Source: Candidatus Bathyarchaeota archaeon
GTDB lineage: Archaea; Thermoproteota; Bathyarchaeia; Bathyarchaeales; Bathycorpusculaceae
Direction of reading: 5' to 3'
Length of the DNA: 64,000 nucleotides
Assembly: GCA_963777155.1 (NCBI GenBank)
Contig: CAVZPM010000036.1
Location: forward strand, 32,001-96,000
Shown: piece after piece, positions 1 to 64,000 of the stretch
How the letters are laid out: each line of letters opens with the position of its first letter
Numbering within the stretch: the stretch's first letter is position 1
The notes under the pieces: generated by a model
The model's input: only the letters and a program-made list of their open reading frames with translations
What the model was told of the DNA's origin: nothing
Database searches by the model: none
Program-made: the position numbers and the translations under genes

Positions 1-161
1 AAAACAAACAACGGAATCCTAAACACCGGCTCCGAATGCAGAACTGTAGTTGTTGGAGTCAACCCACTAAGGTAAGCAGCTAAGAAAAATCCGACAAATA
101 TGATGCCCACTGCTTCTACAGCAAACAAAAATTTTGTCAAACGGTTATTAAGTATCTCCAA
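1..161 (-). CDS. Small membrane protein, runs off the window (partial)
   Basis: Hand-translated from TTG at 161: LEILNNRLTKFLFAVEAVGIIFVGFFLAAYLSGLTPTTTVLHSEPVFRIPLFV; hydrophobic segment, no stop before the edge. Confidence 0.5.
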   Translation of the reverse strand, partial: MEILNNRLTKFLFAVEAVGIIFVGFFLAAYLSGLTPTTTVLHSEPVFRIPLFV

Positions 162-291
162 ACAAAGCCCTCTATACTATTAATTTCGAAGTTTAGGTAT
201 TTAACACTAACCATTAGCCCTAAGAATTTGGACTGCCATTACCGCAAGTATAATATACAATACCCAACGAATTAATTTAGAGAAACCTTCG

Positions 292-1232
292 GTGATTTTG
301 TTGGAACAGCAGAAATTCCTTACCCCACTGAAAATAGGCATATTCACAGTAACAATTGCATATTTCCTATTCACCTTGCATGCCATGTTCACGACTTTCA
401 TGGATTGGAGAGTGGGACAGAATTGGCGGTGGCTCATCTCAAACAGCTTTTTGGATATTAATAACCGATGTCGCAGCAGGTGTTTTTCCAGGACTTTTTA
501 GATTCTTAGGCAGCCTAATCGCAGTATCAGCAGTAAGTCTCTATGTTTCCAAAAAAAACCTACCTCCAACCACAATATACAAGTTGCTTAAGGTAATATT
601 TGTTTTTGAGGGTACTCTATTGGGTGGGTTTGTTGCCATCGGGTATTTGGGGTATTCTGCCGTTAGGAGGAAGCTTGACCCTAGGCTTTATCTTATCCAC
701 GGGTTTGCCTTGCATGGTTGCTTCAATTTGTATTCCAATTTCCCTGTTCATCCTTGCATTCAAGCTTAGCCCAAACAAGCCGATGAAAGGGCAGATAAAA
801 TGGGGCACGATTGCAGGCGTCTTTTACGTTCTGTCGTTTTGGCTCAACAACAGCGGCATGTGGATTATCACTGTAATGGGAAAAGGTTTTGGCTTTGTTA
901 CTGATACTCCCCAATACTTAGTCAGTTTCTTAACAACTTTGGTGGGGTTGCTTGCATTGACAATATTTACAGCATACTTCGCTGTGAAATCGATAAAAGC
1001 TGGACAAATCCACCTGCCAACCGTCGGCGCCATATTGACATCGTTAGGCATGTACTTCTTATGGAACTACTTAACATGGATCTTCTTCGGAGGCTGGAAT
1101 GAATGGTATGCATGGATACTTGGCCACAACTTGGATTTGTGGATGTTGTCACTTCCACTAGTTGGCTTGCCCCTGCTCTTCTACCGTAAACCCGTCAAAG
1201 AAATCATTGACACAGAAAACAAGAATGCATAA
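292..1232 (+). pseudogene. Multi-pass membrane protein split by two +1 frameshifts (~395, ~615); pseudogene or sequencing error
   Basis: ORFs 292-501, 356-769 and 600-1232 join into one continuous hydrophobic protein (..AMFT/LSWIGEW..VIFVFEG/YWVGLLPSG..). Confidence 0.65.
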
Positions 1233-1243
1233 AGCTTGAGGCT

Positions 1244-1402
1244 CTATTCGCCTCTTGTGTCATTTCTGTTACATTCCGCTTTTGGCCTGTACTCAACTTT
1301 CTTATGCCGTTCCTTGTGATGCCTCTCGCACTCTTTTATGCGTACAAGCATCCACTCGTTTTCTTCGTAAACGCATCCGCAAAGCAATGTTTTAGTAGTC
1401 AA
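1244..1402 (-). CDS. 52-aa hypothetical microprotein with Cys/His residues
   Basis: Hand translation from TTG: MTTKTLLCGCVYEENEWMLVRIKECERHHKERHKK... Confidence 0.4.
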   Translation of the reverse strand: MTTKTLLCGCVYEENEWMLVRIKECERHHKERHKKVEYRPKAECNRNDTRGE

Positions 1403-1568
1403 AACTCGTGCACTTCAAACAGGCTAACAAAATCAATATAGCATCTTAACTCATAACAATTTCGATAAAAAACCGACAAACAAGCTTTTTGACAAATGTA
1501 AGGCTGTTATTTAAGAGGATAACATTTTAGAGTGTGAAACGTTACTTGTTTGCTTGTAGTGTCGAAAT

Positions 1569-1694
1569 ATGAGCGTTATGAGTAGAAAAAATAAGAATAC
1601 ACAACTTGAAAGACAAAAGAAAGAACAACGTGAAAAAGAAGCAAAAAAGAAAGCTATGTTAAATCAGCTTCCTCCTAAAGGAAAAAAGAAATAA
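1569..1694 (+). CDS. 41-aa highly basic microprotein
   Basis: MSVMSRKNKNTQLERQKKEQREKEAKKKAMLNQLPPKGKKK; AT-rich TATA-like sequence near 1507-1513. Confidence 0.5.
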   Translation: MSVMSRKNKNTQLERQKKEQREKEAKKKAMLNQLPPKGKKK

Positions 1695-1713
1695 TCTTTT
1701 AAGCTTCACTGGA

Positions 1714-2349
1714 CTACCAATCGTCCCGTTTGCTTAACTGCTCTTTCTTTATCGTTTTTTCAATTTCTCTAAAAACAATCTTCTCCGGTTCAGAGACAAC
1801 CGCTAAGTCTTTTCCTGCAACACTTTTAACAGTTGGAACCTTAACAAACCTCGATTCTCGGGTTTGTGGCACATAATCCACGTTCAATTCTTTAGAAGCT
1901 TCAGAGAGCTTTTCTCCGGAAGACCAAAACTCGTACATCTCAACTTTTATAGTGTAGGACCCAGCAGGTATTCCTTTCATATCCAGCACGGGCGTTAACT
2001 CAAACTCGTCAGCTGCCAAAGAACCCTGAGGTATCCTGATAGATACAGATCTGATTTGTTGATTATCAAACCATAAAACGAAGTGGACCTTTGAAAACGC
2101 GGTTCTTGAAGGAACCAGCCTGAAGTCGACTTTGAGTGATAGTTCATCTACCTTAGTTGTGGTAGAAATTTCGGTTATAACTATTTGTTTTTCGGTTTTT
2201 TGTTGAATAACCTCTTTTTTGGCATCATTATCTGTCCTATCGTACTTACGGTCTAGCGTTTGTTGTTTTGATGCTTTAGTATTTTGAGTCATCTTGCTGT
2301 TTGAGTCTTTTTTTCTTTTCGTTCCTATCTTCAGGAAGTTTGTTTGCAC
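1714..2349 (-). CDS. Hypothetical protein (Ig-like beta domain, basic N-terminus)
   Basis: 211-aa ORF; beta-rich core with GSYTIKVEM motif. Confidence 0.75.
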   Translation of the reverse strand: MQTNFLKIGTKRKKDSNSKMTQNTKASKQQTLDRKYDRTDNDAKKEVIQQKTEKQIVITEISTTTKVDELSLKVDFRLVPSRTAFSKVHFVLWFDNQQIRSVSIRIPQGSLAADEFELTPVLDMKGIPAGSYTIKVEMYEFWSSGEKLSEASKELNVDYVPQTRESRFVKVPTVKSVAGKDLAVVSEPEKIVFREIEKTIKKEQLSKRDDW

Positions 2350-2501
2350 TTTTTATCCGTAGCAAAGTGCTTCTAGAGCATACTGCTTGTTTTCCAGTTT
2401 AGCCTTTTTTTGTCCAACGGCAAATTCAACTTTTAGTTCTTTCAGGCGCCTTCCATTTACTGTCTCATGAGTAATACTAGTTCGCATTCATACAAATGAC
2501 A

Positions 2502-3062
2502 CTAAAACCCCTTTCCATCATGGAAGTTTTTATGAGCCTTTAATATTTCTTCGCGCCACTTGTTTTCCCAGCTTGCCCAACCAGTTTTCACAAGACCCTC
2601 CCTGACCTGCGGTTTCTCGGCAACCCACTCCAGAAATTTCCAAAAACGCCTCTTATCCTGCAAAATTTCCTCCGGCACACCTTTTTCGACGCACCATCGC
2701 GTGTAGGCTTTTTCAACAAGTGGCTTGAGTTCGCCCGTGGATTCGACTCTTTGAACGTTGAATCCTTGATTCTGAAGGTACAATGCTAAGCTGGAGAGGA
2801 CATATTCTGAACTGACTCTAAAACAAGTTTCTCCATCAGGCTTCATAACAGCGATAATTTCGTTGGCAATTTTAATTGCATCTTCCAAGTATTTTTTGTT
2901 GTGGAAGTTTGGCGATTGAAAGGATGCTGTTGGGATTCGGCGTTCCATCAACATTGGATGCGGAGGCTTGAGTGCGCCAACGACTACGCCAAGTAGCAGG
3001 TCGCTCCATCCCGAAGCATCAATAATAATTGTTTTGTCAGGAAGAAAACAATCTAACGCCAA
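2502..3062 (-). CDS. Hypothetical protein with RNase H-like N-terminal motif
   Basis: TIIIDASGWSDLLLGVVVGA resembles the RNase HII first strand (GIDEAGRGP..GPVVVA). Confidence 0.7.
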   Translation of the reverse strand: MALDCFLPDKTIIIDASGWSDLLLGVVVGALKPPHPMLMERRIPTASFQSPNFHNKKYLEDAIKIANEIIAVMKPDGETCFRVSSEYVLSSLALYLQNQGFNVQRVESTGELKPLVEKAYTRWCVEKGVPEEILQDKRRFWKFLEWVAEKPQVREGLVKTGWASWENKWREEILKAHKNFHDGKGF

Positions 3063-3288
3063 ACTCTATCACTCAAGGATTAGGGATTATTGCCGGGTTG
3101 GCTTTTCTATCTTTTGCTTATAATATAGTAATATTAGGGGAAAATAACCAACAATCGCAAAACTCTTTTAGTGCTCTTTGTGTGGGTGTGGAGGCATGTT
3201 GGCGCTTCTAATCCTGTATCACATACCTGGTTTTTCTTTCTGAAGTACTAAACTACGGTTTCATAAGAAATACAGTTAGAAGAGTTGG

Positions 3289-3364
3289 TGGTAGCCCGTG
3301 AGAGATTCGAACTCTCGTCGTCGGGTCCAAAGCCCGATATGCTTGACCACTACACCAACGGGCT
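3289..3364 (-). tRNA. tRNA-Gln(UUG), CCA encoded, no intron
   Basis: Cloverleaf: acceptor AGCCCGT/ACGGGCT (A1-U72), anticodon arm TCGGG-CTTTGGA-CCCGA, T arm GAGAG-TTCGAAT-CTCTC, ends ACCA. Confidence 0.96.
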
Positions 3365-3733
3365 GCACGGTTTCAATTAGCACTTGTTTTATTTATTGTT
3401 AGAGGTTTAATGGGTGTCTTTTTTCTTAATAAGGATTCTCAATTAGATGGATGAATCGTTTGGTGGTAATGGGGTAAAATTTATGAGAAATCTTACGGTA
3501 TCTTCCGTGCGCTGTTTTGCGCTTTTTTACACTTTTCTATGTCATTTTCCATGAGCCAATATTGGATATGTTAGGTAATTAGAAGCCATAGTGTGCAATA
3601 GGTTTAATAAACCACAAAACTTAAATATTAGAGACGTTCATCAGGTAAGTTTGCGCGGGCCGAATGTACTATTTTCTAGCCAGATTGGCCTATGGTGACG
3701 GTTCTACGCATGTTTAAATCGAGGTAGAAGAGA

Positions 3734-4678
3734 TTGAGCAAAAAAGAAACACCACCACGCACATCACAGCGCTTAGTTGACAAGTGCCCAGAGTGCGGTA
3801 GCGAGAATTTAGTTCACGATTATGATACAGGAGAAACCGTATGTGGCGACTGCGGATTAGTCGTCTACGAACAGATGATGGATAAAGGACCAGAATGGCG
3901 CGCATTCACCCAGGAAGAAAAAGCTTCCAGAAGCCGTGTCGGTGTCCCAACATCCTACTCAGTACACGACAAAGGATTATCCACCGCGATTAGCCAAGTT
4001 GACCGCGATGCGTTCGGACGCAAACTACCCCTATCCACTAGGTTGCAGATGTGGCGTCTACGCAAATGGCAAATCCGCTCACGTGTCCATTCATCTGTCG
4101 ACCGAAACCTTGCCCAAGCCATGGCTGAACTTGACCGCTTATCCGACAAAGTCTACATTCCACCACCAATTAAAGAAAAAGCCGCCGTCGTCTACCGTAA
4201 AGCACTCGACAAAGGCTTGGTCAGAGGCAGATCAATTGCCGCCATTGCTGCTGCAGCTTTGTATGCTGCTTGCCGCGGAAGCGGAACCCCACGTACACTA
4301 CGAGAAATCGCTGAAGCAAGCTTAGTCGACAAGAAAGACGTTGCAAGATGCTACCGACTTCTGCTACGTGAACTCGATGTCCACATGCCAATCGCCGATC
4401 CATTAACCTACGTCTCCAAAATCGCTGAGAAAACAGGCATTTCAGGCAAAACCCAAGGAGCAGCCATCCAAATTCTCCGAGAAGCAAGACGGAAACGTGC
4501 CGCGGCGGGAAAAGACCCGATGGGTTTAGCCGCAGCCGCCCTCTACATTGCGTGCTTGCAAAACAACGAGAAGAAAACCCAAAAAGACATAGCCGAAGCT
4601 GCTGGCGTAACCGAAGTAACTGTTCGCAACCGCTACAAGACCCTCAAAAAACAGTTAAATCTAGAGTTGCCTGATTAG
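3734..4678 (+). CDS. tfb: Transcription initiation factor IIB (TFB)
   Basis: Zn ribbon CPECGS..CGDCG, GPEWRAF B-reader, two cyclin repeats, VTEVTVRNRYK. Confidence 0.98.
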   Translation: MSKKETPPRTSQRLVDKCPECGSENLVHDYDTGETVCGDCGLVVYEQMMDKGPEWRAFTQEEKASRSRVGVPTSYSVHDKGLSTAISQVDRDAFGRKLPLSTRLQMWRLRKWQIRSRVHSSVDRNLAQAMAELDRLSDKVYIPPPIKEKAAVVYRKALDKGLVRGRSIAAIAAAALYAACRGSGTPRTLREIAEASLVDKKDVARCYRLLLRELDVHMPIADPLTYVSKIAEKTGISGKTQGAAIQILREARRKRAAAGKDPMGLAAAALYIACLQNNEKKTQKDIAEAAGVTEVTVRNRYKTLKKQLNLELPD

Positions 4679-4683
4679 GCACT

Positions 4684-4908
4684 TTACTTCTTTTCAGAAT
4701 TTGTTTCTGCTTCTTCTTTTTCTAGTTCCATAACAATTATACCCAGGTAACCGCAGTCTTCACAATAGTATTGCTTCGGAGTTAACCAAACCGCTAGGCT
4801 ACTGGACAACTGGATTTTTGGGCTGGCACAACGGGGGCAGTAGATTTGGGCGGGCTTTCGATGTTTTGTATTTTTAAATATATCTCGAATGCCATCTAGG
4901 TTTTTCAT
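4684..4908 (-). CDS. Small Zn-ribbon protein
   Basis: CPRCAS...YYCEDCGY motif pair. Confidence 0.8.
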   Translation of the reverse strand: MKNLDGIRDIFKNTKHRKPAQIYCPRCASPKIQLSSSLAVWLTPKQYYCEDCGYLGIIVMELEKEEAETNSEKK

Positions 4909-4948
4909 TAGGAAATAATCACCATAGATTTAGGGGAGTTTGCGTTGC

Positions 4949-5257
4949 TTATTGGAGTTCGATGTTCTCTTGTGGATAACCCATCTTTACAAGGAATTCG
5001 CGCACTCGATCTCGGTGGTCACCTTGAAGCATGATTTGCCCGTTTTTGCTGGTTCCGCCGCATGCACAGTATGTTTTGAGTTTTTGGGCAATACTGGTTA
5101 AATTCGAGTTTTTATCATCCATGCCATCGATGATGGTGGTTGCTTTGCCAAATTTCCGGGTTTCAAGACGAATACGAATGCGCTGTTGCTCTTTTTCTAT
5201 TTCTCCACAAACGCAAAGGTCCTTTGGTAGTCCGCATGTTGAACAAACTTCAGCCAT
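4949..5257 (-). CDS. sui1: Translation initiation factor aIF1 (SUI1 family)
   Basis: MAEVCSTCGLPKDLCVC...LKTYCACGGT..IMLQGDHR. Confidence 0.95.
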   Translation of the reverse strand: MAEVCSTCGLPKDLCVCGEIEKEQQRIRIRLETRKFGKATTIIDGMDDKNSNLTSIAQKLKTYCACGGTSKNGQIMLQGDHRDRVREFLVKMGYPQENIELQ

Positions 5258-5428
5258 GACACTCAACAGAGAAATTAGCAACAGCCGTATATAAGAGTTT
5301 CAAGGCTTCAAAGAAGATTTTTCTAGATTAACGCTGATTGTTTAGCCAAAGCTTGAAACGTTAGAAAAGAACCCAACAAATAAATATCGATAAGATTAAA
5401 GTGTAAATTTGAAGGTGAACAACAAATC

Positions 5429-6001
5429 ATGACCGCTACACTGAAAAGATGCTGGAATGTTGACAAACCTCTCTACATCAGATACCACGATGAAGAATGG
5501 GGCATTCCCGTCCATGATGACCAGAAACTATTTGAGTTTTTGGTTTTAGATGGTTTTCAAGCTGGGTTATCATGGTGGCTGATTCTAGAGAAGCGAGAAG
5601 CCTTTAGGGCAGCGTTTGATGGCTTCGACCCCGTAAAAGTTGCAAAATACACCATCAAAGATTTTGAGCGTTTAATGAAAGCTCCCGGCGTAGTTAAGAA
5701 CCGAGCCAAAATCTCCGCAACCATAACGAACGCGCAAGAGTTTCTCAAGGTTCAAAAAGAATTTGGCTCCTTTGACAAATTCATCTGGCAATTTGTAAAT
5801 GGAAAAACAATTCAGAATGCTTTCAAGGATTTTTCCGAAATACCATCTGAGACAGAACAGTCAAGAGTGATGAGCCGAGAACTCAAAGCGAGAGGATTTA
5901 AGTTCGTGGGACCAACAATATGCTATGCTTTCATGCAGGCTGCAGGACTAGTAAACGATCATTTGGTAGACTGTTTTCGATATACCCAGCTTCAAAGTTA
6001 A
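5429..6001 (+). CDS. tag: DNA-3-methyladenine glycosylase I
   Basis: YHDEEWG, QAGLSW, FKFVGPT and NDHLVDC motifs. Confidence 0.96.
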   Translation: MTATLKRCWNVDKPLYIRYHDEEWGIPVHDDQKLFEFLVLDGFQAGLSWWLILEKREAFRAAFDGFDPVKVAKYTIKDFERLMKAPGVVKNRAKISATITNAQEFLKVQKEFGSFDKFIWQFVNGKTIQNAFKDFSEIPSETEQSRVMSRELKARGFKFVGPTICYAFMQAAGLVNDHLVDCFRYTQLQS

Positions 6002-6579
6002 ATTTTGGATTTATTTTGTTCATTGAAGAGGTTGAACAGGGCTAATTCGTCGTCTGTTATGCCTTCTTGGTGTAGTTTGTTTATGCAAGTTTGGTATTGT
6101 TTTTTCGTGAACTTTGATGGTTTGAGGGTTTCTTGGCTTGCACCTGAAAAGTGATAAGTCTCTTTGGCAGATCTGCCTTTTCGCAGGGCAATTCGCATCC
6201 TTTTAAATCTGTTAAGAGGTTCGCAGTCTTGGGTTTGCATTCCAAAAGCAGTTTTTGGGAAGAGTCGACAGCCTTCAGGCCGAATTTCGTAAATAGAGCA
6301 GGACTTATCCACCAGAAAGGGGCAGGGGTTTTGCTGGACATATTTGTCGTATTCTGATTCGCTGGCTTCCCAAATCTTGCCCAAGGCTTCAAAGAGGATC
6401 TTTACTTTGGCGTGGGTTTCGGGGTGGCTTTGGGGGTTGGCGGTGATTTCTCCTGCAGTCAAGAAATCCTCAAGCGTACAGCAAACACCGCATTTACTGC
6501 ATAAAAAAGGCAGGTTAATAGACCAAACACCATTTTTGTATCTAAACTCCAAATGCAGATAAAATGTTTCAACCATCAT
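5998..6579 (-). CDS. YkgJ-family Zn/Fe-chelating cysteine-cluster protein
   Basis: CSKCGVCC...CPFL..CSIYEIRPEGCRLFP. Confidence 0.88.
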   Translation of the reverse strand: MMVETFYLHLEFRYKNGVWSINLPFLCSKCGVCCTLEDFLTAGEITANPQSHPETHAKVKILFEALGKIWEASESEYDKYVQQNPCPFLVDKSCSIYEIRPEGCRLFPKTAFGMQTQDCEPLNRFKRMRIALRKGRSAKETYHFSGASQETLKPSKFTKKQYQTCINKLHQEGITDDELALFNLFNEQNKSKI

Positions 6580-6743
6580 GCGTCCAACAAAGTAACATCT
6601 TCGCTTTTCTCTTTCAACCTTTCGCCCAAAAGAATAGAATAGATATCAAACTTGGTCCTGTTATGTTTGCAAGAGCTATTATATTGAGCTCTCTTTAGGT
6701 TGGTTGTTAGGAATTTAACGGACCGACAAAAAACTTTGTTCCT

Positions 6744-7097
6744 TCATTTTTTGACTTTCTCTTTGTGCCCAAAATGCCGACCAACATAAACCAGGATAAT
6801 AATACTCCACATTGCGCCTAATGCTATTAACACCAGTTTAGCTAGTTGTGTAATGTCGAATTGGGATATGGCTTCAGCAAACGATTGGCCACCAAGCGAT
6901 AGGGGTGAGCCAGGCATAACTTTGGGGGTCGGAGTAGGAGTTGGCACTGGAGTGGATGTTGTGATGGGGGTGGGCGAGGAGGTGGGTTGGGTAGTTTGGG
7001 CCAAGGTCGTATGAATGTTAGCAATCAGAAACATGATGGTCAGCAAGATTGTGGCAATAAGCGCTAACCCGACGAGTTTTCTTATGCTTCCACCCAC
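6744..7097 (-). CDS. Small membrane protein with Pro/Thr linker
   Basis: N-terminal signal/TM, PT-rich stretch, C-terminal TM plus basic tail. Confidence 0.75.
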   Translation of the reverse strand: MGGSIRKLVGLALIATILLTIMFLIANIHTTLAQTTQPTSSPTPITTSTPVPTPTPTPKVMPGSPLSLGGQSFAEAISQFDITQLAKLVLIALGAMWSIIILVYVGRHFGHKEKVKK

Positions 7098-7156
7098 TCT
7101 TGATAATGGCGGCTTAGAAATTTAAAACTATTCAAAAAATCAAAAATAAAAAGAAA

Positions 7157-9982
7157 CTAAGCCGGTGTGGCTTCTCGTGGTTCCCGAACGACTTTTTTGC
7201 CTTGAGAAACCGAGATGTCCTGCAACTGTTTTTCCTGTTTTGTTTGTGGTGGTTCAGGGAGCTTTTGTTGTATGCAGCGAAAGTCAATGTCTTCTTCTTT
7301 CAGGTTGAGTTCGGCTTTGACGGTGCCATCATTTAAGTATTCAATCTTGAAGCCCATCTTCTTTGACAAGCTTAAGGCACGGTAGTTGTCCTGCAGGATG
7401 ATCGAGTGGACGCTTTCCATGCCCCTTTCCTTTGCGATGTCAAGCACATAATCGACCATTTTTGTGCCTAACCCTAAGCCTTGCCAATAATCGCTAACAA
7501 GGAAAGCGATTTCACCGCTTTTCTCATCAGATTCGATGCTTAAACGGGTTACGCCAAGGATTCTTCTTTTACCGTTTTCAACGATTTCGGCGACTATAGC
7601 AATTTCACGATCATAGTCAATGTTGCAATAGCGGACTCGGACTTCATGTGGTGTATCTTTCAACATCTGGAAGAAACGATACCGTATAGATTCTTCTGAG
7701 AGGCTTTGGAACATTTCAAGCCATAGTGGTTCATCTTCAGGTTTTATGGGGCGAAGTAATACTTCTTGTCCATTTTTGAGCAGCCAGAGTATTTCGTATT
7801 TTTTGGGGTATGGACTTATGACCATGTGTTCATGGGGTTCAAATTTCTTGCAGACGTTGTCTTTGTTGATAACTATGCGGGCGTCAAGGATTGTTGCGTC
7901 TTTCTCGCTGACAAGTAGGGGGTTTATGTCTATTTCTTTTATCTGTGGGAAATCAACTAGCAGTTGTGAGAACATCAGTACGGTTTCGTCAAGTTTTTTA
8001 AGGTCTACTGGCGGTGCGTTTCTCCAGCCTTTGAGTAGACGATAGACTTTGGTTTCTTCCATAATTCGGTGTATTAAGGTTGTGTTTAACGGGGGCAGAC
8101 CAATCGAGGTGTCTTTGAAGAGCTCCACGCCTACACCACCGCTACCGAAGAGGATAACGGGACCAAACACGGGGTCGGTTTTTCCGCCGATGATTAGTTC
8201 ATAGCCCTTCTTCTCAATCATAGGTTGAACGGTGACGCCGATTATTTGGGCATTCGGGTTGTAGGCTGTTGCTCTCTGGATCAATAGTTCGAAGGCGCTT
8301 CGGACTTCGTCCGGGGAGTTAACGTTTAGGATTACTCCGCCTGCATCGCTTTTATGAACGATCTGCGGTGACAGAATCTTGAGCACCACTGGGAAACCCA
8401 TTTCCTGCGCGAATGCCACCGCCTCGTCAACGTTGTTTGCGACTGAGGTTTTTACGACTGGGAAATTGTAGTATTTAAGTATCTTTTTAGCTTCGTCTTC
8501 GGTAAGGATTTCGCGATCTTCAAACGCAGCGTTTCGCAGGATTGCCATTATTGGGCGTTTAGGTGGGGCAGCATCAACGGGCAATTCTTCTGGGGTTTCG
8601 TATAGAAGATCTATGTTACGTTGGTAATCGTACATGTACATGTATGTTCTAACGGCTTGTTCGGGTGTTGAGTACGTGGGGATATTGTTGGCGTTTAGGA
8701 TGCTGTTTGCCTCCTGAACGGCACCATAACCCATAAACGAGGTGAGGATTGTCTTGTTCTGGAAGGTCTTATTGCGAACAAGTTCAACAATATTTTTTGA
8801 GATTTCAACTGATTCTGAAACAGCCTGTTGAGTGAAAACAATCAAAATACCATCAATGTTTTCATCATTTAAGCAGGCTTCAACCGCTGCTTTGTACCTT
8901 TCAGACTTGGCATCTCCAAGGACATCGATGGGGTTGCCGTGGCTCCAAAACGGAGGTAGAACAGCGTTAAGAGAATCCATCGTTTTCTGGCTTAGCTTAG
9001 CCAATTTGCCGCCCTGAGCAATCAATGCGTCAGTCGCCATGACGCCGGGTCCACCAGCGTTGGTGATTATGGCTAATCTTGGTCCCTTTGGTAACGGTTG
9101 GGTTCCTAGAACCTCCGCTGCATTAAACAAGTCAGCTATCTCGTTGACACGGACAATACCCGCGCGTTTGAATGCCGCATCGTAGATTCCATCTTCGCCA
9201 GATAGTGAACCCGTGTGAGAAGCCGCGGCTTTGGCACTCTCAGAAAACTTGCCCGACTTTACAACGATTATGGGTTTTGTTCTTGCGAAGTGTCTTGCAG
9301 CACTCATAAATTTGCGGGCTTCAGTTATGCCCTCCACATACATTAGGATACTTTTGGTTTTGGGGTCTGATCCAAAATAATCGATCAAGTCGCCAAAATC
9401 TACATCAATCATGGAGCCTACAGAGACAAAGTTGCTGAATCCAATATTTTCATGTAGAGCCCAGTCAAGGATTGCAGAACCCAAAGCGCCACTCTGTGAC
9501 AGAAAAGCTACGTTGCCGGCTTTGGGCATTTTATCTAGGAAGGTAGCATTCAAATTGTTTCGGGGACGAATTATTCCGATGCAGTTGGGACCAATTATTC
9601 GGATGCCGTATTTCTTGGCGATTTCTAGAGTTTTTTCTTCAAGCGCTTTGCCCGCTGGCCCAGTTTCTTTGAAGCCAGCTGAAACTATTATTGCTCCTTT
9701 GACTTTTCCTTTTCCGCATTCCTCCATCACGTCTGGAACGGTTTTGGCTGGAGTAGCGATTATGGCTAAGTCAACAGGCTCAGGAACCTGATCCACTGTC
9801 GGGTAGGTTTTAACTCCTAGAATTTCTGGTTTACGAATGTTAACAAAGTAAACTTTTCCAGTGTAACCCATTTGGGTAAAATTTTTAACTATGGCGTAAC
9901 CGACAGACCCTTCAACGTCGCTGGCTCCAATGATGGCTACATTTTGAGGATTGAAGATCTTGTCAAGGTTTGTGGTGACCAT
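7157..9982 (-). CDS. ADP-forming acyl-CoA synthetase (alpha-beta) fused to a C-terminal GNAT (Pat/YfiQ-like)
   Basis: CoA-binding IIGAS, GPNCIG, SQSG, ASHTGS, NAGGPG, NPIDV; ATP-grasp HKSDAGGV, DPVFGP, EIDINP; GNAT WQGLGLGT. Confidence 0.93.
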   Translation of the reverse strand: MVTTNLDKIFNPQNVAIIGASDVEGSVGYAIVKNFTQMGYTGKVYFVNIRKPEILGVKTYPTVDQVPEPVDLAIIATPAKTVPDVMEECGKGKVKGAIIVSAGFKETGPAGKALEEKTLEIAKKYGIRIIGPNCIGIIRPRNNLNATFLDKMPKAGNVAFLSQSGALGSAILDWALHENIGFSNFVSVGSMIDVDFGDLIDYFGSDPKTKSILMYVEGITEARKFMSAARHFARTKPIIVVKSGKFSESAKAAASHTGSLSGEDGIYDAAFKRAGIVRVNEIADLFNAAEVLGTQPLPKGPRLAIITNAGGPGVMATDALIAQGGKLAKLSQKTMDSLNAVLPPFWSHGNPIDVLGDAKSERYKAAVEACLNDENIDGILIVFTQQAVSESVEISKNIVELVRNKTFQNKTILTSFMGYGAVQEANSILNANNIPTYSTPEQAVRTYMYMYDYQRNIDLLYETPEELPVDAAPPKRPIMAILRNAAFEDREILTEDEAKKILKYYNFPVVKTSVANNVDEAVAFAQEMGFPVVLKILSPQIVHKSDAGGVILNVNSPDEVRSAFELLIQRATAYNPNAQIIGVTVQPMIEKKGYELIIGGKTDPVFGPVILFGSGGVGVELFKDTSIGLPPLNTTLIHRIMEETKVYRLLKGWRNAPPVDLKKLDETVLMFSQLLVDFPQIKEIDINPLLVSEKDATILDARIVINKDNVCKKFEPHEHMVISPYPKKYEILWLLKNGQEVLLRPIKPEDEPLWLEMFQSLSEESIRYRFFQMLKDTPHEVRVRYCNIDYDREIAIVAEIVENGKRRILGVTRLSIESDEKSGEIAFLVSDYWQGLGLGTKMVDYVLDIAKERGMESVHSIILQDNYRALSLSKKMGFKIEYLNDGTVKAELNLKEEDIDFRCIQQKLPEPPQTKQEKQLQDISVSQGKKVVREPREATPA

Positions 9983-10043
9983 TATTTAACCTCTGCTTAG
10001 GGTCGTATAATGCCATAAATTAAAGGTTACTGTTCCAGAATCA

Positions 10044-10064
10044 GTATTTTCCACTACAAAATAC
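10044..10064. promoter_or_regulatory. Perfect 7-7-7 palindrome GTATTTT-N7-AAAATAC upstream of the ACD-GNAT gene; possible operator
   Basis: Read directly; lies ~20 bp upstream of a TATA-like TTTAATTTAT on the minus strand. Confidence 0.35.
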
Positions 10065-10120
10065 GGCTCAAAGGTCAAAAAGAACGTTTTGGGGGGGATT
10101 ATATATTCATGAAGACTAAG

Positions 10121-10567
10121 TCACTGGAAATACTTTTTGATTTCATCCAATGATAGAACAGCAACGCCTGCCGCAGTCAACATTTGCTCTGCCCGTTCAA
10201 CATTACTTGGCCGCAGAATCAACGCAACTTTCCCATCTAAATGAACCGCTGAAGAATATGCATACTCAATGTTTATGCCGCCGTCGCCTAAAATTTTCGT
10301 AATTTTTGAGAGCGTGTTTTGTTCTGAGATGAAAGTGGCGGTTACTTCCGTGTTCTTCTTTGATTTGGCAAGATTGAACTCTGCGTCCTCCAAAAGCTTA
10401 GAAGCTTTCTGTGGTTCCTCAGTTATCAAACGAACCAAGCCGAATTCGCCTGCATCAGCAATAGACAATGCGAAGACCTTGATTTTGTTTTTGTCAAGCT
10501 GTGACATCGTATCGAATAGTGACCCCGGATGGTTATCAAGGAAAACGCTTACTTGCGGTATAGGCAA
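10121..10567 (-). CDS. Tandem ACT-domain protein (type that accompanies paaK/ior)
   Basis: QVSVFLDNHPGSL...ALSIADAGEFGLVRLI...INIEYAY. Confidence 0.92.
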   Translation of the reverse strand: MPIPQVSVFLDNHPGSLFDTMSQLDKNKIKVFALSIADAGEFGLVRLITEEPQKASKLLEDAEFNLAKSKKNTEVTATFISEQNTLSKITKILGDGGINIEYAYSSAVHLDGKVALILRPSNVERAEQMLTAAGVAVLSLDEIKKYFQ

Positions 10568-10684
10568 ACAGACACCTACAACCAGATAGTTCAGGTTGAT
10601 ATTTAACTTTTAAGGGAAAAATGGTTCTCTACCAACCTTTATATTTCCACATGAATAATTCCTTGCTGACTGGAGACAGCTACT

Positions 10685-11422
10685 TTGCTAAAATGCACCG
10701 AGGTGTCCAAGCGTTTTGGAGGACTTCAAGCATTAGGAAACGTCGACTTCATGGTCAACGATGGTGAGATAGCAGGGCTTGTTGGACCCAACGGCTCAGG
10801 TAAATCAACTCTCCTTAACCTCATTAGCGGCGTTTACAAACCCGACTCAGGAAGAATCATATTTCTAGACCAGGATATCACGAAACTCCCGCCATATAAG
10901 ATCTGTGCATTAGGCATAACCAAAACAGCTCAAACCGTTCAGTCTTTCCCTGAAATGACCGCTGCCGAAAATGTTCTGACAAGCGTGCTGTTTAATGAGA
11001 AAAAGTATAGCGGCAAAACCAACGCACTTCTACGGGCTCAGGAACTTTTGGGGTTTGTAGGACTAAGCAAAGAAAAGTTTGATTTGCCAGCAAAAAAGCT
11101 TAACGTTGTTGAGTTGCGGCGTATCCAGCTTGCCAAAGCCCTAGCAACCAACCCGAAGTTGTTGCTGTTGGACGAGTTGCTAACTGGGTTGACGCCCAAA
11201 GAATCAGATGAAGCAATAGAACTTATCAAAACAATCAACAAACAGGGCGTAACAATATTAATCGTCGAGCATGTCATGAGGGTCATTATGGGTTTGTGCA
11301 GTCGCGTAATAGTATTAAATCACGGCGAAAAAATCTGCGAAGGTGACCCCAAAACGGTGGTTTGCAACGAGAATGTTGTGAAAGTTTACTTGGGTAAACG
11401 TTTCACTTTTGGAGAGGAGTAA
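10685..11422 (+). CDS. livG: HAAT-family ABC transporter ATPase (LivG-like)
   Basis: GPNGSGKST, LLLLDE, IVEH, VVKVYLG. Confidence 0.92.
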   Translation: MLKCTEVSKRFGGLQALGNVDFMVNDGEIAGLVGPNGSGKSTLLNLISGVYKPDSGRIIFLDQDITKLPPYKICALGITKTAQTVQSFPEMTAAENVLTSVLFNEKKYSGKTNALLRAQELLGFVGLSKEKFDLPAKKLNVVELRRIQLAKALATNPKLLLLDELLTGLTPKESDEAIELIKTINKQGVTILIVEHVMRVIMGLCSRVIVLNHGEKICEGDPKTVVCNENVVKVYLGKRFTFGEE

Positions 11423-11425
11423 TAG

Positions 11426-12130
11426 ATGCTTGAAATCGCGAATTTGTCCGCAGCTTATGGCATGGTTCAGATACTCTACAATGTAGATTTCAAGGTGGAA
11501 AAAGGTGAAATTGTGAGCATCATCGGACCAAACGGAGCAGGAAAAACCACTTTGGCAAAAACAATCATGGGCTTTATGCATCCAAAAACTGGCTCAATTA
11601 AGTTTAAGGGTGAAAATATCGAGAAATTGCCCACTTACGAGATAGTCAAGAAAGGCTTGACGATGATTCCTGAAGGCAGGGAAATCTTTCCCCGAATGAC
11701 CGTCGATGAAAACCTTCAACTCGGCGCCTACAACATTGCCGACAAAGCAAAGATAAAGGAAACCAAAGAGAAAGCCTTCGATATTTTTCCAGTCTTAAAA
11801 AAGAAAGAGAAAGTGTTGGCTCAAACTCTAAGCGGTGGAGAGCAGCAAATGCTGGTTATTTGCAGAAGCCTAATGTCTAACCCTCAATTGCTAATCCTCG
11901 ATGAACCTTCGCTGGGATTGGCGCCAATTATCGTGGAGAAAGTTCTCGATACTGTGCGTACAATTAACGAGGAAGGAGTAACGGTGCTCTTGGTAGAGCA
12001 GAACATTCATGATAGCCTAACCGTAGCTGACAGAGGCTACGTTTTGGAGGAGGGCAAGATAATCTTAGAAGGGAAGAGTAGGGAACTTTTATCTAATAGT
12101 CACATAAAAGAAGTGTATCTAGGCCTTTAA
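11426..12130 (+). CDS. livF: HAAT-family ABC transporter ATPase (LivF-like)
   Basis: GPNGAGKTT, PEGREIF, LSGGEQQML, DEPSLGLAP, VEQN. Confidence 0.95.
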   Translation: MLEIANLSAAYGMVQILYNVDFKVEKGEIVSIIGPNGAGKTTLAKTIMGFMHPKTGSIKFKGENIEKLPTYEIVKKGLTMIPEGREIFPRMTVDENLQLGAYNIADKAKIKETKEKAFDIFPVLKKKEKVLAQTLSGGEQQMLVICRSLMSNPQLLILDEPSLGLAPIIVEKVLDTVRTINEEGVTVLLVEQNIHDSLTVADRGYVLEEGKIILEGKSRELLSNSHIKEVYLGL

Positions 12131-12149
12131 ACCAGAGAGGAAAAAGAAC

Positions 12150-13469
12150 TTGGCAGACGGCAAATACTGGAACGAAAAAATAGAAACCATGCCCACACAG
12201 GAAATAAAGAAGCTCCAACTCCAAAAACTCAAGCAACAAGTCAAACACTGCTATGAACACAGCAGCTTTTACAAGAAAAAATTTGACAGCGTCGGCCTTA
12301 AACCCCTCGACATAAAGGCTCTAGACGACTTGCAAAAGATTCCCTTCACCATAAAGAGCGATTTACGTGACAATTATCCCTTCGGTATGGTTGCCGCTAA
12401 ATCAGATGAGATTGTTGAGATTCATGCATCAAGTGGAACCACAGGAAACCCAATAATCGGAGCCTACACCCAGAGCGACATGGACATGTGGCAGGAACTC
12501 ATGGCCCGCAGTATCTACACCACGGGCGGAAGACGCCAAGACGTCATCCACATTGCCTACGGCTATGGCTTGTTCACTGGCGGTTTAGGTTTTCATTACG
12601 GCGCTCAGAAAGTTGGCGCAAAAATCGTTCCGGCAAGCGGCGGAATGACCCAGCGGCAAATTAAACTTATGAAAGACTTAGACGTCACCATTTTAGCCTG
12701 TACACCCAGTTTCGCCGTTTACCTTGCCGAGACGATGGCTCAAGAAGGCGTTGTTCCGCAAAAGGACCTTAAACTTAGATTGGGCATGTTCGGAGCTGAA
12801 CCATGGTCGCACAAAATACGTGAAAGAATCGAAAAGGAAATGGGCATAGAAGCTTTTGACGTTTACGGCTTAACCGAGCTTTGCGGTCCAGGAGTCTCCA
12901 TAGAATGCTCCGAGCATAATGGCCTGCACATTTGGGAAGACCACTTTATTGTAGAAACAATTGACCCTGACACGGGCGAAGTGTTGCCTCAAGGAGAAGA
13001 GGGCGAACTGGTTTTTACAGCGCTTAGCAAAACAGGTTTGCCAATGCTACGCTATAGGACAAGAGACATCTCAAAAATCAATGCAGAAAAATGTGCATGT
13101 GGAAGAACACATGCCAGAATGGACAGGATAACAGGAAGATCAGACGACATGCTAATCATCCGAGGAGTAAATGTGTTCCCATCGCAAATAGAATACGCCG
13201 TTATGTGCTTCGCTGAACTCGCAACTCAATACCTAATCGTCCTTGATAGGCCAGGCGCATTAGACACTTTCGTGGTTAAGGTTGAGTTGTCTGAGAAGGC
13301 CTCCAAAGATGCGACCCTCGATAAAGCTGTCTTGATAAATGAAATCCAAAAGAGAATCCACATAGTGACAGGCATATCTGCTGATGTCCAGATCGTTAAG
13401 CCAGGTGAGCTTCCAAGGACAGAGGGCAAAGCAAAAAGGGTATTGGACTTGCGTAAAGGCAAAATGTAA
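12150..13469 (+). CDS. paaK: Phenylacetate-CoA ligase family (AMP-forming)
   Basis: HASSGTTG, YGYGLFTGGLG, GAEPW, YGLTE, RYRTRD, GRSDDMLIIRGVNVFPSQIE, PRTEGKAKR. Confidence 0.95.
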   Translation: MADGKYWNEKIETMPTQEIKKLQLQKLKQQVKHCYEHSSFYKKKFDSVGLKPLDIKALDDLQKIPFTIKSDLRDNYPFGMVAAKSDEIVEIHASSGTTGNPIIGAYTQSDMDMWQELMARSIYTTGGRRQDVIHIAYGYGLFTGGLGFHYGAQKVGAKIVPASGGMTQRQIKLMKDLDVTILACTPSFAVYLAETMAQEGVVPQKDLKLRLGMFGAEPWSHKIRERIEKEMGIEAFDVYGLTELCGPGVSIECSEHNGLHIWEDHFIVETIDPDTGEVLPQGEEGELVFTALSKTGLPMLRYRTRDISKINAEKCACGRTHARMDRITGRSDDMLIIRGVNVFPSQIEYAVMCFAELATQYLIVLDRPGALDTFVVKVELSEKASKDATLDKAVLINEIQKRIHIVTGISADVQIVKPGELPRTEGKAKRVLDLRKGKM

Positions 13470-13480
13470 AGGACAAACTT

Positions 13481-15670
13481 ATGACTTCCAAGATTGCACA
13501 AGATAAACCGGGCACCTTTGTCTTGCTTAACGGTGATGAAGCAGTTGCACGAGGCGCAGTAGAAGCTACCGTCAAAGTTGCTGCTTCATACCCCGGAACA
13601 CCTGCAACCGAAATCTTGGAAACACTCGCTGAAGTTGCGAAAGATTTTGGAATCTATGCCGAATGGAGCATTAACGAGATAGTAGCTGCGGAAGTTGCGG
13701 CGGGCGCATCAATGACTGGAGTGCGTTCGATTGTATCTATGAAACATGTAGGGCTTAATGTCGCTGCAGACGCCGCCATGACTTTAGCCTACACTGGAGT
13801 TGAAGGAGGCATGGTAATCGCTGTCTGCGACGACCCAGCACTACATAGTAGCCAAAACGAACAGGACACCCGCTTCTTTGCAGTTCATTCCAAGTTGCCA
13901 CTACTAGACGCTGGTAATCCTCAAGAAGCCCACGACATGGCAAAAGAAGCTTTCGAAATCAGCGAAAAACTCCACCTTCCTATAATTTTGCGCCTGACCA
14001 CTAGAGTCGCCCACGGAAAATCAAGGGTAAAACTTGGGACTTTCCAGAAACTTAACCGTCGAGCCAACTTTGGGAAAGACAGCTCAAAATGGGTAATGGT
14101 TCCTTCCAACGCAATACGACAGCATCGTGTTTTGGAAGGCAGGCTAGCGGAGGCAAAGGGGCTAGCTGAAAACTCAAGGTTCAACACCATAGAAGATAAC
14201 GGAAGCGAAATAGGCATCGTTGGAAGCGGAGTCGGCTATTATTATGCAAGATCAATTCTCGATTCAGCCAAGTTTTCTTGGCTAAAGCTGGGTTTCGTTC
14301 ATCCTTTCCCAGCGGAAATCGTTAGGGTATTTGCTTCTAAAGTTAAAAAAATAATAGTTATCGAAGAATTAAGACCCTATATAGAGGAGAACATTCAGAG
14401 GTTAGGTTTTCAAGTAATTGGCAAAAAAATGTTAGGGCTCGAAGAAATCGGCGAATTCACACCTGATAACATCCGATTAGCCTTTGCAAAGTTGGAATTG
14501 GCAGCTCAAGCGGAAAAACAGGAAGCCATAGATTTACCTCCACGTCCACCAGCGCTTTGCCCCGGATGCCCTCATAGAGCATTTTACTACGCCCTAAACA
14601 TGACCAACCAATACGTGAACTGTGACAACGAGAAATGTGTTGGCTGCGACATCTGCGAATATGCATGCTCTTTTGAGAAGGAAAAAATCTTCAATCCACT
14701 CAAGTCGCGGATTCGCTCAATAAGAATTAACCAAACTTTCAATACAGCTGTCACCTGCAAAGCCTGCTTGAACGCTCCATGCATCAATGCATGCCCCGAA
14801 AATGCTATAAGCCAAACAGAAAAAGGAACGATCGTTATAGATGAACAAAAATGCAAAGGCTGCGACTGGTGCATAGATGCTTGTCAATACGGAGCGTTAA
14901 CACTCCACCCCAGCAGCCACAAAGCAATTGTCTGCGACCTATGCGGGGGCGAACCAAAATGCATTCCTGCCTGCCCAGAGAGCGCATTAAGTTTGACGGG
15001 AAAATCCAGCGACAAAATCGTAACAGGCGACATCGGTTGCTACACTCTCGGTGTTTTACCTCCTGTCGGTGCAGTCCAAACTTGCCTTTGCATGGGAGCA
15101 GGAATTTCTCAAGCAGCTGGAATGATTCATGCAGGAGTTAAAGAAAAAGTGTTCGCAGTCATCGGTGACTCAACTTTTTTCCATGCAGGAATGCCGGGAC
15201 TACTAAACATAGTGTATAACAAAGCAAATGTCTGCGTTATCGTAATGGATAATAGCGTAGTTGCTATGACTGGTCATCAACCAACACCTGGCTCAGGAAA
15301 AACTGCCATGGGATTCGATGCAAAAATCATCGATATAAAAGACATCGCAAAAGCTGTCGGAATCGAAAAAGTAACCAGAGTTGATCCTTATGATCTTAAA
15401 GCTACAAGCACCGCCATACATGAAGCAATCAACTACCAAGGCCCATCAGTAATCATTTCCCAGCGAGCATGCCCACTCTTAGTTGAGAAAGGCAAACAAA
15501 GGGAAATCAAAGAAGAATGCAACGCCTGCGGCGTTTGCGTAAAAGCGTTCGGTTGCCCAGCCATAAGCTTAGTAAACGAACGGGCTGAAATCGACCCAAC
15601 CCTCTGCAACGGCTGCGGAGTCTGCGAAACCGTCTGCCCCTTCGACGCGATAAGGAGAAAAGAGATATGA
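13481..15670 (+). CDS. iorA: Indolepyruvate:ferredoxin oxidoreductase alpha subunit with an inserted 4x[4Fe-4S] domain
   Basis: YPGTP, MKHVGLNVA, SSQNEQD, LCPGCPHR, GDIGC, IGDSTFFH, MTGHQP, C-terminal 2x[4Fe-4S]; extra domain at 14600-15016. Confidence 0.95.
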   Translation: MTSKIAQDKPGTFVLLNGDEAVARGAVEATVKVAASYPGTPATEILETLAEVAKDFGIYAEWSINEIVAAEVAAGASMTGVRSIVSMKHVGLNVAADAAMTLAYTGVEGGMVIAVCDDPALHSSQNEQDTRFFAVHSKLPLLDAGNPQEAHDMAKEAFEISEKLHLPIILRLTTRVAHGKSRVKLGTFQKLNRRANFGKDSSKWVMVPSNAIRQHRVLEGRLAEAKGLAENSRFNTIEDNGSEIGIVGSGVGYYYARSILDSAKFSWLKLGFVHPFPAEIVRVFASKVKKIIVIEELRPYIEENIQRLGFQVIGKKMLGLEEIGEFTPDNIRLAFAKLELAAQAEKQEAIDLPPRPPALCPGCPHRAFYYALNMTNQYVNCDNEKCVGCDICEYACSFEKEKIFNPLKSRIRSIRINQTFNTAVTCKACLNAPCINACPENAISQTEKGTIVIDEQKCKGCDWCIDACQYGALTLHPSSHKAIVCDLCGGEPKCIPACPESALSLTGKSSDKIVTGDIGCYTLGVLPPVGAVQTCLCMGAGISQAAGMIHAGVKEKVFAVIGDSTFFHAGMPGLLNIVYNKANVCVIVMDNSVVAMTGHQPTPGSGKTAMGFDAKIIDIKDIAKAVGIEKVTRVDPYDLKATSTAIHEAINYQGPSVIISQRACPLLVEKGKQREIKEECNACGVCVKAFGCPAISLVNERAEIDPTLCNGCGVCETVCPFDAIRRKEI

Positions 15671-16254
15671 ATCTTGATATAGTTTTTAGTGGCGTGGGTG
15701 GACAAGGAGTCGTAGTTCTTAGTGACATATATTGTGAGGCTGCAATGCTTGAGGGTTTCGATGTTGCAAAAGCTGAGATTCACGGCATGGCTCAGCGTGG
15801 AGGCTCAATAGTTGCATACACAAGAATCGGCACTAAAGTTGAGTCACCCCTAATTGAGACGGGAAAAGCCGATGTCGTCGTTGGTTTTGAGATTTTGGAA
15901 ACAGCAAGAGCGCTGACTATGCTCAAAAAGAATGGCTCAGTGATTGTAAATATGAAGTATATTCCACCTAATTGTGTAGCTTCAGGCGTTAAACCTAAAA
16001 AGATAGAGGAGCTAATGATGCTGCTTCGAGCTAAGGCGCTGGTTCATGAAGTGGATGGCGTTGGCATTGCACAGAAACTGGGTAATATGCTGGTTGTTAA
16101 TACTATCCTCTTAGGTGCGCTTTCGGCGCTTCCAGAGATTCCTGTGAAGGTGGAGTCTTTCCAGAAGGCTATGGCAGGCAGGCTTAAAGAAAAATACATC
16201 AATTTGAACCTTAAAGCCTTTCAGTTAGGCAGGGAAACCGTGATAAAGAGTTAA
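15667..16254 (+). CDS. iorB: Indolepyruvate:ferredoxin oxidoreductase beta subunit
   Basis: GVGGQG, EIHGMAQRGGS, NTILLGAL, NLKAF. Confidence 0.95.
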   Translation: MNLDIVFSGVGGQGVVVLSDIYCEAAMLEGFDVAKAEIHGMAQRGGSIVAYTRIGTKVESPLIETGKADVVVGFEILETARALTMLKKNGSVIVNMKYIPPNCVASGVKPKKIEELMMLLRAKALVHEVDGVGIAQKLGNMLVVNTILLGALSALPEIPVKVESFQKAMAGRLKEKYINLNLKAFQLGRETVIKS

Positions 16255-16307
16255 TTTTATTAACGTTTCCTTGTGATATAGCAAAGAAAAAACAAGAGGA
16301 AAGTAAA

Positions 16308-17681
16308 GTGCAAAAGAAAATACTCGCTATATTAGTCGTTGTAATAATTGCTGTTGCAGCAGTAGCAGCCATAGAATTATACCCCAAAGCAGCATCACCT
16401 GACGCAAGAGACATAAAGATTGGACTAGTAGCACCAATATCAGGATCGCCGATTGGGCAAGACATGGAACGAGCCGCTGAACTAGCCGTTAAGGAAATCA
16501 ACGATGCAGGCGGAGTCTATGTTTCAAGCTGGAACACCAAAGTAAACATAACCCTTGTACTCGCTGACACAATTAATGATGCCCCAGCCAACGCAGTAAC
16601 CCCAGTTACCCGCGCAGTAGAAACAGACAACGTCGACATGCTCATAGGCGGATACGGCAGCGCAGGAACACTAGCCAACGAGATAGTAGCCATCGAAAAC
16701 AGAGTGCCATACATCATCTCTGGAGCTTCTAACCAACTCGTAACAAGGAGAGGACCACAAGGTAACTATGGCGGCTTTGGACCAAATGGTGCAAACAGTG
16801 TAAGCGACGCAGAAGGCATGAGCTACATCTTCCATTATTGCACAACAACTTACCACTACAGCAAAACAGTCGTTGACTTCTTCGCATCCGAAATGAAACC
16901 CATGGTTGCAGAGAATCGTAACTTCAGTCTTGCATTGCTCTACCGCAATGACGCTTTCGGAACAGGAGTTGCAGCGGCAACTAAATTCTGGATACAGAAC
17001 GAAAGCCTCCCAATCAATATCGTTGCAGACAGAAGCTATGACCCCACAACCACAAACTACCAAACTGACCTAACAGCGGTCGCCGCAGCACATCCAGATG
17101 CAGTTTTCATCGCTGACAACCCCGATAAAACACCACTCATAATAAAACAAGGATGGGACGACGTTGGCTTAAAGACTGTCTATATAGCAGTTGAAAACAA
17201 CCAAGATGAAGCCTTCTACGACCTTCTGGGAAGCGTAGGTGACGGACAGCTTCTCGAGTCAAAACTTAATCCCTTCATGACACCTTCGTACTCTACAGTT
17301 GTAGAAAACTATGCTAAGGCTTTCGACGTAGCCTATCCACATGTTATGCCGGGAATGATGGGTGCCGATACATATGATGCAGTATACATCGCTAAAGACG
17401 CAATCCAAAGAGCAGGATCAGTTGACAAAGCAGCAGTTCGCACAGCAATCGAGAGCACAAACATCGACCAAATGCTTATCCAAACAAAGACAGGCAAAAT
17501 ACAGTTTAGCACAGGGGTCAACTACCACGAAATCGACCCAGTAACCTTCATTGAGCAACTTAAATGGGATGCATCAACCAGTCATCTGACATCACAAATA
17601 GTTTGGTCACCACCAAGCAGTACCAACCTCAAACAAGCAGACTTCGTCTTACCAACAGGCTACCTATCTGGAGATCACTAG
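16308..17681 (+). CDS. livK: HAAT-family ABC substrate-binding protein, N-terminally anchored
   Basis: IKIGLVAPISG, EINDAGG, GGYGS, YDAVYI; N-terminal TM. Confidence 0.88.
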   Translation: MQKKILAILVVVIIAVAAVAAIELYPKAASPDARDIKIGLVAPISGSPIGQDMERAAELAVKEINDAGGVYVSSWNTKVNITLVLADTINDAPANAVTPVTRAVETDNVDMLIGGYGSAGTLANEIVAIENRVPYIISGASNQLVTRRGPQGNYGGFGPNGANSVSDAEGMSYIFHYCTTTYHYSKTVVDFFASEMKPMVAENRNFSLALLYRNDAFGTGVAAATKFWIQNESLPINIVADRSYDPTTTNYQTDLTAVAAAHPDAVFIADNPDKTPLIIKQGWDDVGLKTVYIAVENNQDEAFYDLLGSVGDGQLLESKLNPFMTPSYSTVVENYAKAFDVAYPHVMPGMMGADTYDAVYIAKDAIQRAGSVDKAAVRTAIESTNIDQMLIQTKTGKIQFSTGVNYHEIDPVTFIEQLKWDASTSHLTSQIVWSPPSSTNLKQADFVLPTGYLSGDH

Positions 17682-17786
17682 ATAAAAACCAACCTCCCTC
17701 CCTTTTCTTTTATTTCTCGCATGTTTTAAATAGTTAACAAGAGAAGTTATGTCAATCGCCAAAATAAAGAAAGGATGCGATAGACC

Positions 17787-18665
17787 ATGGACTTAACGGC
17801 ACCAACAATACTCCTAACGTTAGTTTGGGGTGTTGCCATCGGTTGTGTATACATTCTTCTGGCAACGGGTCTAAATATAATCTTTGGCGTAATGAAACTC
17901 GTTAATTTTGCCCATGGTCAGTTGCTCATGATAAGTGCGTTCTTAACATGGACAATATCTGTTTCATTGGGGGTAAACGCTTATCTCGCCATAATAATAT
18001 CTATGATTATTGTTGCCCTATTAGGGGTGGTAGTTGAAAGATTCACCTTTCGCAGGGTTCTGGGCACGGACAAACTTAACGAAATATTTGTGAGCTTGGG
18101 TCTAATCTACATTTTTGAAAACGTAGCTATGCTCATTTGGGGAGCCAGTTCAAAGCAAGTGACTAGCCCTTTTTATGGTATGAGCGTTAGTTTACCGGGC
18201 TTCTCAATAACATATGACCGAGTCATAGCTGTGTTCGTAGTGGTCGCTGCACTTGCAACTTTTGGCTTGCTTCTTTGGAAAACGAAAATTGGGTTAGCCA
18301 TGCGAGCAACCAGCCAAAGAAACACAACAGCTACGCTAATGGGGATAAACGTCCAGAAAGTTTACATGTTTACCTTCGCAATTGGAGCCGCGTTAGCAGC
18401 GGTCGCTGGAGGATTGTATGGCGTAATTTACCCCTTTGACTATCAGGTTGGGGCTCTACCTACAATCATTGCTTTCGCCATCATAATAATGGGCGGTTTA
18501 GGAAGCATAAAAGGCGCTATAATCGGCGGCTTACTCTACGGCATAACAGAGCAGATGGCAACCCTGTTTTTGGGAGGTACATGGGGAAGTGCAGTTGCTT
18601 TCACCTTGCTAATTGTTGTACTTATAATTAGACCGAATGGAATATTCGGGGAGAAGGGAGAATAA
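17787..18665 (+). CDS. livH: HAAT-family ABC permease (LivH-like)
   Basis: GLNIIFGVMKLVNFAHG, GLAMRA, IIMGGLGSI, RPNGIFG. Confidence 0.93.
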   Translation: MDLTAPTILLTLVWGVAIGCVYILLATGLNIIFGVMKLVNFAHGQLLMISAFLTWTISVSLGVNAYLAIIISMIIVALLGVVVERFTFRRVLGTDKLNEIFVSLGLIYIFENVAMLIWGASSKQVTSPFYGMSVSLPGFSITYDRVIAVFVVVAALATFGLLLWKTKIGLAMRATSQRNTTATLMGINVQKVYMFTFAIGAALAAVAGGLYGVIYPFDYQVGALPTIIAFAIIIMGGLGSIKGAIIGGLLYGITEQMATLFLGGTWGSAVAFTLLIVVLIIRPNGIFGEKGE

Positions 18666-18666
18666 A

Positions 18667-19761
18667 ATGCAAATCAAACAAACACTAAGCAGGTTCTTGC
18701 ATTCTAGGAGCTTCCTCTTCATCGTTGCCTTCTTTGTCATCATGGCTTTTATTCCATTACTTTTTCGAGATAATTTTTTCCTAACAGTCATGACACTAAT
18801 AACTATCTTTTCAATCTACGCCGCAAGCTGGAATTTCTTGGCAAATTCAGGGCAGGGTTCCCTAGGACACGCTGTATTCTTAGGCGTAGGCGGCTTTGCC
18901 TCAGCAATAATTGGCAGTTCAATATCGAAAGCGACAGTAAATTTTCTTGGCACCACCCAAATGCCGGTGGGCGGTTTATCCGCTACTATCTTAATAGTAG
19001 CGCTTCTGCTAGGCGGACTACTTTCAGCGGGAGTTGGGTTACTGATAGGTTTAGCCTGCATAAGACTGAAGGCATGGTACTTGGCTATGGTAACGTTTGG
19101 TTTTTCAGTGATAGCGGCAACATTGTCAAGTCAATTTGATTCAATCACCCAGGGAATAAACGGATATGCTACGACAACGCTTGTGGCCAAAGGTTACCCA
19201 TTTTACCTTCTGGTTGTTCTCTTCGCTTTGACCTCCATTTCGGTAATGTACTTCATAATGAATTCAAGAATGGGGTTAGCATTCAGAGCAATCCATGGAA
19301 ATGAAACCGAAGCAAAGATGATTGGAGTAAACACCGCAAAATACAAGTTGCTAGCTTTTATCATAAGCACATTCTTCGCCGGGATATCTGGAGGCTTGTA
19401 CGCTTACTTTATCAGACTCATCGACAACTCAATCTTTTCACCAGCAAACTCATTCCTACCGCTAATAATGTCAGTCATCGGAGGCTTAGGAACAGTTCCA
19501 GGACCAATCATCGGATCAATATTCTTGGTCTCAATCCAGCAAATCTCCACATTACCCACTGTTGTTAATTCCCTAAATGGCGCACTTGGGATGTATTTCC
19601 CAAGTGTAAGTAACGTTGGACCACCTTTGAGCCTCCTAGCCATAGGCGTAATACTTATAGTCATCGTGATCTTCGCTCCAAAAGGCTTGATATCACTGCT
19701 CCGCAAAATCTACAAATACCTTATGTCCGAACCAAAAAACAAAGAGACAAAACTCAAATGA
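18667..19761 (+). CDS. livM: HAAT-family ABC permease (LivM-like)
   Basis: GQGSLGHAVF, YLAMVT, GLAFRAI, VIGGLGT, PKGL; ATG at 18667. Confidence 0.92.
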   Translation: MQIKQTLSRFLHSRSFLFIVAFFVIMAFIPLLFRDNFFLTVMTLITIFSIYAASWNFLANSGQGSLGHAVFLGVGGFASAIIGSSISKATVNFLGTTQMPVGGLSATILIVALLLGGLLSAGVGLLIGLACIRLKAWYLAMVTFGFSVIAATLSSQFDSITQGINGYATTTLVAKGYPFYLLVVLFALTSISVMYFIMNSRMGLAFRAIHGNETEAKMIGVNTAKYKLLAFIISTFFAGISGGLYAYFIRLIDNSIFSPANSFLPLIMSVIGGLGTVPGPIIGSIFLVSIQQISTLPTVVNSLNGALGMYFPSVSNVGPPLSLLAIGVILIVIVIFAPKGLISLLRKIYKYLMSEPKNKETKLK

Positions 19762-20120
19762 AAGGCACAGATCATTTTGCAGAAGCCTTAGGCATCAATG
19801 TTCTTGAAGCAAAGGACGGTTACGCAAAAGTAACGATGAAGGTTGAAAAGATCCATACAAACGCCTTAGGGTTTACACATGGTGGCGCAATCTTTTCGTT
19901 GGCAGACTACGCGTTTGCTCAGGCATGCAACTTCGGCGACAACGTTGCAGTGGCGGTTCAAGTTAGCATAAACTTTCTTAAGCCCTCAGTAGAAGGCGAC
20001 ACGTTGATCGCAGAGGCAACCCGGGTTTCAGACGGCAAAACAATGGGCTTATACAATGTTATAGTATGCAATCAAAGCAAACAGGTTGCTGTTTTTTCGG
20101 GTTTAGCCTTTAAAAAGTAA
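19758..20120 (+). CDS. paaI: PaaI-family hotdog thioesterase
   Basis: N..G..HGGAIFSLADYAF..ACN motif. Confidence 0.92.
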   Translation: MKGTDHFAEALGINVLEAKDGYAKVTMKVEKIHTNALGFTHGGAIFSLADYAFAQACNFGDNVAVAVQVSINFLKPSVEGDTLIAEATRVSDGKTMGLYNVIVCNQSKQVAVFSGLAFKK

Positions 20121-20199
20121 GCAAGCGTTTTGGCGGATGGAATAAAAAGTAGGCTATGCCAACAATATTTTTATGTCAGTCATAGCCCTAGAATCACGT

Positions 20200-20275
20200 G
20201 CTGGGGTGGCCGAATCGCTGAGGCGGTAGCCTGCAGAGCTGCTCTATATGGGTTCAATTCCCATCCCCAGCTCCA
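20200..20275 (+). tRNA. tRNA-Cys(GCA), CCA encoded, atypical D-loop
   Basis: Acceptor GCTGGGG/CCCCAGC, U73, CCA; anticodon arm GTAGC-CTGCAGA-GCTGC; T arm ATGGG-TTCAATT-CCCAT. Confidence 0.9.
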
Positions 20276-20414
20276 CGGATATTTAGACATAATAACAAAA
20301 ACAAGCTTGCTTTTCTGGAATACTGCTGAAGGAAAAGTTGTTTTTGGGTTTAGACAAATTGAGTTGTTTGGTAACGTTGGAGATTTGTTCTATCAAGGTC
20401 TGCAATTTGTCTTT

Positions 20415-20739
20415 TTATGTCACCATTTCGATCAGTCTTACAAGCGTTTCTCTCGTCAATACTTTCCAAAGTAGGGATCTTTATATGCCTCATTGTTTTG
20501 CCGCTTCCTTCAAACATACTTATCTCATCATCACTCAATCCAGCGACTGCAAAACCGATATGAACGCAATTCTTCATAGCGGCAATGTAGAATTTACCTG
20601 ACGAAAACGTTACGACACCCCAAGCCATTTTTTCTTCGCAGTTTGGAAGCGTTTCTTGGAAGATTTTTCTTACTTTTTGTAGAATTTCCTTCTGAGGCGA
20701 TTTTTGCTTCTCTATATACGCATCAGCTTGTTTGCCCAC
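20415..20739 (-). CDS. DUF1801 (YdhG-like) protein; probable +1 indel near 20452
   Basis: DAYI..LQKVRKI..EKMAWG..HIGF..FEGSGKTMRHIK; removing one base gives the typical end IDEETLVRLIEMVT. Confidence 0.85.
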
Positions 20740-20958
20740 TCAATTCACTCCGTACTTGGTGATCTAATATTTGCAAACTTTTTGGATATAACACTAAACC
20801 CTTTGCTCGCTTAAAAATGGGTTTTGATGATGATGTCAAAAATGCAAAAATGTTTTAAAGAATTTTGGTAAAGTCTTCTGCAGCTTTAGTAATTAACTTC
20901 ACAACGAACTCATTTAACATCTCTGCGAAATTGCAGAAAGAAAGAACAAAAAAAGGTA

Positions 20959-22167
20959 TCAGAAGCTCACGAAGTTGAATTTAATTATTGAAACCACGCC
21001 CCACAAATTGACCAAAATACTCAGAATTATCAGAGCCTTTTCTTCCCAACCTAAGTTTTCTCTCATACCTTTTGCCGCGAGGAGTATAAGGAATGGCGTG
21101 AAGTCGAGGCTAAAGCGGTAGCCGAATTGGGTGAAGCCTACAGTGCCGTGGGTAATCAGGATGGGCAGAATACAGACTACAGCTAATGCAGCGTATTTGC
21201 TGAGTTTGTTCCATGGTCCTTTGAAGATGTAGATGAAAGCAGGTGTGGTGAAAAACAAGCCTAAGCCCACCCAATTTGGCTCAAAGTATGGGAAGCTGTT
21301 TAGTTGGATTGGCCCTTGGAACAGGATAGCGTAGATGTGACGCGGGATGTAGCTGAGGCTAAAGATTCCGTTTGTAAAGTAGGGGTCCTGCTCGATGCCT
21401 GGTATGAGCGTGTAGCCAAGGTCGGAGAAGACTCCCCAACGACCAAAATTATACAGTTCATACACGCCAACTAGTATGCCTAAACCTATCAGGAAATAGG
21501 CAATTTGTCTTAGTCTGGGTTTCCAGACGCTGTTTTGCTCATAAATTAGAAGCAGAAAGAATGGAAAAGAAAGCACCACTGGCAGCCGTGACAAGAACGC
21601 AAAGCCTAAAAGTAAACCTGTGATGAATGGACTTTTCTTGGAGAGAGCAAAAATTATGGCTAATGTCAGAAAAAGAACAGCTACGACATGCTCAATGTAC
21701 CAGGATGAACCAACCGATGCAATAAACCAAAAACATGTTCCGAAGCCAAAAAGAGCAGTTAACCAAACCGTTTTGCTTCCGTTCACACCAGTTTTCTTCA
21801 TCATGAACCAAGTGGCAGCGACGCAAAGGCATGCGAGAAATATCGACATTAAACCTTGGTCGAAAGATGTACCAAAAACAGCCACGAAGGGTAAAAGAAG
21901 AACCGCGGGCATCGGTGGATAGACAACATAGAAATTGCCGTGATAGGGTACGATTTCAGCAAGTGCTGTTCCACCGCCTGTCACACCCAACCTGCCATGG
22001 AGTAAAGCGTCAGCCAAATAAACAAAATGGTTTTGTCCTGGAGAAGGACCTTTAGTAAGTAAAAGAACCAGAAGGGCAACTAACACTATTATGAGGAGTT
22101 TGTAGCGAATCCTCAAGGATACCAATTTTTGATAGACTCGGGAAAAAGTTACTTTGATCTCGCTCAT
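20959..22167 (-). CDS. Multi-pass membrane protein, possible GT-C-fold glycosyltransferase
   Basis: About 10 TM segments; YPPMPAVL, LAFLSR, YNFGRWG, GYRF motifs typical of GT-C-like proteins. Confidence 0.7.
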   Translation of the reverse strand: MSEIKVTFSRVYQKLVSLRIRYKLLIIVLVALLVLLLTKGPSPGQNHFVYLADALLHGRLGVTGGGTALAEIVPYHGNFYVVYPPMPAVLLLPFVAVFGTSFDQGLMSIFLACLCVAATWFMMKKTGVNGSKTVWLTALFGFGTCFWFIASVGSSWYIEHVVAVLFLTLAIIFALSKKSPFITGLLLGFAFLSRLPVVLSFPFFLLLIYEQNSVWKPRLRQIAYFLIGLGILVGVYELYNFGRWGVFSDLGYTLIPGIEQDPYFTNGIFSLSYIPRHIYAILFQGPIQLNSFPYFEPNWVGLGLFFTTPAFIYIFKGPWNKLSKYAALAVVCILPILITHGTVGFTQFGYRFSLDFTPFLILLAAKGMRENLGWEEKALIILSILVNLWGVVSIIKFNFVSF

Positions 22168-22286
22168 TATTGTTACCTTCAGGTTTTGATTTAAGTGGGC
22201 TTTCCAATTAAGTCTTTTAGCTTTTTCGGATTTTACGGCAAGTTATTTTAGAGCAGACAGCCATATAATATCTGGAGGGTATCTTT

Positions 22287-22496
22287 GTGGCTGTTTTGGA
22301 ATGCCCCTTCTGCTACGAAATCCTCGAGGTACAACCGCCTAATCGACTTCATTCAGCTTTTTCCATAGAAAAACCAATGCTAAAAAGTTACCATGGAGAC
22401 ATCGTGAAAACCAAACATAAATGCCAAAATCCTGAATGCAAAAAACCAATAACCATTTTCTGGTATGCTCCACTAGAATATTTCAATAGACTTTAA
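22287..22496 (+). CDS. Small Zn-ribbon protein
   Basis: CPFC...CQNPEC; GGAGG upstream. Confidence 0.75.
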   Translation: MAVLECPFCYEILEVQPPNRLHSAFSIEKPMLKSYHGDIVKTKHKCQNPECKKPITIFWYAPLEYFNRL

Positions 22497-22536
22497 CTAA
22501 CCAAAGCATTTAGGGGAAAATAGAGTTAAAAATATA

Positions 22537-22558
22537 AGCCTCGGATAGACTTGAGGCT
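22537..22558. terminator. Hairpin between convergent genes
   Basis: AGCCTC-N10-GAGGCT (extendable with G.T pairs) between the gene ends at 22496 and 22565. Confidence 0.35.
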
Positions 22559-22564
22559 GGAAAA

Positions 22565-22990
22565 CTACTTGGCCCTTTTTGGTTGTTTACTAAAATATTC
22601 TTTTAGCGGAATCCAATAGAATTCTGACCAGCCATCGGAAGCCTCATCAGCTATTTCCTTCGGAACATTCGAGTGAACCATCACTATTTGGGTTCCCTTT
22701 GGAACTTCACAGAAAGTCAACTCTAGCCTGGATGGGGGGTAGCCTTCTGGAAAATCTGTAGACTGCCATTCTTGAATCACCCGTTTTCCCTCTTCAAGCT
22801 CGAGGAATTTGCCTGAGATGTATTCATCCCAAGCCGTAAATTTGCCGCCGACTACGGGTTTGCCTGTGGCTTCGCTGCCAGTAAATTCACTGTGTATTTT
22901 GGGGTCTACATAGGCTTCGTAGACTTGTTTGGGAGACACTTTAGGGATGATGATTTTTTGAGTTATTGTCGTTGTTTCTAATTTGTTCAA
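22565..22990 (-). CDS. SRPBCC/AHSA1-like protein
   Basis: VYEAYVD, GGKFTAWD..ISG, W..FYW.PLK.YF. Confidence 0.9.
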   Translation of the reverse strand: MNKLETTTITQKIIIPKVSPKQVYEAYVDPKIHSEFTGSEATGKPVVGGKFTAWDEYISGKFLELEEGKRVIQEWQSTDFPEGYPPSRLELTFCEVPKGTQIVMVHSNVPKEIADEASDGWSEFYWIPLKEYFSKQPKRAK

Positions 22991-23061
22991 AATCTCACGA
23001 CCACTTACTATTAGGTTGGAAGGGTTTTTTAACTTTGACGCTTAATTATCGGTGACTAAAA

Positions 23062-23265
23062 ATGGGAAGATGCACCGCTACAAGAGGAGAACGTAGAATC
23101 GGCAGAACCATCTACAAGCTCGGAAACAGCGTTGAGTTAAGCAGCAAAGAAGGCAAGGCGAAGCTGGATGAACAAAAATACAAGCAGAAAACCCAAGCCT
23201 CCCAAGGATACGCTGATGATTCGCCAATTCAGAATTTACGTGATTCTTCAAAACATAGCAAGTAA
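23062..23265 (+). CDS. Small basic hypothetical protein
   Basis: 67-aa ORF with GGTGA RBS-like motif upstream. Confidence 0.5.
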   Translation: MGRCTATRGERRIGRTIYKLGNSVELSSKEGKAKLDEQKYKQKTQASQGYADDSPIQNLRDSSKHSK

Positions 23266-23373
23266 ACTCTTTAGAACTATCCTTTCGTCTCTTATAGTAC
23301 CTGTGACTGTTTAGTTGCAACCACACAGACTTAATTCCTTTAAGCCCTCACAGTCAAGTGGTGAATTGATTTT

Positions 23374-23679
23374 ATGACTGAAAATATTAATGATCCTCTA
23401 AAGGTTGCTAGTAACGTCTACAAGTTAAAGATGGAGAATAACCGTGTACGCGTATTCGAAGTTACTTTTAAGCCCGGCGATAAAGCCGTGATGCATCACC
23501 ATCCTGACCACGTTGTCTATGTGTTATCCGGTGGAAAGATGAAGTTAACCAGCAATGGAAAAACTGATATTTTAAATCTAGCAGATGGAGACACAATTTT
23601 TCTTAACACACAATCGCATGAAGCAGAAAACATCGGACAATCAACACTTAAGCTCTTAGTGGTTGAACTAAAGAAGTAA
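23374..23679 (+). CDS. Cupin-domain protein
   Basis: ENNRVRV, PGD..MHHHP, HEAENIG, VELK. Confidence 0.9.
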   Translation: MTENINDPLKVASNVYKLKMENNRVRVFEVTFKPGDKAVMHHHPDHVVYVLSGGKMKLTSNGKTDILNLADGDTIFLNTQSHEAENIGQSTLKLLVVELKK

Positions 23680-23719
23680 CGTAAGTAGTCTCTAACGCTT
23701 CATTCTTACGGGAATTTAT

Positions 23720-24079
23720 TTGTCAGCCTCATTGAACCAGCAAACAAATTGGAACTATAGAAAAACAGAAGAAAGACTAGTCGTCATAAAAACCAAAAGC
23801 CAGAAGGTACGCAAAGCTGCAGCACAGGACATTCTAACTAACCTACCGTTCACAATAGAAATTCCAGAAAACATCTACATTGAAGATTTGCAAGAGGAAA
23901 AAGAATACTTAGCCCACCTAAAAGTCTACACATCTACCAATCTTGCAGGAATTGATACAGAATTCATAAATTTCTTCGATACCATAGACATCGATCAACC
24001 CATCGAGAATTTTATTAAGGCATATTGGGTTTACCCCAGCAAAATACGCTTTGAACTAACCGATCTCGAAGAACCCTGA
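23720..24079 (+). CDS. Hypothetical protein
   Basis: 119-aa ORF with typical codon bias; true start may be later. Confidence 0.65.
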   Translation: MSASLNQQTNWNYRKTEERLVVIKTKSQKVRKAAAQDILTNLPFTIEIPENIYIEDLQEEKEYLAHLKVYTSTNLAGIDTEFINFFDTIDIDQPIENFIKAYWVYPSKIRFELTDLEEP

Positions 24080-24213
24080 CACATTTTTCCAACAGGTTGT
24101 TAGGTGAAAGTTACAATTCTAGTAACGCCAATAAGCATACATGAAAATTGGGGGTTTTTTTTATCTGAAGATCAACGTTTTAACCTCCAATCGAGAGGCT
24201 ATGAACGGTTGGT

Positions 24214-25119
24214 TTATCGAAGTACCATGTTGACGAATTTCTCAGGGTTAAACAGTTCCAGGTCCTTGTAGGTTTGTCCCACTCCGATGAACAGAATTGG
24301 TCTTTGCGTCACGTAGGTCACGCTTAGGGCTGAACCGCCTTTCACGTCGGCATCTACCTTGGTTAGGATAGTTGCGTCGATACAGATTGCTTTGTTGAAT
24401 TCTTCAGCCTGCATAACAGCGTCATTACCGATAAGCGAGTCAACCACGAAAACGGTTAAGTCAGGACATACAACACGCTTAATCTTTACGAGTTCATTCA
24501 TCAAGTTCTGGTTCGTCTGCATTCTACCTGCAGTATCAATCAAGACAATGTTTAAGCCATGTGCTTTCGCGTGACTTACAGCGTCATAAGCTACTGCGGC
24601 TGGGTCACCGCCATAAATACTCTTAATTACACGTATACCCAGACGTTTGCCGTGCTCTTCCAACTGTTCAATTGAGCCTGCTCGATAAGTGTCAGCGGCA
24701 GCAAGCAGAACTGAAAAGCTCTTGTCCCTCAGGAACTGGGCAACCTTGGCTATGGTAGTTGTTTTTCCAGTGCCGTTGATTCCAACAAACATTAAAGTGA
24801 AGGGCTCCTTTTTTTGGCGTTTCTCTTCTGCCAACTTTAAAAGGTCGATTCTTTTGTTCGTTAACATTACGTCCAAAAGAACTTGCCTCAGGTTATCTTC
24901 AACAATTTTCTTTCGGTCATCTAAACGTTTAACCGAAACACCTGCCAAACGCTTCTCCATTTCCTCGCAGATTTTGTCTGCAACTTGGTAGGCAACGTCG
25001 TTTTCGGCAAGGCTCATCTTAAAATCTGATAAAATAGGAGATAAATTTTCTGTTTTAAGCTCAATCGTCGTTACTTTACTTACTAGACCTTTAAACCCAG
25101 ACTTGAGCTTCTCAAACAT
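24214..25119 (-). CDS. ftsY: Signal recognition particle receptor FtsY
   Basis: GINGTGKTT, DTYRAG, DTAGR, TKVDADVKGG. Confidence 0.97.
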   Translation of the reverse strand: MFEKLKSGFKGLVSKVTTIELKTENLSPILSDFKMSLAENDVAYQVADKICEEMEKRLAGVSVKRLDDRKKIVEDNLRQVLLDVMLTNKRIDLLKLAEEKRQKKEPFTLMFVGINGTGKTTTIAKVAQFLRDKSFSVLLAAADTYRAGSIEQLEEHGKRLGIRVIKSIYGGDPAAVAYDAVSHAKAHGLNIVLIDTAGRMQTNQNLMNELVKIKRVVCPDLTVFVVDSLIGNDAVMQAEEFNKAICIDATILTKVDADVKGGSALSVTYVTQRPILFIGVGQTYKDLELFNPEKFVNMVLR

Positions 25120-25123
25120 TTAG

Positions 25124-25579
25124 CTACTGGTTCCCTTCTCGTGCGCTGGAAAGCAGAGTCTCAAGTCGGCCTCTGCCGGTGTTGATTCTTTCAGCCACTT
25201 GACTGAACTGTTGTTGGGCTGCATGCATAGTTTTCTCCAGCTCATCTAGGCGTTCTTTAAGGGTAGTTCTTGCTTGAGAAAGAGTTTGTTCAACCGATAC
25301 GCCAGAACCCAAGCCTATTATTACTTTGTTTGCATCTGCCAACTTTACTTTGACATAGGAGCTTCCGCCAATTGGAACCAACATTTCAGTGTTTTCTTTC
25401 TCTTTTTCTATCCCGTCAAGAGTCATGTTAGCGTAGTTTATGTCAGTTAATGCTGAGTTGACCATGCCTATGCGTTGTTGCAGAGCATCTGCGGTTTGCT
25501 CTAGATAACGCATTTCCATGCTGAGTCTACGAAGTTCCTCTTCAGCTTGAGCTCTCTGCGCCAAGATTTTATTCCCCAC
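25124..25579 (-). CDS. pfdA: Prefoldin alpha subunit
   Basis: Coiled coils flanking LVPIGGSSYV..VIIGLGSGVSVE; conserved synteny. Confidence 0.94.
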   Translation of the reverse strand: MGNKILAQRAQAEEELRRLSMEMRYLEQTADALQQRIGMVNSALTDINYANMTLDGIEKEKENTEMLVPIGGSSYVKVKLADANKVIIGLGSGVSVEQTLSQARTTLKERLDELEKTMHAAQQQFSQVAERINTGRGRLETLLSSAREGNQ

Positions 25580-25796
25580 TAACGATTTTCTTTAAGATGG
25601 GGTTTTTGATTTGGTCAACAGAAATTTCTTCTGAGCTTACAATTTTGATATGGTGACGTTTCACACGGTGTCTGCTGCCTATTTCTGCGTAGACTTTTTC
25701 GACTGCGTGTTCGCTTTTGTCAGCTAAGAGTTCTCGAACAAATGGAGTTTTGAGATTTGGCTTGTTGATTTTGCCAGTTACTTTGAAAGTTTTCAT
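25569..25796 (-). CDS. rpl18a: 50S ribosomal protein eL20 (L18a/LX)
   Basis: AVEKVYAEIGSRHRVKR; synteny. Confidence 0.93.
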   Translation of the reverse strand: MKTFKVTGKINKPNLKTPFVRELLADKSEHAVEKVYAEIGSRHRVKRHHIKIVSSEEISVDQIKNPILKKIVSGE

Positions 25797-26476
25797 TTTT
25801 CTTCTTCCTGCACAACATCCAGTGCGTTCCCAATTATAAACATCTCGGGTCCAGTTGTCATAGAACCAGCCACAGCTGCATGACTATTAGCGATTAAGCC
25901 TGTGCCAACGTAGGGGACACCGCAGTTTACTGTACCAACGTCAACTGGAACTTTGAGGATCTTTTCCAAGGTTTTCTTTTCCTCAGCGGTCAGCATCGGA
26001 TGAGCCAGTACGCCTTTGTTGGTGGCTACAGCCAAAGAGCCAACGTACGGTAACCCTGCGATTTCTGTTGGCACCGCTTCTACACCTAGTGTTTCGGAGA
26101 TTTTTTTGATTTCCGTTTCTTTGAAGCGTGGATCAACAACTGCGCCTTTATCGTTTGCTAAAATTAGGTTGCCGTATGCGTTTTTTTTGGTTTCCATGAT
26201 GGTTATATTGCCTTTGTAAGCTGCTTTTATCTTTTCAAGCTCTTCTTCCCTGACGGCGTTGTGAATTAACATGCCGTTGGAGTTTGCGCATGTTAACGCA
26301 CCGATAAGAACTGAGCCGCTGATTGAGGTGTAGACGAGTTCTGCTTGGAGCCAGTCAGCGTATTCTTGGGCTTTCTGTTTGGGAACTATAACTGGAATTA
26401 TTACTATGTTTTCGGTTGCTAGCGAGTATACGCCTATGCTTGCGCTTCCGACTATGCTTGATAAGTAAACGGTCAA
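25793..26476 (-). CDS. eif6: Translation initiation factor aIF6
   Basis: IGVY, ANSNG, GNLILANDKG, GTVNCG. Confidence 0.96.
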   Translation of the reverse strand: MTVYLSSIVGSASIGVYSLATENIVIIPVIVPKQKAQEYADWLQAELVYTSISGSVLIGALTCANSNGMLIHNAVREEELEKIKAAYKGNITIMETKKNAYGNLILANDKGAVVDPRFKETEIKKISETLGVEAVPTEIAGLPYVGSLAVATNKGVLAHPMLTAEEKKTLEKILKVPVDVGTVNCGVPYVGTGLIANSHAAVAGSMTTGPEMFIIGNALDVVQEEEK

Positions 26477-26593
26477 GAAATATTTCTCCTTGGGTGGTGA
26501 TGATGTTGTTGGCGAAAGGTGTCTTTGTTCTTCCTATTTTAGGTTGTGGTTAACATGGAATAATAGAAACAGAATTGTTTGAAAAGAAGGAAA

Positions 26594-27076
26594 TTATTGT
26601 TTGGTTTCAGCCAAGTAGACGGTTACGTTGCCATCTTTATCCTTGGTCACGCGAGTCTTAATTTTGCGTGGAGGCTTCTCGATTCCTCTGTCCCAAACCT
26701 TCTCATTAACCTCTTTGCTAATGACCAGTTGAGGCAACTCTTCTTCTTCCTCTTCCTCAGAAACCTTCATCTCAAGCTTCATGTGTTTAGTAACAAAGAT
26801 TTTGATAAGCTGCATCGCGCGTGGAGCACGTTTCTTTGGTGGACGAACCAGTGCTTTCTGCAGTGGAATTGTATAGAATCTTTCTTCAACGATTTCTTCT
26901 TCTTTCTTCTTCTTTTTCTTTGTGACAGCTTCCTCTTTTTCCTCTGCCGCTTCTTCTACTGCTGGAACCTGCTCTTTAATGGCTTCTTCAGCTACAAGTT
27001 CTTCCTCTGGCATCTCTGCTAATTCTTCAGTTTCTTCCTCTTTTATTGCTTGAGTAACTTTAGTTTCTTTGGCCAT
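26594..27076 (-). CDS. rpl31e: 50S ribosomal protein eL31 with acidic N-terminal extension
   Basis: ERFYTIPL, KRAPRA, VNEKVWDRGIEKPPRKI. Confidence 0.95.
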   Translation of the reverse strand: MAKETKVTQAIKEEETEELAEMPEEELVAEEAIKEQVPAVEEAAEEKEEAVTKKKKKKEEEIVEERFYTIPLQKALVRPPKKRAPRAMQLIKIFVTKHMKLEMKVSEEEEEEELPQLVISKEVNEKVWDRGIEKPPRKIKTRVTKDKDGNVTVYLAETKQ

Positions 27077-27091
27077 GGCTTCCTAATTCTC

Positions 27092-27250
27092 CTATGCTCT
27101 TATCTTCCTTGTTCTCCAATTGCGTCTCTGCTTTGGGTTATTCCTGACTTTACCGTCAGTTCTGGCAATTACCCATGTTGGAACGGACTGTGATTCTTTG
27201 CCAGCTTTGGCTAATCGGAGTTTTTTTCCTGGTGGTTTGACTCTTGCCAT
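27092..27250 (-). CDS. rpl39e: 50S ribosomal protein eL39 (absent from the ORF track)
   Basis: Hand translation [52 protein letters not shown]. Confidence 0.95.
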
Positions 27251-27252
27251 TT

Positions 27253-27585
27253 CTATATCCTTCTGATTTGTGTCTCTCGCTTCCGTGATTGAAGCTGAAC
27301 TAGGATCTGTTTGAGCTGTGCGTCTGAAAGTGGAATGGGCAACTTTCCGGTTTGCGCCATCTCAATCAGCTGCATCTCAATATTTTCGGTGAAGTCTTTT
27401 TTAACCATTTTCAGGTTATTTAGCCTTTGCCGAGCTTCAGGCGCCAATATCTTGCTAAGCAACGCCTCTTTTTGTGCTTCGTATTGTTGTTCTGCTTGAG
27501 CTTGCCTTTGCTCATCACTCATGCGACGGTTCTGCATCGACAAAAGTTTTCGTTTACGGATTTGGTCAAGCTCATCATCAGACAT
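27253..27585 (-). CDS. PDCD5-family DNA-binding protein
   Basis: [27 protein letters not shown]; synteny. Confidence 0.93.
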
Positions 27586-27590
27586 TGCTT

Positions 27591-28055
27591 CTATTCGCCT
27601 TGATACTTCTTGAGCTCAGGGATAGTTTTAACTATTTCTTTTGATAAGTCTCCAGCGATTTCTTGAAGCAGTTTGCGTCCTTTTGGACTCATAACTCTTC
27701 CTTTTGGCTTTGAAATCTGAACTAAACCTGCAGTTTCAAGTTGCTGCAGCACCTTACGGATATCGCTTCCACCAGCTTTCACAACGCGGTTAGGCTTGCT
27801 GCCTCTATTCTTTTTTCCGCCGTATTCAGCACGCAGTTTTTCAAGCCCGATGGGACCATGAATGTAGACTTTGCGTAGAATAGAAGCGCTACGTGTGTAC
27901 CACCAGTTAGGGCTTTGTGGTTGTTTTTCAACATGCATACCTGTTTTAGCGAAGGTTGCCCATGGAAGAGGTTGAATTTCGTCAACGTTTTCCCTAAGAT
28001 ACTTGGCTAATCTATCGATGAATTTTGAAGCTGGAACGTCATGAGGAGTGGTCAA
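27591..28055 (-). CDS. rps19e: 30S ribosomal protein eS19
   Basis: TTPHDVP, WWYTRSASILRKVY, YGG, LQQLE; probable TTG start. Confidence 0.96.
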   Translation of the reverse strand: MTTPHDVPASKFIDRLAKYLRENVDEIQPLPWATFAKTGMHVEKQPQSPNWWYTRSASILRKVYIHGPIGLEKLRAEYGGKKNRGSKPNRVVKAGGSDIRKVLQQLETAGLVQISKPKGRVMSPKGRKLLQEIAGDLSKEIVKTIPELKKYQGE

Positions 28056-28179
28056 AGATGCTCTATCCTTTGGTTTTTCCTTGCAGTTAAACATTGACGA
28101 CTAATATAAATATTCTCTGGGCAAATATTGTAGGTTACGCGTGGAGGGTTATTTGGTTAGTTTTAGTTTTTAATCTATC

Positions 28180-28399
28180 TTCCGGGAAAAAGCTTCCCCT
28201 TAGAAAGCCAATCGACTAAAAACGTGCTTCAACCTTACCCCTGCTCCCTGATCAGCAAAAACCAGCGCCCTTACCTCCACGCAACCACGCATAAACCGTT
28301 CAAAAGCACCCGTCACCGTGCAGCCACTGCCAGAACAATCGCCTTGAAATCGCCATAGAGCGAGGGGTCAAACCTTAACCGATAGTAACCCTTAGCCAT
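28180..28399 (-). pseudogene. Degenerate remnant of a small, possibly ribbon-helix-helix-like gene
   Basis: MAKGYYRLRFDPSLYGDFKAIV continues in shifted frames as GSGCTVTGAFERFMRGCVE and then LVDWLSKGKLF. Confidence 0.4.
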
Positions 28400-28540
28400 A
28401 ATCACCCACTGTATAAACAAAATGTATAAACAAACCATATAAGCTCCCGCCCCAGCAAAAAAGAAGTCACACACACATTCCCCAACTAAAAAAACACAAC
28501 CTAAAAACACCCAAACCCAAAGATTAAATTAACAAGAAGA

Positions 28541-28855
28541 TTACGGGATGGTTTTGGGTTCATCCGGCTCTACGGCTTTGCGTTTTCTGAAGAGAATGAA
28601 CACGTGTCCTCTGACCTCAACTAAGGCAGCGTTGGTTTGTTCAGCTGCGTTAGCCGCAATTGCTTGAGCCGTAACTTCACCCTGCATTGCAGCGGGCAAA
28701 ATGCGTACCTTAACCATCTTGTTTTTCTGAAGTTGTTTTTCCATTTCCGCGGCTAGCTGAGGCGTCAATCCTTCTTTGCCAACCCAAATCGTTGGGTTCT
28801 CATCTTTCAGTACGTGCCTAACGTGGCGTTTCATTCTGGTTGTTATCTTGCTCAA
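28541..28855 (-). CDS. yhbY: YhbY/CRM RNA-binding protein
   Basis: PTIWVGKEGLT, MVKVRIL, VEVRGHVFILFR. Confidence 0.92.
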   Translation of the reverse strand: MSKITTRMKRHVRHVLKDENPTIWVGKEGLTPQLAAEMEKQLQKNKMVKVRILPAAMQGEVTAQAIAANAAEQTNAALVEVRGHVFILFRKRKAVEPDEPKTIP

Positions 28856-29177
28856 ATTCGTTGTTCTCCTTTTTCTTTAACATTATGCGTGTTTGGTTGC
28901 CGCAGTTTAAACATGTTATTACAACATGAGGCTCCCTTTTCTGCTTTACCCTAACCCGGCAGTTAACACCATGCACAAAGAGGCTGTTGCATTCTTTGCA
29001 GGTTTCCCGCCGAAAATCCAGTGGCATACGAATCCTTGCCGCCATGGCAATCCGCCTGGCCGAAGCAACATACTGCATCGCCAATTTAGGGTCCTCTCTA
29101 CGCACTTTCTTGGCTTGCTCAAACAGAATCGCTATCCGTTGCCGCGCAATTTGTTTAACATTGGCTTGCTGATTCAT
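28818..29177 (-). CDS. rnp4: Ribonuclease P protein component 4 (Rpp21)
   Basis: IARQRI.ILF, CKEC, VITCLNCG..R. Confidence 0.94.
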   Translation of the reverse strand: MNQQANVKQIARQRIAILFEQAKKVRREDPKLAMQYVASARRIAMAARIRMPLDFRRETCKECNSLFVHGVNCRVRVKQKREPHVVITCLNCGNQTRIMLKKKENNEFEQDNNQNETPR

Positions 29178-29233
29178 CGACTCTACCAAACAACCTCAAA
29201 AGCTCGGTCCAATTACATAACACTTGCGCCCAA

Positions 29234-30124
29234 TCACGAAACTTTTTGGGAAAGCTCAAACTTTAGCTGCTCAAGAGCTTTATCCATCGTTAACGGCTTG
29301 CAACGCAGGGCTTTTTGGGCTTTGGAAGTGTCCAATGAGGAATCAGCTGGACGTTTAGCTGGCCAAGTAAACTGCGAGGATAATACCTTATCGATTAGAC
29401 CCATGTCTAAGCCGAATGCTTCGGCGATTTGGGCTGGCAAACTCGAATCTGCTAACCCGTGTGGCACCACACAGATGGTAAATACCAGTTAGTCTGCGCT
29501 CTGCCACTTCAAGAGTCATCTCAGCCAAATTCGTGTTAAGTGTAGGTGTGTTCCATTGGTCAGTTACAATCTTGACTCTTTCGCCTTTTCGCAGGGTTTC
29601 GATTAGCCAGAGGGCAAAGTTGACTTTTCCCGCTGCCGGGGTAGAACCATAGATAACGCTTGGGCGGGCAATGAAGTATTCAGATTGGGTCTGGACGATT
29701 TCTTCTGCTTTAAGCTTGGTTAAGCCATAGTAGTTGATTGGGTCAGGTTTGTCGGTTTCTTTGTAGTTGCCTTTTTCACCGCTAAAGACGTAGTCTGTAG
29801 AAATATAGATTAAAAAAGACCCTGCGTTTGTGCAGCTTCTACAATGTTTTTTGTGCCCTCAACGTTTACTTTCCAAGCGAGCTCCTTGTTTGTCTCACAT
29901 TTATCGACATCAGTCAAGGTTGCTGCATGGACCACAACGTCTGGCTTTATGGTTTTGAAAGCTTCCTCGACCTGATGCTTCCCAGAAATGTCCAGTTTAA
30001 CAAAGTTGCCGTAGACCGATAGGCTCTGAATATCGGAGGAGTAAACCTCAATGCCCTTGGCTAACGCCAACTTTGCAAGTTTGGAACCGTAAAGCCCGCT
30101 TGCACCCGTAATCAGAAGCTTCAA
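29234..30124 (-). pseudogene. rfbD: dTDP-4-dehydrorhamnose reductase with two frameshifts (~29825, ~29435)
   Basis: LLITGASGLYG..HAA.TDVDKCE / YISTDYVFSG..YGLTKL..DQWNTPT / AKRPADSSLD in three frames. Confidence 0.88.
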
Positions 30125-31129
30125 TGAAGCCCACCAAGCTTCCAAGGAGTCGGATGAAGAATCACTTCAGTAGCAAACGGAGACCACCAATGCTCATTCG
30201 CAAGGTACCATTTTACAGTTGACTCAAGAGACTTCTCGAAACTAAACTTTGGTTTCCAACCCAGCTCCCTGCGAGTTTTCGTCGAATCCAAACTGTATCG
30301 TGGTGTCATGTCCAGGTCGGTCCTCCACGAACGTAATTAGGCTTTCAGGTTTCTTGAGCATAGCAATGATTTTCTTGACGATTTCAATGTTAGTAACTTC
30401 GTTACCTGCTGAGACATTGTAGATTTCGCCTGGCTTACCCTTCTCAAGCACGGTGCTTATGGCTTCGCAGTGGTCAACAACGTATATCCAGTCTCGGATG
30501 TTGGTTCCTTTGCCGTAGATGGGAATGGGAAGGTCTCGGAGTGCCCGGATTACGGTTTTAGGAATTAGTTTTTCAGGAAGCTGGTAGGGACCAAAGTTGT
30601 TGGTGCATCGTGTGATTGAAACGTTTAAGCCGAAAGTCTTGTGGTATGAGAGCACAAACATGTCTGCAGCTGCTTTTGAGGCTGAATAGGGATTAGACGG
30701 TTTAGGCGGAGTGTTCTCTGTAAAAGAGCCCTCGAGAGCTTCACCATAAACCTCATCGGTTGAAACCTGCAGAAGCCGCGCTTTATGGTTATGTCGTCTC
30801 ATGGCTTCTAGAATTGTGAAGGTGCCAAGAGTGTTGTTTTGTAGAAATACGTTTGGATCAGCGATGCTTCGGTCAACGTGTGTTTCCGCCGCGATGTTAA
30901 CTATAGCATCTACCTGATGAACCAAACGGTTCATGAGCTGAGGATTACAAATGTCGCCCTTGATGAAGGTGTACCGCTTATCATTTTCGATGTCATGCAG
31001 GCTTGCAGGGTTAGCGCCAATGCCCACTTTGTCAACATTTATCAATTCAAGGTCAGGGTGCTTTGCAAGCAGGTGCCTGCAGAAGTTGCTTCCGATAAAT
31101 CCTAAACCGCCAGTCACTAACACTTTCAT
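30121..31129 (-). pseudogene. rfbB: dTDP-glucose 4,6-dehydratase with one frameshift (~30303)
   Basis: TGGLGFIGS, AAETHVDRSI, STDEVYG, YSASK, DRPGHD / RYSLDS..LGWKP in the next frame. Confidence 0.9.
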
Positions 31130-31135
31130 AGTATA

Positions 31136-31639
31136 TCACTTATGAGGTAGATAATTCCAATCCCAAGGTTTGCCAACACGTGGATCATTCTTTTTGCCGT
31201 TGATGATTTTTGGAATAAGTGTTGGGTCATTCCATTCGCGGCGTTCTTCGTCTGGATCTTGTGGGTTATAGAGGTTGGTTGTAAAATAAAGCAGCATAGC
31301 CGGTTCATTTCCGACTGCTTTAAACCCATGCCAATAGTGCCCCGGCATACGTACCACTTGCATATCTGAGCCGCTGGAGACAACTTCATCTAGCTCGCCA
31401 GTTTTGTCGTCAAAGCCACAAATCTTAATAGTGCCCTTCAGAGCCAAAAAATAGTCGTTTTGTCCTTTAACATGTCGATGCCAAGCACGAATAACACCTG
31501 GGAACGTAAATGAGTGGTTTGCTTGGGAAATCGTGTCTTCGCCAAAGAGGTCTTTCCAGTCGGTACGCATAACCTCGCTAAAGAAGCCTCTCTCGTCTGG
31601 AAAACGCCGAATTGGCCTAATTTTTATTCCTTGCAGCAT
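31136..31639 (-). CDS. rfbC: dTDP-4-dehydrorhamnose 3,5-epimerase
   Basis: DERGFFSE, GVIRAWH, WHGF. Confidence 0.92.
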   Translation of the reverse strand: MLQGIKIRPIRRFPDERGFFSEVMRTDWKDLFGEDTISQANHSFTFPGVIRAWHRHVKGQNDYFLALKGTIKICGFDDKTGELDEVVSSGSDMQVVRMPGHYWHGFKAVGNEPAMLLYFTTNLYNPQDPDEERREWNDPTLIPKIINGKKNDPRVGKPWDWNYLPHK

Positions 31640-31707
31640 GAGTTAAACCTTGTTTTGGCTGGAAATATATCGTTTAAAAAACTTTATAATGGTTGCCCTT
31701 ATTGGCG

Positions 31708-32766
31708 TTAAACCTCAACTTCTGAGTAATCGCCAACATGCAGTTTTATGGTTCTGTTCCTCTGGTTACGGGTGACCTTAGCGTTTTTGCCAATCAAACT
31801 GTCCTCAAGCCGCTCAATGTCTTTGACGGTTACGCTGTCCTGAATAACGCAGTATTCGATGTTGGAGCAAAGAATCTTAGAGTTATCACCAACGCTTGAG
31901 TAAGGTCCAATAAACGAGTTCTCGACATATGCATTCTTACCTATAACGCATGGTCCCCTGATTGTGCTGTTGATTATTTTTGCGTCAGGCATCACTTTGA
32001 CTCTACCATCCAGAGTGCTGTTTGTTACAGTGCCTTTCACGTCTAACTCGATGTATTCATCCAGAATCTTTGCGTTAGCAGATAGGATGTCGTCTTTTTT
32101 GCCCGTATCAAGCCACCAGGAACGCAGGATTTCAGCCTTAACCGAAAAACCCATATTAATCATTTCTTGGATGGCATCGGTAATTTCTAGTTCGCCGCGC
32201 CATGACGGCTTGATTTTTTCTATGGCTTGATGGACTTTGCTGGAGAACAGGTAGGTGCCGATTATTGCCAAGTTGCCCATTGGAGTCTTAGGTTTCTCCA
32301 CGAGTTTCACTATGTTGCCTTTTTCATCTAGCTGTGCTATGCCAAAGGCTGAGGGGTTATCGACTTCTTTGAGAATAATAAGTGCGTCAAGATGCTCATT
32401 TTTAAATTTTTTAACAAATGTTTCCAAGCCTTGACCCGTCACGTTGTCGCCTAGACACATAACAAAAGAGTCTGAACCCAGAAAACGCTTAGCTGTCTTG
32501 ACCGCGTGTGCCAAGCCAAGCGGTTCCTGAGGAATATAGCATACATTTAGGTTCCAGCCTGAGCCATCCTTAACATAGTCCTCCACGAATTGGCCCGTTT
32601 CACGTGCAGTGATGATGCCCACTTTTTTGATTGGAGTAGCTGCCACCTGATCAAGAACGTAGCCTAGGATGGGTTTGTTAGCTACAGGAATAAGTTGTTT
32701 AGCACAGGTGAAAGTTAACGGCCTCAGCCTAGTTCCCTTACCGCCACTCAAAACAAGCGCTTTCAT
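31708..32766 (-). CDS. rfbA: Glucose-1-phosphate thymidylyltransferase (long form)
   Basis: LSGGKGTRLRPLT, KQLIPVANKP, EKP, RGELEITD, WLDTG. Confidence 0.95.
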   Translation of the reverse strand: MKALVLSGGKGTRLRPLTFTCAKQLIPVANKPILGYVLDQVAATPIKKVGIITARETGQFVEDYVKDGSGWNLNVCYIPQEPLGLAHAVKTAKRFLGSDSFVMCLGDNVTGQGLETFVKKFKNEHLDALIILKEVDNPSAFGIAQLDEKGNIVKLVEKPKTPMGNLAIIGTYLFSSKVHQAIEKIKPSWRGELEITDAIQEMINMGFSVKAEILRSWWLDTGKKDDILSANAKILDEYIELDVKGTVTNSTLDGRVKVMPDAKIINSTIRGPCVIGKNAYVENSFIGPYSSVGDNSKILCSNIEYCVIQDSVTVKDIERLEDSLIGKNAKVTRNQRNRTIKLHVGDYSEVEV

Positions 32767-32931
32767 GTCAATCCCCAACTCATAAGTAAAACAGGATATT
32801 ATGACTTGCTGTTGTCATTAAAATATTTCCTAGAGGCAATTGTAGTTGTATTACCACAACCACATAATTCTATTAACAAATAGAACAATAGCACATAACA
32901 AATCCTAATCTGCCCAAACAAAGGATGAACC

Positions 32932-33144
32932 ATGAGAAAATCTAGAGAACTTTGGTTTTCTTCTTTAATTAATGGAAAAGAAAAATGCAAATTCACTGGT
33001 TCATGCAGACTATACTCAAACGCAAGCTACACGTGCACACATACAGGCGGAAGCTACTGCGGCAAATACAGAAAACTAAGCCGAACCCCAGAAAACAAAA
33101 AAGTTCAAACCCCCTTCCTTATACAAAATCTACTGCAAAATTAA
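32932..33144 (+). CDS. Small Cys-rich hypothetical protein
   Basis: C..C..C..YCGKYR four-Cys pattern. Confidence 0.6.
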   Translation: MRKSRELWFSSLINGKEKCKFTGSCRLYSNASYTCTHTGGSYCGKYRKLSRTPENKKVQTPFLIQNLLQN

Positions 33145-33180
33145 TGGCTTCTCCTAAATCTTAGATAAGCGTCTATGGCA

Positions 33181-34782
33181 CTATTCAGCGGTGGCGTTTC
33201 TATCTTCACGTTGTAGAACATTCATTAACTTTCCAACTAATTTAATGATAATAGCCAACGGTTTTCGCAGAGGCCCCATTGCATTGGCGATACCGCTGAT
33301 ATTCTCCAGATCAGCCTTTTTCACGGTTTTGGTAACTACCGCTAGAAGTATGAAAGCAATCATGAAGACTACGACGCCTAAAACAAGTTGCACTGGATTG
33401 CTAAACGGCATAAGAGACACTGCAAAATAGGTAATCAACCCAGTTAAGCCTGAAGAGAACGTAATTTTCGCTGAAGACCCCCAGTCTAAACCCACATCAA
33501 ACTTTTTCTTAATGAAACGTAGGCTTAAGAATAAGGCTGGAAGTCCAACAATCGTTGTTGTTACTATCAAACCGATAATTCCGAATTGGGAAACCAACAC
33601 AAAACTCAAAGGAAAACCAATAGCTACCGTGAGAAGCCCCAACCACAGGTTGTACCTTGTGTATCCTTGACCATTAATTAAGTTTCCAGCACTTAGGCTT
33701 CCTAAAGCTGAAAACAGGTAAATCACCGCTAGCAAAGCAAGGTAAAGAGGAGCCTGAACATACTTGTCTGCGAAGATGGTGTTGATTGCGGGTTGCGACA
33801 GAGCCATAACCAGCGTAGTAACGGGCATAATAATAAGTGCCGCGTACTTAACTGAATACTGGAAAACGTTCTTGAGGGTTTCCTTATCTTTTTTGGCATC
33901 CAATTTGGAGAAGGCCGGAAACAGCATGGTTGTTACTGGAGTGGCAAAGAAATTGATTAAAACTACAAAGTTCACCGCCACAGAATAGTTGCCGATCAAC
34001 GAGTTGTCAGTTACGAAGTACGCCATTATAAAACTGTAGAATTGAGTAAGAAACCCAGTTAAGATTGCGCCTATCGAAAGTGGCAATCCATACACAAGCA
34101 TAGTTCTAACCGTCTTAGACAACTCTAGTTTGCCATCTCTAGATTTAGGCAAAGACCTATAGATAGTGTACATTAGCAACACACCGGACAAACCTGCAAC
34201 CAAGACGCCTATTGAAAAACCGATAACGGCGCCAAGAGTACCTAAACCAAAAACCACAAGCCCAATAATTAGAGTCGTCTTAATCAAGGATTGAACAATC
34301 AACATGACGCTGTTTAGATGCATCTTTTCCATGCCTGTGAAAGCTGAGGTTGCGGTGTTAACTAGTGCGCCAGTCAAGATGTACAAAGAAGATATCTGAA
34401 TTAACCCAACGATGGCTGGACGACCATAGAAGTCTGCTAGAAACTGGGAAAGCCCAAAAGACAAAAAAGTAAGGGCTAAACCAACGAGAATCTCGAAAAC
34501 TAACCCTGAAACAAACACACTTCTTATCTTGGCTACATTATTTTCGCTGTTGTATTCTGCGGAGTACTTTATCATGGCGGTGGTTACGCCCCAATCCCTG
34601 AACGTGGCAATCAGGTTGGGAGCAGCAAGAGCAATAGTGTATAAGCCCATGTTGTCTGCGCCTAGAAGTCTGGCGATAAATATTGTGCCGACCGCTGAGA
34701 TAACGGTGGAGAGCACCAGACCCCATAGTAGGTGGAAGCCGCCTTTAGCTGAAACCTTCGCCATCTCCGTAGCCTTAGACAA
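33181..34782 (-). CDS. Oligosaccharide flippase (MOP/Wzx-like)
   Basis: About 14 TM segments, IARLLG, MLFPAFSK; paralog of 43758-45341. Confidence 0.9.
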   Translation of the reverse strand: MSKATEMAKVSAKGGFHLLWGLVLSTVISAVGTIFIARLLGADNMGLYTIALAAPNLIATFRDWGVTTAMIKYSAEYNSENNVAKIRSVFVSGLVFEILVGLALTFLSFGLSQFLADFYGRPAIVGLIQISSLYILTGALVNTATSAFTGMEKMHLNSVMLIVQSLIKTTLIIGLVVFGLGTLGAVIGFSIGVLVAGLSGVLLMYTIYRSLPKSRDGKLELSKTVRTMLVYGLPLSIGAILTGFLTQFYSFIMAYFVTDNSLIGNYSVAVNFVVLINFFATPVTTMLFPAFSKLDAKKDKETLKNVFQYSVKYAALIIMPVTTLVMALSQPAINTIFADKYVQAPLYLALLAVIYLFSALGSLSAGNLINGQGYTRYNLWLGLLTVAIGFPLSFVLVSQFGIIGLIVTTTIVGLPALFLSLRFIKKKFDVGLDWGSSAKITFSSGLTGLITYFAVSLMPFSNPVQLVLGVVVFMIAFILLAVVTKTVKKADLENISGIANAMGPLRKPLAIIIKLVGKLMNVLQREDRNATAE

Positions 34783-35243
34783 ACCTCTCTATCCTCCAAT
34801 CTGAGTCTTTACGAGTTAACTCTTGTTTGTAATGTACCGTTTATCACTTTTGGTTTCCATAAGCTTCTTTATCTGACATAACCTGCTTGATCAATAGCAA
34901 TGTTTGTCTAGTTTTCTTATTGGTTGTTGTTGGATTGTCCTGTGTGTAGGGGCGTTTTTTCTGATTGTTTTTTAGGGTTTGTTTTGGGTTTGGGTTGTGG
35001 TTTGGCGTTTGTCTGGTTGTAGTAGTGGATATGGAAGAGCTTTTCCCATGTTGATTTAGCAGATTTTAGGCTTCTTGTGGACATTTTCAACATAGTTGGT
35101 CAAACCAACACCTATGGTTGCCGTGTTCCAATTTTGTCTATAAATTGTTTGAAATAAGAAAATAACAAGAATGTTTTGATTTTATCAGAACAGAAAGCGG
35201 CACCATATATCTTAACGTATCATAAAGTTTTATAAGTGTACAA

Positions 35244-35492
35244 TTGAGATCCAAATCCATGGCGCGAATATCAAGAATCCGAGCTATGTTTTTGATACCA
35301 TTTGCATCAATATTCTTTCTTCTCGGATGGATCGCATTCTACATCGGATCGATAGGTAGCTACCAAAAAGTTTTAGCTAAACCCCTAAACAACCTACAGA
35401 ACATAATTACCCTAGAAAATCAACAGATCATAGCCATTCCTAATCTTCAGAAGCAACCTATAAGCCAATCCATCTTGCCCCCAAAAAAATGA
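35244..35492 (+). CDS. Small membrane protein
   Basis: One TM segment (FLIPFASIFFLLGWIAFYIG). Confidence 0.55.
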   Translation: MRSKSMARISRIRAMFLIPFASIFFLLGWIAFYIGSIGSYQKVLAKPLNNLQNIITLENQQIIAIPNLQKQPISQSILPPKK

Positions 35493-35692
35493 ACGAATCC
35501 AAACATAATATTGTCGGGTGCCATGTCTTAGACATCTACCAGTTCTTATTTCTTAAATGACTCTGCTTCATCGAGGATAAGTTGCATTTAGTATTCTAAA
35601 TTCATAAAACATACTAATCAAGTGCAAAATAGAAGACTAACGGAATCTTTCACTTTTGAGCTCTAAGCTCTCAAGGTGGATGCAAAAGAAAC

Positions 35693-36538
35693 ATGACGAA
35701 AAAAAGAGCGCTGTTGAAGAAAAGCATACTCCTCGCAGTACTAGTAATGACCCTTACTTTGGAAGCTTCTTTGACGATGGAAAACACCCATGCCGCAACG
35801 CCTGCTCCAACCCCAGAACCAGCATCTACCTCCAAAGTCGCCCCTCCACCAGTCGCAACATCCAAGTTCGCCTATGAAGCCGAAGGCAACCAAAAATCAA
35901 GCTTACCAGCCCCAAAAACCATAACCCTCTGCAACTATACGACACCACCCGACACCGGCACAATCACACAAATCAGCATTCGTCTAACGGGGATCCCAGA
36001 AGGCTCACAAGTCAGAGCAATAATCTATTCAAACGACCCTGATTCAAATTTACCTCAAGTAGGAGAACCGCTTTTGCAAACCTATGCCTTGAACGTAACG
36101 TCGGTTTCTGGTGAATGGTACAATTTCAAAATGAACTACTCTGCGTCTCCGAACACTGTATACTGGTTAGGATATTATTCAGACAACTACACTCAATACT
36201 TTTTTGATAACAACAATGACCATATTTCACTGACCTCACAAACCAGAGACGAAAATTCACCGTTGATTCCGGTATTATCATGGCGTTACATTGGAAAAAC
36301 AATTATGAGCCTGTATGCGCAATACACGATAGCAGACCCCACATATACTCCAACTACAATAAACACGCCTCAACGTACTCCAACTCCGATTAACACGGAT
36401 TCCACTATTTCCAGTAGCCCTGGACTGGCTCAGAGTATTCAAGAAACATTTTTTGTGCTACTAATCATGGGTGCCGAAGCAACAATTGTAGTATCAGAAC
36501 AAAGCCACAAAAAAAAGAACCCTACCAACAAACAATAA
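35693..36538 (+). CDS. Secreted/surface protein, beta domain between PT linkers
   Basis: Signal peptide, PT linkers, weak C-terminal TM plus KKK. Confidence 0.8.
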   Translation: MTKKRALLKKSILLAVLVMTLTLEASLTMENTHAATPAPTPEPASTSKVAPPPVATSKFAYEAEGNQKSSLPAPKTITLCNYTTPPDTGTITQISIRLTGIPEGSQVRAIIYSNDPDSNLPQVGEPLLQTYALNVTSVSGEWYNFKMNYSASPNTVYWLGYYSDNYTQYFFDNNNDHISLTSQTRDENSPLIPVLSWRYIGKTIMSLYAQYTIADPTYTPTTINTPQRTPTPINTDSTISSSPGLAQSIQETFFVLLIMGAEATIVVSEQSHKKKNPTNKQ

Positions 36539-36737
36539 CTCAATTTCAACGCCTATTTACAGGAACCAAACAAAATAAGCTCGCGTTTTTCGCAACTGCA
36601 ACCACAATAGCCGTTGTGGTTGTTGTTTTGAGACGAAAGAAACTAACGGCTAAAAAAGTAATTTCCAAATTCATATTTAAAGTTCATAAGTTTTTAAAAA
36701 GGGTCCCCACATAGTGCTAAAACAATTAGTGATCTAA

Positions 36738-37022
36738 ATGTCAAATGTAACACTAAAAAAAGAGAACAACTCAAAAGACGAAGATATCCTCAATTCGTTC
36801 CAAAGCCTAGAAGTTGACAAAGCACGTCTTAGTGAACAAAAAGAACACCTAACAGCCCTTCTAAACCAACTGGAAATCAAAGCCAAAGAAGAATACGAAA
36901 AAAGAAAACGAAAATTAGAAAAACTAAATTCAGAAGTCACATACCTAAAACAAAGATGCGAAAAATTCACAAGCTTCATAGACTCCCAATCAACCGTGGA
37001 GTGTACCCAAGCTGGAATCTAG
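36738..37022 (+). CDS. Small coiled-coil protein
   Basis: 94 aa, heptad-rich E/K/L. Confidence 0.7.
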   Translation: MSNVTLKKENNSKDEDILNSFQSLEVDKARLSEQKEHLTALLNQLEIKAKEEYEKRKRKLEKLNSEVTYLKQRCEKFTSFIDSQSTVECTQAGI

Positions 37023-37110
37023 AAACATACTAACACAACTCTTCAATAGTAAACAAACATACTACCTGCTATTCCTATGGGCACTTACGTGGTTCTCATA
37101 TGGATTATTT

Positions 37111-37632
37111 ATGAAAAATCAAATAAATATTCTAAATATTACTGGCGCTGCTATTTCAGCGAGCTTTATTGTATTTTTATATTTTCTGCCCTCGCTTAAT
37201 CTATTATCTCTTATAAAAAGTAGGAGCATTGCCAAAACCCAGAAAACCCAAACTCAGCAGTTACCAAATTTAAGAAGATATAAAAAAGCACTTCCTCCAA
37301 CGCTTCCTCCAACCTTGGCTGATACCTGCATCTCCCCAAGTATTATAAACCAAAAAGAAGAAACCGAATCCATTAAGCAACCCGAATCCACAGAACTAAC
37401 AAACATACCTGAAACACAAGAACCCAACCCCCCTCAAGAAATTACTGAAATTGAAACACAGGAACTCGAATGTATAAAATTAGAAGACACCCCCCAGCAG
37501 CTACCTTCAAAGTCAAATGGTTGTCCAAAAAATCTAGACTACTATACCAAGAAACCAAGACCAAAACAAACACCAGAAGAATGCATCACCTGCAAAAACC
37601 TAATCAACTGCGTATGCCTCACAAGCAACTAA
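37111..37632 (+). CDS. Membrane-anchored protein with C-terminal Cys cluster
   Basis: N-terminal TM, disordered P/E/T linker, CP..LDY..PEECITCKNLINC. Confidence 0.7.
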   Translation: MKNQINILNITGAAISASFIVFLYFLPSLNLLSLIKSRSIAKTQKTQTQQLPNLRRYKKALPPTLPPTLADTCISPSIINQKEETESIKQPESTELTNIPETQEPNPPQEITEIETQELECIKLEDTPQQLPSKSNGCPKNLDYYTKKPRPKQTPEECITCKNLINCVCLTSN

Positions 37633-37712
37633 CAACACTTTCCGTAGGTTGTTGTATACTCTAAGCAACCACAAATCTTCTTATTCGCTCTTTTGGAAGG
37701 ATAAATCTATTA

Positions 37713-37853
37713 TTGGAGAGGATACTTGTAGCTAAATGTCCCAACTGCGGAAAAGAAGTGTACAAGCCCTTCCGCTCATTAAGTAACCATTTTTTCCATG
37801 TTGAAGCTTACCTTTGCGAAGGCTGTCAGACATGCTTCAAAGTGGCCGAATAA
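37713..37853 (+). CDS. 46-aa Zn-ribbon microprotein, Cren7-like spacing
   Basis: Hand translation ..AKCPNCGKEVYKPFRSLSNHFFHVEAYLCEGCQTCFKVAE; start uncertain. Confidence 0.65.
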   Translation: MERILVAKCPNCGKEVYKPFRSLSNHFFHVEAYLCEGCQTCFKVAE

Positions 37854-37921
37854 GACATTTTGATAATTCTGTTTTTAGGAAAAATTTTTAAACACTTAGG
37901 TATGACTAAAATTTTGCGGGG

Positions 37922-38149
37922 TTGGTGCCTCTGGATAGATTGCAAGCTATGGCTATGTTGAAAGAATTAGTGGATAATGACTTAGTTGAGCCTTCATACG
38001 TTTCAATGGTTCAATCGAAACCTAACCACTTCCTGATCCAAATAAAATGTGATTATAATAAAATGGAAATTGAGAGGCATGCAAAAAAACACGGCTTAAC
38101 TATAATTGAGGATAAGGAAAGAAAATACTTAACGATTTTTAAGCCGTAA
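37922..38149 (+). CDS. Hypothetical protein
   Basis: 75-aa ORF, TATA-like TTTTTAAA upstream. Confidence 0.65.
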   Translation: MVPLDRLQAMAMLKELVDNDLVEPSYVSMVQSKPNHFLIQIKCDYNKMEIERHAKKHGLTIIEDKERKYLTIFKP

Positions 38150-38473
38150 GCCGTTTTAGCCTTGAGCCTATCAAACAAGTTAGCCCACAATCCACCTGTG
38201 AATGCATAAGACCAATAAAATGCTAATTTGCCGCTAAAACTGGATACCCTATCTGACTGTTGCGATACTCACTTTAGAATAACACATGATTCTCAATAAA
38301 AAAATAGTTTATGGCGAAAACCATTTTTTAGTTTAATTCAAAGAAGCCTATTTTATTGCAAAAATAATACTGAAAATGCATTTTTATAGGCATTAGACAA
38401 AAAGCTATTAAGCAAGTTAGCTCCTACAAACATTTGTCTGGAAAAAACTCTCAGATAAAACGAAAGGGTTCTT

Positions 38474-38569
38474 ATGAAAAAAAACGAGCCTGAAAGGTCG
38501 GCATCTGAACAGAAGTTCATTGAAGACACCATAAATTATCTAAAAAAAAGAGAAAAAAAGAACAGATAA
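38474..38569 (+). CDS. 31-aa charged microprotein
   Basis: MKKNEPERSASEQKFIEDTINYLKKREKKNR. Confidence 0.3.
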   Translation: MKKNEPERSASEQKFIEDTINYLKKREKKNR

Positions 38570-38819
38570 TAATTTCTGAGTTTTGAGTCCTAAAATATTT
38601 AAAGATAATAAAAAAAAGATCATTATTACAATGCGGGGACTAATTTTCTATTAGTTAACCGTTGAGCAAGTCTCCCTCTCCTACGACGGTTGGAGTGGGG
38701 ACATAGCGGGCAAAGAGGACTAATCAACACATTTACAGTTCCTGTCTTAATGTCATACTCTGGGTTTAAGGATTAAAATTTTAATCCCCCGATTATAGAT
38801 GAAACGTAGCAGTCAGAGA

Positions 38820-39236
38820 CTAATCATTACGAGCTATTTGCACTGTTAAATCCAATTTCCAAAGTCGACGAGCACTCCAAAAAACAGCAATCCATGACAA
38901 AATTGTAAGTACAGCTAATAATCCAGACTGAATAATGTATCGGTAATATTGCATATCTGTCTGGTTCACGGGAACAACCATAGTAATTACAGCTCCTATC
39001 GGTGTTTTTGGCCATGGAAGAAAAGTGTATCCAGGAGTTGGCCACTTGAGAGTCCCTTCATAGTCGTGAACATAAGAGGCCACATAGTAAGCAGAAACAC
39101 CGTAGACAGAAATGACCAGCGCTATCAGAATAAAAACAGCTAACGTCGTCTTTGCTTTTCTACTGTTTTTCATGCTACTCGGTTTACTATCAAGTTTTAT
39201 AGTCTTATATTTTTCCATAGACAGCTCAAATCTCAA
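38820..39236 (-). CDS. Membrane protein (2 TM)
   Basis: Two hydrophobic segments flanking a luminal loop. Confidence 0.7.
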   Translation of the reverse strand: MRFELSMEKYKTIKLDSKPSSMKNSRKAKTTLAVFILIALVISVYGVSAYYVASYVHDYEGTLKWPTPGYTFLPWPKTPIGAVITMVVPVNQTDMQYYRYIIQSGLLAVLTILSWIAVFWSARRLWKLDLTVQIARND

Positions 39237-39306
39237 GGAATCTTGGGGTTTAGAGACTTGGACAAGACTTATAGGTCTGCAATGTTACGCTTTGTTGGTT
39301 TTTGAA

Positions 39307-39387
39307 ATGAAAAATGAAATATTCGGTTTCGAAGAAGAAGAGGATTGCGAAGACTGCGATTGTGACGACTGCGAGGATGAAGAGTAA
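39307..39387 (+). CDS. 26-aa acidic Cys-rich micropeptide
   Basis: MKNEIFGFEEEEDCEDCDCDDCEDEE; TTATA upstream, T-rich tract downstream. Confidence 0.45.
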   Translation: MKNEIFGFEEEEDCEDCDCDDCEDEE

Positions 39388-39651
39388 AAATCCTTTACTC
39401 CACTTTCCTTTTTTCTACATGGATGCTTCAAAAAATTAGTCTATTTCCCTAAGAAACCAGCATACCTACAGCGCTACCATAAGTTACTATCAGGTGTTCC
39501 CTCCCGTTATGGAGCCAGAATCAGACTACTTCACAACCTTCACCGTTTATGCGCCCTCTGGACAAAAAACATTCCAAAGACTTTGCCTAGCCTAAACGTC
39601 TATAGAACTTTTCCAGTAGACTTATAACAAGTTTTCAAGAATTAATTATTC

Positions 39652-39780
39652 ATGAGATGTAAGAACTGCGGGCACCTTATCTGGGTTCCAGATGAAGTTG
39701 CCGACAAAGGCACAGTTTATAAACATAAACAATCCAACCATAGCATGTACTGCCCATGCAGAAAACCTGAACCAACATAG
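39652..39780 (+). CDS. 42-aa Zn-finger microprotein
   Basis: MRCKNCGHLIWVPDEVADKGTVYKHKQSNHSMYCPCRKPEPT; CTTATAA ~30 bp upstream. Confidence 0.65.
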   Translation: MRCKNCGHLIWVPDEVADKGTVYKHKQSNHSMYCPCRKPEPT

Positions 39781-40149
39781 TTCTGTTTTTAACCGTTTAT
39801 TTTTTGTACATAAAATTTTTCCCTCCGGTCGTGGGGGGAAGGACTTATTGCTTGACACAAAGAATTGAGGGCTTGGCAAATCCCCGAAACTATAGGAAGA
39901 GAATAATGGTGCAGTTTTGATTGGAGAGAAGACTTTTTTGATTCGCCAAGCCCTACCTGTCAGGCTTTGCATTTGCTCCTGCAAATATAAGAAAACTAGA
40001 ACACGAATAAAAGAAAATGTGGTAGTGCCTAAGCAACAACAAACTATCCACTTTTACTTGCCCCTACTATCCCACAGAGTTGTTTTAGCAAATTATCTTT
40101 TAATGAAAACACAGAACAGTTTCTTATAGGTTTTTTTGATTATTTCACT

Positions 40150-40332
40150 TTAGCTAAGCCTTGCGATGCTTGCGGCAACATAGTCGGCGGTGGAGTCTAC
40201 TGGTGTCCTAAATGCAGAATCTGTTCTTGTGGTCTCTGCCATTTTCAGTTACTATTCAAACAGAAGAAGAAATACCCAAAAAGCGTTGATTTAGTCTGCC
40301 CGATGCGCGGTGGGCAATTCGAATCCTCGTGA
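40150..40332 (+). pseudogene. ZZ/RING-like multi-Cys microprotein lacking a canonical start; last Cys replaced by Arg
   Basis: AKPCDACGNIVGGGVYWCPKCRICSCGLC...LVCPMRGG; TTA stands where TTG would be expected. Confidence 0.5.
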
Positions 40333-40529
40333 GTTTTTTGTGCATTAATATTGGTTCGCCAGCTAATCTTTTGTTAGTTAAGAAAATTGATTTAACTTGA
40401 TCATCTATAGGGTTACCGAACTAGGCTGTGCTACAAGACATGTTCCAATTTGGAACAATTTGTTTTTGTTTGTTCCATCAATAGAACTAAAAGCAGTCAA
40501 ATCATACTACATCACCAAGACACTGACGG

Positions 40530-41642
40530 ATGTTGAGTGCTGTGATAAGAAGAAAAAAGTTTTCTCGAGGTTGTCTAAGTATCGGTAAAATTAGTAGGAG
40601 CTTGTCCTTAACTTTCATTTTGATTTTGTTTCTATCAAGCTCCATTATAGAGGGAACTGCTTGTGCTCAATCAACTAAACCCTTAGCACCAAAGTTTTCT
40701 ATGCAATTCCCAAATGACAGCACATTACAGTTTGTAATAGAAAATCAAGCATTCACAAGCAGCGATGTTGTTAACTCAATAGTTTATAATTATAGAGCCA
40801 AAGAACATTACTCAGGCTTATGGGTACGCCATGGAGGAGATGGTAAACTCCAGTCTGACACTGAAAATACACTTTGGGAAATAAGAATTGACACATTTAA
40901 TTTTTTACCAGACGTTGAAACTAAAAGTGTTGTTAAATCAAATCCTACTTTAATGGATTTTCAGCTTCGAGCACAAACTGGCAACTACTCAAGAGCGTAT
41001 TTTTACGGTCAGATGCCAGGTACCTCTATCCCAACTGATGGGTACTGGGAAACTACCTTCAATGAATCAGAGACAAGTGATTGGAGTGACACAATTACAG
41101 TTAACCTAAATGATAAAATTACGTTAACGCCAAGCCAACTCGCTTCACTTAATCCGACATTAAGTCCTGGTCCATCATTAACGCCCACAACTACAGGTTC
41201 CCCAACAGTTACTCCAACAGCTACACCCTCTTCATTTCAGTTTGATTTATCAGCTGGAGACAAAACCTACCCAGTTATCGCGTATAGCAACTCCACAATT
41301 ACCGATTTAACGTTTAACTCTGCCACGAAAGAGCTAAACTTCAAAGCAAACGGACAAACCGGAACAATAGGATACTGCAGAATCACTATCCCAGCTAATC
41401 TTGTATGGGGAGAACTATCAATCTACAAAGACGAAACACTGCTGGTAGAAAACGTAGATTACACCCAATCTAACGATGGAACAAACAATATACTAGAAAT
41501 TAACTACAATCACAGCACTCACAATTTCAAGATAATTGGAACACACGCAATCCCAGAGTTTCCCTGGTTGATGCTCTTACCTCTATTTCTGTTTGTACTA
41601 TCTTTAGCAGTGCTGATTAGGAAGAGAAAAATTTCTCGGTAA
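40530..41642 (+). CDS. Surface glycoprotein with PEF-CTERM sorting signal
   Basis: Signal peptide, PT linker, stalk domain, IPEFP + TM + RKRK. Confidence 0.88.
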   Translation: MLSAVIRRKKFSRGCLSIGKISRSLSLTFILILFLSSSIIEGTACAQSTKPLAPKFSMQFPNDSTLQFVIENQAFTSSDVVNSIVYNYRAKEHYSGLWVRHGGDGKLQSDTENTLWEIRIDTFNFLPDVETKSVVKSNPTLMDFQLRAQTGNYSRAYFYGQMPGTSIPTDGYWETTFNESETSDWSDTITVNLNDKITLTPSQLASLNPTLSPGPSLTPTTTGSPTVTPTATPSSFQFDLSAGDKTYPVIAYSNSTITDLTFNSATKELNFKANGQTGTIGYCRITIPANLVWGELSIYKDETLLVENVDYTQSNDGTNNILEINYNHSTHNFKIIGTHAIPEFPWLMLLPLFLFVLSLAVLIRKRKISR

Positions 41643-41696
41643 ACGTCAATACAATCTATTTAATGTATAAAGCCTCTTTTCATTGACGAGCGTGTT

Positions 41697-42395
41697 CTAC
41701 AGTGTCTCGGAGATAATTCGTGAAAGAATAGCCCAACCGTGCTTCACCCTTAGCTTCTTCTCGCCTATTCTTGCTCGGTAACTTATGGGAACCTCCACAA
41801 TTCTATATCCCTTTTTCTCTACGTAGCTGTTCAGCTCCACTTCTATGTCGAAGCTCTTGGATTTGGGGGTCCAGTTCCGCATCAGATCTACCCTGACAAC
41901 CCGCAATCCCGTAAGGGGATCTTTTAGGTCTATGTTATTTAGCAAAGTGTGAACGGAGGCGATGATCTTGTTGCCGATGTAGAAGACCTTTTTCATATCC
42001 TTAATCGGGTAAGTAGAATTGAACCTGTTCCCGCACACCATACCTACTGTTGGGTCATCTTGCAAGATCTTTATCATTTCAGGAATAAATTCCACGGGGT
42101 ATGTAAAGTCTGCATCATCAATTATGACGTATTGGGCTTTGCTGTCTAGGTATTTGAGTCCAAAGTCTAAGGCATCCCCCTTGCCCTCTCCTTCCTGAGA
42201 AATAACGTCCGCACCCAAATCTTTAGCAACGCGAACGGTATTATCACTGCTGTTGCCATCAACAACCAAAATTTTTAGGCCAGAGAATTGAGTTCTAAGT
42301 TCTGTAATAGTATGAGCTATGCCTTCTTCTTCATTTAGAGCTGGAATAAGACAAGCCGCATATGCAATCCAGGAAAAATCTTCTTGTTTCTCCAT
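41697..42395 (-). CDS. GT2 glycosyltransferase (DPM-synthase-like)
   Basis: IPALNEE, VVDGNSSDNT, GKG, DAD, FDIEVE, YRAR.GEKKL. Confidence 0.92.
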   Translation of the reverse strand: MEKQEDFSWIAYAACLIPALNEEEGIAHTITELRTQFSGLKILVVDGNSSDNTVRVAKDLGADVISQEGEGKGDALDFGLKYLDSKAQYVIIDDADFTYPVEFIPEMIKILQDDPTVGMVCGNRFNSTYPIKDMKKVFYIGNKIIASVHTLLNNIDLKDPLTGLRVVRVDLMRNWTPKSKSFDIEVELNSYVEKKGYRIVEVPISYRARIGEKKLRVKHGWAILSRIISETL

Positions 42396-42575
42396 AACGA
42401 GCCATTACTATTCACCTTGGAATACAGCCTAATAAATGATAATTCGACAAATTCAATATATCGAGCCAAACAGTACGGTTTATCAGGGAGCTATATTCAG
42501 CTCCATATGCACTCATCGTAGTTCTGCATAAAGAGATCGATTTTACGTGAGAAATTAGCGATTCTTCTGTATAGT

Positions 42576-43655
42576 TTACTTAATCTTTTCCAGTAGAACC
42601 TCAAGTATTTTCTTTGCGGTTTTTCCATCACCAAACGGATTAACCCAACCCTTCTGTCGCTTAACCATGACCTTGGCAGCTTCAAGAATTCGATCAGAAC
42701 TAGTACCCGCCAATATATTTGACCCAACCTCTATTGTTTCAGGCCGCTCCGTATTATCCCTCATAGTTATACAAGGCACACCAAGGATGCAGGTTTCTTC
42801 TTGTACTCCACCCGAATCCGAGAAAACCAACATAGCCTTGCTTTCAAGATTCAGAAAAGACAAATAATCCAAAGGCTCAACCAAAGTCAGCCCGGCAGAA
42901 TCTATTCCAAATAACTCAAGTTCTTTTCGGGCGCGAGGATGAATAGGATAGATTATTGGAATTCCAAATTCCTTCTGTACCAACTGTAAACCCTTGATTA
43001 TACCCTCAAACCGACCTCTGTCGTCCACATTTTCCTGCCTGTGCGACGTAGCCAACATAAACTTGCCCGAATTAAGACCCAACTTCCCAAGGTTTTGGTT
43101 TTTGGATTTAGCTATTTCCATGTTCTGGAAAACTGCATCGACAACGGTATTGCCAACCAAGAAAACCTGTTTTTCTTCAATGCCTTCATCAAGCAAGTTG
43201 CCCTTCGATTTTTGTGTGGGCGCAAACAAGAAATCCGAACAGTGGTCAGTCAAAACCCGGTTAGTTTCCTCAGGCATCCTTCTGTCGTAGCTGCGCAATC
43301 CAGCCTCCACATGACCAACTTTAACCCCAAGTTTCACAGCAGCTAATGCTCCTGCAAGAACAGTATTTGTGTCACCCTCAACCAAAACCACATCAGGAGA
43401 TTCGTTGATTAGAATCTCTTCAATACCAGCAAGCATCTTACCAGTCTGTTTTCCATGCAAACCAGAGCCCACATCAAGATTATACTTTGCCATGGGCAAC
43501 CCCAACTGCTCAAAAAAAACCCTGTCCATACTATACGAGTAATGCTGACCCGTATGCAAAACAAAGAAATCCAAACCTAAGCGTTCACATTCCCTGATAA
43601 TGGGTGAACACTTGATGATTTCAGGTCGAGTCCCCAAAATTACTGCAATTCTCAA
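42576..43655 (-). CDS. wecB: UDP-N-acetylglucosamine 2-epimerase (non-hydrolysing)
   Basis: GTRPEIIK, HTGQH, GDTNT, HVEAGLRS, HRQEN, DSGGVQEE, TERPE. Confidence 0.97.
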   Translation of the reverse strand: MRIAVILGTRPEIIKCSPIIRECERLGLDFFVLHTGQHYSYSMDRVFFEQLGLPMAKYNLDVGSGLHGKQTGKMLAGIEEILINESPDVVLVEGDTNTVLAGALAAVKLGVKVGHVEAGLRSYDRRMPEETNRVLTDHCSDFLFAPTQKSKGNLLDEGIEEKQVFLVGNTVVDAVFQNMEIAKSKNQNLGKLGLNSGKFMLATSHRQENVDDRGRFEGIIKGLQLVQKEFGIPIIYPIHPRARKELELFGIDSAGLTLVEPLDYLSFLNLESKAMLVFSDSGGVQEETCILGVPCITMRDNTERPETIEVGSNILAGTSSDRILEAAKVMVKRQKGWVNPFGDGKTAKKILEVLLEKIK

Positions 43656-43757
43656 TTTTGCGGTTATCTCCAGTACCTCGCTGCTTAGGTATGATTCTTT
43701 GATGTTAACTTAATAGGTTTGCTACAAGGTGTTTTGTATTTTTTATTTTCAGTCAAG

Positions 43758-45341
43758 TTACAGTTTAAGGGTATTCATCAGTTTCTCAATGAAATTAAGA
43801 AAGATCGCCAATATTTTTCCTCCAATTCCAACACTGGTTATCATATCCCGCAGGTTCTTTATGTCATTTCTGTCAATTGCCCTGCTTAACAAAATCGCAG
43901 GCACCAAGATAATAACGAAGAAGGTGAAGCCAATTATTAGTCTAATCCAACTTGCGAGTGGCAGCTGCATTACAAAAAAGTAGGTTAGAGCGGCAGGTAT
44001 AGCGGACGAAATGAGAATTTTAGCAGAGGAGCGCCAATCCACTTGCGCACCATAATTTTTTTTGATGAAACGTAATCCCATGATCGTGCTGGGCAGGTCT
44101 GATAGTAGTGATGCTGCAATGAGTCCTAAAACCCCAAAGTTGAAAATTAAAATGTAACCGAATGGAAAACCTATGGCTCCAGTTACGATAGCCATTTTTA
44201 AGACGTATCTTGACTGCCCTTGTCCATTTAGAAGAGCATCTATGCTGAGGTATCCTAGAGCTGCATAGGAAAACGGAATCGCAAGCAATGCAAGGAAGAG
44301 TGGCGCAGTACTGTATGTGTTTCCAAAAAGTGTCTCAACTGCAGGTTGTGCTAGACACATAACTAGAGCTGTCACGGGCACAACAAGAAGTGAAGCGTAT
44401 TTGATAGAGAACTTATAGATGTTTCTAAGAGGCTCTTTGTCCTTTTCTGGATCCATCTTGGAGAAAGCGGGAAACATCATTGTAAGAATGGGAGTAGCGA
44501 AGAAGCCGATGAGAACAACAAAAGCCGAGGCTACACCGTAATTTCCTATTACAGCGTTGTCGATGGCATAGTAAATTGGAAGCAAGAAAGCATAGAATTG
44601 GGGAAGAAATCCGCCAATCATTGCAGCTAAAGATAAAGGCAGACAATATTTTAACATAGTTGATAAGTATGCTTTTATTTCGAGTTTATTTGGAGGCAGT
44701 TTAGGTAGTTGCCGATAAATGAGCCAGGTAAGTACTATACCAATTGAGCTCGCAATAATTGTGCCAGCTGTGAAACCTATAGTAGCTCCTGATGTACCTA
44801 ACCCCAGAAGTACTAATCCGATTATTAGAACAGTTTTAATGATGCTTTGGCAAATAATCATTATACTGTTGAAACCCATTTTTTCATAACCTGTAAAGAA
44901 GGCTGTAGCGGAGGCTATTAGCGCGTTTGCTAGTATGGAAAAAGAGGCAATTTCGATTAGGGGAGCTAGGGCTGGACGATGAAAGAGATGGACTGAAAGA
45001 AAGTCGGAAAAAAGAAGCGAAAAAATTGAAAGAATTAAGCCTGTGAAGATTTCAAACGTTAAGCCAGCTACGTACACACTTCGGATTTCATTCTCTCTGT
45101 TTTCGGTGCGAAATTGCGCTGTAAATCTAACGATAGCTGAGGTTACGCTCCAGTCTCGGAATAAGACCAAAAGATTTGGAAGGGTCAAAACTATTGCAAA
45201 CAAGCCATATTGGTCTGATCCAAGCAGTTTTGCTATGAATATTGTGCCAATTGATGAAATGACTGTTGAAATCACTAACCCCAAAAGGAGGCTATAGCCA
45301 CCTTTTGCCGAAACCTTTGCAATATTCCCAGCTTTAGTCAT
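43758..45341 (-). CDS. Oligosaccharide flippase (MOP/Wzx-like), paralog 2
   Basis: Same architecture and motifs as 33181-34782 (AKVSAKGG, FRDW.VT.A, MFPAFSK). Confidence 0.9.
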   Translation of the reverse strand: MTKAGNIAKVSAKGGYSLLLGLVISTVISSIGTIFIAKLLGSDQYGLFAIVLTLPNLLVLFRDWSVTSAIVRFTAQFRTENRENEIRSVYVAGLTFEIFTGLILSIFSLLFSDFLSVHLFHRPALAPLIEIASFSILANALIASATAFFTGYEKMGFNSIMIICQSIIKTVLIIGLVLLGLGTSGATIGFTAGTIIASSIGIVLTWLIYRQLPKLPPNKLEIKAYLSTMLKYCLPLSLAAMIGGFLPQFYAFLLPIYYAIDNAVIGNYGVASAFVVLIGFFATPILTMMFPAFSKMDPEKDKEPLRNIYKFSIKYASLLVVPVTALVMCLAQPAVETLFGNTYSTAPLFLALLAIPFSYAALGYLSIDALLNGQGQSRYVLKMAIVTGAIGFPFGYILIFNFGVLGLIAASLLSDLPSTIMGLRFIKKNYGAQVDWRSSAKILISSAIPAALTYFFVMQLPLASWIRLIIGFTFFVIILVPAILLSRAIDRNDIKNLRDMITSVGIGGKILAIFLNFIEKLMNTLKL

Positions 45342-45892
45342 TGATTGTTTTCCTACGTTAAAGTGATGGTATTTATTTTTTTAAACGGTTAATCGTTTGT
45401 AGTTGAAGCTACTCAGTAGTTTTTTACTGTTACCCGCTTCAAATTGTTCAAATTTCCATTATAAAACTTAATACCTCTGTAGGTTAATAGACCATGTGAA
45501 TTACTGATAAATAGCGTATATTATGATTTTACATTTCGATTCACTGTTACGTTTGGTTATGCCCATTTGTTGCATAACTTGAATTTGGAATTGAAACCGA
45601 CTGCAGCAATGACGTAAAAATCGTATTTGTTAGTTCTCCCTTGCCTTCCTAAGAAATAGATAAAATTGCCAAACTCTCAATTGCTGATTGTGGACGCGAA
45701 ATGGCTAGGCTGTTTGATGCGAAGTGAGAATATTATCAAATCCGTAATATCGCATATATTGAGAAAATCGAAGATTAGTGTTGTATAATAAAAAAGGCAC
45801 GCTGCAAAGGGCATGCTTGTAGCAGCTGTTAACGGAGTAGCCTAGCAATGCCTATGCTATCAGCGTAACGTGTAAATTGGGAGAAATATAGT

Positions 45893-48664
45893 TTGGAAAA
45901 AACAACGGCTTTGACTATTCTTTTAGTTGTCACAGTGGCCTTAGCAAGCTTATCTGTGACTCCGAGGATTGCCGCTGAGCCATTGCATGGAGCCATTACG
46001 ATAGGTTTTGATGATGCAATGCAGAGCCAATTTGATTATGCTTGGCCTTTGATGCAGGCCAGAGGAATTGTTGGCACATTCTACACTGTTTCGAGCTTTA
46101 TTAGCGATTTTTCTGGTGATTATAATCGTATGGGTTTGAATGAACTTCACACTCTGCAGAATGCCGGCAACGAGATAGGAAGCCACAGTGTCACTCATGA
46201 GCATTTTGAAACCATGACCGACGCTGAAATTGAATATCAATGTGGCGTTTCTCAACAAGTCTTGCGGGCCAATGGGTTTTCAGCCAACAATTTTGCTTTT
46301 CCTTATGGCGATACAAACGATCCTAACGCCGAGCATATTGATTCGATTGTATCCCAATATTATAGGTCGGCGCGGTCAGCGTATTATTATCCGGAAGTTT
46401 TGTCGTTTCCGATAGATATGTTCAGGTTGCCGGGTTTTCCAGCTGAGACCGGCGATAGCACCGTTTTGTCACGAGCCATAAGTGCGGTAGACCAAGCTTA
46501 TAATGAAAATGGCTGGGTTCAAATTTACTTCCACAACGTAATTCCAGATGTCTATAATGAGCCATATGCGATAAGTGCCCAAGATTTCGAGGCTTTTCTT
46601 GACTATGTTGTTGCCAAAGGTATCCCGACTGTCACTGTAAACCAAGCATTAGACGGGGGTGTAGCGCCTCTTTCTACTTCGATAAGCCCGACCTCCGCAA
46701 GATTAGATGTTGGAGGATCACAAGTCTTTACTTCCTCTATCTCGGGGGGTGTCTCACCTTACTCTTACCGATGGTATCTAAATGGTAGCTTTACAGGCGC
46801 CACTGGTTCAAATTGGGCATTCAGTCCAACGCAGGCGGGACATTATAATATATACCTTCGAGTGACTGACAATGTAGGCACCGTAACTAACTCTAACACA
46901 GTTACTAATATCACTGTATATGGGGCTCTCACTTCTTCAATCAGCCCTACCTCCATGAACTTGACCGTTGGAAACACGCAACAGTTCACCTCAACGGTAA
47001 CAGGTGGATTTGCACCTTACACTTATCAATGGTACTATGCCAACAACACCGCCATAACTGGAGCTGGAGCAACAGGCTCAACTCTAAACTACAAGGCAAA
47101 TTTCACGGGAATCTACAACATCTACCTAAACGTCACAGATGCTCTCAACTACAAAGTGAAATCCAACACTGCCACCCTCAATGTCTATTCGCAACCTTCA
47201 GTAACTATCAGTCCAATCACAGCTAACATGACCATTGGAGGCACACAATTGTTTGACTCCAATGTAGCAGGCGGACTCATACCTTATACTTATCAATGGT
47301 ACTACGTAAATGGTACCGCAATATCAGGCGCGGCAACCTCAAACTTGACGTACAGAGCTAACTTCACTGGAAGTTACAGTATCTATCTTAACGTAACAGA
47401 CAACCTTAACTATAGAGTGAAATCCAATATAGCCACCTTCAATGTGTACTCACAACCGACGGTTACAATTAATCCGACCTCCCTAAATATGACCGCCGGG
47501 AAAACGCAACAGTTTACCTCAACAGTGACAGGCGGACTTGTACCCTACAGCTACCAATGGTACTACGCTAACAACACAGCAATCGCAGGAGCCACAAACC
47601 CAACGCTAAATTATAAAGCGAATTTCACAGGAAGTTATAGTATCTACCTAAACGTCACAGACAACCTCAACTACAAAGCAAAATCAAATTCTGCAACCGT
47701 CAATGTTTACTCACAACCAACCGTCATGATTGCTCCGACCTCATCCATTCTTTATTATGGTCAACTCCAAACATTTAACGCCTCCACTATAGGAGGCTTA
47801 GCGCCCTACACCTACCAATGGTACATAAACAACACCGCGGTACCACAAGCCACATATCCCGTCTGGATATTTACGCCCAAAGAAAATGGCAACTATCGAA
47901 TCCACCTCAACGTTACTGACACCTTAGGCAGTGAAGTAAAATCCAACATCGCCAGCGACATCAACGTCTATGGAGTCTATCTCATGATCGATTCGCAAGC
48001 AAGCTACTTATTGGGCGAGCAAGTAAGCTTGAAAGTGACTATTTTGAACCAGCAGAATCCCAAACTAGAAACATCGCTAGCCTTGACAATTACTGGACCA
48101 GCAGACTACAGTTTCCACGTTTTTCAACCCATAAATGTGTCAGCCAATTCGGCAGAAGAATACAGTTTCGTCTGGGTTGTTCCCAACGTCGATGGCACAT
48201 ATATTGTAGAGGCTATTTTGGTTCCAGCCCAGTTAACAGCTTACGACTCAAAATGGCTACAAACAAATGAGCAACCTAACCAATTTGGGTCAAGTGAGGA
48301 TAGTTTTGTTGTTTCACAAAGCGTGGCAAGCGTTGAATCTGCCTTTTTTATGCTCATTGGGAGCCAAGTCCTTGGCAGCGTTTGCAGTCTATTGTTTTTA
48401 AAGCATAAAGGCAAGAAGACTTGGCTGCTTTTAAGTGCGTCCCCAATGTTAGGAATAAAAGTTTTGTGGAGGTTGGCTTGGAACCTTCACAGTAAATTTC
48501 ATCTTAAACAGCGCATTATATTTCAGGATATAAGTGGTCGAAATAATACATTGAAAACATTCTTGTTGACCTATTTTAGCAAGGGAACAGTGTGGGCAAC
48601 TTCTGGTTTTTCCAATATTTCTTTTTGGGTTAGCTTAAAGGGCAGGATTGCGTGGTTTGCATAA
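45893..48664 (+). CDS. Secreted polysaccharide deacetylase (NodB/CE4) + five Ig/PKD-like repeats + shared LTAYDxxW domain + TM
   Basis: Signal peptide; TIGFDD, EIGSHSVTH, FAFPYG, YFH; repeats; the tail after the TM may be read-through. Confidence 0.88.
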   Translation: MEKTTALTILLVVTVALASLSVTPRIAAEPLHGAITIGFDDAMQSQFDYAWPLMQARGIVGTFYTVSSFISDFSGDYNRMGLNELHTLQNAGNEIGSHSVTHEHFETMTDAEIEYQCGVSQQVLRANGFSANNFAFPYGDTNDPNAEHIDSIVSQYYRSARSAYYYPEVLSFPIDMFRLPGFPAETGDSTVLSRAISAVDQAYNENGWVQIYFHNVIPDVYNEPYAISAQDFEAFLDYVVAKGIPTVTVNQALDGGVAPLSTSISPTSARLDVGGSQVFTSSISGGVSPYSYRWYLNGSFTGATGSNWAFSPTQAGHYNIYLRVTDNVGTVTNSNTVTNITVYGALTSSISPTSMNLTVGNTQQFTSTVTGGFAPYTYQWYYANNTAITGAGATGSTLNYKANFTGIYNIYLNVTDALNYKVKSNTATLNVYSQPSVTISPITANMTIGGTQLFDSNVAGGLIPYTYQWYYVNGTAISGAATSNLTYRANFTGSYSIYLNVTDNLNYRVKSNIATFNVYSQPTVTINPTSLNMTAGKTQQFTSTVTGGLVPYSYQWYYANNTAIAGATNPTLNYKANFTGSYSIYLNVTDNLNYKAKSNSATVNVYSQPTVMIAPTSSILYYGQLQTFNASTIGGLAPYTYQWYINNTAVPQATYPVWIFTPKENGNYRIHLNVTDTLGSEVKSNIASDINVYGVYLMIDSQASYLLGEQVSLKVTILNQQNPKLETSLALTITGPADYSFHVFQPINVSANSAEEYSFVWVVPNVDGTYIVEAILVPAQLTAYDSKWLQTNEQPNQFGSSEDSFVVSQSVASVESAFFMLIGSQVLGSVCSLLFLKHKGKKTWLLLSASPMLGIKVLWRLAWNLHSKFHLKQRIIFQDISGRNNTLKTFLLTYFSKGTVWATSGFSNISFWVSLKGRIAWFA
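46667..47974 (+). repeat. Five tandem ~87-aa Ig/PKD-like repeats
   Basis: Each reads [S/T]I.P.....G..Q.F.S...GG..PY.YQWY.N...GAT......G.Y.IYLNVTD......SN....VY; rich in N-x-S/T sequons. Confidence 0.9.
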
Positions 48665-51195
48665 GACGAGAATTTATCGCTGTGTTATTAGCTTTGGGTT
48701 TAGGTTTGGTAGCGGTTGCGCCATTTGAGGCTATTTTTTGTGGGTCTGCGCCAGTTGTGACTGGTAATGACTTTGAGCCTACGATGAGTGTTCCTTTGGG
48801 TGTGGACAAAAATAATAACGGAGTCGAGGATGGTCTTGATTCAGAAATTGCCGAGCAGCTACATATGAGTAGTACAGCAAGTGACGAATACGTGAATGTT
48901 ACAGTCCTTTTGATGAATAAACCGTCGGGTGAGGATGTGGCCATCTTTTCTTCGTCCGGTGGAACCTTAACAACTGAGTTGTGGACAGAAGCTGTTTACG
49001 GTTTTGGGGGACGGATACCCTACAGTGGAATTGTTAGTTTTATTACGCAGTGTTCTGATGTGTTGTTGATTGAGAAAGAGGCAGTTTGCAATGCAACCGT
49101 GGCTTATGCGACGCGGCAAGTGGGAGCTAGACCTTATGTTTGGAGTACGTTGGGGCTTCAGGGAGATCCGAATGCTTCGTTAGCGGTTCTGGATACTGGG
49201 ATTGATTCATCGCATGTTGATTTTGCGCCCGGTTTTGGGAGTGGAGATTTTTCGAAAAAGATTGTTGGGTGGAACGATCAGGTAACATCTTCGGTTGTTC
49301 CGTTTGATGATAATGGACATGGATCTCATTGTTCTGGGTTAGCTGCTGGAGATGGATTTTTTAGTGTTGATTCTTCAGGTTACGCCACTGCCACATGGGG
49401 AGCAAACTTGGGTGCGGTTACAAGCCCTGGCACATTTTTGATTAGCGGTATGATGTTGAATAATTCGGGTGCAATAACGGTTAAGGTAAAGTGGACATCC
49501 ACTGGCACGGCTGCTCTTACAGCGGCTCCATTGTATTATGGTGACAAAACTCTGAGCACGGGGGCTTGGAGTCAAGTTGCTACGGTTAGTACTCCGAGCC
49601 AGAACACTTGGTATACTCTGACGTACAATGTGGTTTCTGTTCCTTCTGGTGGGTATGAGATGTATCATCCGCAGTTGACTTTGAGTTCTGGAACGGGAAA
49701 TCTTTATGTGACGTTTACAATGTCGTGGCCTTACGTGACACCTTCGGATGGTTTTTCGGCTTGGAAAGGTATGGCTTCTGAGTCGAAGCTTGTTGGAGTG
49801 AAGGTTCTTGATTATTCAGGTTCAGGGTCGTCCACTGGACTAATCAACGGCATTAACTGGATTATCGCGAATAGGGTAGGTTACCATATAACTGTGGCTA
49901 GTATGAGCTTGGGCTTTTCCAGCGAAGTTACGCTTGTTGATACCGCTCTTGTGAATCTGGTGAATAGCGGCGTGAGTACAATCGTTTCGGCGGGTAACAG
50001 CGGATCGGGAACCAACCGCATTTATACGCCTGGTTCAGTTGACGAGGTGTTAACTGTAGCATCTGTAGACCAGTTTGATGGAACATCTAGCTTTAGCAGT
50101 CAAGGGGGGACTTCGAGGTACACGGGTAAAACTGTGAAACCAGACATTACGGCTCCTGGGGGCAGTTTCTACGCAGTGCCTTTGTTTAGTGCAGACACGA
50201 ATTATAATGATGCTGACGGCGGGTTTTCTGATGTCACCGCTAATGATGCGGCGCCTATGCAGGGGACGTCTATGTCTTGTCCTGTAGTGTCTGGGGCTGC
50301 CGAAATTGTTGTACAAGCCATAGGAGGATATAGCTCTTGGAGCTGGACAAGAAATCAAGCCCTGATGCCTAAAACTTTGCTTTTGATGACGGCAACAGAG
50401 ACTTACCCGAATCTACGTGAGACTTCTACCTCTACTTCCAGTCCAACACTTAACCGGGGAGGAAAAGATGTGCATGAAGGTTATGGTAGACTTAACGTCG
50501 ATGCCGCAGCGGATGCCGTCCTGAAGACCTACATCGTTGGAACAACTGTGTCAGATAGCTTAGGTAGTCCACCTTCACTGGGAAATATTGCGGTTCTGGG
50601 TCAGAGATTGGCGTGGGCAAGAAACGTTCAGCTTTCTTCAGGCATACAATACAATTTCTCATTAGCCGTTCCATCCGGAGCAGATTACGATTTGTACCTC
50701 TATAATATTACGGGTAACTCCTATGGTGAACCTGTCATCGTTAATAGCGGCGTCTCGGCTGCGACTGGAGGCTTTGAAAAGATTTCCTATACGCCTTCTA
50801 ACTCCGGAGAGTATTATCTTGTTGTGAAGCGGGCAAGAGAAGACACAGGAGCGGGGCAGTTTACTTTGATAAGCACATTTAATCAGACTGCTCATCTTAT
50901 GTTGTATGCAGATCCTGATCAAGCCGCCTATGTGAGAGGGCAGTCTTTGATTTTGAAGGTTACTATGTTTAATGGGTTAGATCTTGCTTATGGGTCTGTT
51001 TTGACTATTACCGTGACTGGACCTAGTGGTTACAGCTTCTATGATTTTCAATCGATTAGTGTTACGGCAAATAGCGTTGGGGAGTACAGTTTTACATGGA
51101 ACGCACCGAATATTCCCGGAACCTATGTTGTTGAAGCTGGTCTAGCGCCATCATCATTAACTGCCTATGATGTGAAATGGGTGAATTTAACCTAA
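48652..51195 (+). CDS. Secreted S8 subtilase with prodomain, inserted beta domain, PPC-like domain and shared LTAYDxxW domain
   Basis: Triad motifs VLDTGID, HGSHCSG, GTSMSCP; oxyanion SAGNSG; DYDLYLY. Confidence 0.93.
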   Translation: MVCIRREFIAVLLALGLGLVAVAPFEAIFCGSAPVVTGNDFEPTMSVPLGVDKNNNGVEDGLDSEIAEQLHMSSTASDEYVNVTVLLMNKPSGEDVAIFSSSGGTLTTELWTEAVYGFGGRIPYSGIVSFITQCSDVLLIEKEAVCNATVAYATRQVGARPYVWSTLGLQGDPNASLAVLDTGIDSSHVDFAPGFGSGDFSKKIVGWNDQVTSSVVPFDDNGHGSHCSGLAAGDGFFSVDSSGYATATWGANLGAVTSPGTFLISGMMLNNSGAITVKVKWTSTGTAALTAAPLYYGDKTLSTGAWSQVATVSTPSQNTWYTLTYNVVSVPSGGYEMYHPQLTLSSGTGNLYVTFTMSWPYVTPSDGFSAWKGMASESKLVGVKVLDYSGSGSSTGLINGINWIIANRVGYHITVASMSLGFSSEVTLVDTALVNLVNSGVSTIVSAGNSGSGTNRIYTPGSVDEVLTVASVDQFDGTSSFSSQGGTSRYTGKTVKPDITAPGGSFYAVPLFSADTNYNDADGGFSDVTANDAAPMQGTSMSCPVVSGAAEIVVQAIGGYSSWSWTRNQALMPKTLLLMTATETYPNLRETSTSTSSPTLNRGGKDVHEGYGRLNVDAAADAVLKTYIVGTTVSDSLGSPPSLGNIAVLGQRLAWARNVQLSSGIQYNFSLAVPSGADYDLYLYNITGNSYGEPVIVNSGVSAATGGFEKISYTPSNSGEYYLVVKRAREDTGAGQFTLISTFNQTAHLMLYADPDQAAYVRGQSLILKVTMFNGLDLAYGSVLTITVTGPSGYSFYDFQSISVTANSVGEYSFTWNAPNIPGTYVVEAGLAPSSLTAYDVKWVNLT

Positions 51196-51340
51196 GTGAA
51201 TGGAAATGAAGCCAAAGGTTCTTAGGAAGGCTGCTTCTGCGACTATTTTCTTTTATTTCCTTGAAACACCTGAAACTAAAAATCTTAGAGCACTAACCCT
51301 TTATGTATTGTGCACTCAGTATTTGATGAGATGACTTCTC

Positions 51341-52369
51341 TTGGAGCTCACGAAATTACTCATCGTCATAGCAACAGTAGTAATGCTTACAATGCCTACT
51401 TCTGTGATAAGGGGTCAATCCGTCAGTTCAACAAGTTCATCCCAACTTCAGAATTGCACCTGGTTAGACCCAAGTGATGAAGGGTTACAATTATTGAAAG
51501 CAAAACCTTCAGTTTGGCAAGCGACTGCAACCAGATTGGAGAGCGCAAATATTTATTGCATCATTGTTTGGGCGGGACGGTGGAATTCAGATCACATAAT
51601 TGACTATGCTGAATCGCCAACTGTATGGAAACAGTTCATAAACACTGTTAAAGCGGTAAACCCCAACTTTGTGGTTCTTGCCCTTGTCAATGGTTGGGGC
51701 ATCGATATCAGTGACTCCGCTTACAGAGAAACGATGCTCAATGCTGTTGAGCAACTTATGTCTTCTGCGCCTTTCGATGGCATAAACGATGACTTGGAGG
51801 ATTTTAAAGGAACAAACGAGAATTTGATTGATTATTGGCAAGCAGAAGCAAGCTTGATAAAAGGCTTGGACAAAATAGCCACAGTTGACCTTGGAGTAGA
51901 TTGGCCTTACACAATTGAAGAAGTCTACCCTTATCTAACAAATTTTGATTACCTTATGCCGATGTTCTATGGAAAGATACAAGACACATATTCTCTAAGC
52001 TATTGGGACAGGATTTTATCTAATTCTCCCGTACCGGTAATCATGGGACTTGACGTTGACCCATCAGATATGAACAATTTTTCTATGTCACAACAGTTAA
52101 GTTGGATAGACCAAGCATTGAACAGCAGTTCACATCCTAACCTGGCAGGGTTTGCAATCTGGTCATACGATTTTTGGGGCACTTCAGAAGGAACAACTAA
52201 TGATTTTGCAGCATGGATCAATTGGCCAACAAAAGGTTTTGCGCCGTCGCCAATCCTCAAGCCCTGGGATATTGCAGCAATAACTTTAGTTGCAGTCACC
52301 ATAGTTGCCGTTGCCATAGCTTTGTTATATAAGAAAAGGGCAAAACCCAGAGCAGTAATGGCAAAGTGA
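51341..52369 (+). CDS. Membrane-anchored GH18-like glycoside hydrolase
   Basis: FDGINDDLE (cf. FDGxDxDxE), DYLMPMFY, GFAIWSYD; signal peptide, C-terminal TM plus KKR. Confidence 0.75.
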   Translation: MELTKLLIVIATVVMLTMPTSVIRGQSVSSTSSSQLQNCTWLDPSDEGLQLLKAKPSVWQATATRLESANIYCIIVWAGRWNSDHIIDYAESPTVWKQFINTVKAVNPNFVVLALVNGWGIDISDSAYRETMLNAVEQLMSSAPFDGINDDLEDFKGTNENLIDYWQAEASLIKGLDKIATVDLGVDWPYTIEEVYPYLTNFDYLMPMFYGKIQDTYSLSYWDRILSNSPVPVIMGLDVDPSDMNNFSMSQQLSWIDQALNSSSHPNLAGFAIWSYDFWGTSEGTTNDFAAWINWPTKGFAPSPILKPWDIAAITLVAVTIVAVAIALLYKKRAKPRAVMAK

Positions 52370-52541
52370 AATACAGCTATTCTTGAAACACAAAAAACAG
52401 CACAACACGGTGAAAAATTTGCATCGTCACTCTTTTCAGTCTAATAGACGTGTTATCCTCTAACATTTTGCTATTGAAAATTTATTCGATTGAAAAATTT
52501 AAATATAGATTTAGTTCTAAGAAAACAGTGGAGAAGAGAAA

Positions 52542-52847
52542 ATGCGAGAACCAATTAAACAGGTTAACAATTTTTCAAATAAACCTGAAAATTCTGACAA
52601 CTTGCATAGCTCCAAAAAGGAAGATATATTGAGTCTTCTTGAAATCGTAACTGGAAAAATGAAAGTTTTAGAAGATAAGAAAGATACTGTGAATCTTCTT
52701 GAAGCCTTATCCCAAAGAGCGAAATTCTTGAAAAACGAAGAACATAATCTTATTGACATAGAAAAGAACAACTGTATTTATGAAAATAGTTGTTACACAG
52801 CAAAAAATAAGAATAGCCCGTGCCCCTGCGAACTCTACAGAATATAA
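52542..52847 (+). CDS. Small coiled-coil hypothetical protein
   Basis: 101-aa ORF; 3' part uncertain. Confidence 0.5.
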   Translation: MREPIKQVNNFSNKPENSDNLHSSKKEDILSLLEIVTGKMKVLEDKKDTVNLLEALSQRAKFLKNEEHNLIDIEKNNCIYENSCYTAKNKNSPCPCELYRI

Positions 52848-52953
52848 GAAATGTTGACAATCAGTTAGCCGTAGTATCTAAATATTAGTTCTTTGTGCAG
52901 GAAAACGTTTTATTATTTCAAAGCTCCGCTTAAAGTGGCAGGTTCAATTACAA

Positions 52954-53154
52954 ATGAAACTAAATTGGATTATCACTCTTCTTGCAGTATTATTCTTTTT
53001 TGCGGTAGGCTTTCTGATACTATATGATAATTACACTCGAGTTGGAATCTGGTTTCAGTTGTCGGACCTTCATCACGAGACTTTTGCTATGTTTTCCTTT
53101 GCACTTGCTGTAGGGATACTCATAGGTGCAATCATCGTAACCATCAAGAAATAG
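52954..53154 (+). CDS. Small 2-TM membrane protein
   Basis: Two TM segments around W.Q..DLHHET. Confidence 0.7.
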   Translation: MKLNWIITLLAVLFFFAVGFLILYDNYTRVGIWFQLSDLHHETFAMFSFALAVGILIGAIIVTIKK

Positions 53155-53184
53155 AGTTGCAAGCATTAAAATCGCGAAATAATT

Positions 53185-54885
53185 TTGTTTTTTGCTGAAA
53201 GGTCTATCGGAACGAGCAAGATTTCTGAAACATCTTGTGTTTATATCATCCACAAACTTAACTATAACATGCAATTTTGCCTTAAAAGGGGAGTTGTACA
53301 ACTCAAAAAGGCTAAATCAACTATAATTTTAATTTTGATCATAACTATGCTTACAGCATGTCTCCTTGCAACTTCAAGAGTTGTTTTAGGAAGTGTACCC
53401 GGCACTATTTCAATAACTTTCGACGACGGCATGCAGGACAATTACGATTATGCATATCCGTTGATGCAAGCTAGAGGCATCGTGGGAACGTTCTACGTCA
53501 TCACAGACACACTGAGCGATTTCTCACACAATAACACCTACCTAAGCATAACCGAACTTAAGACCATGCAAAACAGTGGCAACGAAATAGGCAGCCACAG
53601 CAAAAACCACCCAAATTTTACTAACTTAACTGACCAACAGATACGAGACCAATGCAGTATTTCCAAGCAGGTATTACAATCCAATGGACTTACAGTAAAT
53701 AACTTTGCTTATCCTGGGGGTGCCCACAACGCCCAGTCAGATTCTATCGTTTCTCAATATTATCGTTCTGGTCGAGGAACATTTGGAAACATCGCAACCT
53801 GCATAATGCATCCTCCCGTGTCTCAATGGTTCATTCCAGGATTCACAGGGGACACAGGCAGCACCTCAAATGTGTCGCGGCTAAAAAGTGCCGTTGACCA
53901 AATATGCGCAGCTAACGGGTGGGCAATATTCTATTTCCATTGTGTAAGACCAACCGTTACAAGTCCTTACATGATTAGCACGCAGGATTTTGCAAGCTTC
54001 CTTGATTATATCGTTTCAAAAGGTGTAACAACGGTGACCGTAAACCAAGGTTTGAACCTTGGTAAGCTCCCTACACCTGTGCCAACTCCATCGGCAACGC
54101 CAATTCCAACACCTAGTATGTCACCGACCCCTAGTCCAACTCCAATACCCTCACTGGTTCCAACTCCCACGTTAACACCCAGTCCCACACCGACTTCAAC
54201 TCCAACAATCACACCGACTCCATCACCTGATCCAACCCTATTGCCGACGCCATCACCCTCTCCATCTGAAGCTCCAACTCCTGCACCAACTCCAACTGAA
54301 ATATCTATTCCAGCAGTCACTCCTATTCCGACAACATTGCCTACTCCAATCCCTACTCCGACTCCGACAATAAAGGCGTCGCCTTCTCCGACTCCATTAG
54401 AAACAACCGTTAAAGCAACGACGGATAGTGGTTCAATAGTTGAGCTTGCAATCAGAGGAAACATTACTAGCTCACAGATGTCCAACGTTACCATAGCAAC
54501 AAACCAATCGTCCGCAACAACAGTAACTTTTACAGTAACAGGAGAAGGCGGTAACACAGGTTTTGGGAATGTTACAATTCCAAAGAGTCGGGTACCCTAC
54601 GGAGAGACATTGACAATTACCAGTCAAGGTCAACCAACTCAAGACCAAGGCTTCACACAGGACAATGACAACTACTACGTATGGTATTCAACCCATTTTA
54701 GCAAACATGAAATATCGATTGTTTTCACAACTCTCTCTAATTCGCCTAGCCCTTCAGTTTCTCCTAACCAGGTACAGTCAAGTTTACTTCAAGAAACAAT
54801 CTTTGGACTAGTTGCCGCGGCAGCTATTTTGATGATCCTTTCAGCTATTCTTTTATTAAGAAAAGCAAGAAAAAACCAACAATAG
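53185..54885 (+). CDS. Membrane-anchored polysaccharide deacetylase (NodB/CE4) + long PT linker + stalk domain + TM
   Basis: [25 protein letters not shown]; close paralog of the 45893 catalytic domain; true start probably ~53270-53310. Confidence 0.88.
54344..54530 (+). repeat. Left copy of ~187-bp inverted repeat, inside the deacetylase CDS
   Basis: Reverse complement of 59725-59912, identical except for one extra base there. Confidence 0.92.
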
Positions 54886-55284
54886 GCTGAATCTTCAAAG
54901 AACAATTGCTTTGAGTATAACATAATAAACACTCTAAACGGCATGTTCTCCTTGCACCTGTCAGAAATTTCTTCAGTGGTTTTGGGTTTTCCTGAAGCGG
55001 GGTTGCTTTGAACCTTCTTGCCCCTGGATACGCCGCCCGCAAAATTCATTTTGTTCTCTGTGTGTGGGTGTGGGGCTATAAAAATTTACACCACACTTGC
55101 GGTTTTGCAAAGGGTTGATTTTTTGGTTTGGACTGTTTTCCTCTTGTGGTTTATGTGTGGGAAGAGGGTTTAGCCCACACAGTCAACATAGAATTTATGT
55201 TGGAGTGTGTGGGTGTGAGTGTGGAGCCATGTTAGCGCTTCTATCTTGTGTCATGTGCCTGTTTTTCTTTCTGATTTTAAACTT

Positions 55285-55440
55285 TCTACCTTTACACGCT
55301 ATGACACTGGAAGCAACCAGGGAACACACCAGAACCAAAGACATCTTACACGTCATGAAATTACTCGGCAACAAAAACATCCAAAATACCCTATTATTCA
55401 GTCCCTACCTTTCAAGAACGACGAGTTCCATCCCTTCTGA
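55285..55440 (+). pseudogene. Decayed C-terminal fragment of a tyrosine recombinase/integrase
   Basis: ..EAT.EH.RTKDILHVMKLLGNKNIQNTLLF matches the HxxRH..AT...TKDI..V..LLGH.NI.NT..Y box; His->Asn, Tyr->Phe, frameshifts. Confidence 0.75.
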
Positions 55441-55775
55441 AGGGATAGTAAAATCATCTCAGGTTTTATCTTTAAAGAGAGGCGACTGGGATAGCTAGGC
55501 ATTCTTCGTTTTTGTTATTTTGTGGCAGGATACAGCTTGAGTATATTAAAGGACTATTACTGATTCGAAATATGATTCATATTTCTGTTTACCTCAGAAT
55601 GTAATTGTATTGTCTTGTTGGTGAGGATTAGTCGGGGAAGGCGTCTATGAGGGTATTGTCTCCTAGTGGACTCAAGGAGCGAATTAGTTGGTTTATCTAC
55701 GTTAAGTGGGGTAGCTGGCGCTGTTTTGAGTGTTTAAGTCTTGCTTTTTCGAGTGTTGATGGAGGAGAAATATAG

Positions 55776-58106
55776 TTGGGTCGGCGCTGGAAGCTGTTTC
55801 TTTGTGGGTTTGCATTTTGCTTGTTGGTTGTTACGTCTTTCTCAACGGTTCTTTCTGGGTCCTTGCAGGGTGCCGAGGGTGGTGTATCCCAAGCTGACTC
55901 TAGCTTGCAGGCTATAGGAGCGGAAGCTGTAGAAAATTTCACGATTGTGGTCTTGCCCGACACTCAGTTCTACAGTGAGAGTTACCCGGGGATATTTGAC
56001 AATCAGACTCAATGGATTGTTAATGAGCAAGAAAACTTGAATGTAGTATTTGTCACGCATGAAGGTGACATCGTGAATCAAAATGCGGTGGCTCAGTGGC
56101 AGAACGCGAATCGGAGCATGAGCAAGTTCGTTGATAATGTGGCTTGGGGGGTTTTACCCGGAAATCACGATGGCGCTGCCTCTGGTGGAAGCTTGACAAA
56201 CTATAACACATTTTTTGGTTATAGCCGATTTGCAGGTGAGATTTGGTATGGGGGCCACTACTTGAGCAGCAACGCGAACAATTATGAGTTGTTCTCAGGT
56301 GGAGGAGATGACTACTTGATTTTTCATTTTCAGTATCAACCAAGTGATGCAGTCTTGGCTTGGGCTAACAGCACAATAGTCGGCTATCCTGATAGGAGGG
56401 TGATTGTTGTGACTCATGATTATCTGAATGTGGATGGATCAAGGACAACTGAAGGCAATCACATATGGAGTAGTTTTGTTGCTCCTCATGCTGATCAGGT
56501 AATGCTTGTTCTTTGTGGTCACAACCATGGCGAAGCGAGACGAAGTGATACGGTAAACGGTTTTGTGGTTCCTCAGCTTCTGGCAGATTACCAAGCTGGG
56601 ACCAACGGTGGAAACGGTTTCTTGCGAATTCTTAAGTTCTGCCCCACTCAAGACAAGATATATGTTACCACGTTTTCACCATACCTCAACAGTTATGATA
56701 ATGACGCAGATAGCAAGTTTACATTGAATTATGATATGTCAGGGGGGTTTTTGGTAAGTCTGCAATCGCCCAATGATGCAATAACCACTTTGGATAATAT
56801 GCCTGATTTCAAATTTGTCGTTTCACATTCGAATCAGTTAACGTTTAATTGTTCTTTGTGGCTGCAGAATGCGTCTTACCAGGCCATTTTTGCCAGCAAG
56901 ATTAACTTAATTAACGGTTCGCTCACCACGGTAACGCCCGACTTGCCGATTCCAAACGGTAATTGGTTGTGGTGGATAAACTGCACCGACGGTTCCGCGA
57001 GCAGCATCAGCGATAAGAGAACAATTACCATCAATGTTTTCAGAGGAGACAAAACGTTTGTGGCTAGTTACGATGGCAGCACAAGGAATTATTGGCTTGA
57101 TTTGCCGGATAATTTTGACACCGCACGTTCAACGCCGCTTGTGTTCTATTTGCATGGTTATGGAGGCAGCAGGTATTCCTATTATCAACAGTTGCCTGTT
57201 CTTAGGCAGGTATTTCAGAATCACACCTGGATTGTTGTAGCTGTTGAATGCCGAGAAAAAAGCGGGTATGACGATTGGTACATTGAACAAACAAGAAGTG
57301 ACATTACAGATGTATTGAACCTACTTAGAAATGAGTATACAATAGATTCCAGCCATATACACGTCGTGGGAGCGAGCATGGGAGGAGGCGGAGCACTAAA
57401 GTACGCCATGTTCAACCCTCAAATTATCGCCAGTTTGGTCGACATATACGGAATAACCAATTTCACTAAATTCTACAATGACGACACCCAAAACCAGTTT
57501 ACTGCTTCGCTTAGGGCAGCTTACGGTGGAACACCCTCACAGGTCCCTCTGGTCTATGCAAACGAGAGTGCGCTGGGAAACGAAGTTCGCTTCCAACATA
57601 CACCCGTAATGATTATTCATGGATCCAGTGATCTAACAGTTAATGTTGCCCAATCGCGAGCACTTAACCAAAGCTTAAGCATACTTGGATACACCGTCAA
57701 GTACATCGAGGTGCCAGGAGCAGGTCACAGTGCATCAATTGTTAACGGCAGGGAAATGGTGATTTTCAACTGGCTTAACGATCATCCTATGGGAGGCAAT
57801 ACGCACCTTCTGCTCAACATTCAGCCAAACCAAGATACTTATACAAAAGGACAATCGTTAACCTTGGTTGTGACTGCGTTTAATGAGCATACCCCCGCTC
57901 TAGAGGGCATCTTAACGTTAGCTGTCACTGGAGCGAGCGAATATGGCTATTTTGATTTTCAAACAATAAACGTAACGTATGGCTCAGTTAGAGAGTACAG
58001 TTTCGATTGGAGTATTCCAGATGTAGCCGGAACCTACGTAGTGGAAGTCAGTCTGGTTCCAGCACAATTGACGGCGTATGACACAACATGGCTAAAGGTG
58101 AACTAA
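55776..58106 (+). CDS. Secreted metallophosphoesterase + Ig-like + alpha/beta-hydrolase + shared LTAYDxxW domain
   Basis: Calcineurin-like PDTQ, GDIV, PGNHD, VTH, GHNH; hydrolase HGYGG, GASMGG, HGSSD, GAGH. Confidence 0.88.
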   Translation: MGRRWKLFLCGFAFCLLVVTSFSTVLSGSLQGAEGGVSQADSSLQAIGAEAVENFTIVVLPDTQFYSESYPGIFDNQTQWIVNEQENLNVVFVTHEGDIVNQNAVAQWQNANRSMSKFVDNVAWGVLPGNHDGAASGGSLTNYNTFFGYSRFAGEIWYGGHYLSSNANNYELFSGGGDDYLIFHFQYQPSDAVLAWANSTIVGYPDRRVIVVTHDYLNVDGSRTTEGNHIWSSFVAPHADQVMLVLCGHNHGEARRSDTVNGFVVPQLLADYQAGTNGGNGFLRILKFCPTQDKIYVTTFSPYLNSYDNDADSKFTLNYDMSGGFLVSLQSPNDAITTLDNMPDFKFVVSHSNQLTFNCSLWLQNASYQAIFASKINLINGSLTTVTPDLPIPNGNWLWWINCTDGSASSISDKRTITINVFRGDKTFVASYDGSTRNYWLDLPDNFDTARSTPLVFYLHGYGGSRYSYYQQLPVLRQVFQNHTWIVVAVECREKSGYDDWYIEQTRSDITDVLNLLRNEYTIDSSHIHVVGASMGGGGALKYAMFNPQIIASLVDIYGITNFTKFYNDDTQNQFTASLRAAYGGTPSQVPLVYANESALGNEVRFQHTPVMIIHGSSDLTVNVAQSRALNQSLSILGYTVKYIEVPGAGHSASIVNGREMVIFNWLNDHPMGGNTHLLLNIQPNQDTYTKGQSLTLVVTAFNEHTPALEGILTLAVTGASEYGYFDFQTINVTYGSVREYSFDWSIPDVAGTYVVEVSLVPAQLTAYDTTWLKVN

Positions 58107-58171
58107 ATGAAACAAAACTATGTGTTTATTAGTTTGAAAATTTTGAAATTTCTTATTTCAGGTGTTAGCAT

Positions 58172-59278
58172 ATGATAAGAAATAGTCGGTTTGTTATTGC
58201 GTGCATATTGCTAGTTCTAGTAATCAGCTTGATTAGTTACTCGTATATTCACAACGTTAAAGCTTCGGTTCTATTCCAAGATGGATTTGAAACAGGAAAC
58301 TTTAACACTTGGGTTTTCAGCAACGGACAAATAACGAGCACTTATAAAAACTCGGGTAACTATGCAGCCTCTTTTACAGGTTGGCCTTGCTACTGCGAAA
58401 AAACCTACTCGGGATACACCCAACTTTACATGGGCTGCTACGCAATGATTTCCAGTCTTCCAAACACTGACAATGAAATTGCATTTCTATTCTTCTTTGA
58501 TAGCTCTTGGAACAAACACTCCGCTATCGGTTTCATAAACGATGGCGGAAAACTGGGTCTACAACTACATCAAATGGTTCCAAACGATGATTACCGTAGT
58601 TACTACTTCAATTTACAGACCTACACGTGGTACTGGGTAGAACTTGAATGTACAATAGCGAAATCTGGAGAAGCAAGAGTATGGCTCGATGGGAAAGAAG
58701 TAATGACCATCACCAATATTGACACATCAAATTGGAACATCAACTTACAACTCTTTGGTCCACAATACCAAGATAGTCAGCAGAAAACTGTATACCTTGA
58801 TGACTGCGTAATCTCATCAACCTACTATAACCCAACATCAAATCCTACACCGACACCTACAAACACTCCTGCACCTACGGCGTCACCAACAGCAACTCCA
58901 AGTCCAACGCAAAGTCCGAGCCCCACTCCTACAACCACGCCTACACCCACTCCAATATCTTCTCCTTCGCCCACACCAAAGCCATCCCCAACGCCAACTG
59001 CTACACCTACCCTTCCGCCTTCGGTACCTATGAAAAACTCGTTAAAAGTAGATTCTAACGTAACACTCACTGGAGCCGACCTAAGAAAAGTCAGCAGCAC
59101 ATCATACAACTTCTATATAACCATAGTTAAAAGCGGAACTAACCATATTAATGCTGAGATAGCTAAAACTATACTGCCTCAGGTCTCCTACCTCAGAGTT
59201 TACATAAACAATACAAACAAACCCTTCACTTATGTTAACCAAGGAGACAAATGGGTTATAGATGTCATAACAACATAG
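58172..59278 (+). CDS. Secreted protein: ConA/jelly-roll-like domain + PT linker + C-terminal beta domain, no TM
   Basis: Signal peptide, DGFETG..W, TWYWVEL, VWLDGKEV, YLDD. Confidence 0.8.
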   Translation: MIRNSRFVIACILLVLVISLISYSYIHNVKASVLFQDGFETGNFNTWVFSNGQITSTYKNSGNYAASFTGWPCYCEKTYSGYTQLYMGCYAMISSLPNTDNEIAFLFFFDSSWNKHSAIGFINDGGKLGLQLHQMVPNDDYRSYYFNLQTYTWYWVELECTIAKSGEARVWLDGKEVMTITNIDTSNWNINLQLFGPQYQDSQQKTVYLDDCVISSTYYNPTSNPTPTPTNTPAPTASPTATPSPTQSPSPTPTTTPTPTPISSPSPTPKPSPTPTATPTLPPSVPMKNSLKVDSNVTLTGADLRKVSSTSYNFYITIVKSGTNHINAEIAKTILPQVSYLRVYINNTNKPFTYVNQGDKWVIDVITT

Positions 59279-59396
59279 TCATTGAGCAATCTTAGCTAGT
59301 GCTTCCAAGATAGTGCTGGAGAAGAAAAAGAAGTCTACCCATTTCTGTTTTTTATTTATGGTATTAATAACTCTTAGAAATTCAATAAATGCTTGA

Positions 59397-61632
59397 TTAT
59401 GTGTTTTCGGGTTTTCGTCTTAAACGTTTGACGGCTAATACTGTAAAAATCAAAACTATTTCTGGAACGAACAAACCGATGGAGAGCGCATTTAAATAGG
59501 ATGCTGGTTGAGGCGTTAATAATTTTTCAAATTGTATATTTATTTGATGGGAACTAAATTGGGTTGTGTACCATACGTAAAAGTTTTCAGGATCTTGAGT
59601 GTAGCCCTGATTGCTTGCTTGTTGGCTGTCTATAAATACGGTTGGGGCGGTTCCATCTGCTATTAGAGTTTTTGGTATTGTAATATTACTGTAACCTGTG
59701 GTGCCGCTTTCGCCTGTCAGGAAGAAAGTTACTGTTGTTGCGGACGATTGGTTTGTTGCTATGGTAACGTTGGACATCTGTGAGCTAGGTAATGTTTCCT
59801 CTGATTGCAAGCTCAACTATTGAACCACTATCCGTCGTTGCTTTAACGGTTGTTTCTAATGGAGTCGGAGAAGGCGACGCCTTTATTGTCGGAGTCGGAG
59901 TAGGGATTGGAGGGCTTGTTGGTTTTGGTGTTGATACCGGCATTGATGTGGGATTTGGTATTGATGTTGGTGTTGGAGTTGATTGTGGAGTGGGCTCTGG
60001 CGTTGCGGGCGGGGAATTTGTTACTTCGAACAAATTGCTGACTCCTGTGCAATTCCCATAATTAACTGTGATATTGACGTCCGAGCCAGGAGCATTCACG
60101 GTAACTGAAGTCGAGCCTACACCATTAATGAAAGCATCAACCGTGCTAGGACTAATCGATCCTGCAGAATAAGTCAGTGAGGGCGAGCCGACATAGCTTG
60201 TAGCGGTGTTTCCATACACGTCTTTAGCCGTTACAGTTATGCTGAAAGCAGAACCAGCAGTCTGAGGACTACTGATAAGAGCAAAAGTGAAACGGTTAAG
60301 AGCTCCAGGATTAACCGTAAAGATGTTGCTTGTTCCAGACACACCCGAACCAGTTGTAAAAAGCGTAACTACAGAACCTGCACCAGTAACCGTCACTGAA
60401 CCTATCCAAACACCATTCGAGAACGAACCAGTGACAGATGGACTAACAGTGCCAGTTGAAACATTCAAAGCATTAGCTCCAATATAGTTCGCAATAAGAT
60501 TATTGGAAGCATCCTTAGCTGTAATTGTTATGTTAAACGATGTACCCGCAGTCTGAGTACCAACAGAAATAAACTCAAAATGATCAGGTGGAGGAAAATT
60601 CACGGTAACAGACACAGCAGAACCCGTAGCACCATCATAGTTAGTATCGCCACTGTAAACTACTCGGAACTGGTAACTACCAACAGTTGGAGGAATATAG
60701 GTCGTAGAAGCCGAACCACTGCTCAAAGGCACCATAGAAGCGATGTTTGTCCATGAACCAGTACCGATTTTAACTTGGAAAGTGGCCGTACCAGTCGGAG
60801 CCGCGCCTCCAGAAACACCAGAAATAGAAACAGAAGCTGTAACTGTATTATTAACGATAACTGGGTTTGGATCAACTAACGGAACTGGGACACTTGGATT
60901 AGCCTTATTTACAGTTAGAGATGCAGTACTCCCTGTTATGGTATTGTAGTTGTTGTCGCCACTGTAGACTGCGCGGATACGATAGTTGGTTCCTACCGTG
61001 TTGGGAGTATATGGATCTGAAGTTGCAGAACCAGTAGACAACGTCACTACAGCGCCAAGTTGGGTCCATGTTGAACCGCTGGTTGTAGAATATTGGAATG
61101 TTACTGTTCCCGTCGGAGTGATACCTGAAACTCCAGAAACGGTTGCGGCAGCAGTTACTGATCCTCCAAGTTGGATGGGGCTTGTTGGGGTGAGAGTTGG
61201 AGCTGGAACAGTTGGATTAGCCTTATTAACCGTTAATGATGCCGCGTTTCCTGTTGCACCATTGAACTTGTTGTCGCCACTGTAGACTGCGCGGATACGA
61301 TAGTTGGTTCCTACCGTGTTGGGAGTATATGGATCTGAAGTTGCAGAACCTTTAGACAACGTTTTGTTAGCACCAAGCGCATTCCAAGTTGTACCGCTGT
61401 CAGTTGAGAATTGGAATGTTATTGTTCCGGAAGGTGTACCTCCAACGCCACCTACAATAACGTTAGCCGTCACAGAACCGCCTAAATTGATGGGGCTAAC
61501 TGGACTAAGGCTTGGAACAGAAACAGTTGGGGAACCAGCAGCTTTGACGACTTGCGAACTTGCAAGTAGGCACATTGAAAGCAAAATCAAAAATGCTACT
61601 ACAAGCAATTGTAGTTTCTTCATACGCTTCAA
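59397..61632 (-). CDS. Surface protein: Ig-like (Big) repeats + PT linker + stalk domain + TM; one +1 frameshift at ~59788
   Basis: ORFs 59785-61632 and 59397-59816 join; the paralogous copy at 54344-54530 identifies the extra base. Confidence 0.85.
59725..59912 (-). repeat. Right copy of the inverted repeat
   Basis: Matches 54344-54530 in reverse complement, with one extra G at ~59788. Confidence 0.92.
60950..61350. repeat. Two identical 83-bp direct repeats (60950-61032, 61268-61350), 318 bp apart
   Basis: Both encode GSATSDPYTPNTVGTNYRIRAVYSGDN in successive Ig domains. Confidence 0.88.
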
Positions 61633-61834
61633 CTTGATGTTGATAGTTGACCTAAGTTCGGGTCATTTATCTACTAAAATACAAGGTTTCTATTTGGTTA
61701 AACCTTTCCTAATCTGATAATCTCAGAGTTGCACATGCATAAAAAAGATAAGGCATAATTCGTTAATAGAGTCAACAGTAATGAGAATGCTTTCTCCCAC
61801 AGTTTTTTGATGAAAAATGAGGTAAAAAAAGGGG

Positions 61835-62533
<699 letters not shown>

Positions 62534-62834
62534 AATACCAGTATTGTCCCACTCGATTTAAATTATCTTACCTTAACTTAGCTGGCTATTCGATTTTCAA
62601 GAGTGACAATATCAACAAATGCTCATAGGTTGTAGTGCGGCTTAGAAAAAGCAGGAGAGCATATTACTGAATCTTGGTCAAAAATCATTTACAGTGCCAG
62701 AAGGGTAGTTGGGAACGCAAGTCTAGAGAAGTAGTCTATCCCAAATAACCCAACAAAAATTCATTTACGAAGACCTGGTTTTTATTTGAAATTAGCTTTT
62801 TTTTCTTTGTTTAAATTAAAAATGGCAAATAGGG

Positions 62835-63017
62835 TTACTGGATTTTTTTTCCGCAATTGGCACATAACGTGGATATATTGGGATTACTGGCTCCACAGTA
62901 ATTGCAAGATATATCCTTTTCAGAGTTTTTTGAGGCTGTAGCTTCTCTTTCATGAGGGTCACTCATATAATCAATCATCCTTAAAGTGGAAACCAAACCA
63001 CTTAAGCAATCTATCAA
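62835..63017 (-). CDS. Zn-ribbon microprotein
   Basis: CNYCGASN....CANCGKKI; start may be the later Met (MSDPHERE). Confidence 0.6.
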   Translation of the reverse strand: MIDCLSGLVSTLRMIDYMSDPHEREATASKNSEKDISCNYCGASNPNISTLCANCGKKIQ

Positions 63018-63314
63018 TTCAAAGATAAATAGACGAGTGATAGCATGGTTACAACCACGTTTTTGACTGTAAATAGAACAGCTATGACAGCTAGATTATT
63101 TGAAGACTAAGCGCCCAAATAAATCTGAGCACTAAAGACAAACACCAACAACTTGGCTTATCTGAAATTCATAAAGATTTTATAAATTATGCCCCAAATA
63201 AGAAGATGTAAATGAGTTATGAAGAACCAGAAGAAACGAATCAAAGAACGAAGAGAAAAAATATTATCTGAAATCATCAAATAAAACCATTCTATGGTAT
63301 ATGGCCAGGTTATA

Positions 63315-63662
63315 CTAAAGTTTCATCTTAGCTAATTCTCTGTTGATTTGTTGACAAGTCTCATATACATCCTCAATTTGAATCGGGAGTCCCTTAACTT
63401 TAGACTGAAACACCCCAGCGGACATTAAAATAATCCCAAGACTCTCGCTAATAACTGGCACTGGAACCAAAAAAACCGTGACTCCAAGCTTAATCAGTGG
63501 AGAGACGGAACCTTTGTTTTCTCCCCTAAACAGCTTCTTTGTTTCATTTGCTTCCTCCAAAGACTTGCTCAATAAAGTGACGGTTTCCTGATAATTCAAT
63601 CCTCTTTCACGTAGCACTTTAATGAAAGTTGCAGTATCCTCAATTCTGGTATTAACCATCAA
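63315..63662 (-). CDS. Hypothetical protein with hydrophobic hairpin
   Basis: 115-aa ORF, LIKLGVTVFLVPVPVISESLGIIL. Confidence 0.7.
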   Translation of the reverse strand: MMVNTRIEDTATFIKVLRERGLNYQETVTLLSKSLEEANETKKLFRGENKGSVSPLIKLGVTVFLVPVPVISESLGIILMSAGVFQSKVKGLPIQIEDVYETCQQINRELAKMKL

Positions 63663-64000
63663 TTTGTCTCCGCGGGGGATAACTTTTTTTTAATGCTAAC
63701 TAAAGAAATAAAGACTTAATCAAGATGTACCTTTCGTTTCAACATTTTTTTGCAATCCCAAAACAGACTCTCTAAATAGGAAACATTCAATAAAATTGAA
63801 CAATAGAAAGTTATCTTTGAACGAGATTTATTTTATACTTTAGGTTAACCGAGTTGGGCAACTATAACAAGTTTAATAAAAAGAAAACATCCAATATGAA
63901 TTAGCAGTTGATTTCATGTCACATGAGAAAACAGTCGTGTCTGAAATACCAAAGTTTATTCTGCCCTTCTCTGAGGAAGTAGATCCCTCCGCTAAACTCG

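Follow-up and report, generated by a model that had tools for sequence, protein, structure and literature searches.

2-Oxoacid:ferredoxin oxidoreductases (OFORs) occupy a central place in the anaerobic metabolism of carbon and amino acids, and one of them, indolepyruvate:ferredoxin oxidoreductase (IOR), was reportedly first described from Pyrococcus furiosus. PorF is a polyferredoxin encoded together with the methanococcal PFOR. The polyferredoxin PorE likewise accompanies methanococcal PFOR according to the available sections of a November 2026 OFOR review (PMC13768988), which consider the OFOR domain plan I to VII well mapped; in this review the word "insertion" occurs 0 times, and neither of the two mentions of IOR describes a form such as the one reported here. 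As set out in the available text of PMC5020499, a CXGC motif ligates the proximal cluster of OFORs, and a docking model of an OFOR lacking domain V makes the CXGC loop both the ferredoxin interface and the electron path. Strings of the WorS ferredoxin subunit, with clusters 9 to 10 Å apart, are described in the available part of PMC12318220, together with a hydrophobic groove (Y40, F42, V48, M50, and F96) that takes the C-terminal helix of the neighboring subunit.

The window analyzed here is a stretch of 64,000 nucleotides from a Candidatus Bathyarchaeota archaeon, and an open reading frame of 729 aa on its forward strand (13481..15670) is assigned from its sequence to iorA, encoding the alpha subunit of IOR with an inserted domain; activity on indolepyruvate or arylpyruvates is predicted. 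The frame scores 706.3 bits, summed over two stretches, with the IOR_alpha profile TIGR03336 (curated cut-off, 650.9), and the match is split: protein residues 15 to 375 correspond to profile positions 4 to 374, and profile positions 355 to 595 resume past a gap. Pfam places POR_N (PF01855, domain I) at residues 25 to 187, TPP_enzyme_C (PF02775) at 517 to 658, and a C-terminal Fer4 at 676 to 727, with Fer4_11/Fer4_7 at 423 to 505, within the TIGR03336 gap. In the full-length AF2 model the IorA core has a pLDDT above 90, and its top Foldseek match is PFOR (7plm_A; E, 3.7e-22). The claim of the sequence-only reading that a four-cluster ferredoxin is inserted in frame in IorA beside the TPP domain is borne out by the open reading frame, the split TIGR03336 match, and the Pfam assignments.

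The canonical parts of the enzyme, all on the forward strand, surround this domain. CPGC (Cys360 and Cys363; 14558..14569) represents the conserved CXGC motif that supplies proximal [4Fe-4S] cluster ligands in OFORs; it is invariant in two alignments, and in a weak alignment of domain VI of the insert-less sister protein (see below) with 5b46_B the first position is exactly the CPGC Cys. The third ligand would be Cys520 of GDIGC (15026..15040), at the start of the TPP-binding domain VI, where D517, G519, and C520 are invariant in 100 sequences, and the fourth would be Cys664 of SQRACPL (15470..15472), invariant in the alignments and located at the end of weak alignments to 5b46_B and 1b0p_A; C360, C363, C520, and C664 are each invariant in 100 aligned sequences. 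The C-terminal 2×[4Fe-4S] ferredoxin domain (domain V equivalent; 15506..15661, with Fer4/Fer4_10 at residues 676 to 727) is retained, as had been claimed: its eight Cys are kept in 113 to 116 of the 120 sequence clusters listed, the exceptions being mostly gaps of truncated entries plus four single-residue substitutions.

In a MAFFT alignment 156 residues separate Cys363 from Cys520 in the window IorA, and the equivalent spacing is 21 to 35 residues in 150 of the 150 best IorA representatives from a 1.84-billion-protein library, in agreement with the earlier statement that the canonical loop is short. The stretch flagged in that reading comprises 139 aa (residues 374 to 512; 14600..15016, forward strand) and was delimited by sequence reading and profile matches. 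Alignment with an insert-less sister, P0121, places the bounds of the acquired WorS/HycB-type 4×[4Fe-4S] domain proper at residues 381 to 503 (14621..14989, forward strand), with a net gain of about 121 residues (157 between the two Cys in insert-bearing IorA versus 36 in the sister). Four motifs, CxxCxxCxxxC, CxxCx4CxxxCP, CxxCxxCxxxC, and CxxCx5CxxxCP, lie between ...CPGCPHRAFYYALN and IVTGDIGC. They contain the 16 Cys that had been counted, but the insert total is 17, with C381 to be added. All 17 are invariant in the 120/120 clusters listed, at insert identities down to 45%; the 16 motif Cys are also invariant across 98 aligned inserts and free-standing relatives, whereas 29 of 36 free-standing relatives have Val at the position of C381. 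After motif IV the chain goes straight back into IorA (…CPESALSLTGKSSDKIVTGDIGC), while the free-standing relatives extend 20 to 70 residues past this position; in alignments with these relatives, the C-terminal helix of nanowire-forming WorS-type subunits is absent from the insert. The Met of MTNQYV, taken by the earlier reading as the beginning of the insert, is not supported as a relic start: it aligns with Ser in the sister loop (...ALNSIKQYT...), and Met stands there in only 28 of the 61 loci that carry the insert (T in 21, S in 10, I in 1, and A in 1).

That the four-cluster pattern is far beyond chance is evident from profile searches, in which the 139-aa stretch matched four-cluster ferredoxin families with E values of 1e-16 to 2e-21. 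Against solved structures, phmmer ranked WorS best (9mqx_E, 7.6e-27), followed by the WOR5 small subunit, AorA, and HycB3/4 (6x6u_B, 2.8e-26, and 8c0z_C, 9.9e-22, among them). The AF2 model of the isolated insert domain has a pLDDT of 86.5 and is matched by Foldseek to 9mqx_E/G (query TM score of 0.82 to 0.83; root mean square deviation, 2.4 to 2.5 Å), and it is predicted to have the fold of two intertwined ferredoxin-like halves; in the full-length model, residues 378 to 430 and 486 to 510 of the insert fall below a pLDDT of 50. The insert is a WorS/HycB-type domain, nearest to the small subunits of tungsten aldehyde oxidoreductases (AORs). It also matches positions 6 to 136 of the NCBIfam profile of PadI (phenylglyoxylate dehydrogenase), and a literature search on PadI as a precedent for a ferredoxin-OFOR fusion returned no paper.

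Within a large Bathyarchaeia lineage, the insert-bearing form is the usual IorA and not a rare one. The same in-frame junctions, with 156 to 157 residues between the two Cys, occur in 120/120 clusters listed, which come from four kinds of source, and the insert is present in 61 of 71 species-level loci. In a sample of 201 genomes from the class, 20 had the split IorA, all in two families of one order; source names of related records point to Bathyarchaeales, including 'Ca. Bathycorpusculum' and Bathy-6 genomes, and the insert-bearing archaea of this order of Bathyarchaeia come from soil, peat, wetland, termite gut, and sediment. Contigs from other sequencing runs cover the region as well: an 844-nt contig of run X13 spans 14324-15167 without gaps, contigs of run X10 cross both insert junctions, and a contig from an RNA library (run X23) lies over 14913-15074; parts of the region lack contig cover in runs X1 and X23. 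As to the spread of the insertion among homologs, for which the sequence-only reading had suggested an alignment, the insert is widespread in this lineage of Bathyarchaeia and absent from 150/150 best representatives of other IorAs. The same reading had allowed that it might be an already described common variant; it is common in the Bathyarchaeia lineage, but literature searches found no published description of an insert-bearing IorA, and supplementary gene tables might list long IorAs.

In an IorA tree built without the insert columns, a branch with an SH-aLRT of 99 separates the 34 insert-bearing rows from all others, and the insert-less P0121, 70% identical, is the sister of this clade (SH-aLRT 100). 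Loci of the P0121 type (L034-L036) have the order ACT | livG livF paaK iorA iorB livK livH livM, like the insert-bearing loci. The simplest history suggested by these sequences is that the insert was gained once, in place, because there is one insert-bearing clade with an insert-less sister in the same operon. The IorAs of L029-L033, which come from sister genera of the same family and lack the insert, were considered as the state before the insertion and rejected; they are 35 to 46% identical and lie outside this operon, and hence belong to a different IorA lineage. The insert is most closely related to free-standing ferredoxin genes from its own archaeal class (55 to 60% identical), which supports the earlier proposal of descent from a free-standing gene; a domain tree picked no single donor among three free-standing Bathyarchaeia groups. 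When the same domain was sought in other long proteins, the best 120 matches were all insert-bearing IorAs or fragments of them, so that the search is uninformative about other fusions. Over 60 pairs, the median dN/dS of the insert was 0.087, versus 0.071, 0.066, and 0.105 for other parts of the gene, showing at the level of sequence that the insert is under strong purifying selection and conserved as a putative functional module.

Besides IorAB, the operon encodes a PaaK-type ligase and an ABC importer, and a gene for an ADP-forming acyl-CoA synthetase lies close to it. On the forward strand, livG- and livF-like ABC ATPase genes (10685..12130; ABC_tran, BCA_ABC_TP_C, and synteny) precede a paaK-like aryl-acetate/phenylacetate-CoA ligase gene (12150..13469; AMP-binding and AMP-binding_C_2), which adjoins iorA in every compared locus but L051. 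The start of iorB (15667..16254; 195 aa, POR gamma-type domain, PF01558 with an E value of 3.9e-38) overlaps the iorA stop and is followed by genes for a livK-like binding protein and livH/livM-like permeases (16308..19761; Peripla_BP_6, BPD_transp_2, and synteny). On the reverse strand are a divergent ACT-domain gene (10121..10567; Pfam), beside the operon in most loci, and a gene for a 941-aa ADP-forming acyl-CoA synthetase fused to a GNAT domain (7157..9982; Pfam), present in several loci. The order livGF-paaK-iorAB-livKHM is shared by insert-bearing loci and the insert-less sister, and it is kept in 8 of 9 insert-bearing loci that reach past iorB, from several genera (six of L022-L028, L064, and L087). 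This gene content fits either aromatic 2-oxoacid oxidation or reductive carboxylation of imported aryl-acetates. The operon holds no separate ferredoxin gene, and iorA has neither a hydrogenase nor a formate dehydrogenase gene linked to it. An orphan ferredoxin of about 205 aa, from the free-standing family closest to the insert, was considered as an insert-linked partner and set aside, as it is not codistributed with the insert: its closest full-length form (at least 62% identity) occurs in genus g8, which has an insert-less IorA, full-length relatives at a greater distance (46 to 51%) come from family f2, where there was no IorA match, and no full-length form was found in the insert-bearing genus g20. 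The gene for this orphan ferredoxin in the present genome has housekeeping neighbors.

Building on the insertion, its single origin, its fold family, and the strong purifying selection on it, we consider it likely that the 4×[4Fe-4S] WorS/HycB-type domain gained by IorA of this Bathyarchaeia lineage serves as an extra electron conduit; on the precedents of the WorS strings and of PorE with methanococcal PFOR, it is probably an electron wire built into the enzyme. The module would have been acquired by iorA in the ancestor of one lineage, and it sits in the loop that runs from the CXGC pair (Cys360 and Cys363) to the putative third ligand, Cys520, of the proximal cluster of TPP domain VI. With the C-terminal two-cluster domain kept, the four inserted sites would give seven predicted clusters per alpha subunit instead of three, the motifs suggesting that the inserted sites are occupied. 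The module may branch from the proximal cluster or lengthen the existing chain, and low-potential electrons might go to an acceptor, or come from a donor, that replaces or supplements soluble ferredoxin; the insert would then be the equivalent, in covalent form, of the polyferredoxins that accompany some oxidoreductases as separate subunits. Against a conduit, the intact standard C-terminal ferredoxin domain leaves no obvious need for another exit; the lack of a linked partner, the distribution of the ~205-aa ferredoxin, and the missing helix for WorS-type polymerization point in the same direction.

A more specific possibility, which we regard as improbable, is that the insert is a docking adaptor for one particular partner, such as the organism's own AOR/WorS-type "nanowires" or a hydrogenase, and bypasses soluble ferredoxin. 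By both sequence and fold, the insert is closest to AOR small subunits (9mqx_E, 6x6u_B, and 8c0z_C), and of its AOR-type paralogues in this genome the two nearest (55% and 48% identical) directly adjoin AOR genes. The equivalents of the WorS groove (I414, I416, T422, V424, and Y470) stay hydrophobic in 62 inserts, and the free-standing paralogues retain a C-terminal extension aligned to the position of the WorS helix. The insert has no such helix of its own, however, and the face that binds the WorSL catalytic subunit may here point to IorA. In this genome the AOR cluster and iorA share a contig, about 40 kb apart, and the operon contains no AOR, WorS-like, or hydrogenase gene. No candidate partner gene has joined it, its makeup being identical with the insert and, in the sister, without it, so that the docking to an AOR, CODH, or hydrogenase proposed in the sequence-only reading is conjecture. 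A complex prediction for insert residues 375 to 512 with the AOR-linked WorS-like protein of this genome (score, 0.01; mark, 0.32) speaks neither for nor against such docking. Since the insert has a helix-accepting groove and no helix, it could cap strings, and we put forward, with little confidence, that the WorS-like module is a plug-in end-piece capping WorS/AOR strings or another polyferredoxin, by which IOR would be wired without free ferredoxin. If so, aldehyde oxidation, for example, could drive the formation of aromatic amino-acid precursors by reductive carboxylation of imported aryl-acetyl-CoA; in a bolder form, a proximal cluster with two exits would send the two electrons of the TPP intermediate to different acceptors.

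It is equally doubtful that the module conducts no electrons through to a partner and acts instead as a structural cap, an oxygen or redox shield of the proximal cluster, or an electron store. Lineage-specific protective extra domains exist in the family, such as domain VII of some PFORs in the available sections of PMC13768988, the canonical exit through the C-terminal two-cluster domain is fully kept, and no partner could be named. The invariance of the 16 motif Cys and C381 down to the lowest insert identities nevertheless argues for bound clusters, every solved relative listed with this fold is an Fe-S subunit of a redox complex, and the WorS fold forms an electron-transfer chain in the available text of PMC12318220. 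An assembly chimera or frame artefact, with a ferredoxin gene misjoined into iorA, is refuted by the identical junctions in the listed clusters, the 20 class-sample genomes, and the 61 species-level loci, by the bridging contigs of three other runs, and by the dN/dS of the insert, no support for it having been found beyond the oddities of two single records, an internal deletion (L051) and a frameshift (L103) within the insert.

Our results thus describe a whole four-cluster module grafted into the proximal-cluster loop and kept under strong selection in a widespread archaeal group. It offers a natural experiment on the recruitment of modular Fe-S "wires," for which the insert-less sister in the same operon is a ready control, and if the module couples IOR to another enzyme, models of electron flow from peptides and aromatic acids in Bathyarchaeia would change.

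Compared with canonical IorA/IorB, the protein has the same domains I and II, TPP domain VI with CXGC...C...C, C-terminal 2×[4Fe-4S] domain, adjacent IorB, and a score above the profile cut-off, but canonical IorA has 21 to 35 residues in the loop and three clusters, whereas here there are 156 residues, four extra motifs, and seven predicted clusters. The module beside the proximal cluster recalls PFOR domain V and the ferredoxin docking of StOFOR2 from Sulfolobus tokodaii (available text of PMC5020499), where an Fe-S module in this place takes the electrons from TPP, and its attachment point, the loop following the CXGC motif, is that of OFOR ferredoxin docking in the same source. Domain V, in contrast, has two clusters and is terminal or separate, while the insert is a four-cluster module added to an enzyme that keeps its domain V equivalent. 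PorE similarly joins a polyferredoxin to a 2-oxoacid oxidoreductase, presumably feeding or draining low-potential electrons, but it is the product of its own gene in the por cluster and binds loosely (available sections of PMC13768988), and the insert is likened to it by description, not by sequence. HycB and HycB3-HycB4 of formate hydrogenlyase and hydrogen-dependent CO2 reductase (7Z0S B and 7QV7 A and B) share the fold class (TM scores of 0.72 to 0.75), and modules of this type connect two catalytic units; they are separate subunits, more distant from the insert than those of AORs. The closest relatives remain WorS, AorA, and the WOR5 small subunit (9MQX E and G, 8C0Z C, and 6X6U B), with E values of 7.6e-27 to 9.9e-22, the same four Cys motifs, and, in Foldseek, 35 to 39% identity at TM scores of 0.80 to 0.83. 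The C-terminal helix that drives nanowire assembly in WorS, according to the available part of PMC12318220, has no counterpart in the insert, which in turn has the additional invariant C381. These relatives are separate subunits on tungstopterin or other catalytic subunits, whereas the insert is a loop domain of a TPP enzyme.

The 729-aa ORF at 13481..15670 on the forward strand is IorA, as judged from its match to TIGR03336 (706.3 bits; family cut-off, 650.9). Its Pfam domains are POR_N (residues 25-187), TPP_enzyme_C (517-658), and, at the C terminus, a two-cluster Fer4 region (676-727); iorB (15667..16254, +) follows directly 3', its start overlapping the iorA stop. The TIGR03336 match is split in two, covering protein residues 15-375 and then resuming at profile positions 355-595, and the intervening sequence, between ...CPGCPHRAFYYALN and IVTGDIGC, holds four cysteine motifs exactly as worded in a sequence-only reading of this DNA. 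The 16 cysteines counted there are those of the motifs; C381 (14621-14623) makes the total 17. The 139-aa stretch alone matches four-cluster ferredoxin families (E 2e-21 to 1e-16, including the N termini of AegA and PadI, DmsB, and HydN). Alignment with P0121, an insert-less sister IorA, puts the acquired piece at approximately residues 381-503, and both proteins share the flanking sequences QY[TV] and SL.GK...KIVTGD. The Met of MTNQYV had been taken for the relic start of a once free-standing gene, a proposal that is not supported: P0121 has Ser at the aligned position, and Met is found in just 28 of 61 loci.

The statement that the canonical IorA loop is short was borne out. A phmmer search against 1.84 billion representatives gave 14,622 matches at E <= 0.001, and in all of the best 150, which were aligned, the equivalents of Cys363 and Cys520 are 21-35 residues apart, compared with 156 in the window protein. 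A word-indexed search with residues 340-540 found at least 120 clusters in NCBI, ENA, JGI, and Logan sources; the 120 listed, mostly 729-730 aa and 75-100% identical across residues 340-540, all have 156-157 residues between these cysteines, with both flanks spanned in 118 and 2 truncated. To the question, raised earlier, of how widespread the insertion is, two counts give an answer. Among 201 genomes of the window's class, IorA was present in 120 (E <= 1e-30) and the split in-frame form in 20, belonging to family f1 (genus g1, 11, including the window's; g3, 2; g6, 3; g7, 1) and family f5 (g20, 3), both of one order; the remaining full-length IorA matches listed were all uninterrupted, and the insert-bearing copy is the only IorA in the window's genome. 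A locus scan with one genome per species yielded 71 loci, 61 of which carry the full insert (five with the first-motif variant CPGCPYR or CPSCPHR). The others are a partial locus with the insert's end visible (L097), a frameshifted copy (L103), one internal deletion (L051), two truncated and uninformative loci (L094 and L101), three insert-less sisters (L034-L036), and two distant bacterial forms (L098 and L104). Names among the 71 loci include Bathyarchaeota/Bathyarchaeia, several "Ca. Bathycorpusculum" species (within Bathyarchaeales according to NCBI), and Bathy-6 genomes. A chimera at the junctions is contradicted by contigs from other sequencing runs, which bridge both: one 844-nt contig from run X13 spans 14324-15167 without gaps, contigs from X10 cover 14443-14771 and 14835-15051, and contigs from X23, an RNA library, cover 14424-14609 and 14913-15074 with 0 mismatches. 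Since DNA can occur in RNA libraries, the X23 contigs merely hint at iorA expression. We conclude that the domain insertion in IorA is real, conserved, and lineage-wide.

Several loci depart from the common form. In L051 (8001-9947; bog-derived Bathyarchaeota), the two proximal-cluster cysteines are separated by 81 residues with 8 Cys, and motif I joins directly to the stretch following motif III (…CVGCDICEYGAVTLHP…); this one record reflects either an assembly error or an internal deletion after which no more than one or two cluster sites would remain, and liv and paaK genes were looked for next to its iorA and not found. One genome holds the frameshifted insert-bearing iorA (L103:544-2728) together with the truncated locus L101, and another has two full insert-bearing copies, L056 and L057, on two contigs; these pairs could represent duplication, strain mixture, or pseudogenes. 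Insert-bearing iorA genes labelled as Gemmatimonadales, Nanoarchaeia, and Sulfotelmatobacter bins (L040, L046, and L047; approximately 69-74% identical to P0121) and the insert-bearing protein P0112, labelled Binatia, are probably from mis-binned contigs. A second IorA-like type occurs in family f18 genomes (e.g., G159:C151:3132-4349, G186:C281, G135:C17, G129:C121, G100:C15, and G042:C1) and in G076:C7; its frames are 659-678 aa, and its TIGR03336 match is limited to profile positions 2-390 and scores below the family cut-off, which looks like a divergent C-terminal half and not a large insert.

An IorA tree was built with the insert columns removed, from 34 insert-bearing sequences (what remained of 106 full-length clusters after thinning to <86% identity) and 31 of the first 35 representatives of 560-700 aa. 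A branch with SH-aLRT 99 separates the insert-bearing sequences from all others, and together with P0121 (607 aa, 70% identical) they form a clade with support of 100. Gene order in the P0121-type loci L034-L036 is the same as in insert-bearing loci (ACT / livG livF paaK iorA iorB livK livH livM), and the operon is kept in 6 of 7 further loci (four genera plus g20). The insert may have been gained earlier and then lost in the P0121 sister; because it is absent from all IorAs more distant than P0121 and the sister has the same gene order, a single gain in place is the most parsimonious history.

Relative to the window protein, the insert averages 80.5% identity, the N-terminal part 85.3%, the TPP domain 84.0%, and the C-terminal ferredoxin domain 79.4%; the corresponding dN/dS values (medians of 60 gene pairs) are 0.087, 0.071, 0.066, and 0.105. 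None of the 17 insert cysteines varies among the 120 listed clusters, and the 16 that belong to motifs are fully conserved in an alignment of 98 inserts and free-standing relatives. Five residues ahead of motif I, C381 is present in every one of 62 inserts; of 36 free-standing relatives, 29 have Val at this position, and the cysteine also occurs in a few free-standing proteins (e.g., P0273).

In the domain tree the inserts form one clade (support 96), whose placement does not single out a donor group. The nearest paralogues in the window's genome are 55%, 51%, and 48% identical to the insert; the first and last directly adjoin AOR-family genes, and the second is a 205-aa orphan amid housekeeping genes. 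The closest free-standing proteins in a large database are 55-60% identical, and their names, where the source gives one, are Bathyarchaeota/Bathyarchaeia in all but one. Four seemingly closer relatives were rejected as IorA fragments. Orphan four-cluster ferredoxins of approximately 205 aa (L011, at G000:C9:113015-113629 in the window's genome amid housekeeping genes, and P0274-P0344) constitute a Bathyarchaeia family that is widespread in the order and has a charged C-terminal extension of approximately 60 residues. The window's genome has four AOR-family genes and two AOR/WorS-like ferredoxin/AOR clusters, at G000:C36:10-5200 (the window's contig, upstream of the window) and G000:C35:71700-75400; in two other genomes, iorA shares its contig with WorS-like genes 12-15 kb away.

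No description of a ferredoxin insert in IorA was found in the article texts searched. The accessible text of a November 2026 OFOR review covers domains I-VII and the PorE polyferredoxin and does not contain the term "insertion" (PMC13768988), the consulted portion of the termite-gut Bathy-6 paper merely lists Ior as present, and both IOR and Bathyarchaeia are absent from the 2026 WOR classification. Database names of insert-bearing proteins are generic. As to the possibility that this is an already described common IorA variant, it is common within the lineage: a conserved, lineage-wide variant of a known enzyme for which we found no description.

The CXGC motif ligates the proximal [4Fe-4S] cluster in OFORs, and when ferredoxin is modelled onto StOFOR2, the motif's loop serves as both the contact surface and the electron route to ferredoxin (PMC5020499). 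The sister's domain VI aligns weakly with 5b46_B, the match starting exactly at the first CXGC cysteine and ending at the SQR(A/S)CPL cysteine; this fits C360, C363, C520, and C664 as the four proximal-cluster ligands, of which we infer the last two. On this assignment the insert is tethered by linkers of approximately 17 and 16 residues to two proximal-cluster ligands. The insert module would probably provide a second conduit for TPP-site electrons, either branching at the proximal cluster or extending the chain past the retained C-terminal domain, with seven clusters per alpha subunit. IorAB is encoded in the operon together with an importer and a PaaK-type ligase, and a gene for an ADP-forming acyl-CoA synthetase is close by; this gene content would allow oxidative or reductive use of IorAB. 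Methanococci use IOR reductively, in aryl acid assimilation. The synthetase (7157-9982, -; 941 aa; CoA_binding, Succ_CoA_lig, and ATP-grasp_5) ends in a GNAT acetyltransferase domain, and its gene is oriented divergently to the operon; three other genomes (L026, L028, and L064) have a counterpart with 81-87% identity. No partner gene was found in the iorA operon, gene order being identical in insert-bearing and P0121-type loci, and the AOR clusters lie outside it, approximately 40 kb from iorA in the window's genome.

Among solved structures, the best sequence match to the insert is WorS of a bifurcating tungsten aldehyde oxidoreductase (9mqx_E, E 7.6e-27), followed by the WOR5 small subunit (6x6u_B and 6x1o_B), and AorA (8c0z_C), with HycB3/HycB4 next. 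Modelled in isolation by AF2 (98 aligned sequences; pLDDT 86.5), the domain superposes on 9mqx_E/G with TM 0.82-0.83 and rmsd 2.4-2.5 Å; the insert region of the full-length IorA model is unreliable. In WorS, four clusters 9-10 Å apart carry electrons between the catalytic subunit and a wire (PMC12318220), and a wire function for the IorA insert is plausible. WorS-type subunits polymerise via a C-terminal helix (PMC12318220), whereas in alignments the IorA insert is without such a helix; the equivalents of the groove positions that receive it are still hydrophobic, so that a plug role for the insert is conceivable.

Follow-up and report, generated by a model that had tools for sequence, protein, structure and literature searches.

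Three genes in this stretch of archaeal DNA encode unrelated exported enzymes that share a single C-terminal domain, and the question is what such a domain does: whether it sends the enzyme to a place, binds a substrate, or serves as a structural cap. Here, "the window" refers to the whole stretch analyzed, 64,000 nucleotides from a soil-derived Candidatus Bathyarchaeota archaeon. An earlier note, made from these letters, had read the domain as a sorting tag or a dockerin-like device for building a multi-enzyme complex, an interpretation that, taken as a whole, is partly supported by what follows.

The shared domain in the window

The ORFs of the deacetylase, the subtilase, and the phosphoesterase-esterase all exist and end as first described, and the C-terminal domain said to unite them is confirmed. 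It was placed on the right stretch of each gene, with starts that lie 15–18 bases inside those of the HMM. The features, all in window coordinates, are as follows:

45893..48664, + strand: P0001, with a signal-peptide-like N-terminus ahead of a CE4-type polysaccharide deacetylase head; PKD/Ig repeats come next, and the terminal domain after them is followed by a linker, a hydrophobic helix, and a basic tail
47957..48268, + strand: terminal-domain copy 1, P0001 residues 689–792, profile positions 2–105, anchored subclass
48341..48418, + strand: putative C-terminal membrane anchor of P0001, hydrophobic segment AFFML...LLFL (48341–48400), then KHKGKK (48401–48418)
48652..51195, + strand: P0002, signal-peptide-like N-terminus, subtilase head (Peptidase_S8, E 9.5e-38), weak PPC-like domain, terminal domain, stop
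50878..51192, + strand: terminal-domain copy 2, P0002 residues 743–847, ending on the last residue of the protein
55776..58106, + strand: P0003, signal-peptide-like N-terminus, calcineurin-like phosphoesterase and alpha/beta-hydrolase esterase heads, terminal domain, stop
57789..58103, + strand: terminal-domain copy 3, P0003 residues 672–776, ending on the last residue of the protein

The signal peptides, likewise claimed for all three proteins, were judged by eye, and each N-terminus is indeed signal-peptide-like, with basic residues followed by a hydrophobic stretch. In Pfam, P0001 matches Polysacc_deac_1 (residues 34–144, E 1.6e-13) and PKD/Ig_3 repeats, and P0003 matches both Metallophos (E 1.7e-8) and BD-FAE/Peptidase_S9 (E 3e-14).

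The domain is approximately 105 residues long. Its three copies align over 105–109 columns, 35 of which are invariant, and identity to copy 1 is 45% for copy 2 and 46% for copy 3. In the numbering of the P0002 domain, the invariant residues include Y52, W74, Y83, D98, and W101. When a profile made from them was run against all six frames of the 2.29-Mb genome, it recovered its own copies with E values of 1.1e-56, 1.3e-55, and 1.5e-54 and matched just four further places, namely two full copies and two short fragments; these E values, together with so few other matches, exclude chance similarity. P0002 resembles other carriers only across its last ~100–150 residues. The profile also weakly matches some ten paralogues of ~890 residues in the same genome, which were rejected as family members, since their Ig-like domain is a different one, with a PT linker, DQYFVP, a TM segment, and RKRP after it.

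As was noted originally, the domain forms the extreme C-terminus of P0002 and P0003, and a TM-like segment follows it in P0001. There, copy 1 leads into a 24-residue linker, a 20-residue hydrophobic segment (mean Kyte-Doolittle value 1.6 in a 22-residue span that surrounds it), and KHKGKK, and the stretch past this motif is conserved among homologues (RLxWxLHSK-like). The segment is predicted to be helical in a low-confidence model of the same protein (pLDDT ~60; 58.6 overall for domain plus tail). A hydrophobic segment with a basic tail brings to mind the archaeosortase signals (PGF-CTERM, PEF-CTERM), but the P-G/E-F motif is missing, and no NCBIfam CTERM model matches P0001.

A lineage-restricted family with an Ig-like fold

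Scans of the three copies against Pfam (2025 copy, E up to 10) and NCBIfam (2026, E up to 1) gave no family match to the domain, in agreement with the suggestion that the family is undescribed, and a full-text literature search matched no title or abstract opening that describes it. A profile search of 1.84 billion proteins returned 231 protein clusters at 50% identity; the family is thus not limited to three recent duplicates. Four giant multi-repeat matches (P0076, P0104, P0113, and P0134) were left out of all counts, as these are mostly bacterial cadherin/Big_9 repeat proteins whose scores are the sum of weak repeats.

The expectation that such a search would reveal many copies, mostly C-terminal and on varied heads, was borne out. 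Among the 238 family proteins in which the 3' end of the domain is present, 193 end no more than three residues after it, and 159 of these 193 end exactly four residues past a conserved aromatic. A further 39 of the 238 run on for more than 15 residues, and by eye some 26 complete and 6 partial cases among these 39 share one kind of continuation, made up of a linker of ~25 residues, a hydrophobic segment, and a K/R-GKK tail. The domain is also terminal in seven of seven distant relatives from other Bathyarchaeia families, in which the last strand reads PTAIAQTQI, as compared with LTAYDxxW in this genus. Almost invariably, no other folded domain of the exported protein comes after it, and it is restricted to one lineage and previously unnamed.

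Within that lineage it is rare. In the genus, 9 of 120 genomes are carriers, and in a sample of the class the figure is 8 of 301; the latter figure comes from a broader profile that includes the seven out-of-genus relatives, which barely changed the distribution (7 of 301 with the narrower one). They are patchily distributed in soil and peat MAGs, and each holds one to five full copies. With such rarity and low copy numbers, the domain cannot belong to the basic biology of the envelope in this group.

The fold is confidently predicted to be a seven-strand Ig sandwich of the CARDB/MG type, based on an all-beta model of copy 2 (pLDDT 94.1). Its nearest solved domains are the Ig-like domains of GH66 enzymes (Z 13.7 and 13.0), followed by the CARDB domain of Pyrococcus furiosus PF1109 (3idu; VIA; Z 11.4, rmsd 2.2 Å, 96 of 105 residues aligned) and the MG domains of C3/C4/C5/A2M (Z 10–11). 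Carbohydrate-binding beta-sandwiches are also found among the neighbors (2c4x, Z 9.6; the Wzt carbohydrate-binding domain 6o14, Z 9.7). As a fold it is generic, with no functional signature.

CARDB (PF07705) and MG2 (PF01835) share not only the fold class but a similar sequence pattern, with V-T-V-x-N after strand 2 and G-x-Y-x-V in strand 6. The searches also gave some sub-threshold signals: the best sub-threshold Pfam entries for the window copies are BatD (E 0.016) and MG2 (E 0.14), the terminal domain of the homologue P0024 scores 26.8 bits with MG2 against a cut-off of 32.8, and an Atlas lead points to a cluster in which 10% of the members have MG2. Neither family matches at threshold, however, and CARDB is unlisted even at E 10. 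As a rule, CARDB and MG domains are internal or arranged in tandem, whereas the present domain is single and terminal and has its own conserved last strand.

Unrelated heads and shuffling by recombination

The 85 carriers that were scanned bear heads from at least 17 Pfam families with catalytic or ligand-binding functions. These include S8, S9/esterase, CE4 deacetylase, GINT1_N, Kelch, NosD/beta-helix, C25, C1, M10, Metallophos, nitroreductase, DUF362, PQQ propeller, GSDH, PTP, DUF2341, and PETase-like heads, some of them fused directly to the domain with no other Ig domain in between. The domain tree ignores head type, as 27 changes are needed to place the head labels on it (minimum 8; mean of shuffled labels 32.6). 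The tail-bearing copies form one clade (SH-aLRT 96; tails on eight of nine rows), which includes copy 1 and unites deacetylase, GINT1_N, DUF2341, and beta-helix heads.

Copies of the domain recombine, as is visible in the C13 copy. Its 5' part has 81% DNA identity to the P0001 gene, and its last 221 nt, reaching 25 nt beyond the stop, have 93% identity to the P0002 copy; it is a DNA chimera of two other copies. In an intragenomic pair of esterases, dS is 0.41 in the domain versus 2.07 in the head.

A deacetylase, an esterase, a protease, and propeller- or lyase-like heads form the kind of enzyme set that a shared substrate-binding module would also fit. Such a CBM-like module would bind an insoluble soil or peat polymer, for instance a fungal, bacterial, or plant cell-wall component, and thereby concentrate a clustered hydrolase toolkit on one composite substrate. 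In keeping with this, extracellular deacetylases, esterases, proteases, and GH43/GINT1_N-like propellers, along with lyase-like and beta-helix proteins, each end in one such beta-sandwich; equally in keeping are the tandem arrangement of carrier genes in several genomes and a low copy number and patchy soil and peat distribution of the sort expected for a niche trait. The glycoside hydrolase Ig-like domains, 2c4x, and 6o14 among the fold neighbors also speak for it, though the resemblance is generic. We nevertheless consider this role possible but rather unlikely. Nitroreductases, DUF362 proteins, PQQ propellers, GSDH, PTP, and metallo-phosphatases also carry the domain; CBMs occur N-terminally, C-terminally, or internally, and this domain is strictly terminal; and no CBM family in Pfam matches its sequence. 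In the anchored subclass, moreover, the domain adjoins the membrane with PKD stalks above it, a position ill suited to a substrate-binding module.

The substitution rates show purifying selection on the domain, with dN/dS values of 0.28–0.29 in two esterase pairs, as compared with 0.12–0.16 in the heads. Between orthologous subtilases, the domain is 50–58% identical and the head 51–75% (64–75% in 11 of 12 non-identical pairs). Since the domain is less conserved than the head in these orthologues, a merely structural cap also fits the data: an Ig-like domain derived from the membrane-proximal stalk base of an anchored ancestor and kept for folding, stability, or protease resistance, with no binding role. 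The generic sandwich, the faster evolution relative to the catalytic heads, the rare and patchy distribution, and the negative partner search described below would all follow from it. We regard this as unlikely, because a spacer is not expected to be always last and always single, nor to end four residues past an aromatic in 159 of 193 cases, and because some 35 columns are invariant among the window copies in spite of their unrelated heads. The domain has been grafted repeatedly onto such heads, which suggests that the domain itself brings something useful.

Partners and possible roles

The tag proposed at the outset stands as far as a portable terminal module is concerned; the neighborhoods of the domain genes yielded neither a partner nor a scaffold nor sorting machinery. 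Across 12 related loci, the neighbors are either other domain-bearing enzymes, which form tandem clusters in several genomes, or unrelated proteins with no counterpart in this genome. The sole recurrent non-carrier neighbor is a Laminin_G_3 (ConA-like) protein, for which there is no homologue here at E 1e-10, and the ORFs 3' of P0002 and those 3' of the C13 copy are mutually unrelated. The subtilase was considered as an obligatory partner or processing enzyme and rejected: its head is found in only 4 of 8 carrier congeners and in none of 15 further congeners searched, none of which is among the carriers of the genus survey. The TM-anchored repeat protein at 59397–61632, put forward as a scaffold, shows no link to the domain and bears a different C-terminal module.

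Dockerins and cohesins (PF00404/PF00963) resemble this family in the idea of a single module shared by many enzymes. A dockerin is a small helical module that binds Ca, whereas the present domain is all-beta with seven strands and so is not dockerin-like, and no copy matches Dockerin_1. The genome (90.6% complete) has no match to cohesin, for which the controls were positive, and its single dockerin (C12:3066-3230) lies elsewhere and is unrelated; a canonical cohesin-dockerin system was, therefore, rejected. A two-copy complex prediction of the domain scored 0.00 in a run with no controls and counts neither for nor against binding. In a few foreign carriers (P0027, P0226, and L014) a cohesin domain is located just before the terminal domain, an observation with no bearing on the present genome.

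A parallel in gross features is the T9SS C-terminal domain of Bacteroidota (PF18962/TIGR04183), which is of like size, is an Ig-like beta-sandwich, and is found at the extreme C-terminus of diverse secreted cargo. By analogy, the domain could be a true sorting or secretion signal that dedicated machinery reads and that may then be cut off, with an anchor taking its place. Some carriers do possess C25 (gingipain/PorU-family) heads, and the genome encodes two archaeosortase-family proteins. Against this, the host is archaeal, and there is no sequence relationship in the Pfam and NCBIfam scans to Por_Secre_tail or any CTERM model. The genome also has no match to PF14349 (SprA_N) or PF18962, which carries no weight, since the control genomes were likewise silent. 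Known general sorting signals and cellulosomes mark dozens of proteins per genome, as opposed to one to five full copies here in 9 of 120 congeners. No conserved non-cargo gene turned up next to the clusters, the subtilase head, which is the commonest neighbor, is as inconstant as described above, and archaeosortase signals are short motif-TM-basic tails and not folded domains. The domain is probably not a cleaved sorting signal with dedicated machinery, and this reading as a whole is very unlikely.

The reading that we tentatively prefer is that of a portable localization module that may hold exoenzymes at the cell envelope, being neither a processed sorting signal nor a dockerin. The module would be non-catalytic; it passes between the genes of exported proteins via recombination inside its own coding sequence and is retained by purifying selection on proteins that have no membrane anchor. 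In a minority subclass, including the deacetylase P0001, the linker, transmembrane helix, and basic tail of the protein would hold it at the envelope. In most members, including the subtilase P0002 and the esterase P0003, the domain itself would bind non-covalently to an envelope component near the membrane. The family, its fold class, terminal position, varied heads, recombination, and rarity, and the purifying selection on it are established here, whereas any binding, together with its target, is inferred.

The role proposed here, that of a non-catalytic terminal module keeping diverse exoproteins at the envelope, is the one played by the bacterial cell-surface retention modules SLH (PF00395) and CWB2 (PF04122) and by PGF-pre-PGF. 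The last of these precedes archaeal PGF-CTERM anchors, and in one subclass our domain likewise lies directly before a C-terminal membrane anchor. To SLH and CWB2 it is related neither in sequence nor in fold, an anchor is absent from most members, and envelope binding is putative.

Localization could also be taken further, to an archaeal tag for non-covalent docking: an Ig-like address, shuffled by recombination, that docks a small, horizontally exchangeable exoenzyme toolkit onto the envelope, possibly onto anchored family members. The coding sequence of the tag would be the recombination handle by which new heads are captured, and the orphan 3' fragments would be scars of capture. We hold this to be quite unlikely; if true, it would be a functional analogue of dockerins and T9SS C-terminal domains, independently invented in Bathyarchaeia.

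In sediments, soils, and peat, Bathyarchaeia rank with the most abundant archaea that have not been cultured, and they are thought to live by extracellular polymer breakdown. With carriers in just 9 of 120 congeners, the domain is of limited general importance. It provides a handle for finding swappable secreted hydrolases in metagenomes. As a small module that folds well (pLDDT 94), it is suited to expression and binding tests, and it offers a clear natural case of shuffling by recombination within a shared module. Should it bind a substrate, it would represent a new CBM-like family; should it dock enzymes onto the envelope, it would be among the first non-covalent surface-retention modules described for archaea.

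A shared C-terminal domain and its fold

Three otherwise unrelated enzymes encoded in the window do share a C-terminal domain, as the earlier note had claimed: in alignment, the final ~105 residues of the proteins listed here are 45-46% identical to copy 1, with 35 invariant columns, and a three-copy profile scored each window copy at E 1e-55 to 1e-57 when the complete 2.29-Mb genome was scanned in six frames.

Window genes and their terminal domains (domain limits are HMM coordinates)
45893-48664 (+): P0001, 923 aa; polysaccharide deacetylase head, PKD/Ig repeats
47957-48268 (+): terminal domain of P0001
48652-51195 (+): P0002, 847 aa; subtilase
50878-51192 (+): terminal domain of P0002
55776-58106 (+): P0003, 776 aa; calcineurin-like phosphoesterase and alpha/beta-hydrolase
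57789-58103 (+): terminal domain of P0003

All three N-termini, judged by eye, are signal-peptide-like (basic, then hydrophobic). P0002 and P0003 end where the domain ends; in P0001 a linker, a 20-residue hydrophobic segment, and KHKGKK follow.

No recognised Pfam family was found for the domain at E up to 10 (the best being BatD, E 0.016, and MG2, E 0.14), nor did NCBIfam recognise it at E up to 1, which agrees with the earlier opinion that it is not a described family; the titles and abstract openings of the literature listed gave no account of it. The AlphaFold2 model (36-row alignment) is a seven-strand beta-sandwich with pLDDT 94.1 and pTM 0.84. In the PDB, Foldseek found nothing stronger than E 2e-4; its weak matches were Ig/FnIII-like accessory domains from GH3 and GH66 enzymes, plus MG domains of complement. 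A Foldseek-independent structure search placed GH66 Ig-like domains at the top (Z 13.7, 13.0) and GH2 Ig-like domains next; below these came the Pyrococcus CARDB domain 3idu, at Z 11.4 and rmsd 2.2 A over 96 aligned residues, and then the MG domains of C3/C4/C5 and alpha-2-macroglobulin. A protein-atlas lead (score 0.90) pointed to a cluster in which 10% of the members have MG2. Because the fold searches and this lead agree, the predicted fold is best described as a generic CARDB/MG-type Ig sandwich of an unnamed sequence family: it groups with CARDB/MG-type domains by fold, but does not match their sequence models.

Position, heads, and distribution of the family

A five-copy profile matched 231 clusters at E 1e-3 among 1.84 billion representative proteins (136 at 1e-10, 71 at 1e-30); the domain is thus not confined to three recent duplicates, a case that the earlier note had allowed for. 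Four giant repeat proteins among the 150 matches listed were dropped, since they scored by summing many weak repeats; bacterial cadherin/Big_9 repeats occur in three of the four. In a 90%-identity collection, 7,999 candidates were scored and 307 proteins listed at E 1e-8, "Candidatus Bathyarchaeia archaeon" being the sole organism name attached, and species-representative genomes yielded 12 loci in 8 assemblies, all Bathyarchaeota/Bathyarchaeia MAGs.

The union of both protein searches comprises 249 carriers (including four duplicates or near-duplicates of proteins from the window's own genome), and 238 of them retain the domain's 3' end. The protein stops within 3 residues of the domain in 193 of these, after 4-15 in 6, and after more than 15 in 39; the first search alone (n=149) gave 108 terminal cases, 6 at 4-15 residues, 25 longer, and 10 truncated. 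Exactly four residues follow the conserved aromatic in 159 of the 193 terminal cases, 25 lying outside the pattern used. Only two of the 39 longer carriers, P0006 and P0088, have a clearly internal domain; the many, almost always C-terminal copies on diverse heads that the earlier note anticipated are therefore found, and random placement is not. By eye, ~26 of the 39 longer carriers have the complete P0001-type tail and ~6 more a shortened version; it consists of a ~25-residue linker, a hydrophobic FALFVLVGSQALSGVYS-like segment, and a K/R-GKK cluster, after which a conserved RLxWxLHSK-like stretch often appears. In distant relatives from other Bathyarchaeia families, the ORF likewise finishes with the domain (7/7, one with an extra weak internal match), and LTAYDxxW is replaced by, e.g., PTAIAQTQI.

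When 85 carriers of 250-2000 residues were scanned with Pfam at E 1e-5, 24 had no family and ~15 only Ig/PKD/Flg_new_2-type repeats. The heads of the rest are Peptidase_S8, S9/esterase, PETase-like, Polysacc_deac_1, Peptidase_C25, C1, M10, GINT1_N, Kelch, NosD/beta-helix, Metallophos, PTP-type phosphatase, nitroreductase, DUF362, PQQ propellers, GSDH, or DUF2341. Among 93 matches of at least 250 residues, a crude hydrophobicity rule flagged 49 as having a signal-like N-terminus; many of the other 44 are 5'-truncated metagenome fragments.

The family is rare, being present in 9 of 120 genomes of the genus (all congeners, own genome included; 3-7 matches each, fragments counted) and, in a class sample of 301 genomes, in 7 by a narrow profile and in 8 by a broader profile. 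The number of full copies per carrier is 1-5, as a rule grouped in a stretch of a few kilobases. A window housekeeping protein is 81-90% identical in four carrier MAGs and 70% in a fifth, compared with a within-genus range of 82-91%; the carrier MAGs from species-representative loci are thus congeners or near-congeners. The subtilase head occurs in four of eight carrier congeners and is absent from all 15 congeners searched, none of which is among the nine carrier genomes. In three related MAGs (L013, L014, L015), the orthologous subtilase genes are broken into 2-4 ORFs, and are either pseudogenes or assembly indel errors.

The structural part of the earlier proposal, a portable C-terminal domain on diverse heads, holds; its dockerin-like and sorting-machinery parts are not supported. 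The terminal domain is not dockerin-like, and no cohesin was found in its own genome. Position and cargo diversity recall T9SS C-terminal domains, but sequence is not shared; the T9SS models PF14349 and PF18962 matched neither this genome nor the control genomes. Low copy number, patchiness, and the lack of a conserved non-cargo neighbour in the loci examined argue against dedicated sorting machinery, and we consider a true sorting signal improbable. In adjacent genes of another carrier MAG (L014:1591-3273 and 3593-4291), a cohesin above the Pfam cut-off directly precedes the terminal domain, as also in the homologues P0027 and P0226.

Further copies, recombination, and selection

The three-copy profile matched four further places in the window's own genome.

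Matches outside the window
C13:47267-49789: fourth full copy (L004); GH130-like head, four PKD repeats, terminal domain, stop
End of contig C36, which cuts it: fifth copy, an esterase paralogue of P0003
C36:138527-138610 and C12:24425-24511: headless orphan 3' fragments, last ~24-28 codons and stop

Such fragments (last 24-55 codons and stop) occur in six of the nine carrier genomes of the genus, and their simplest reading is as remnants of deletions or replacements within carrier clusters. The two in this genome sit within a patchwork of repeated DNA. The esterase paralogue follows the C36 fragment after ~400 nt, and the fragment adjoins, by eye, a PIN/AbrB-type toxin-antitoxin-like pair; a terminase-like ORF adjoins the C12 fragment, which is flanked by a repeat of ~400-460 nt (C12:23826-24285, C12:1312-1711, C36:135483-135941, C38:47805-48013; three copies 94-96% identical to each other and 79% to a fourth). 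An ORF of 102 residues overlaps this repeat, which may represent a mobile element or a viral one.

L004 is chimeric at the DNA level. Over the PKD region and the start of the domain it shares 81% identity with the P0001 gene; over the final 221 nt, a stretch that includes 25 nt downstream of the stop, it shares 93% with the P0002 copy. The intragenomic esterase pair has a dS of 0.41 in the domain versus 2.07 in the head (only 91 codons, hence noisy). On a poorly resolved tree of 46 domains (105 columns), head labels change 27 times (minimum 8, shuffled mean 32.6, 0/200 shuffles as low), and starred sister pairs unite unrelated heads, e.g., a PETase-like esterase and a PQQ propeller; the copies with a tail group in a single clade (SH-aLRT 96), which spans four head types.

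In two esterase pairs, dN/dS is 0.28-0.29 for the domain and 0.12-0.16 for the heads; subtilase pairs are saturated. Identity between orthologues is 50-58% (domain) and 51-75% (head) in twelve non-identical subtilase pairs and 50-75% and 65-84% in esterases, and is reversed in the anchored subclass (64-79% and 36-66%), whose domain continues into linker, hydrophobic helix, and KGKK tail. That the domain might be a structural end-cap seems rather unlikely: it is single, nearly always last, with a fixed endpoint, repeatedly grafted onto many unrelated exported heads, and under purifying selection even without an anchor, which speaks for an independent function and against a passive spacer.

Surface-protein context and possible role

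Other surface features of window and genome
40530-41642 (+), 53185-54885 (+), 59397-59816 (-): second shared C-terminal module
59785-61632 (-): ORF with Big_3_5 repeats and PT-rich linker
61835-62533 (-): 232-residue protein; N-terminal TM segment, collagen-like G-x-y repeats (Pfam Collagen, E 1.3e-9)
C21:1953-2774 (-) and C9:77412-78212 (+): Exosortase_EpsH (archaeosortase-family), above Pfam cut-off

The second module (G-x-x-G-Y-x-N-I-T-I-P-K ... Y-V-W-Y ... H-x-I-x-I-x-F, then linker, TM segment, and basic tail) ends ~10 ORFs in the genome, and is C-terminal in every match to its three-copy profile. The 40530-41642 copy ends in IPEFP, TM, and RKRK, and looks PEF-CTERM-like; none of the NCBIfam CTERM models matches it. 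The 59397-59816 copy, with its TM, overlaps the Big_3_5 ORF by 32 nt, and 59397-61632 (-) looks as if a frameshift had divided a single surface protein. Some ten paralogues of ~880-900 residues, e.g., C36:99476-102169 (-), C37:50561-53239 (-), and C11:66221-68929 (+), have a signal peptide, C-terminal Ig-like domain, PT-rich linker, conserved DQYFVP motif, TM segment, and RKRP end, and seem to be the principal family of C-terminally anchored surface proteins in the genome.

As for the terminal domain itself, a CBM-like module targeting enzymes to substrate is a possible but doubtful role, ranking above the end-cap and the sorting signal. In one clade, the domain sits directly on the membrane anchor beneath PKD stalks, which argues against substrate binding there and suggests that it would act in the membrane-proximal envelope. 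We tentatively favour, ahead of the CBM-like role, a putative portable envelope-retention module, which would resemble surface-retention modules in position and cargo diversity, but with no sequence in common.
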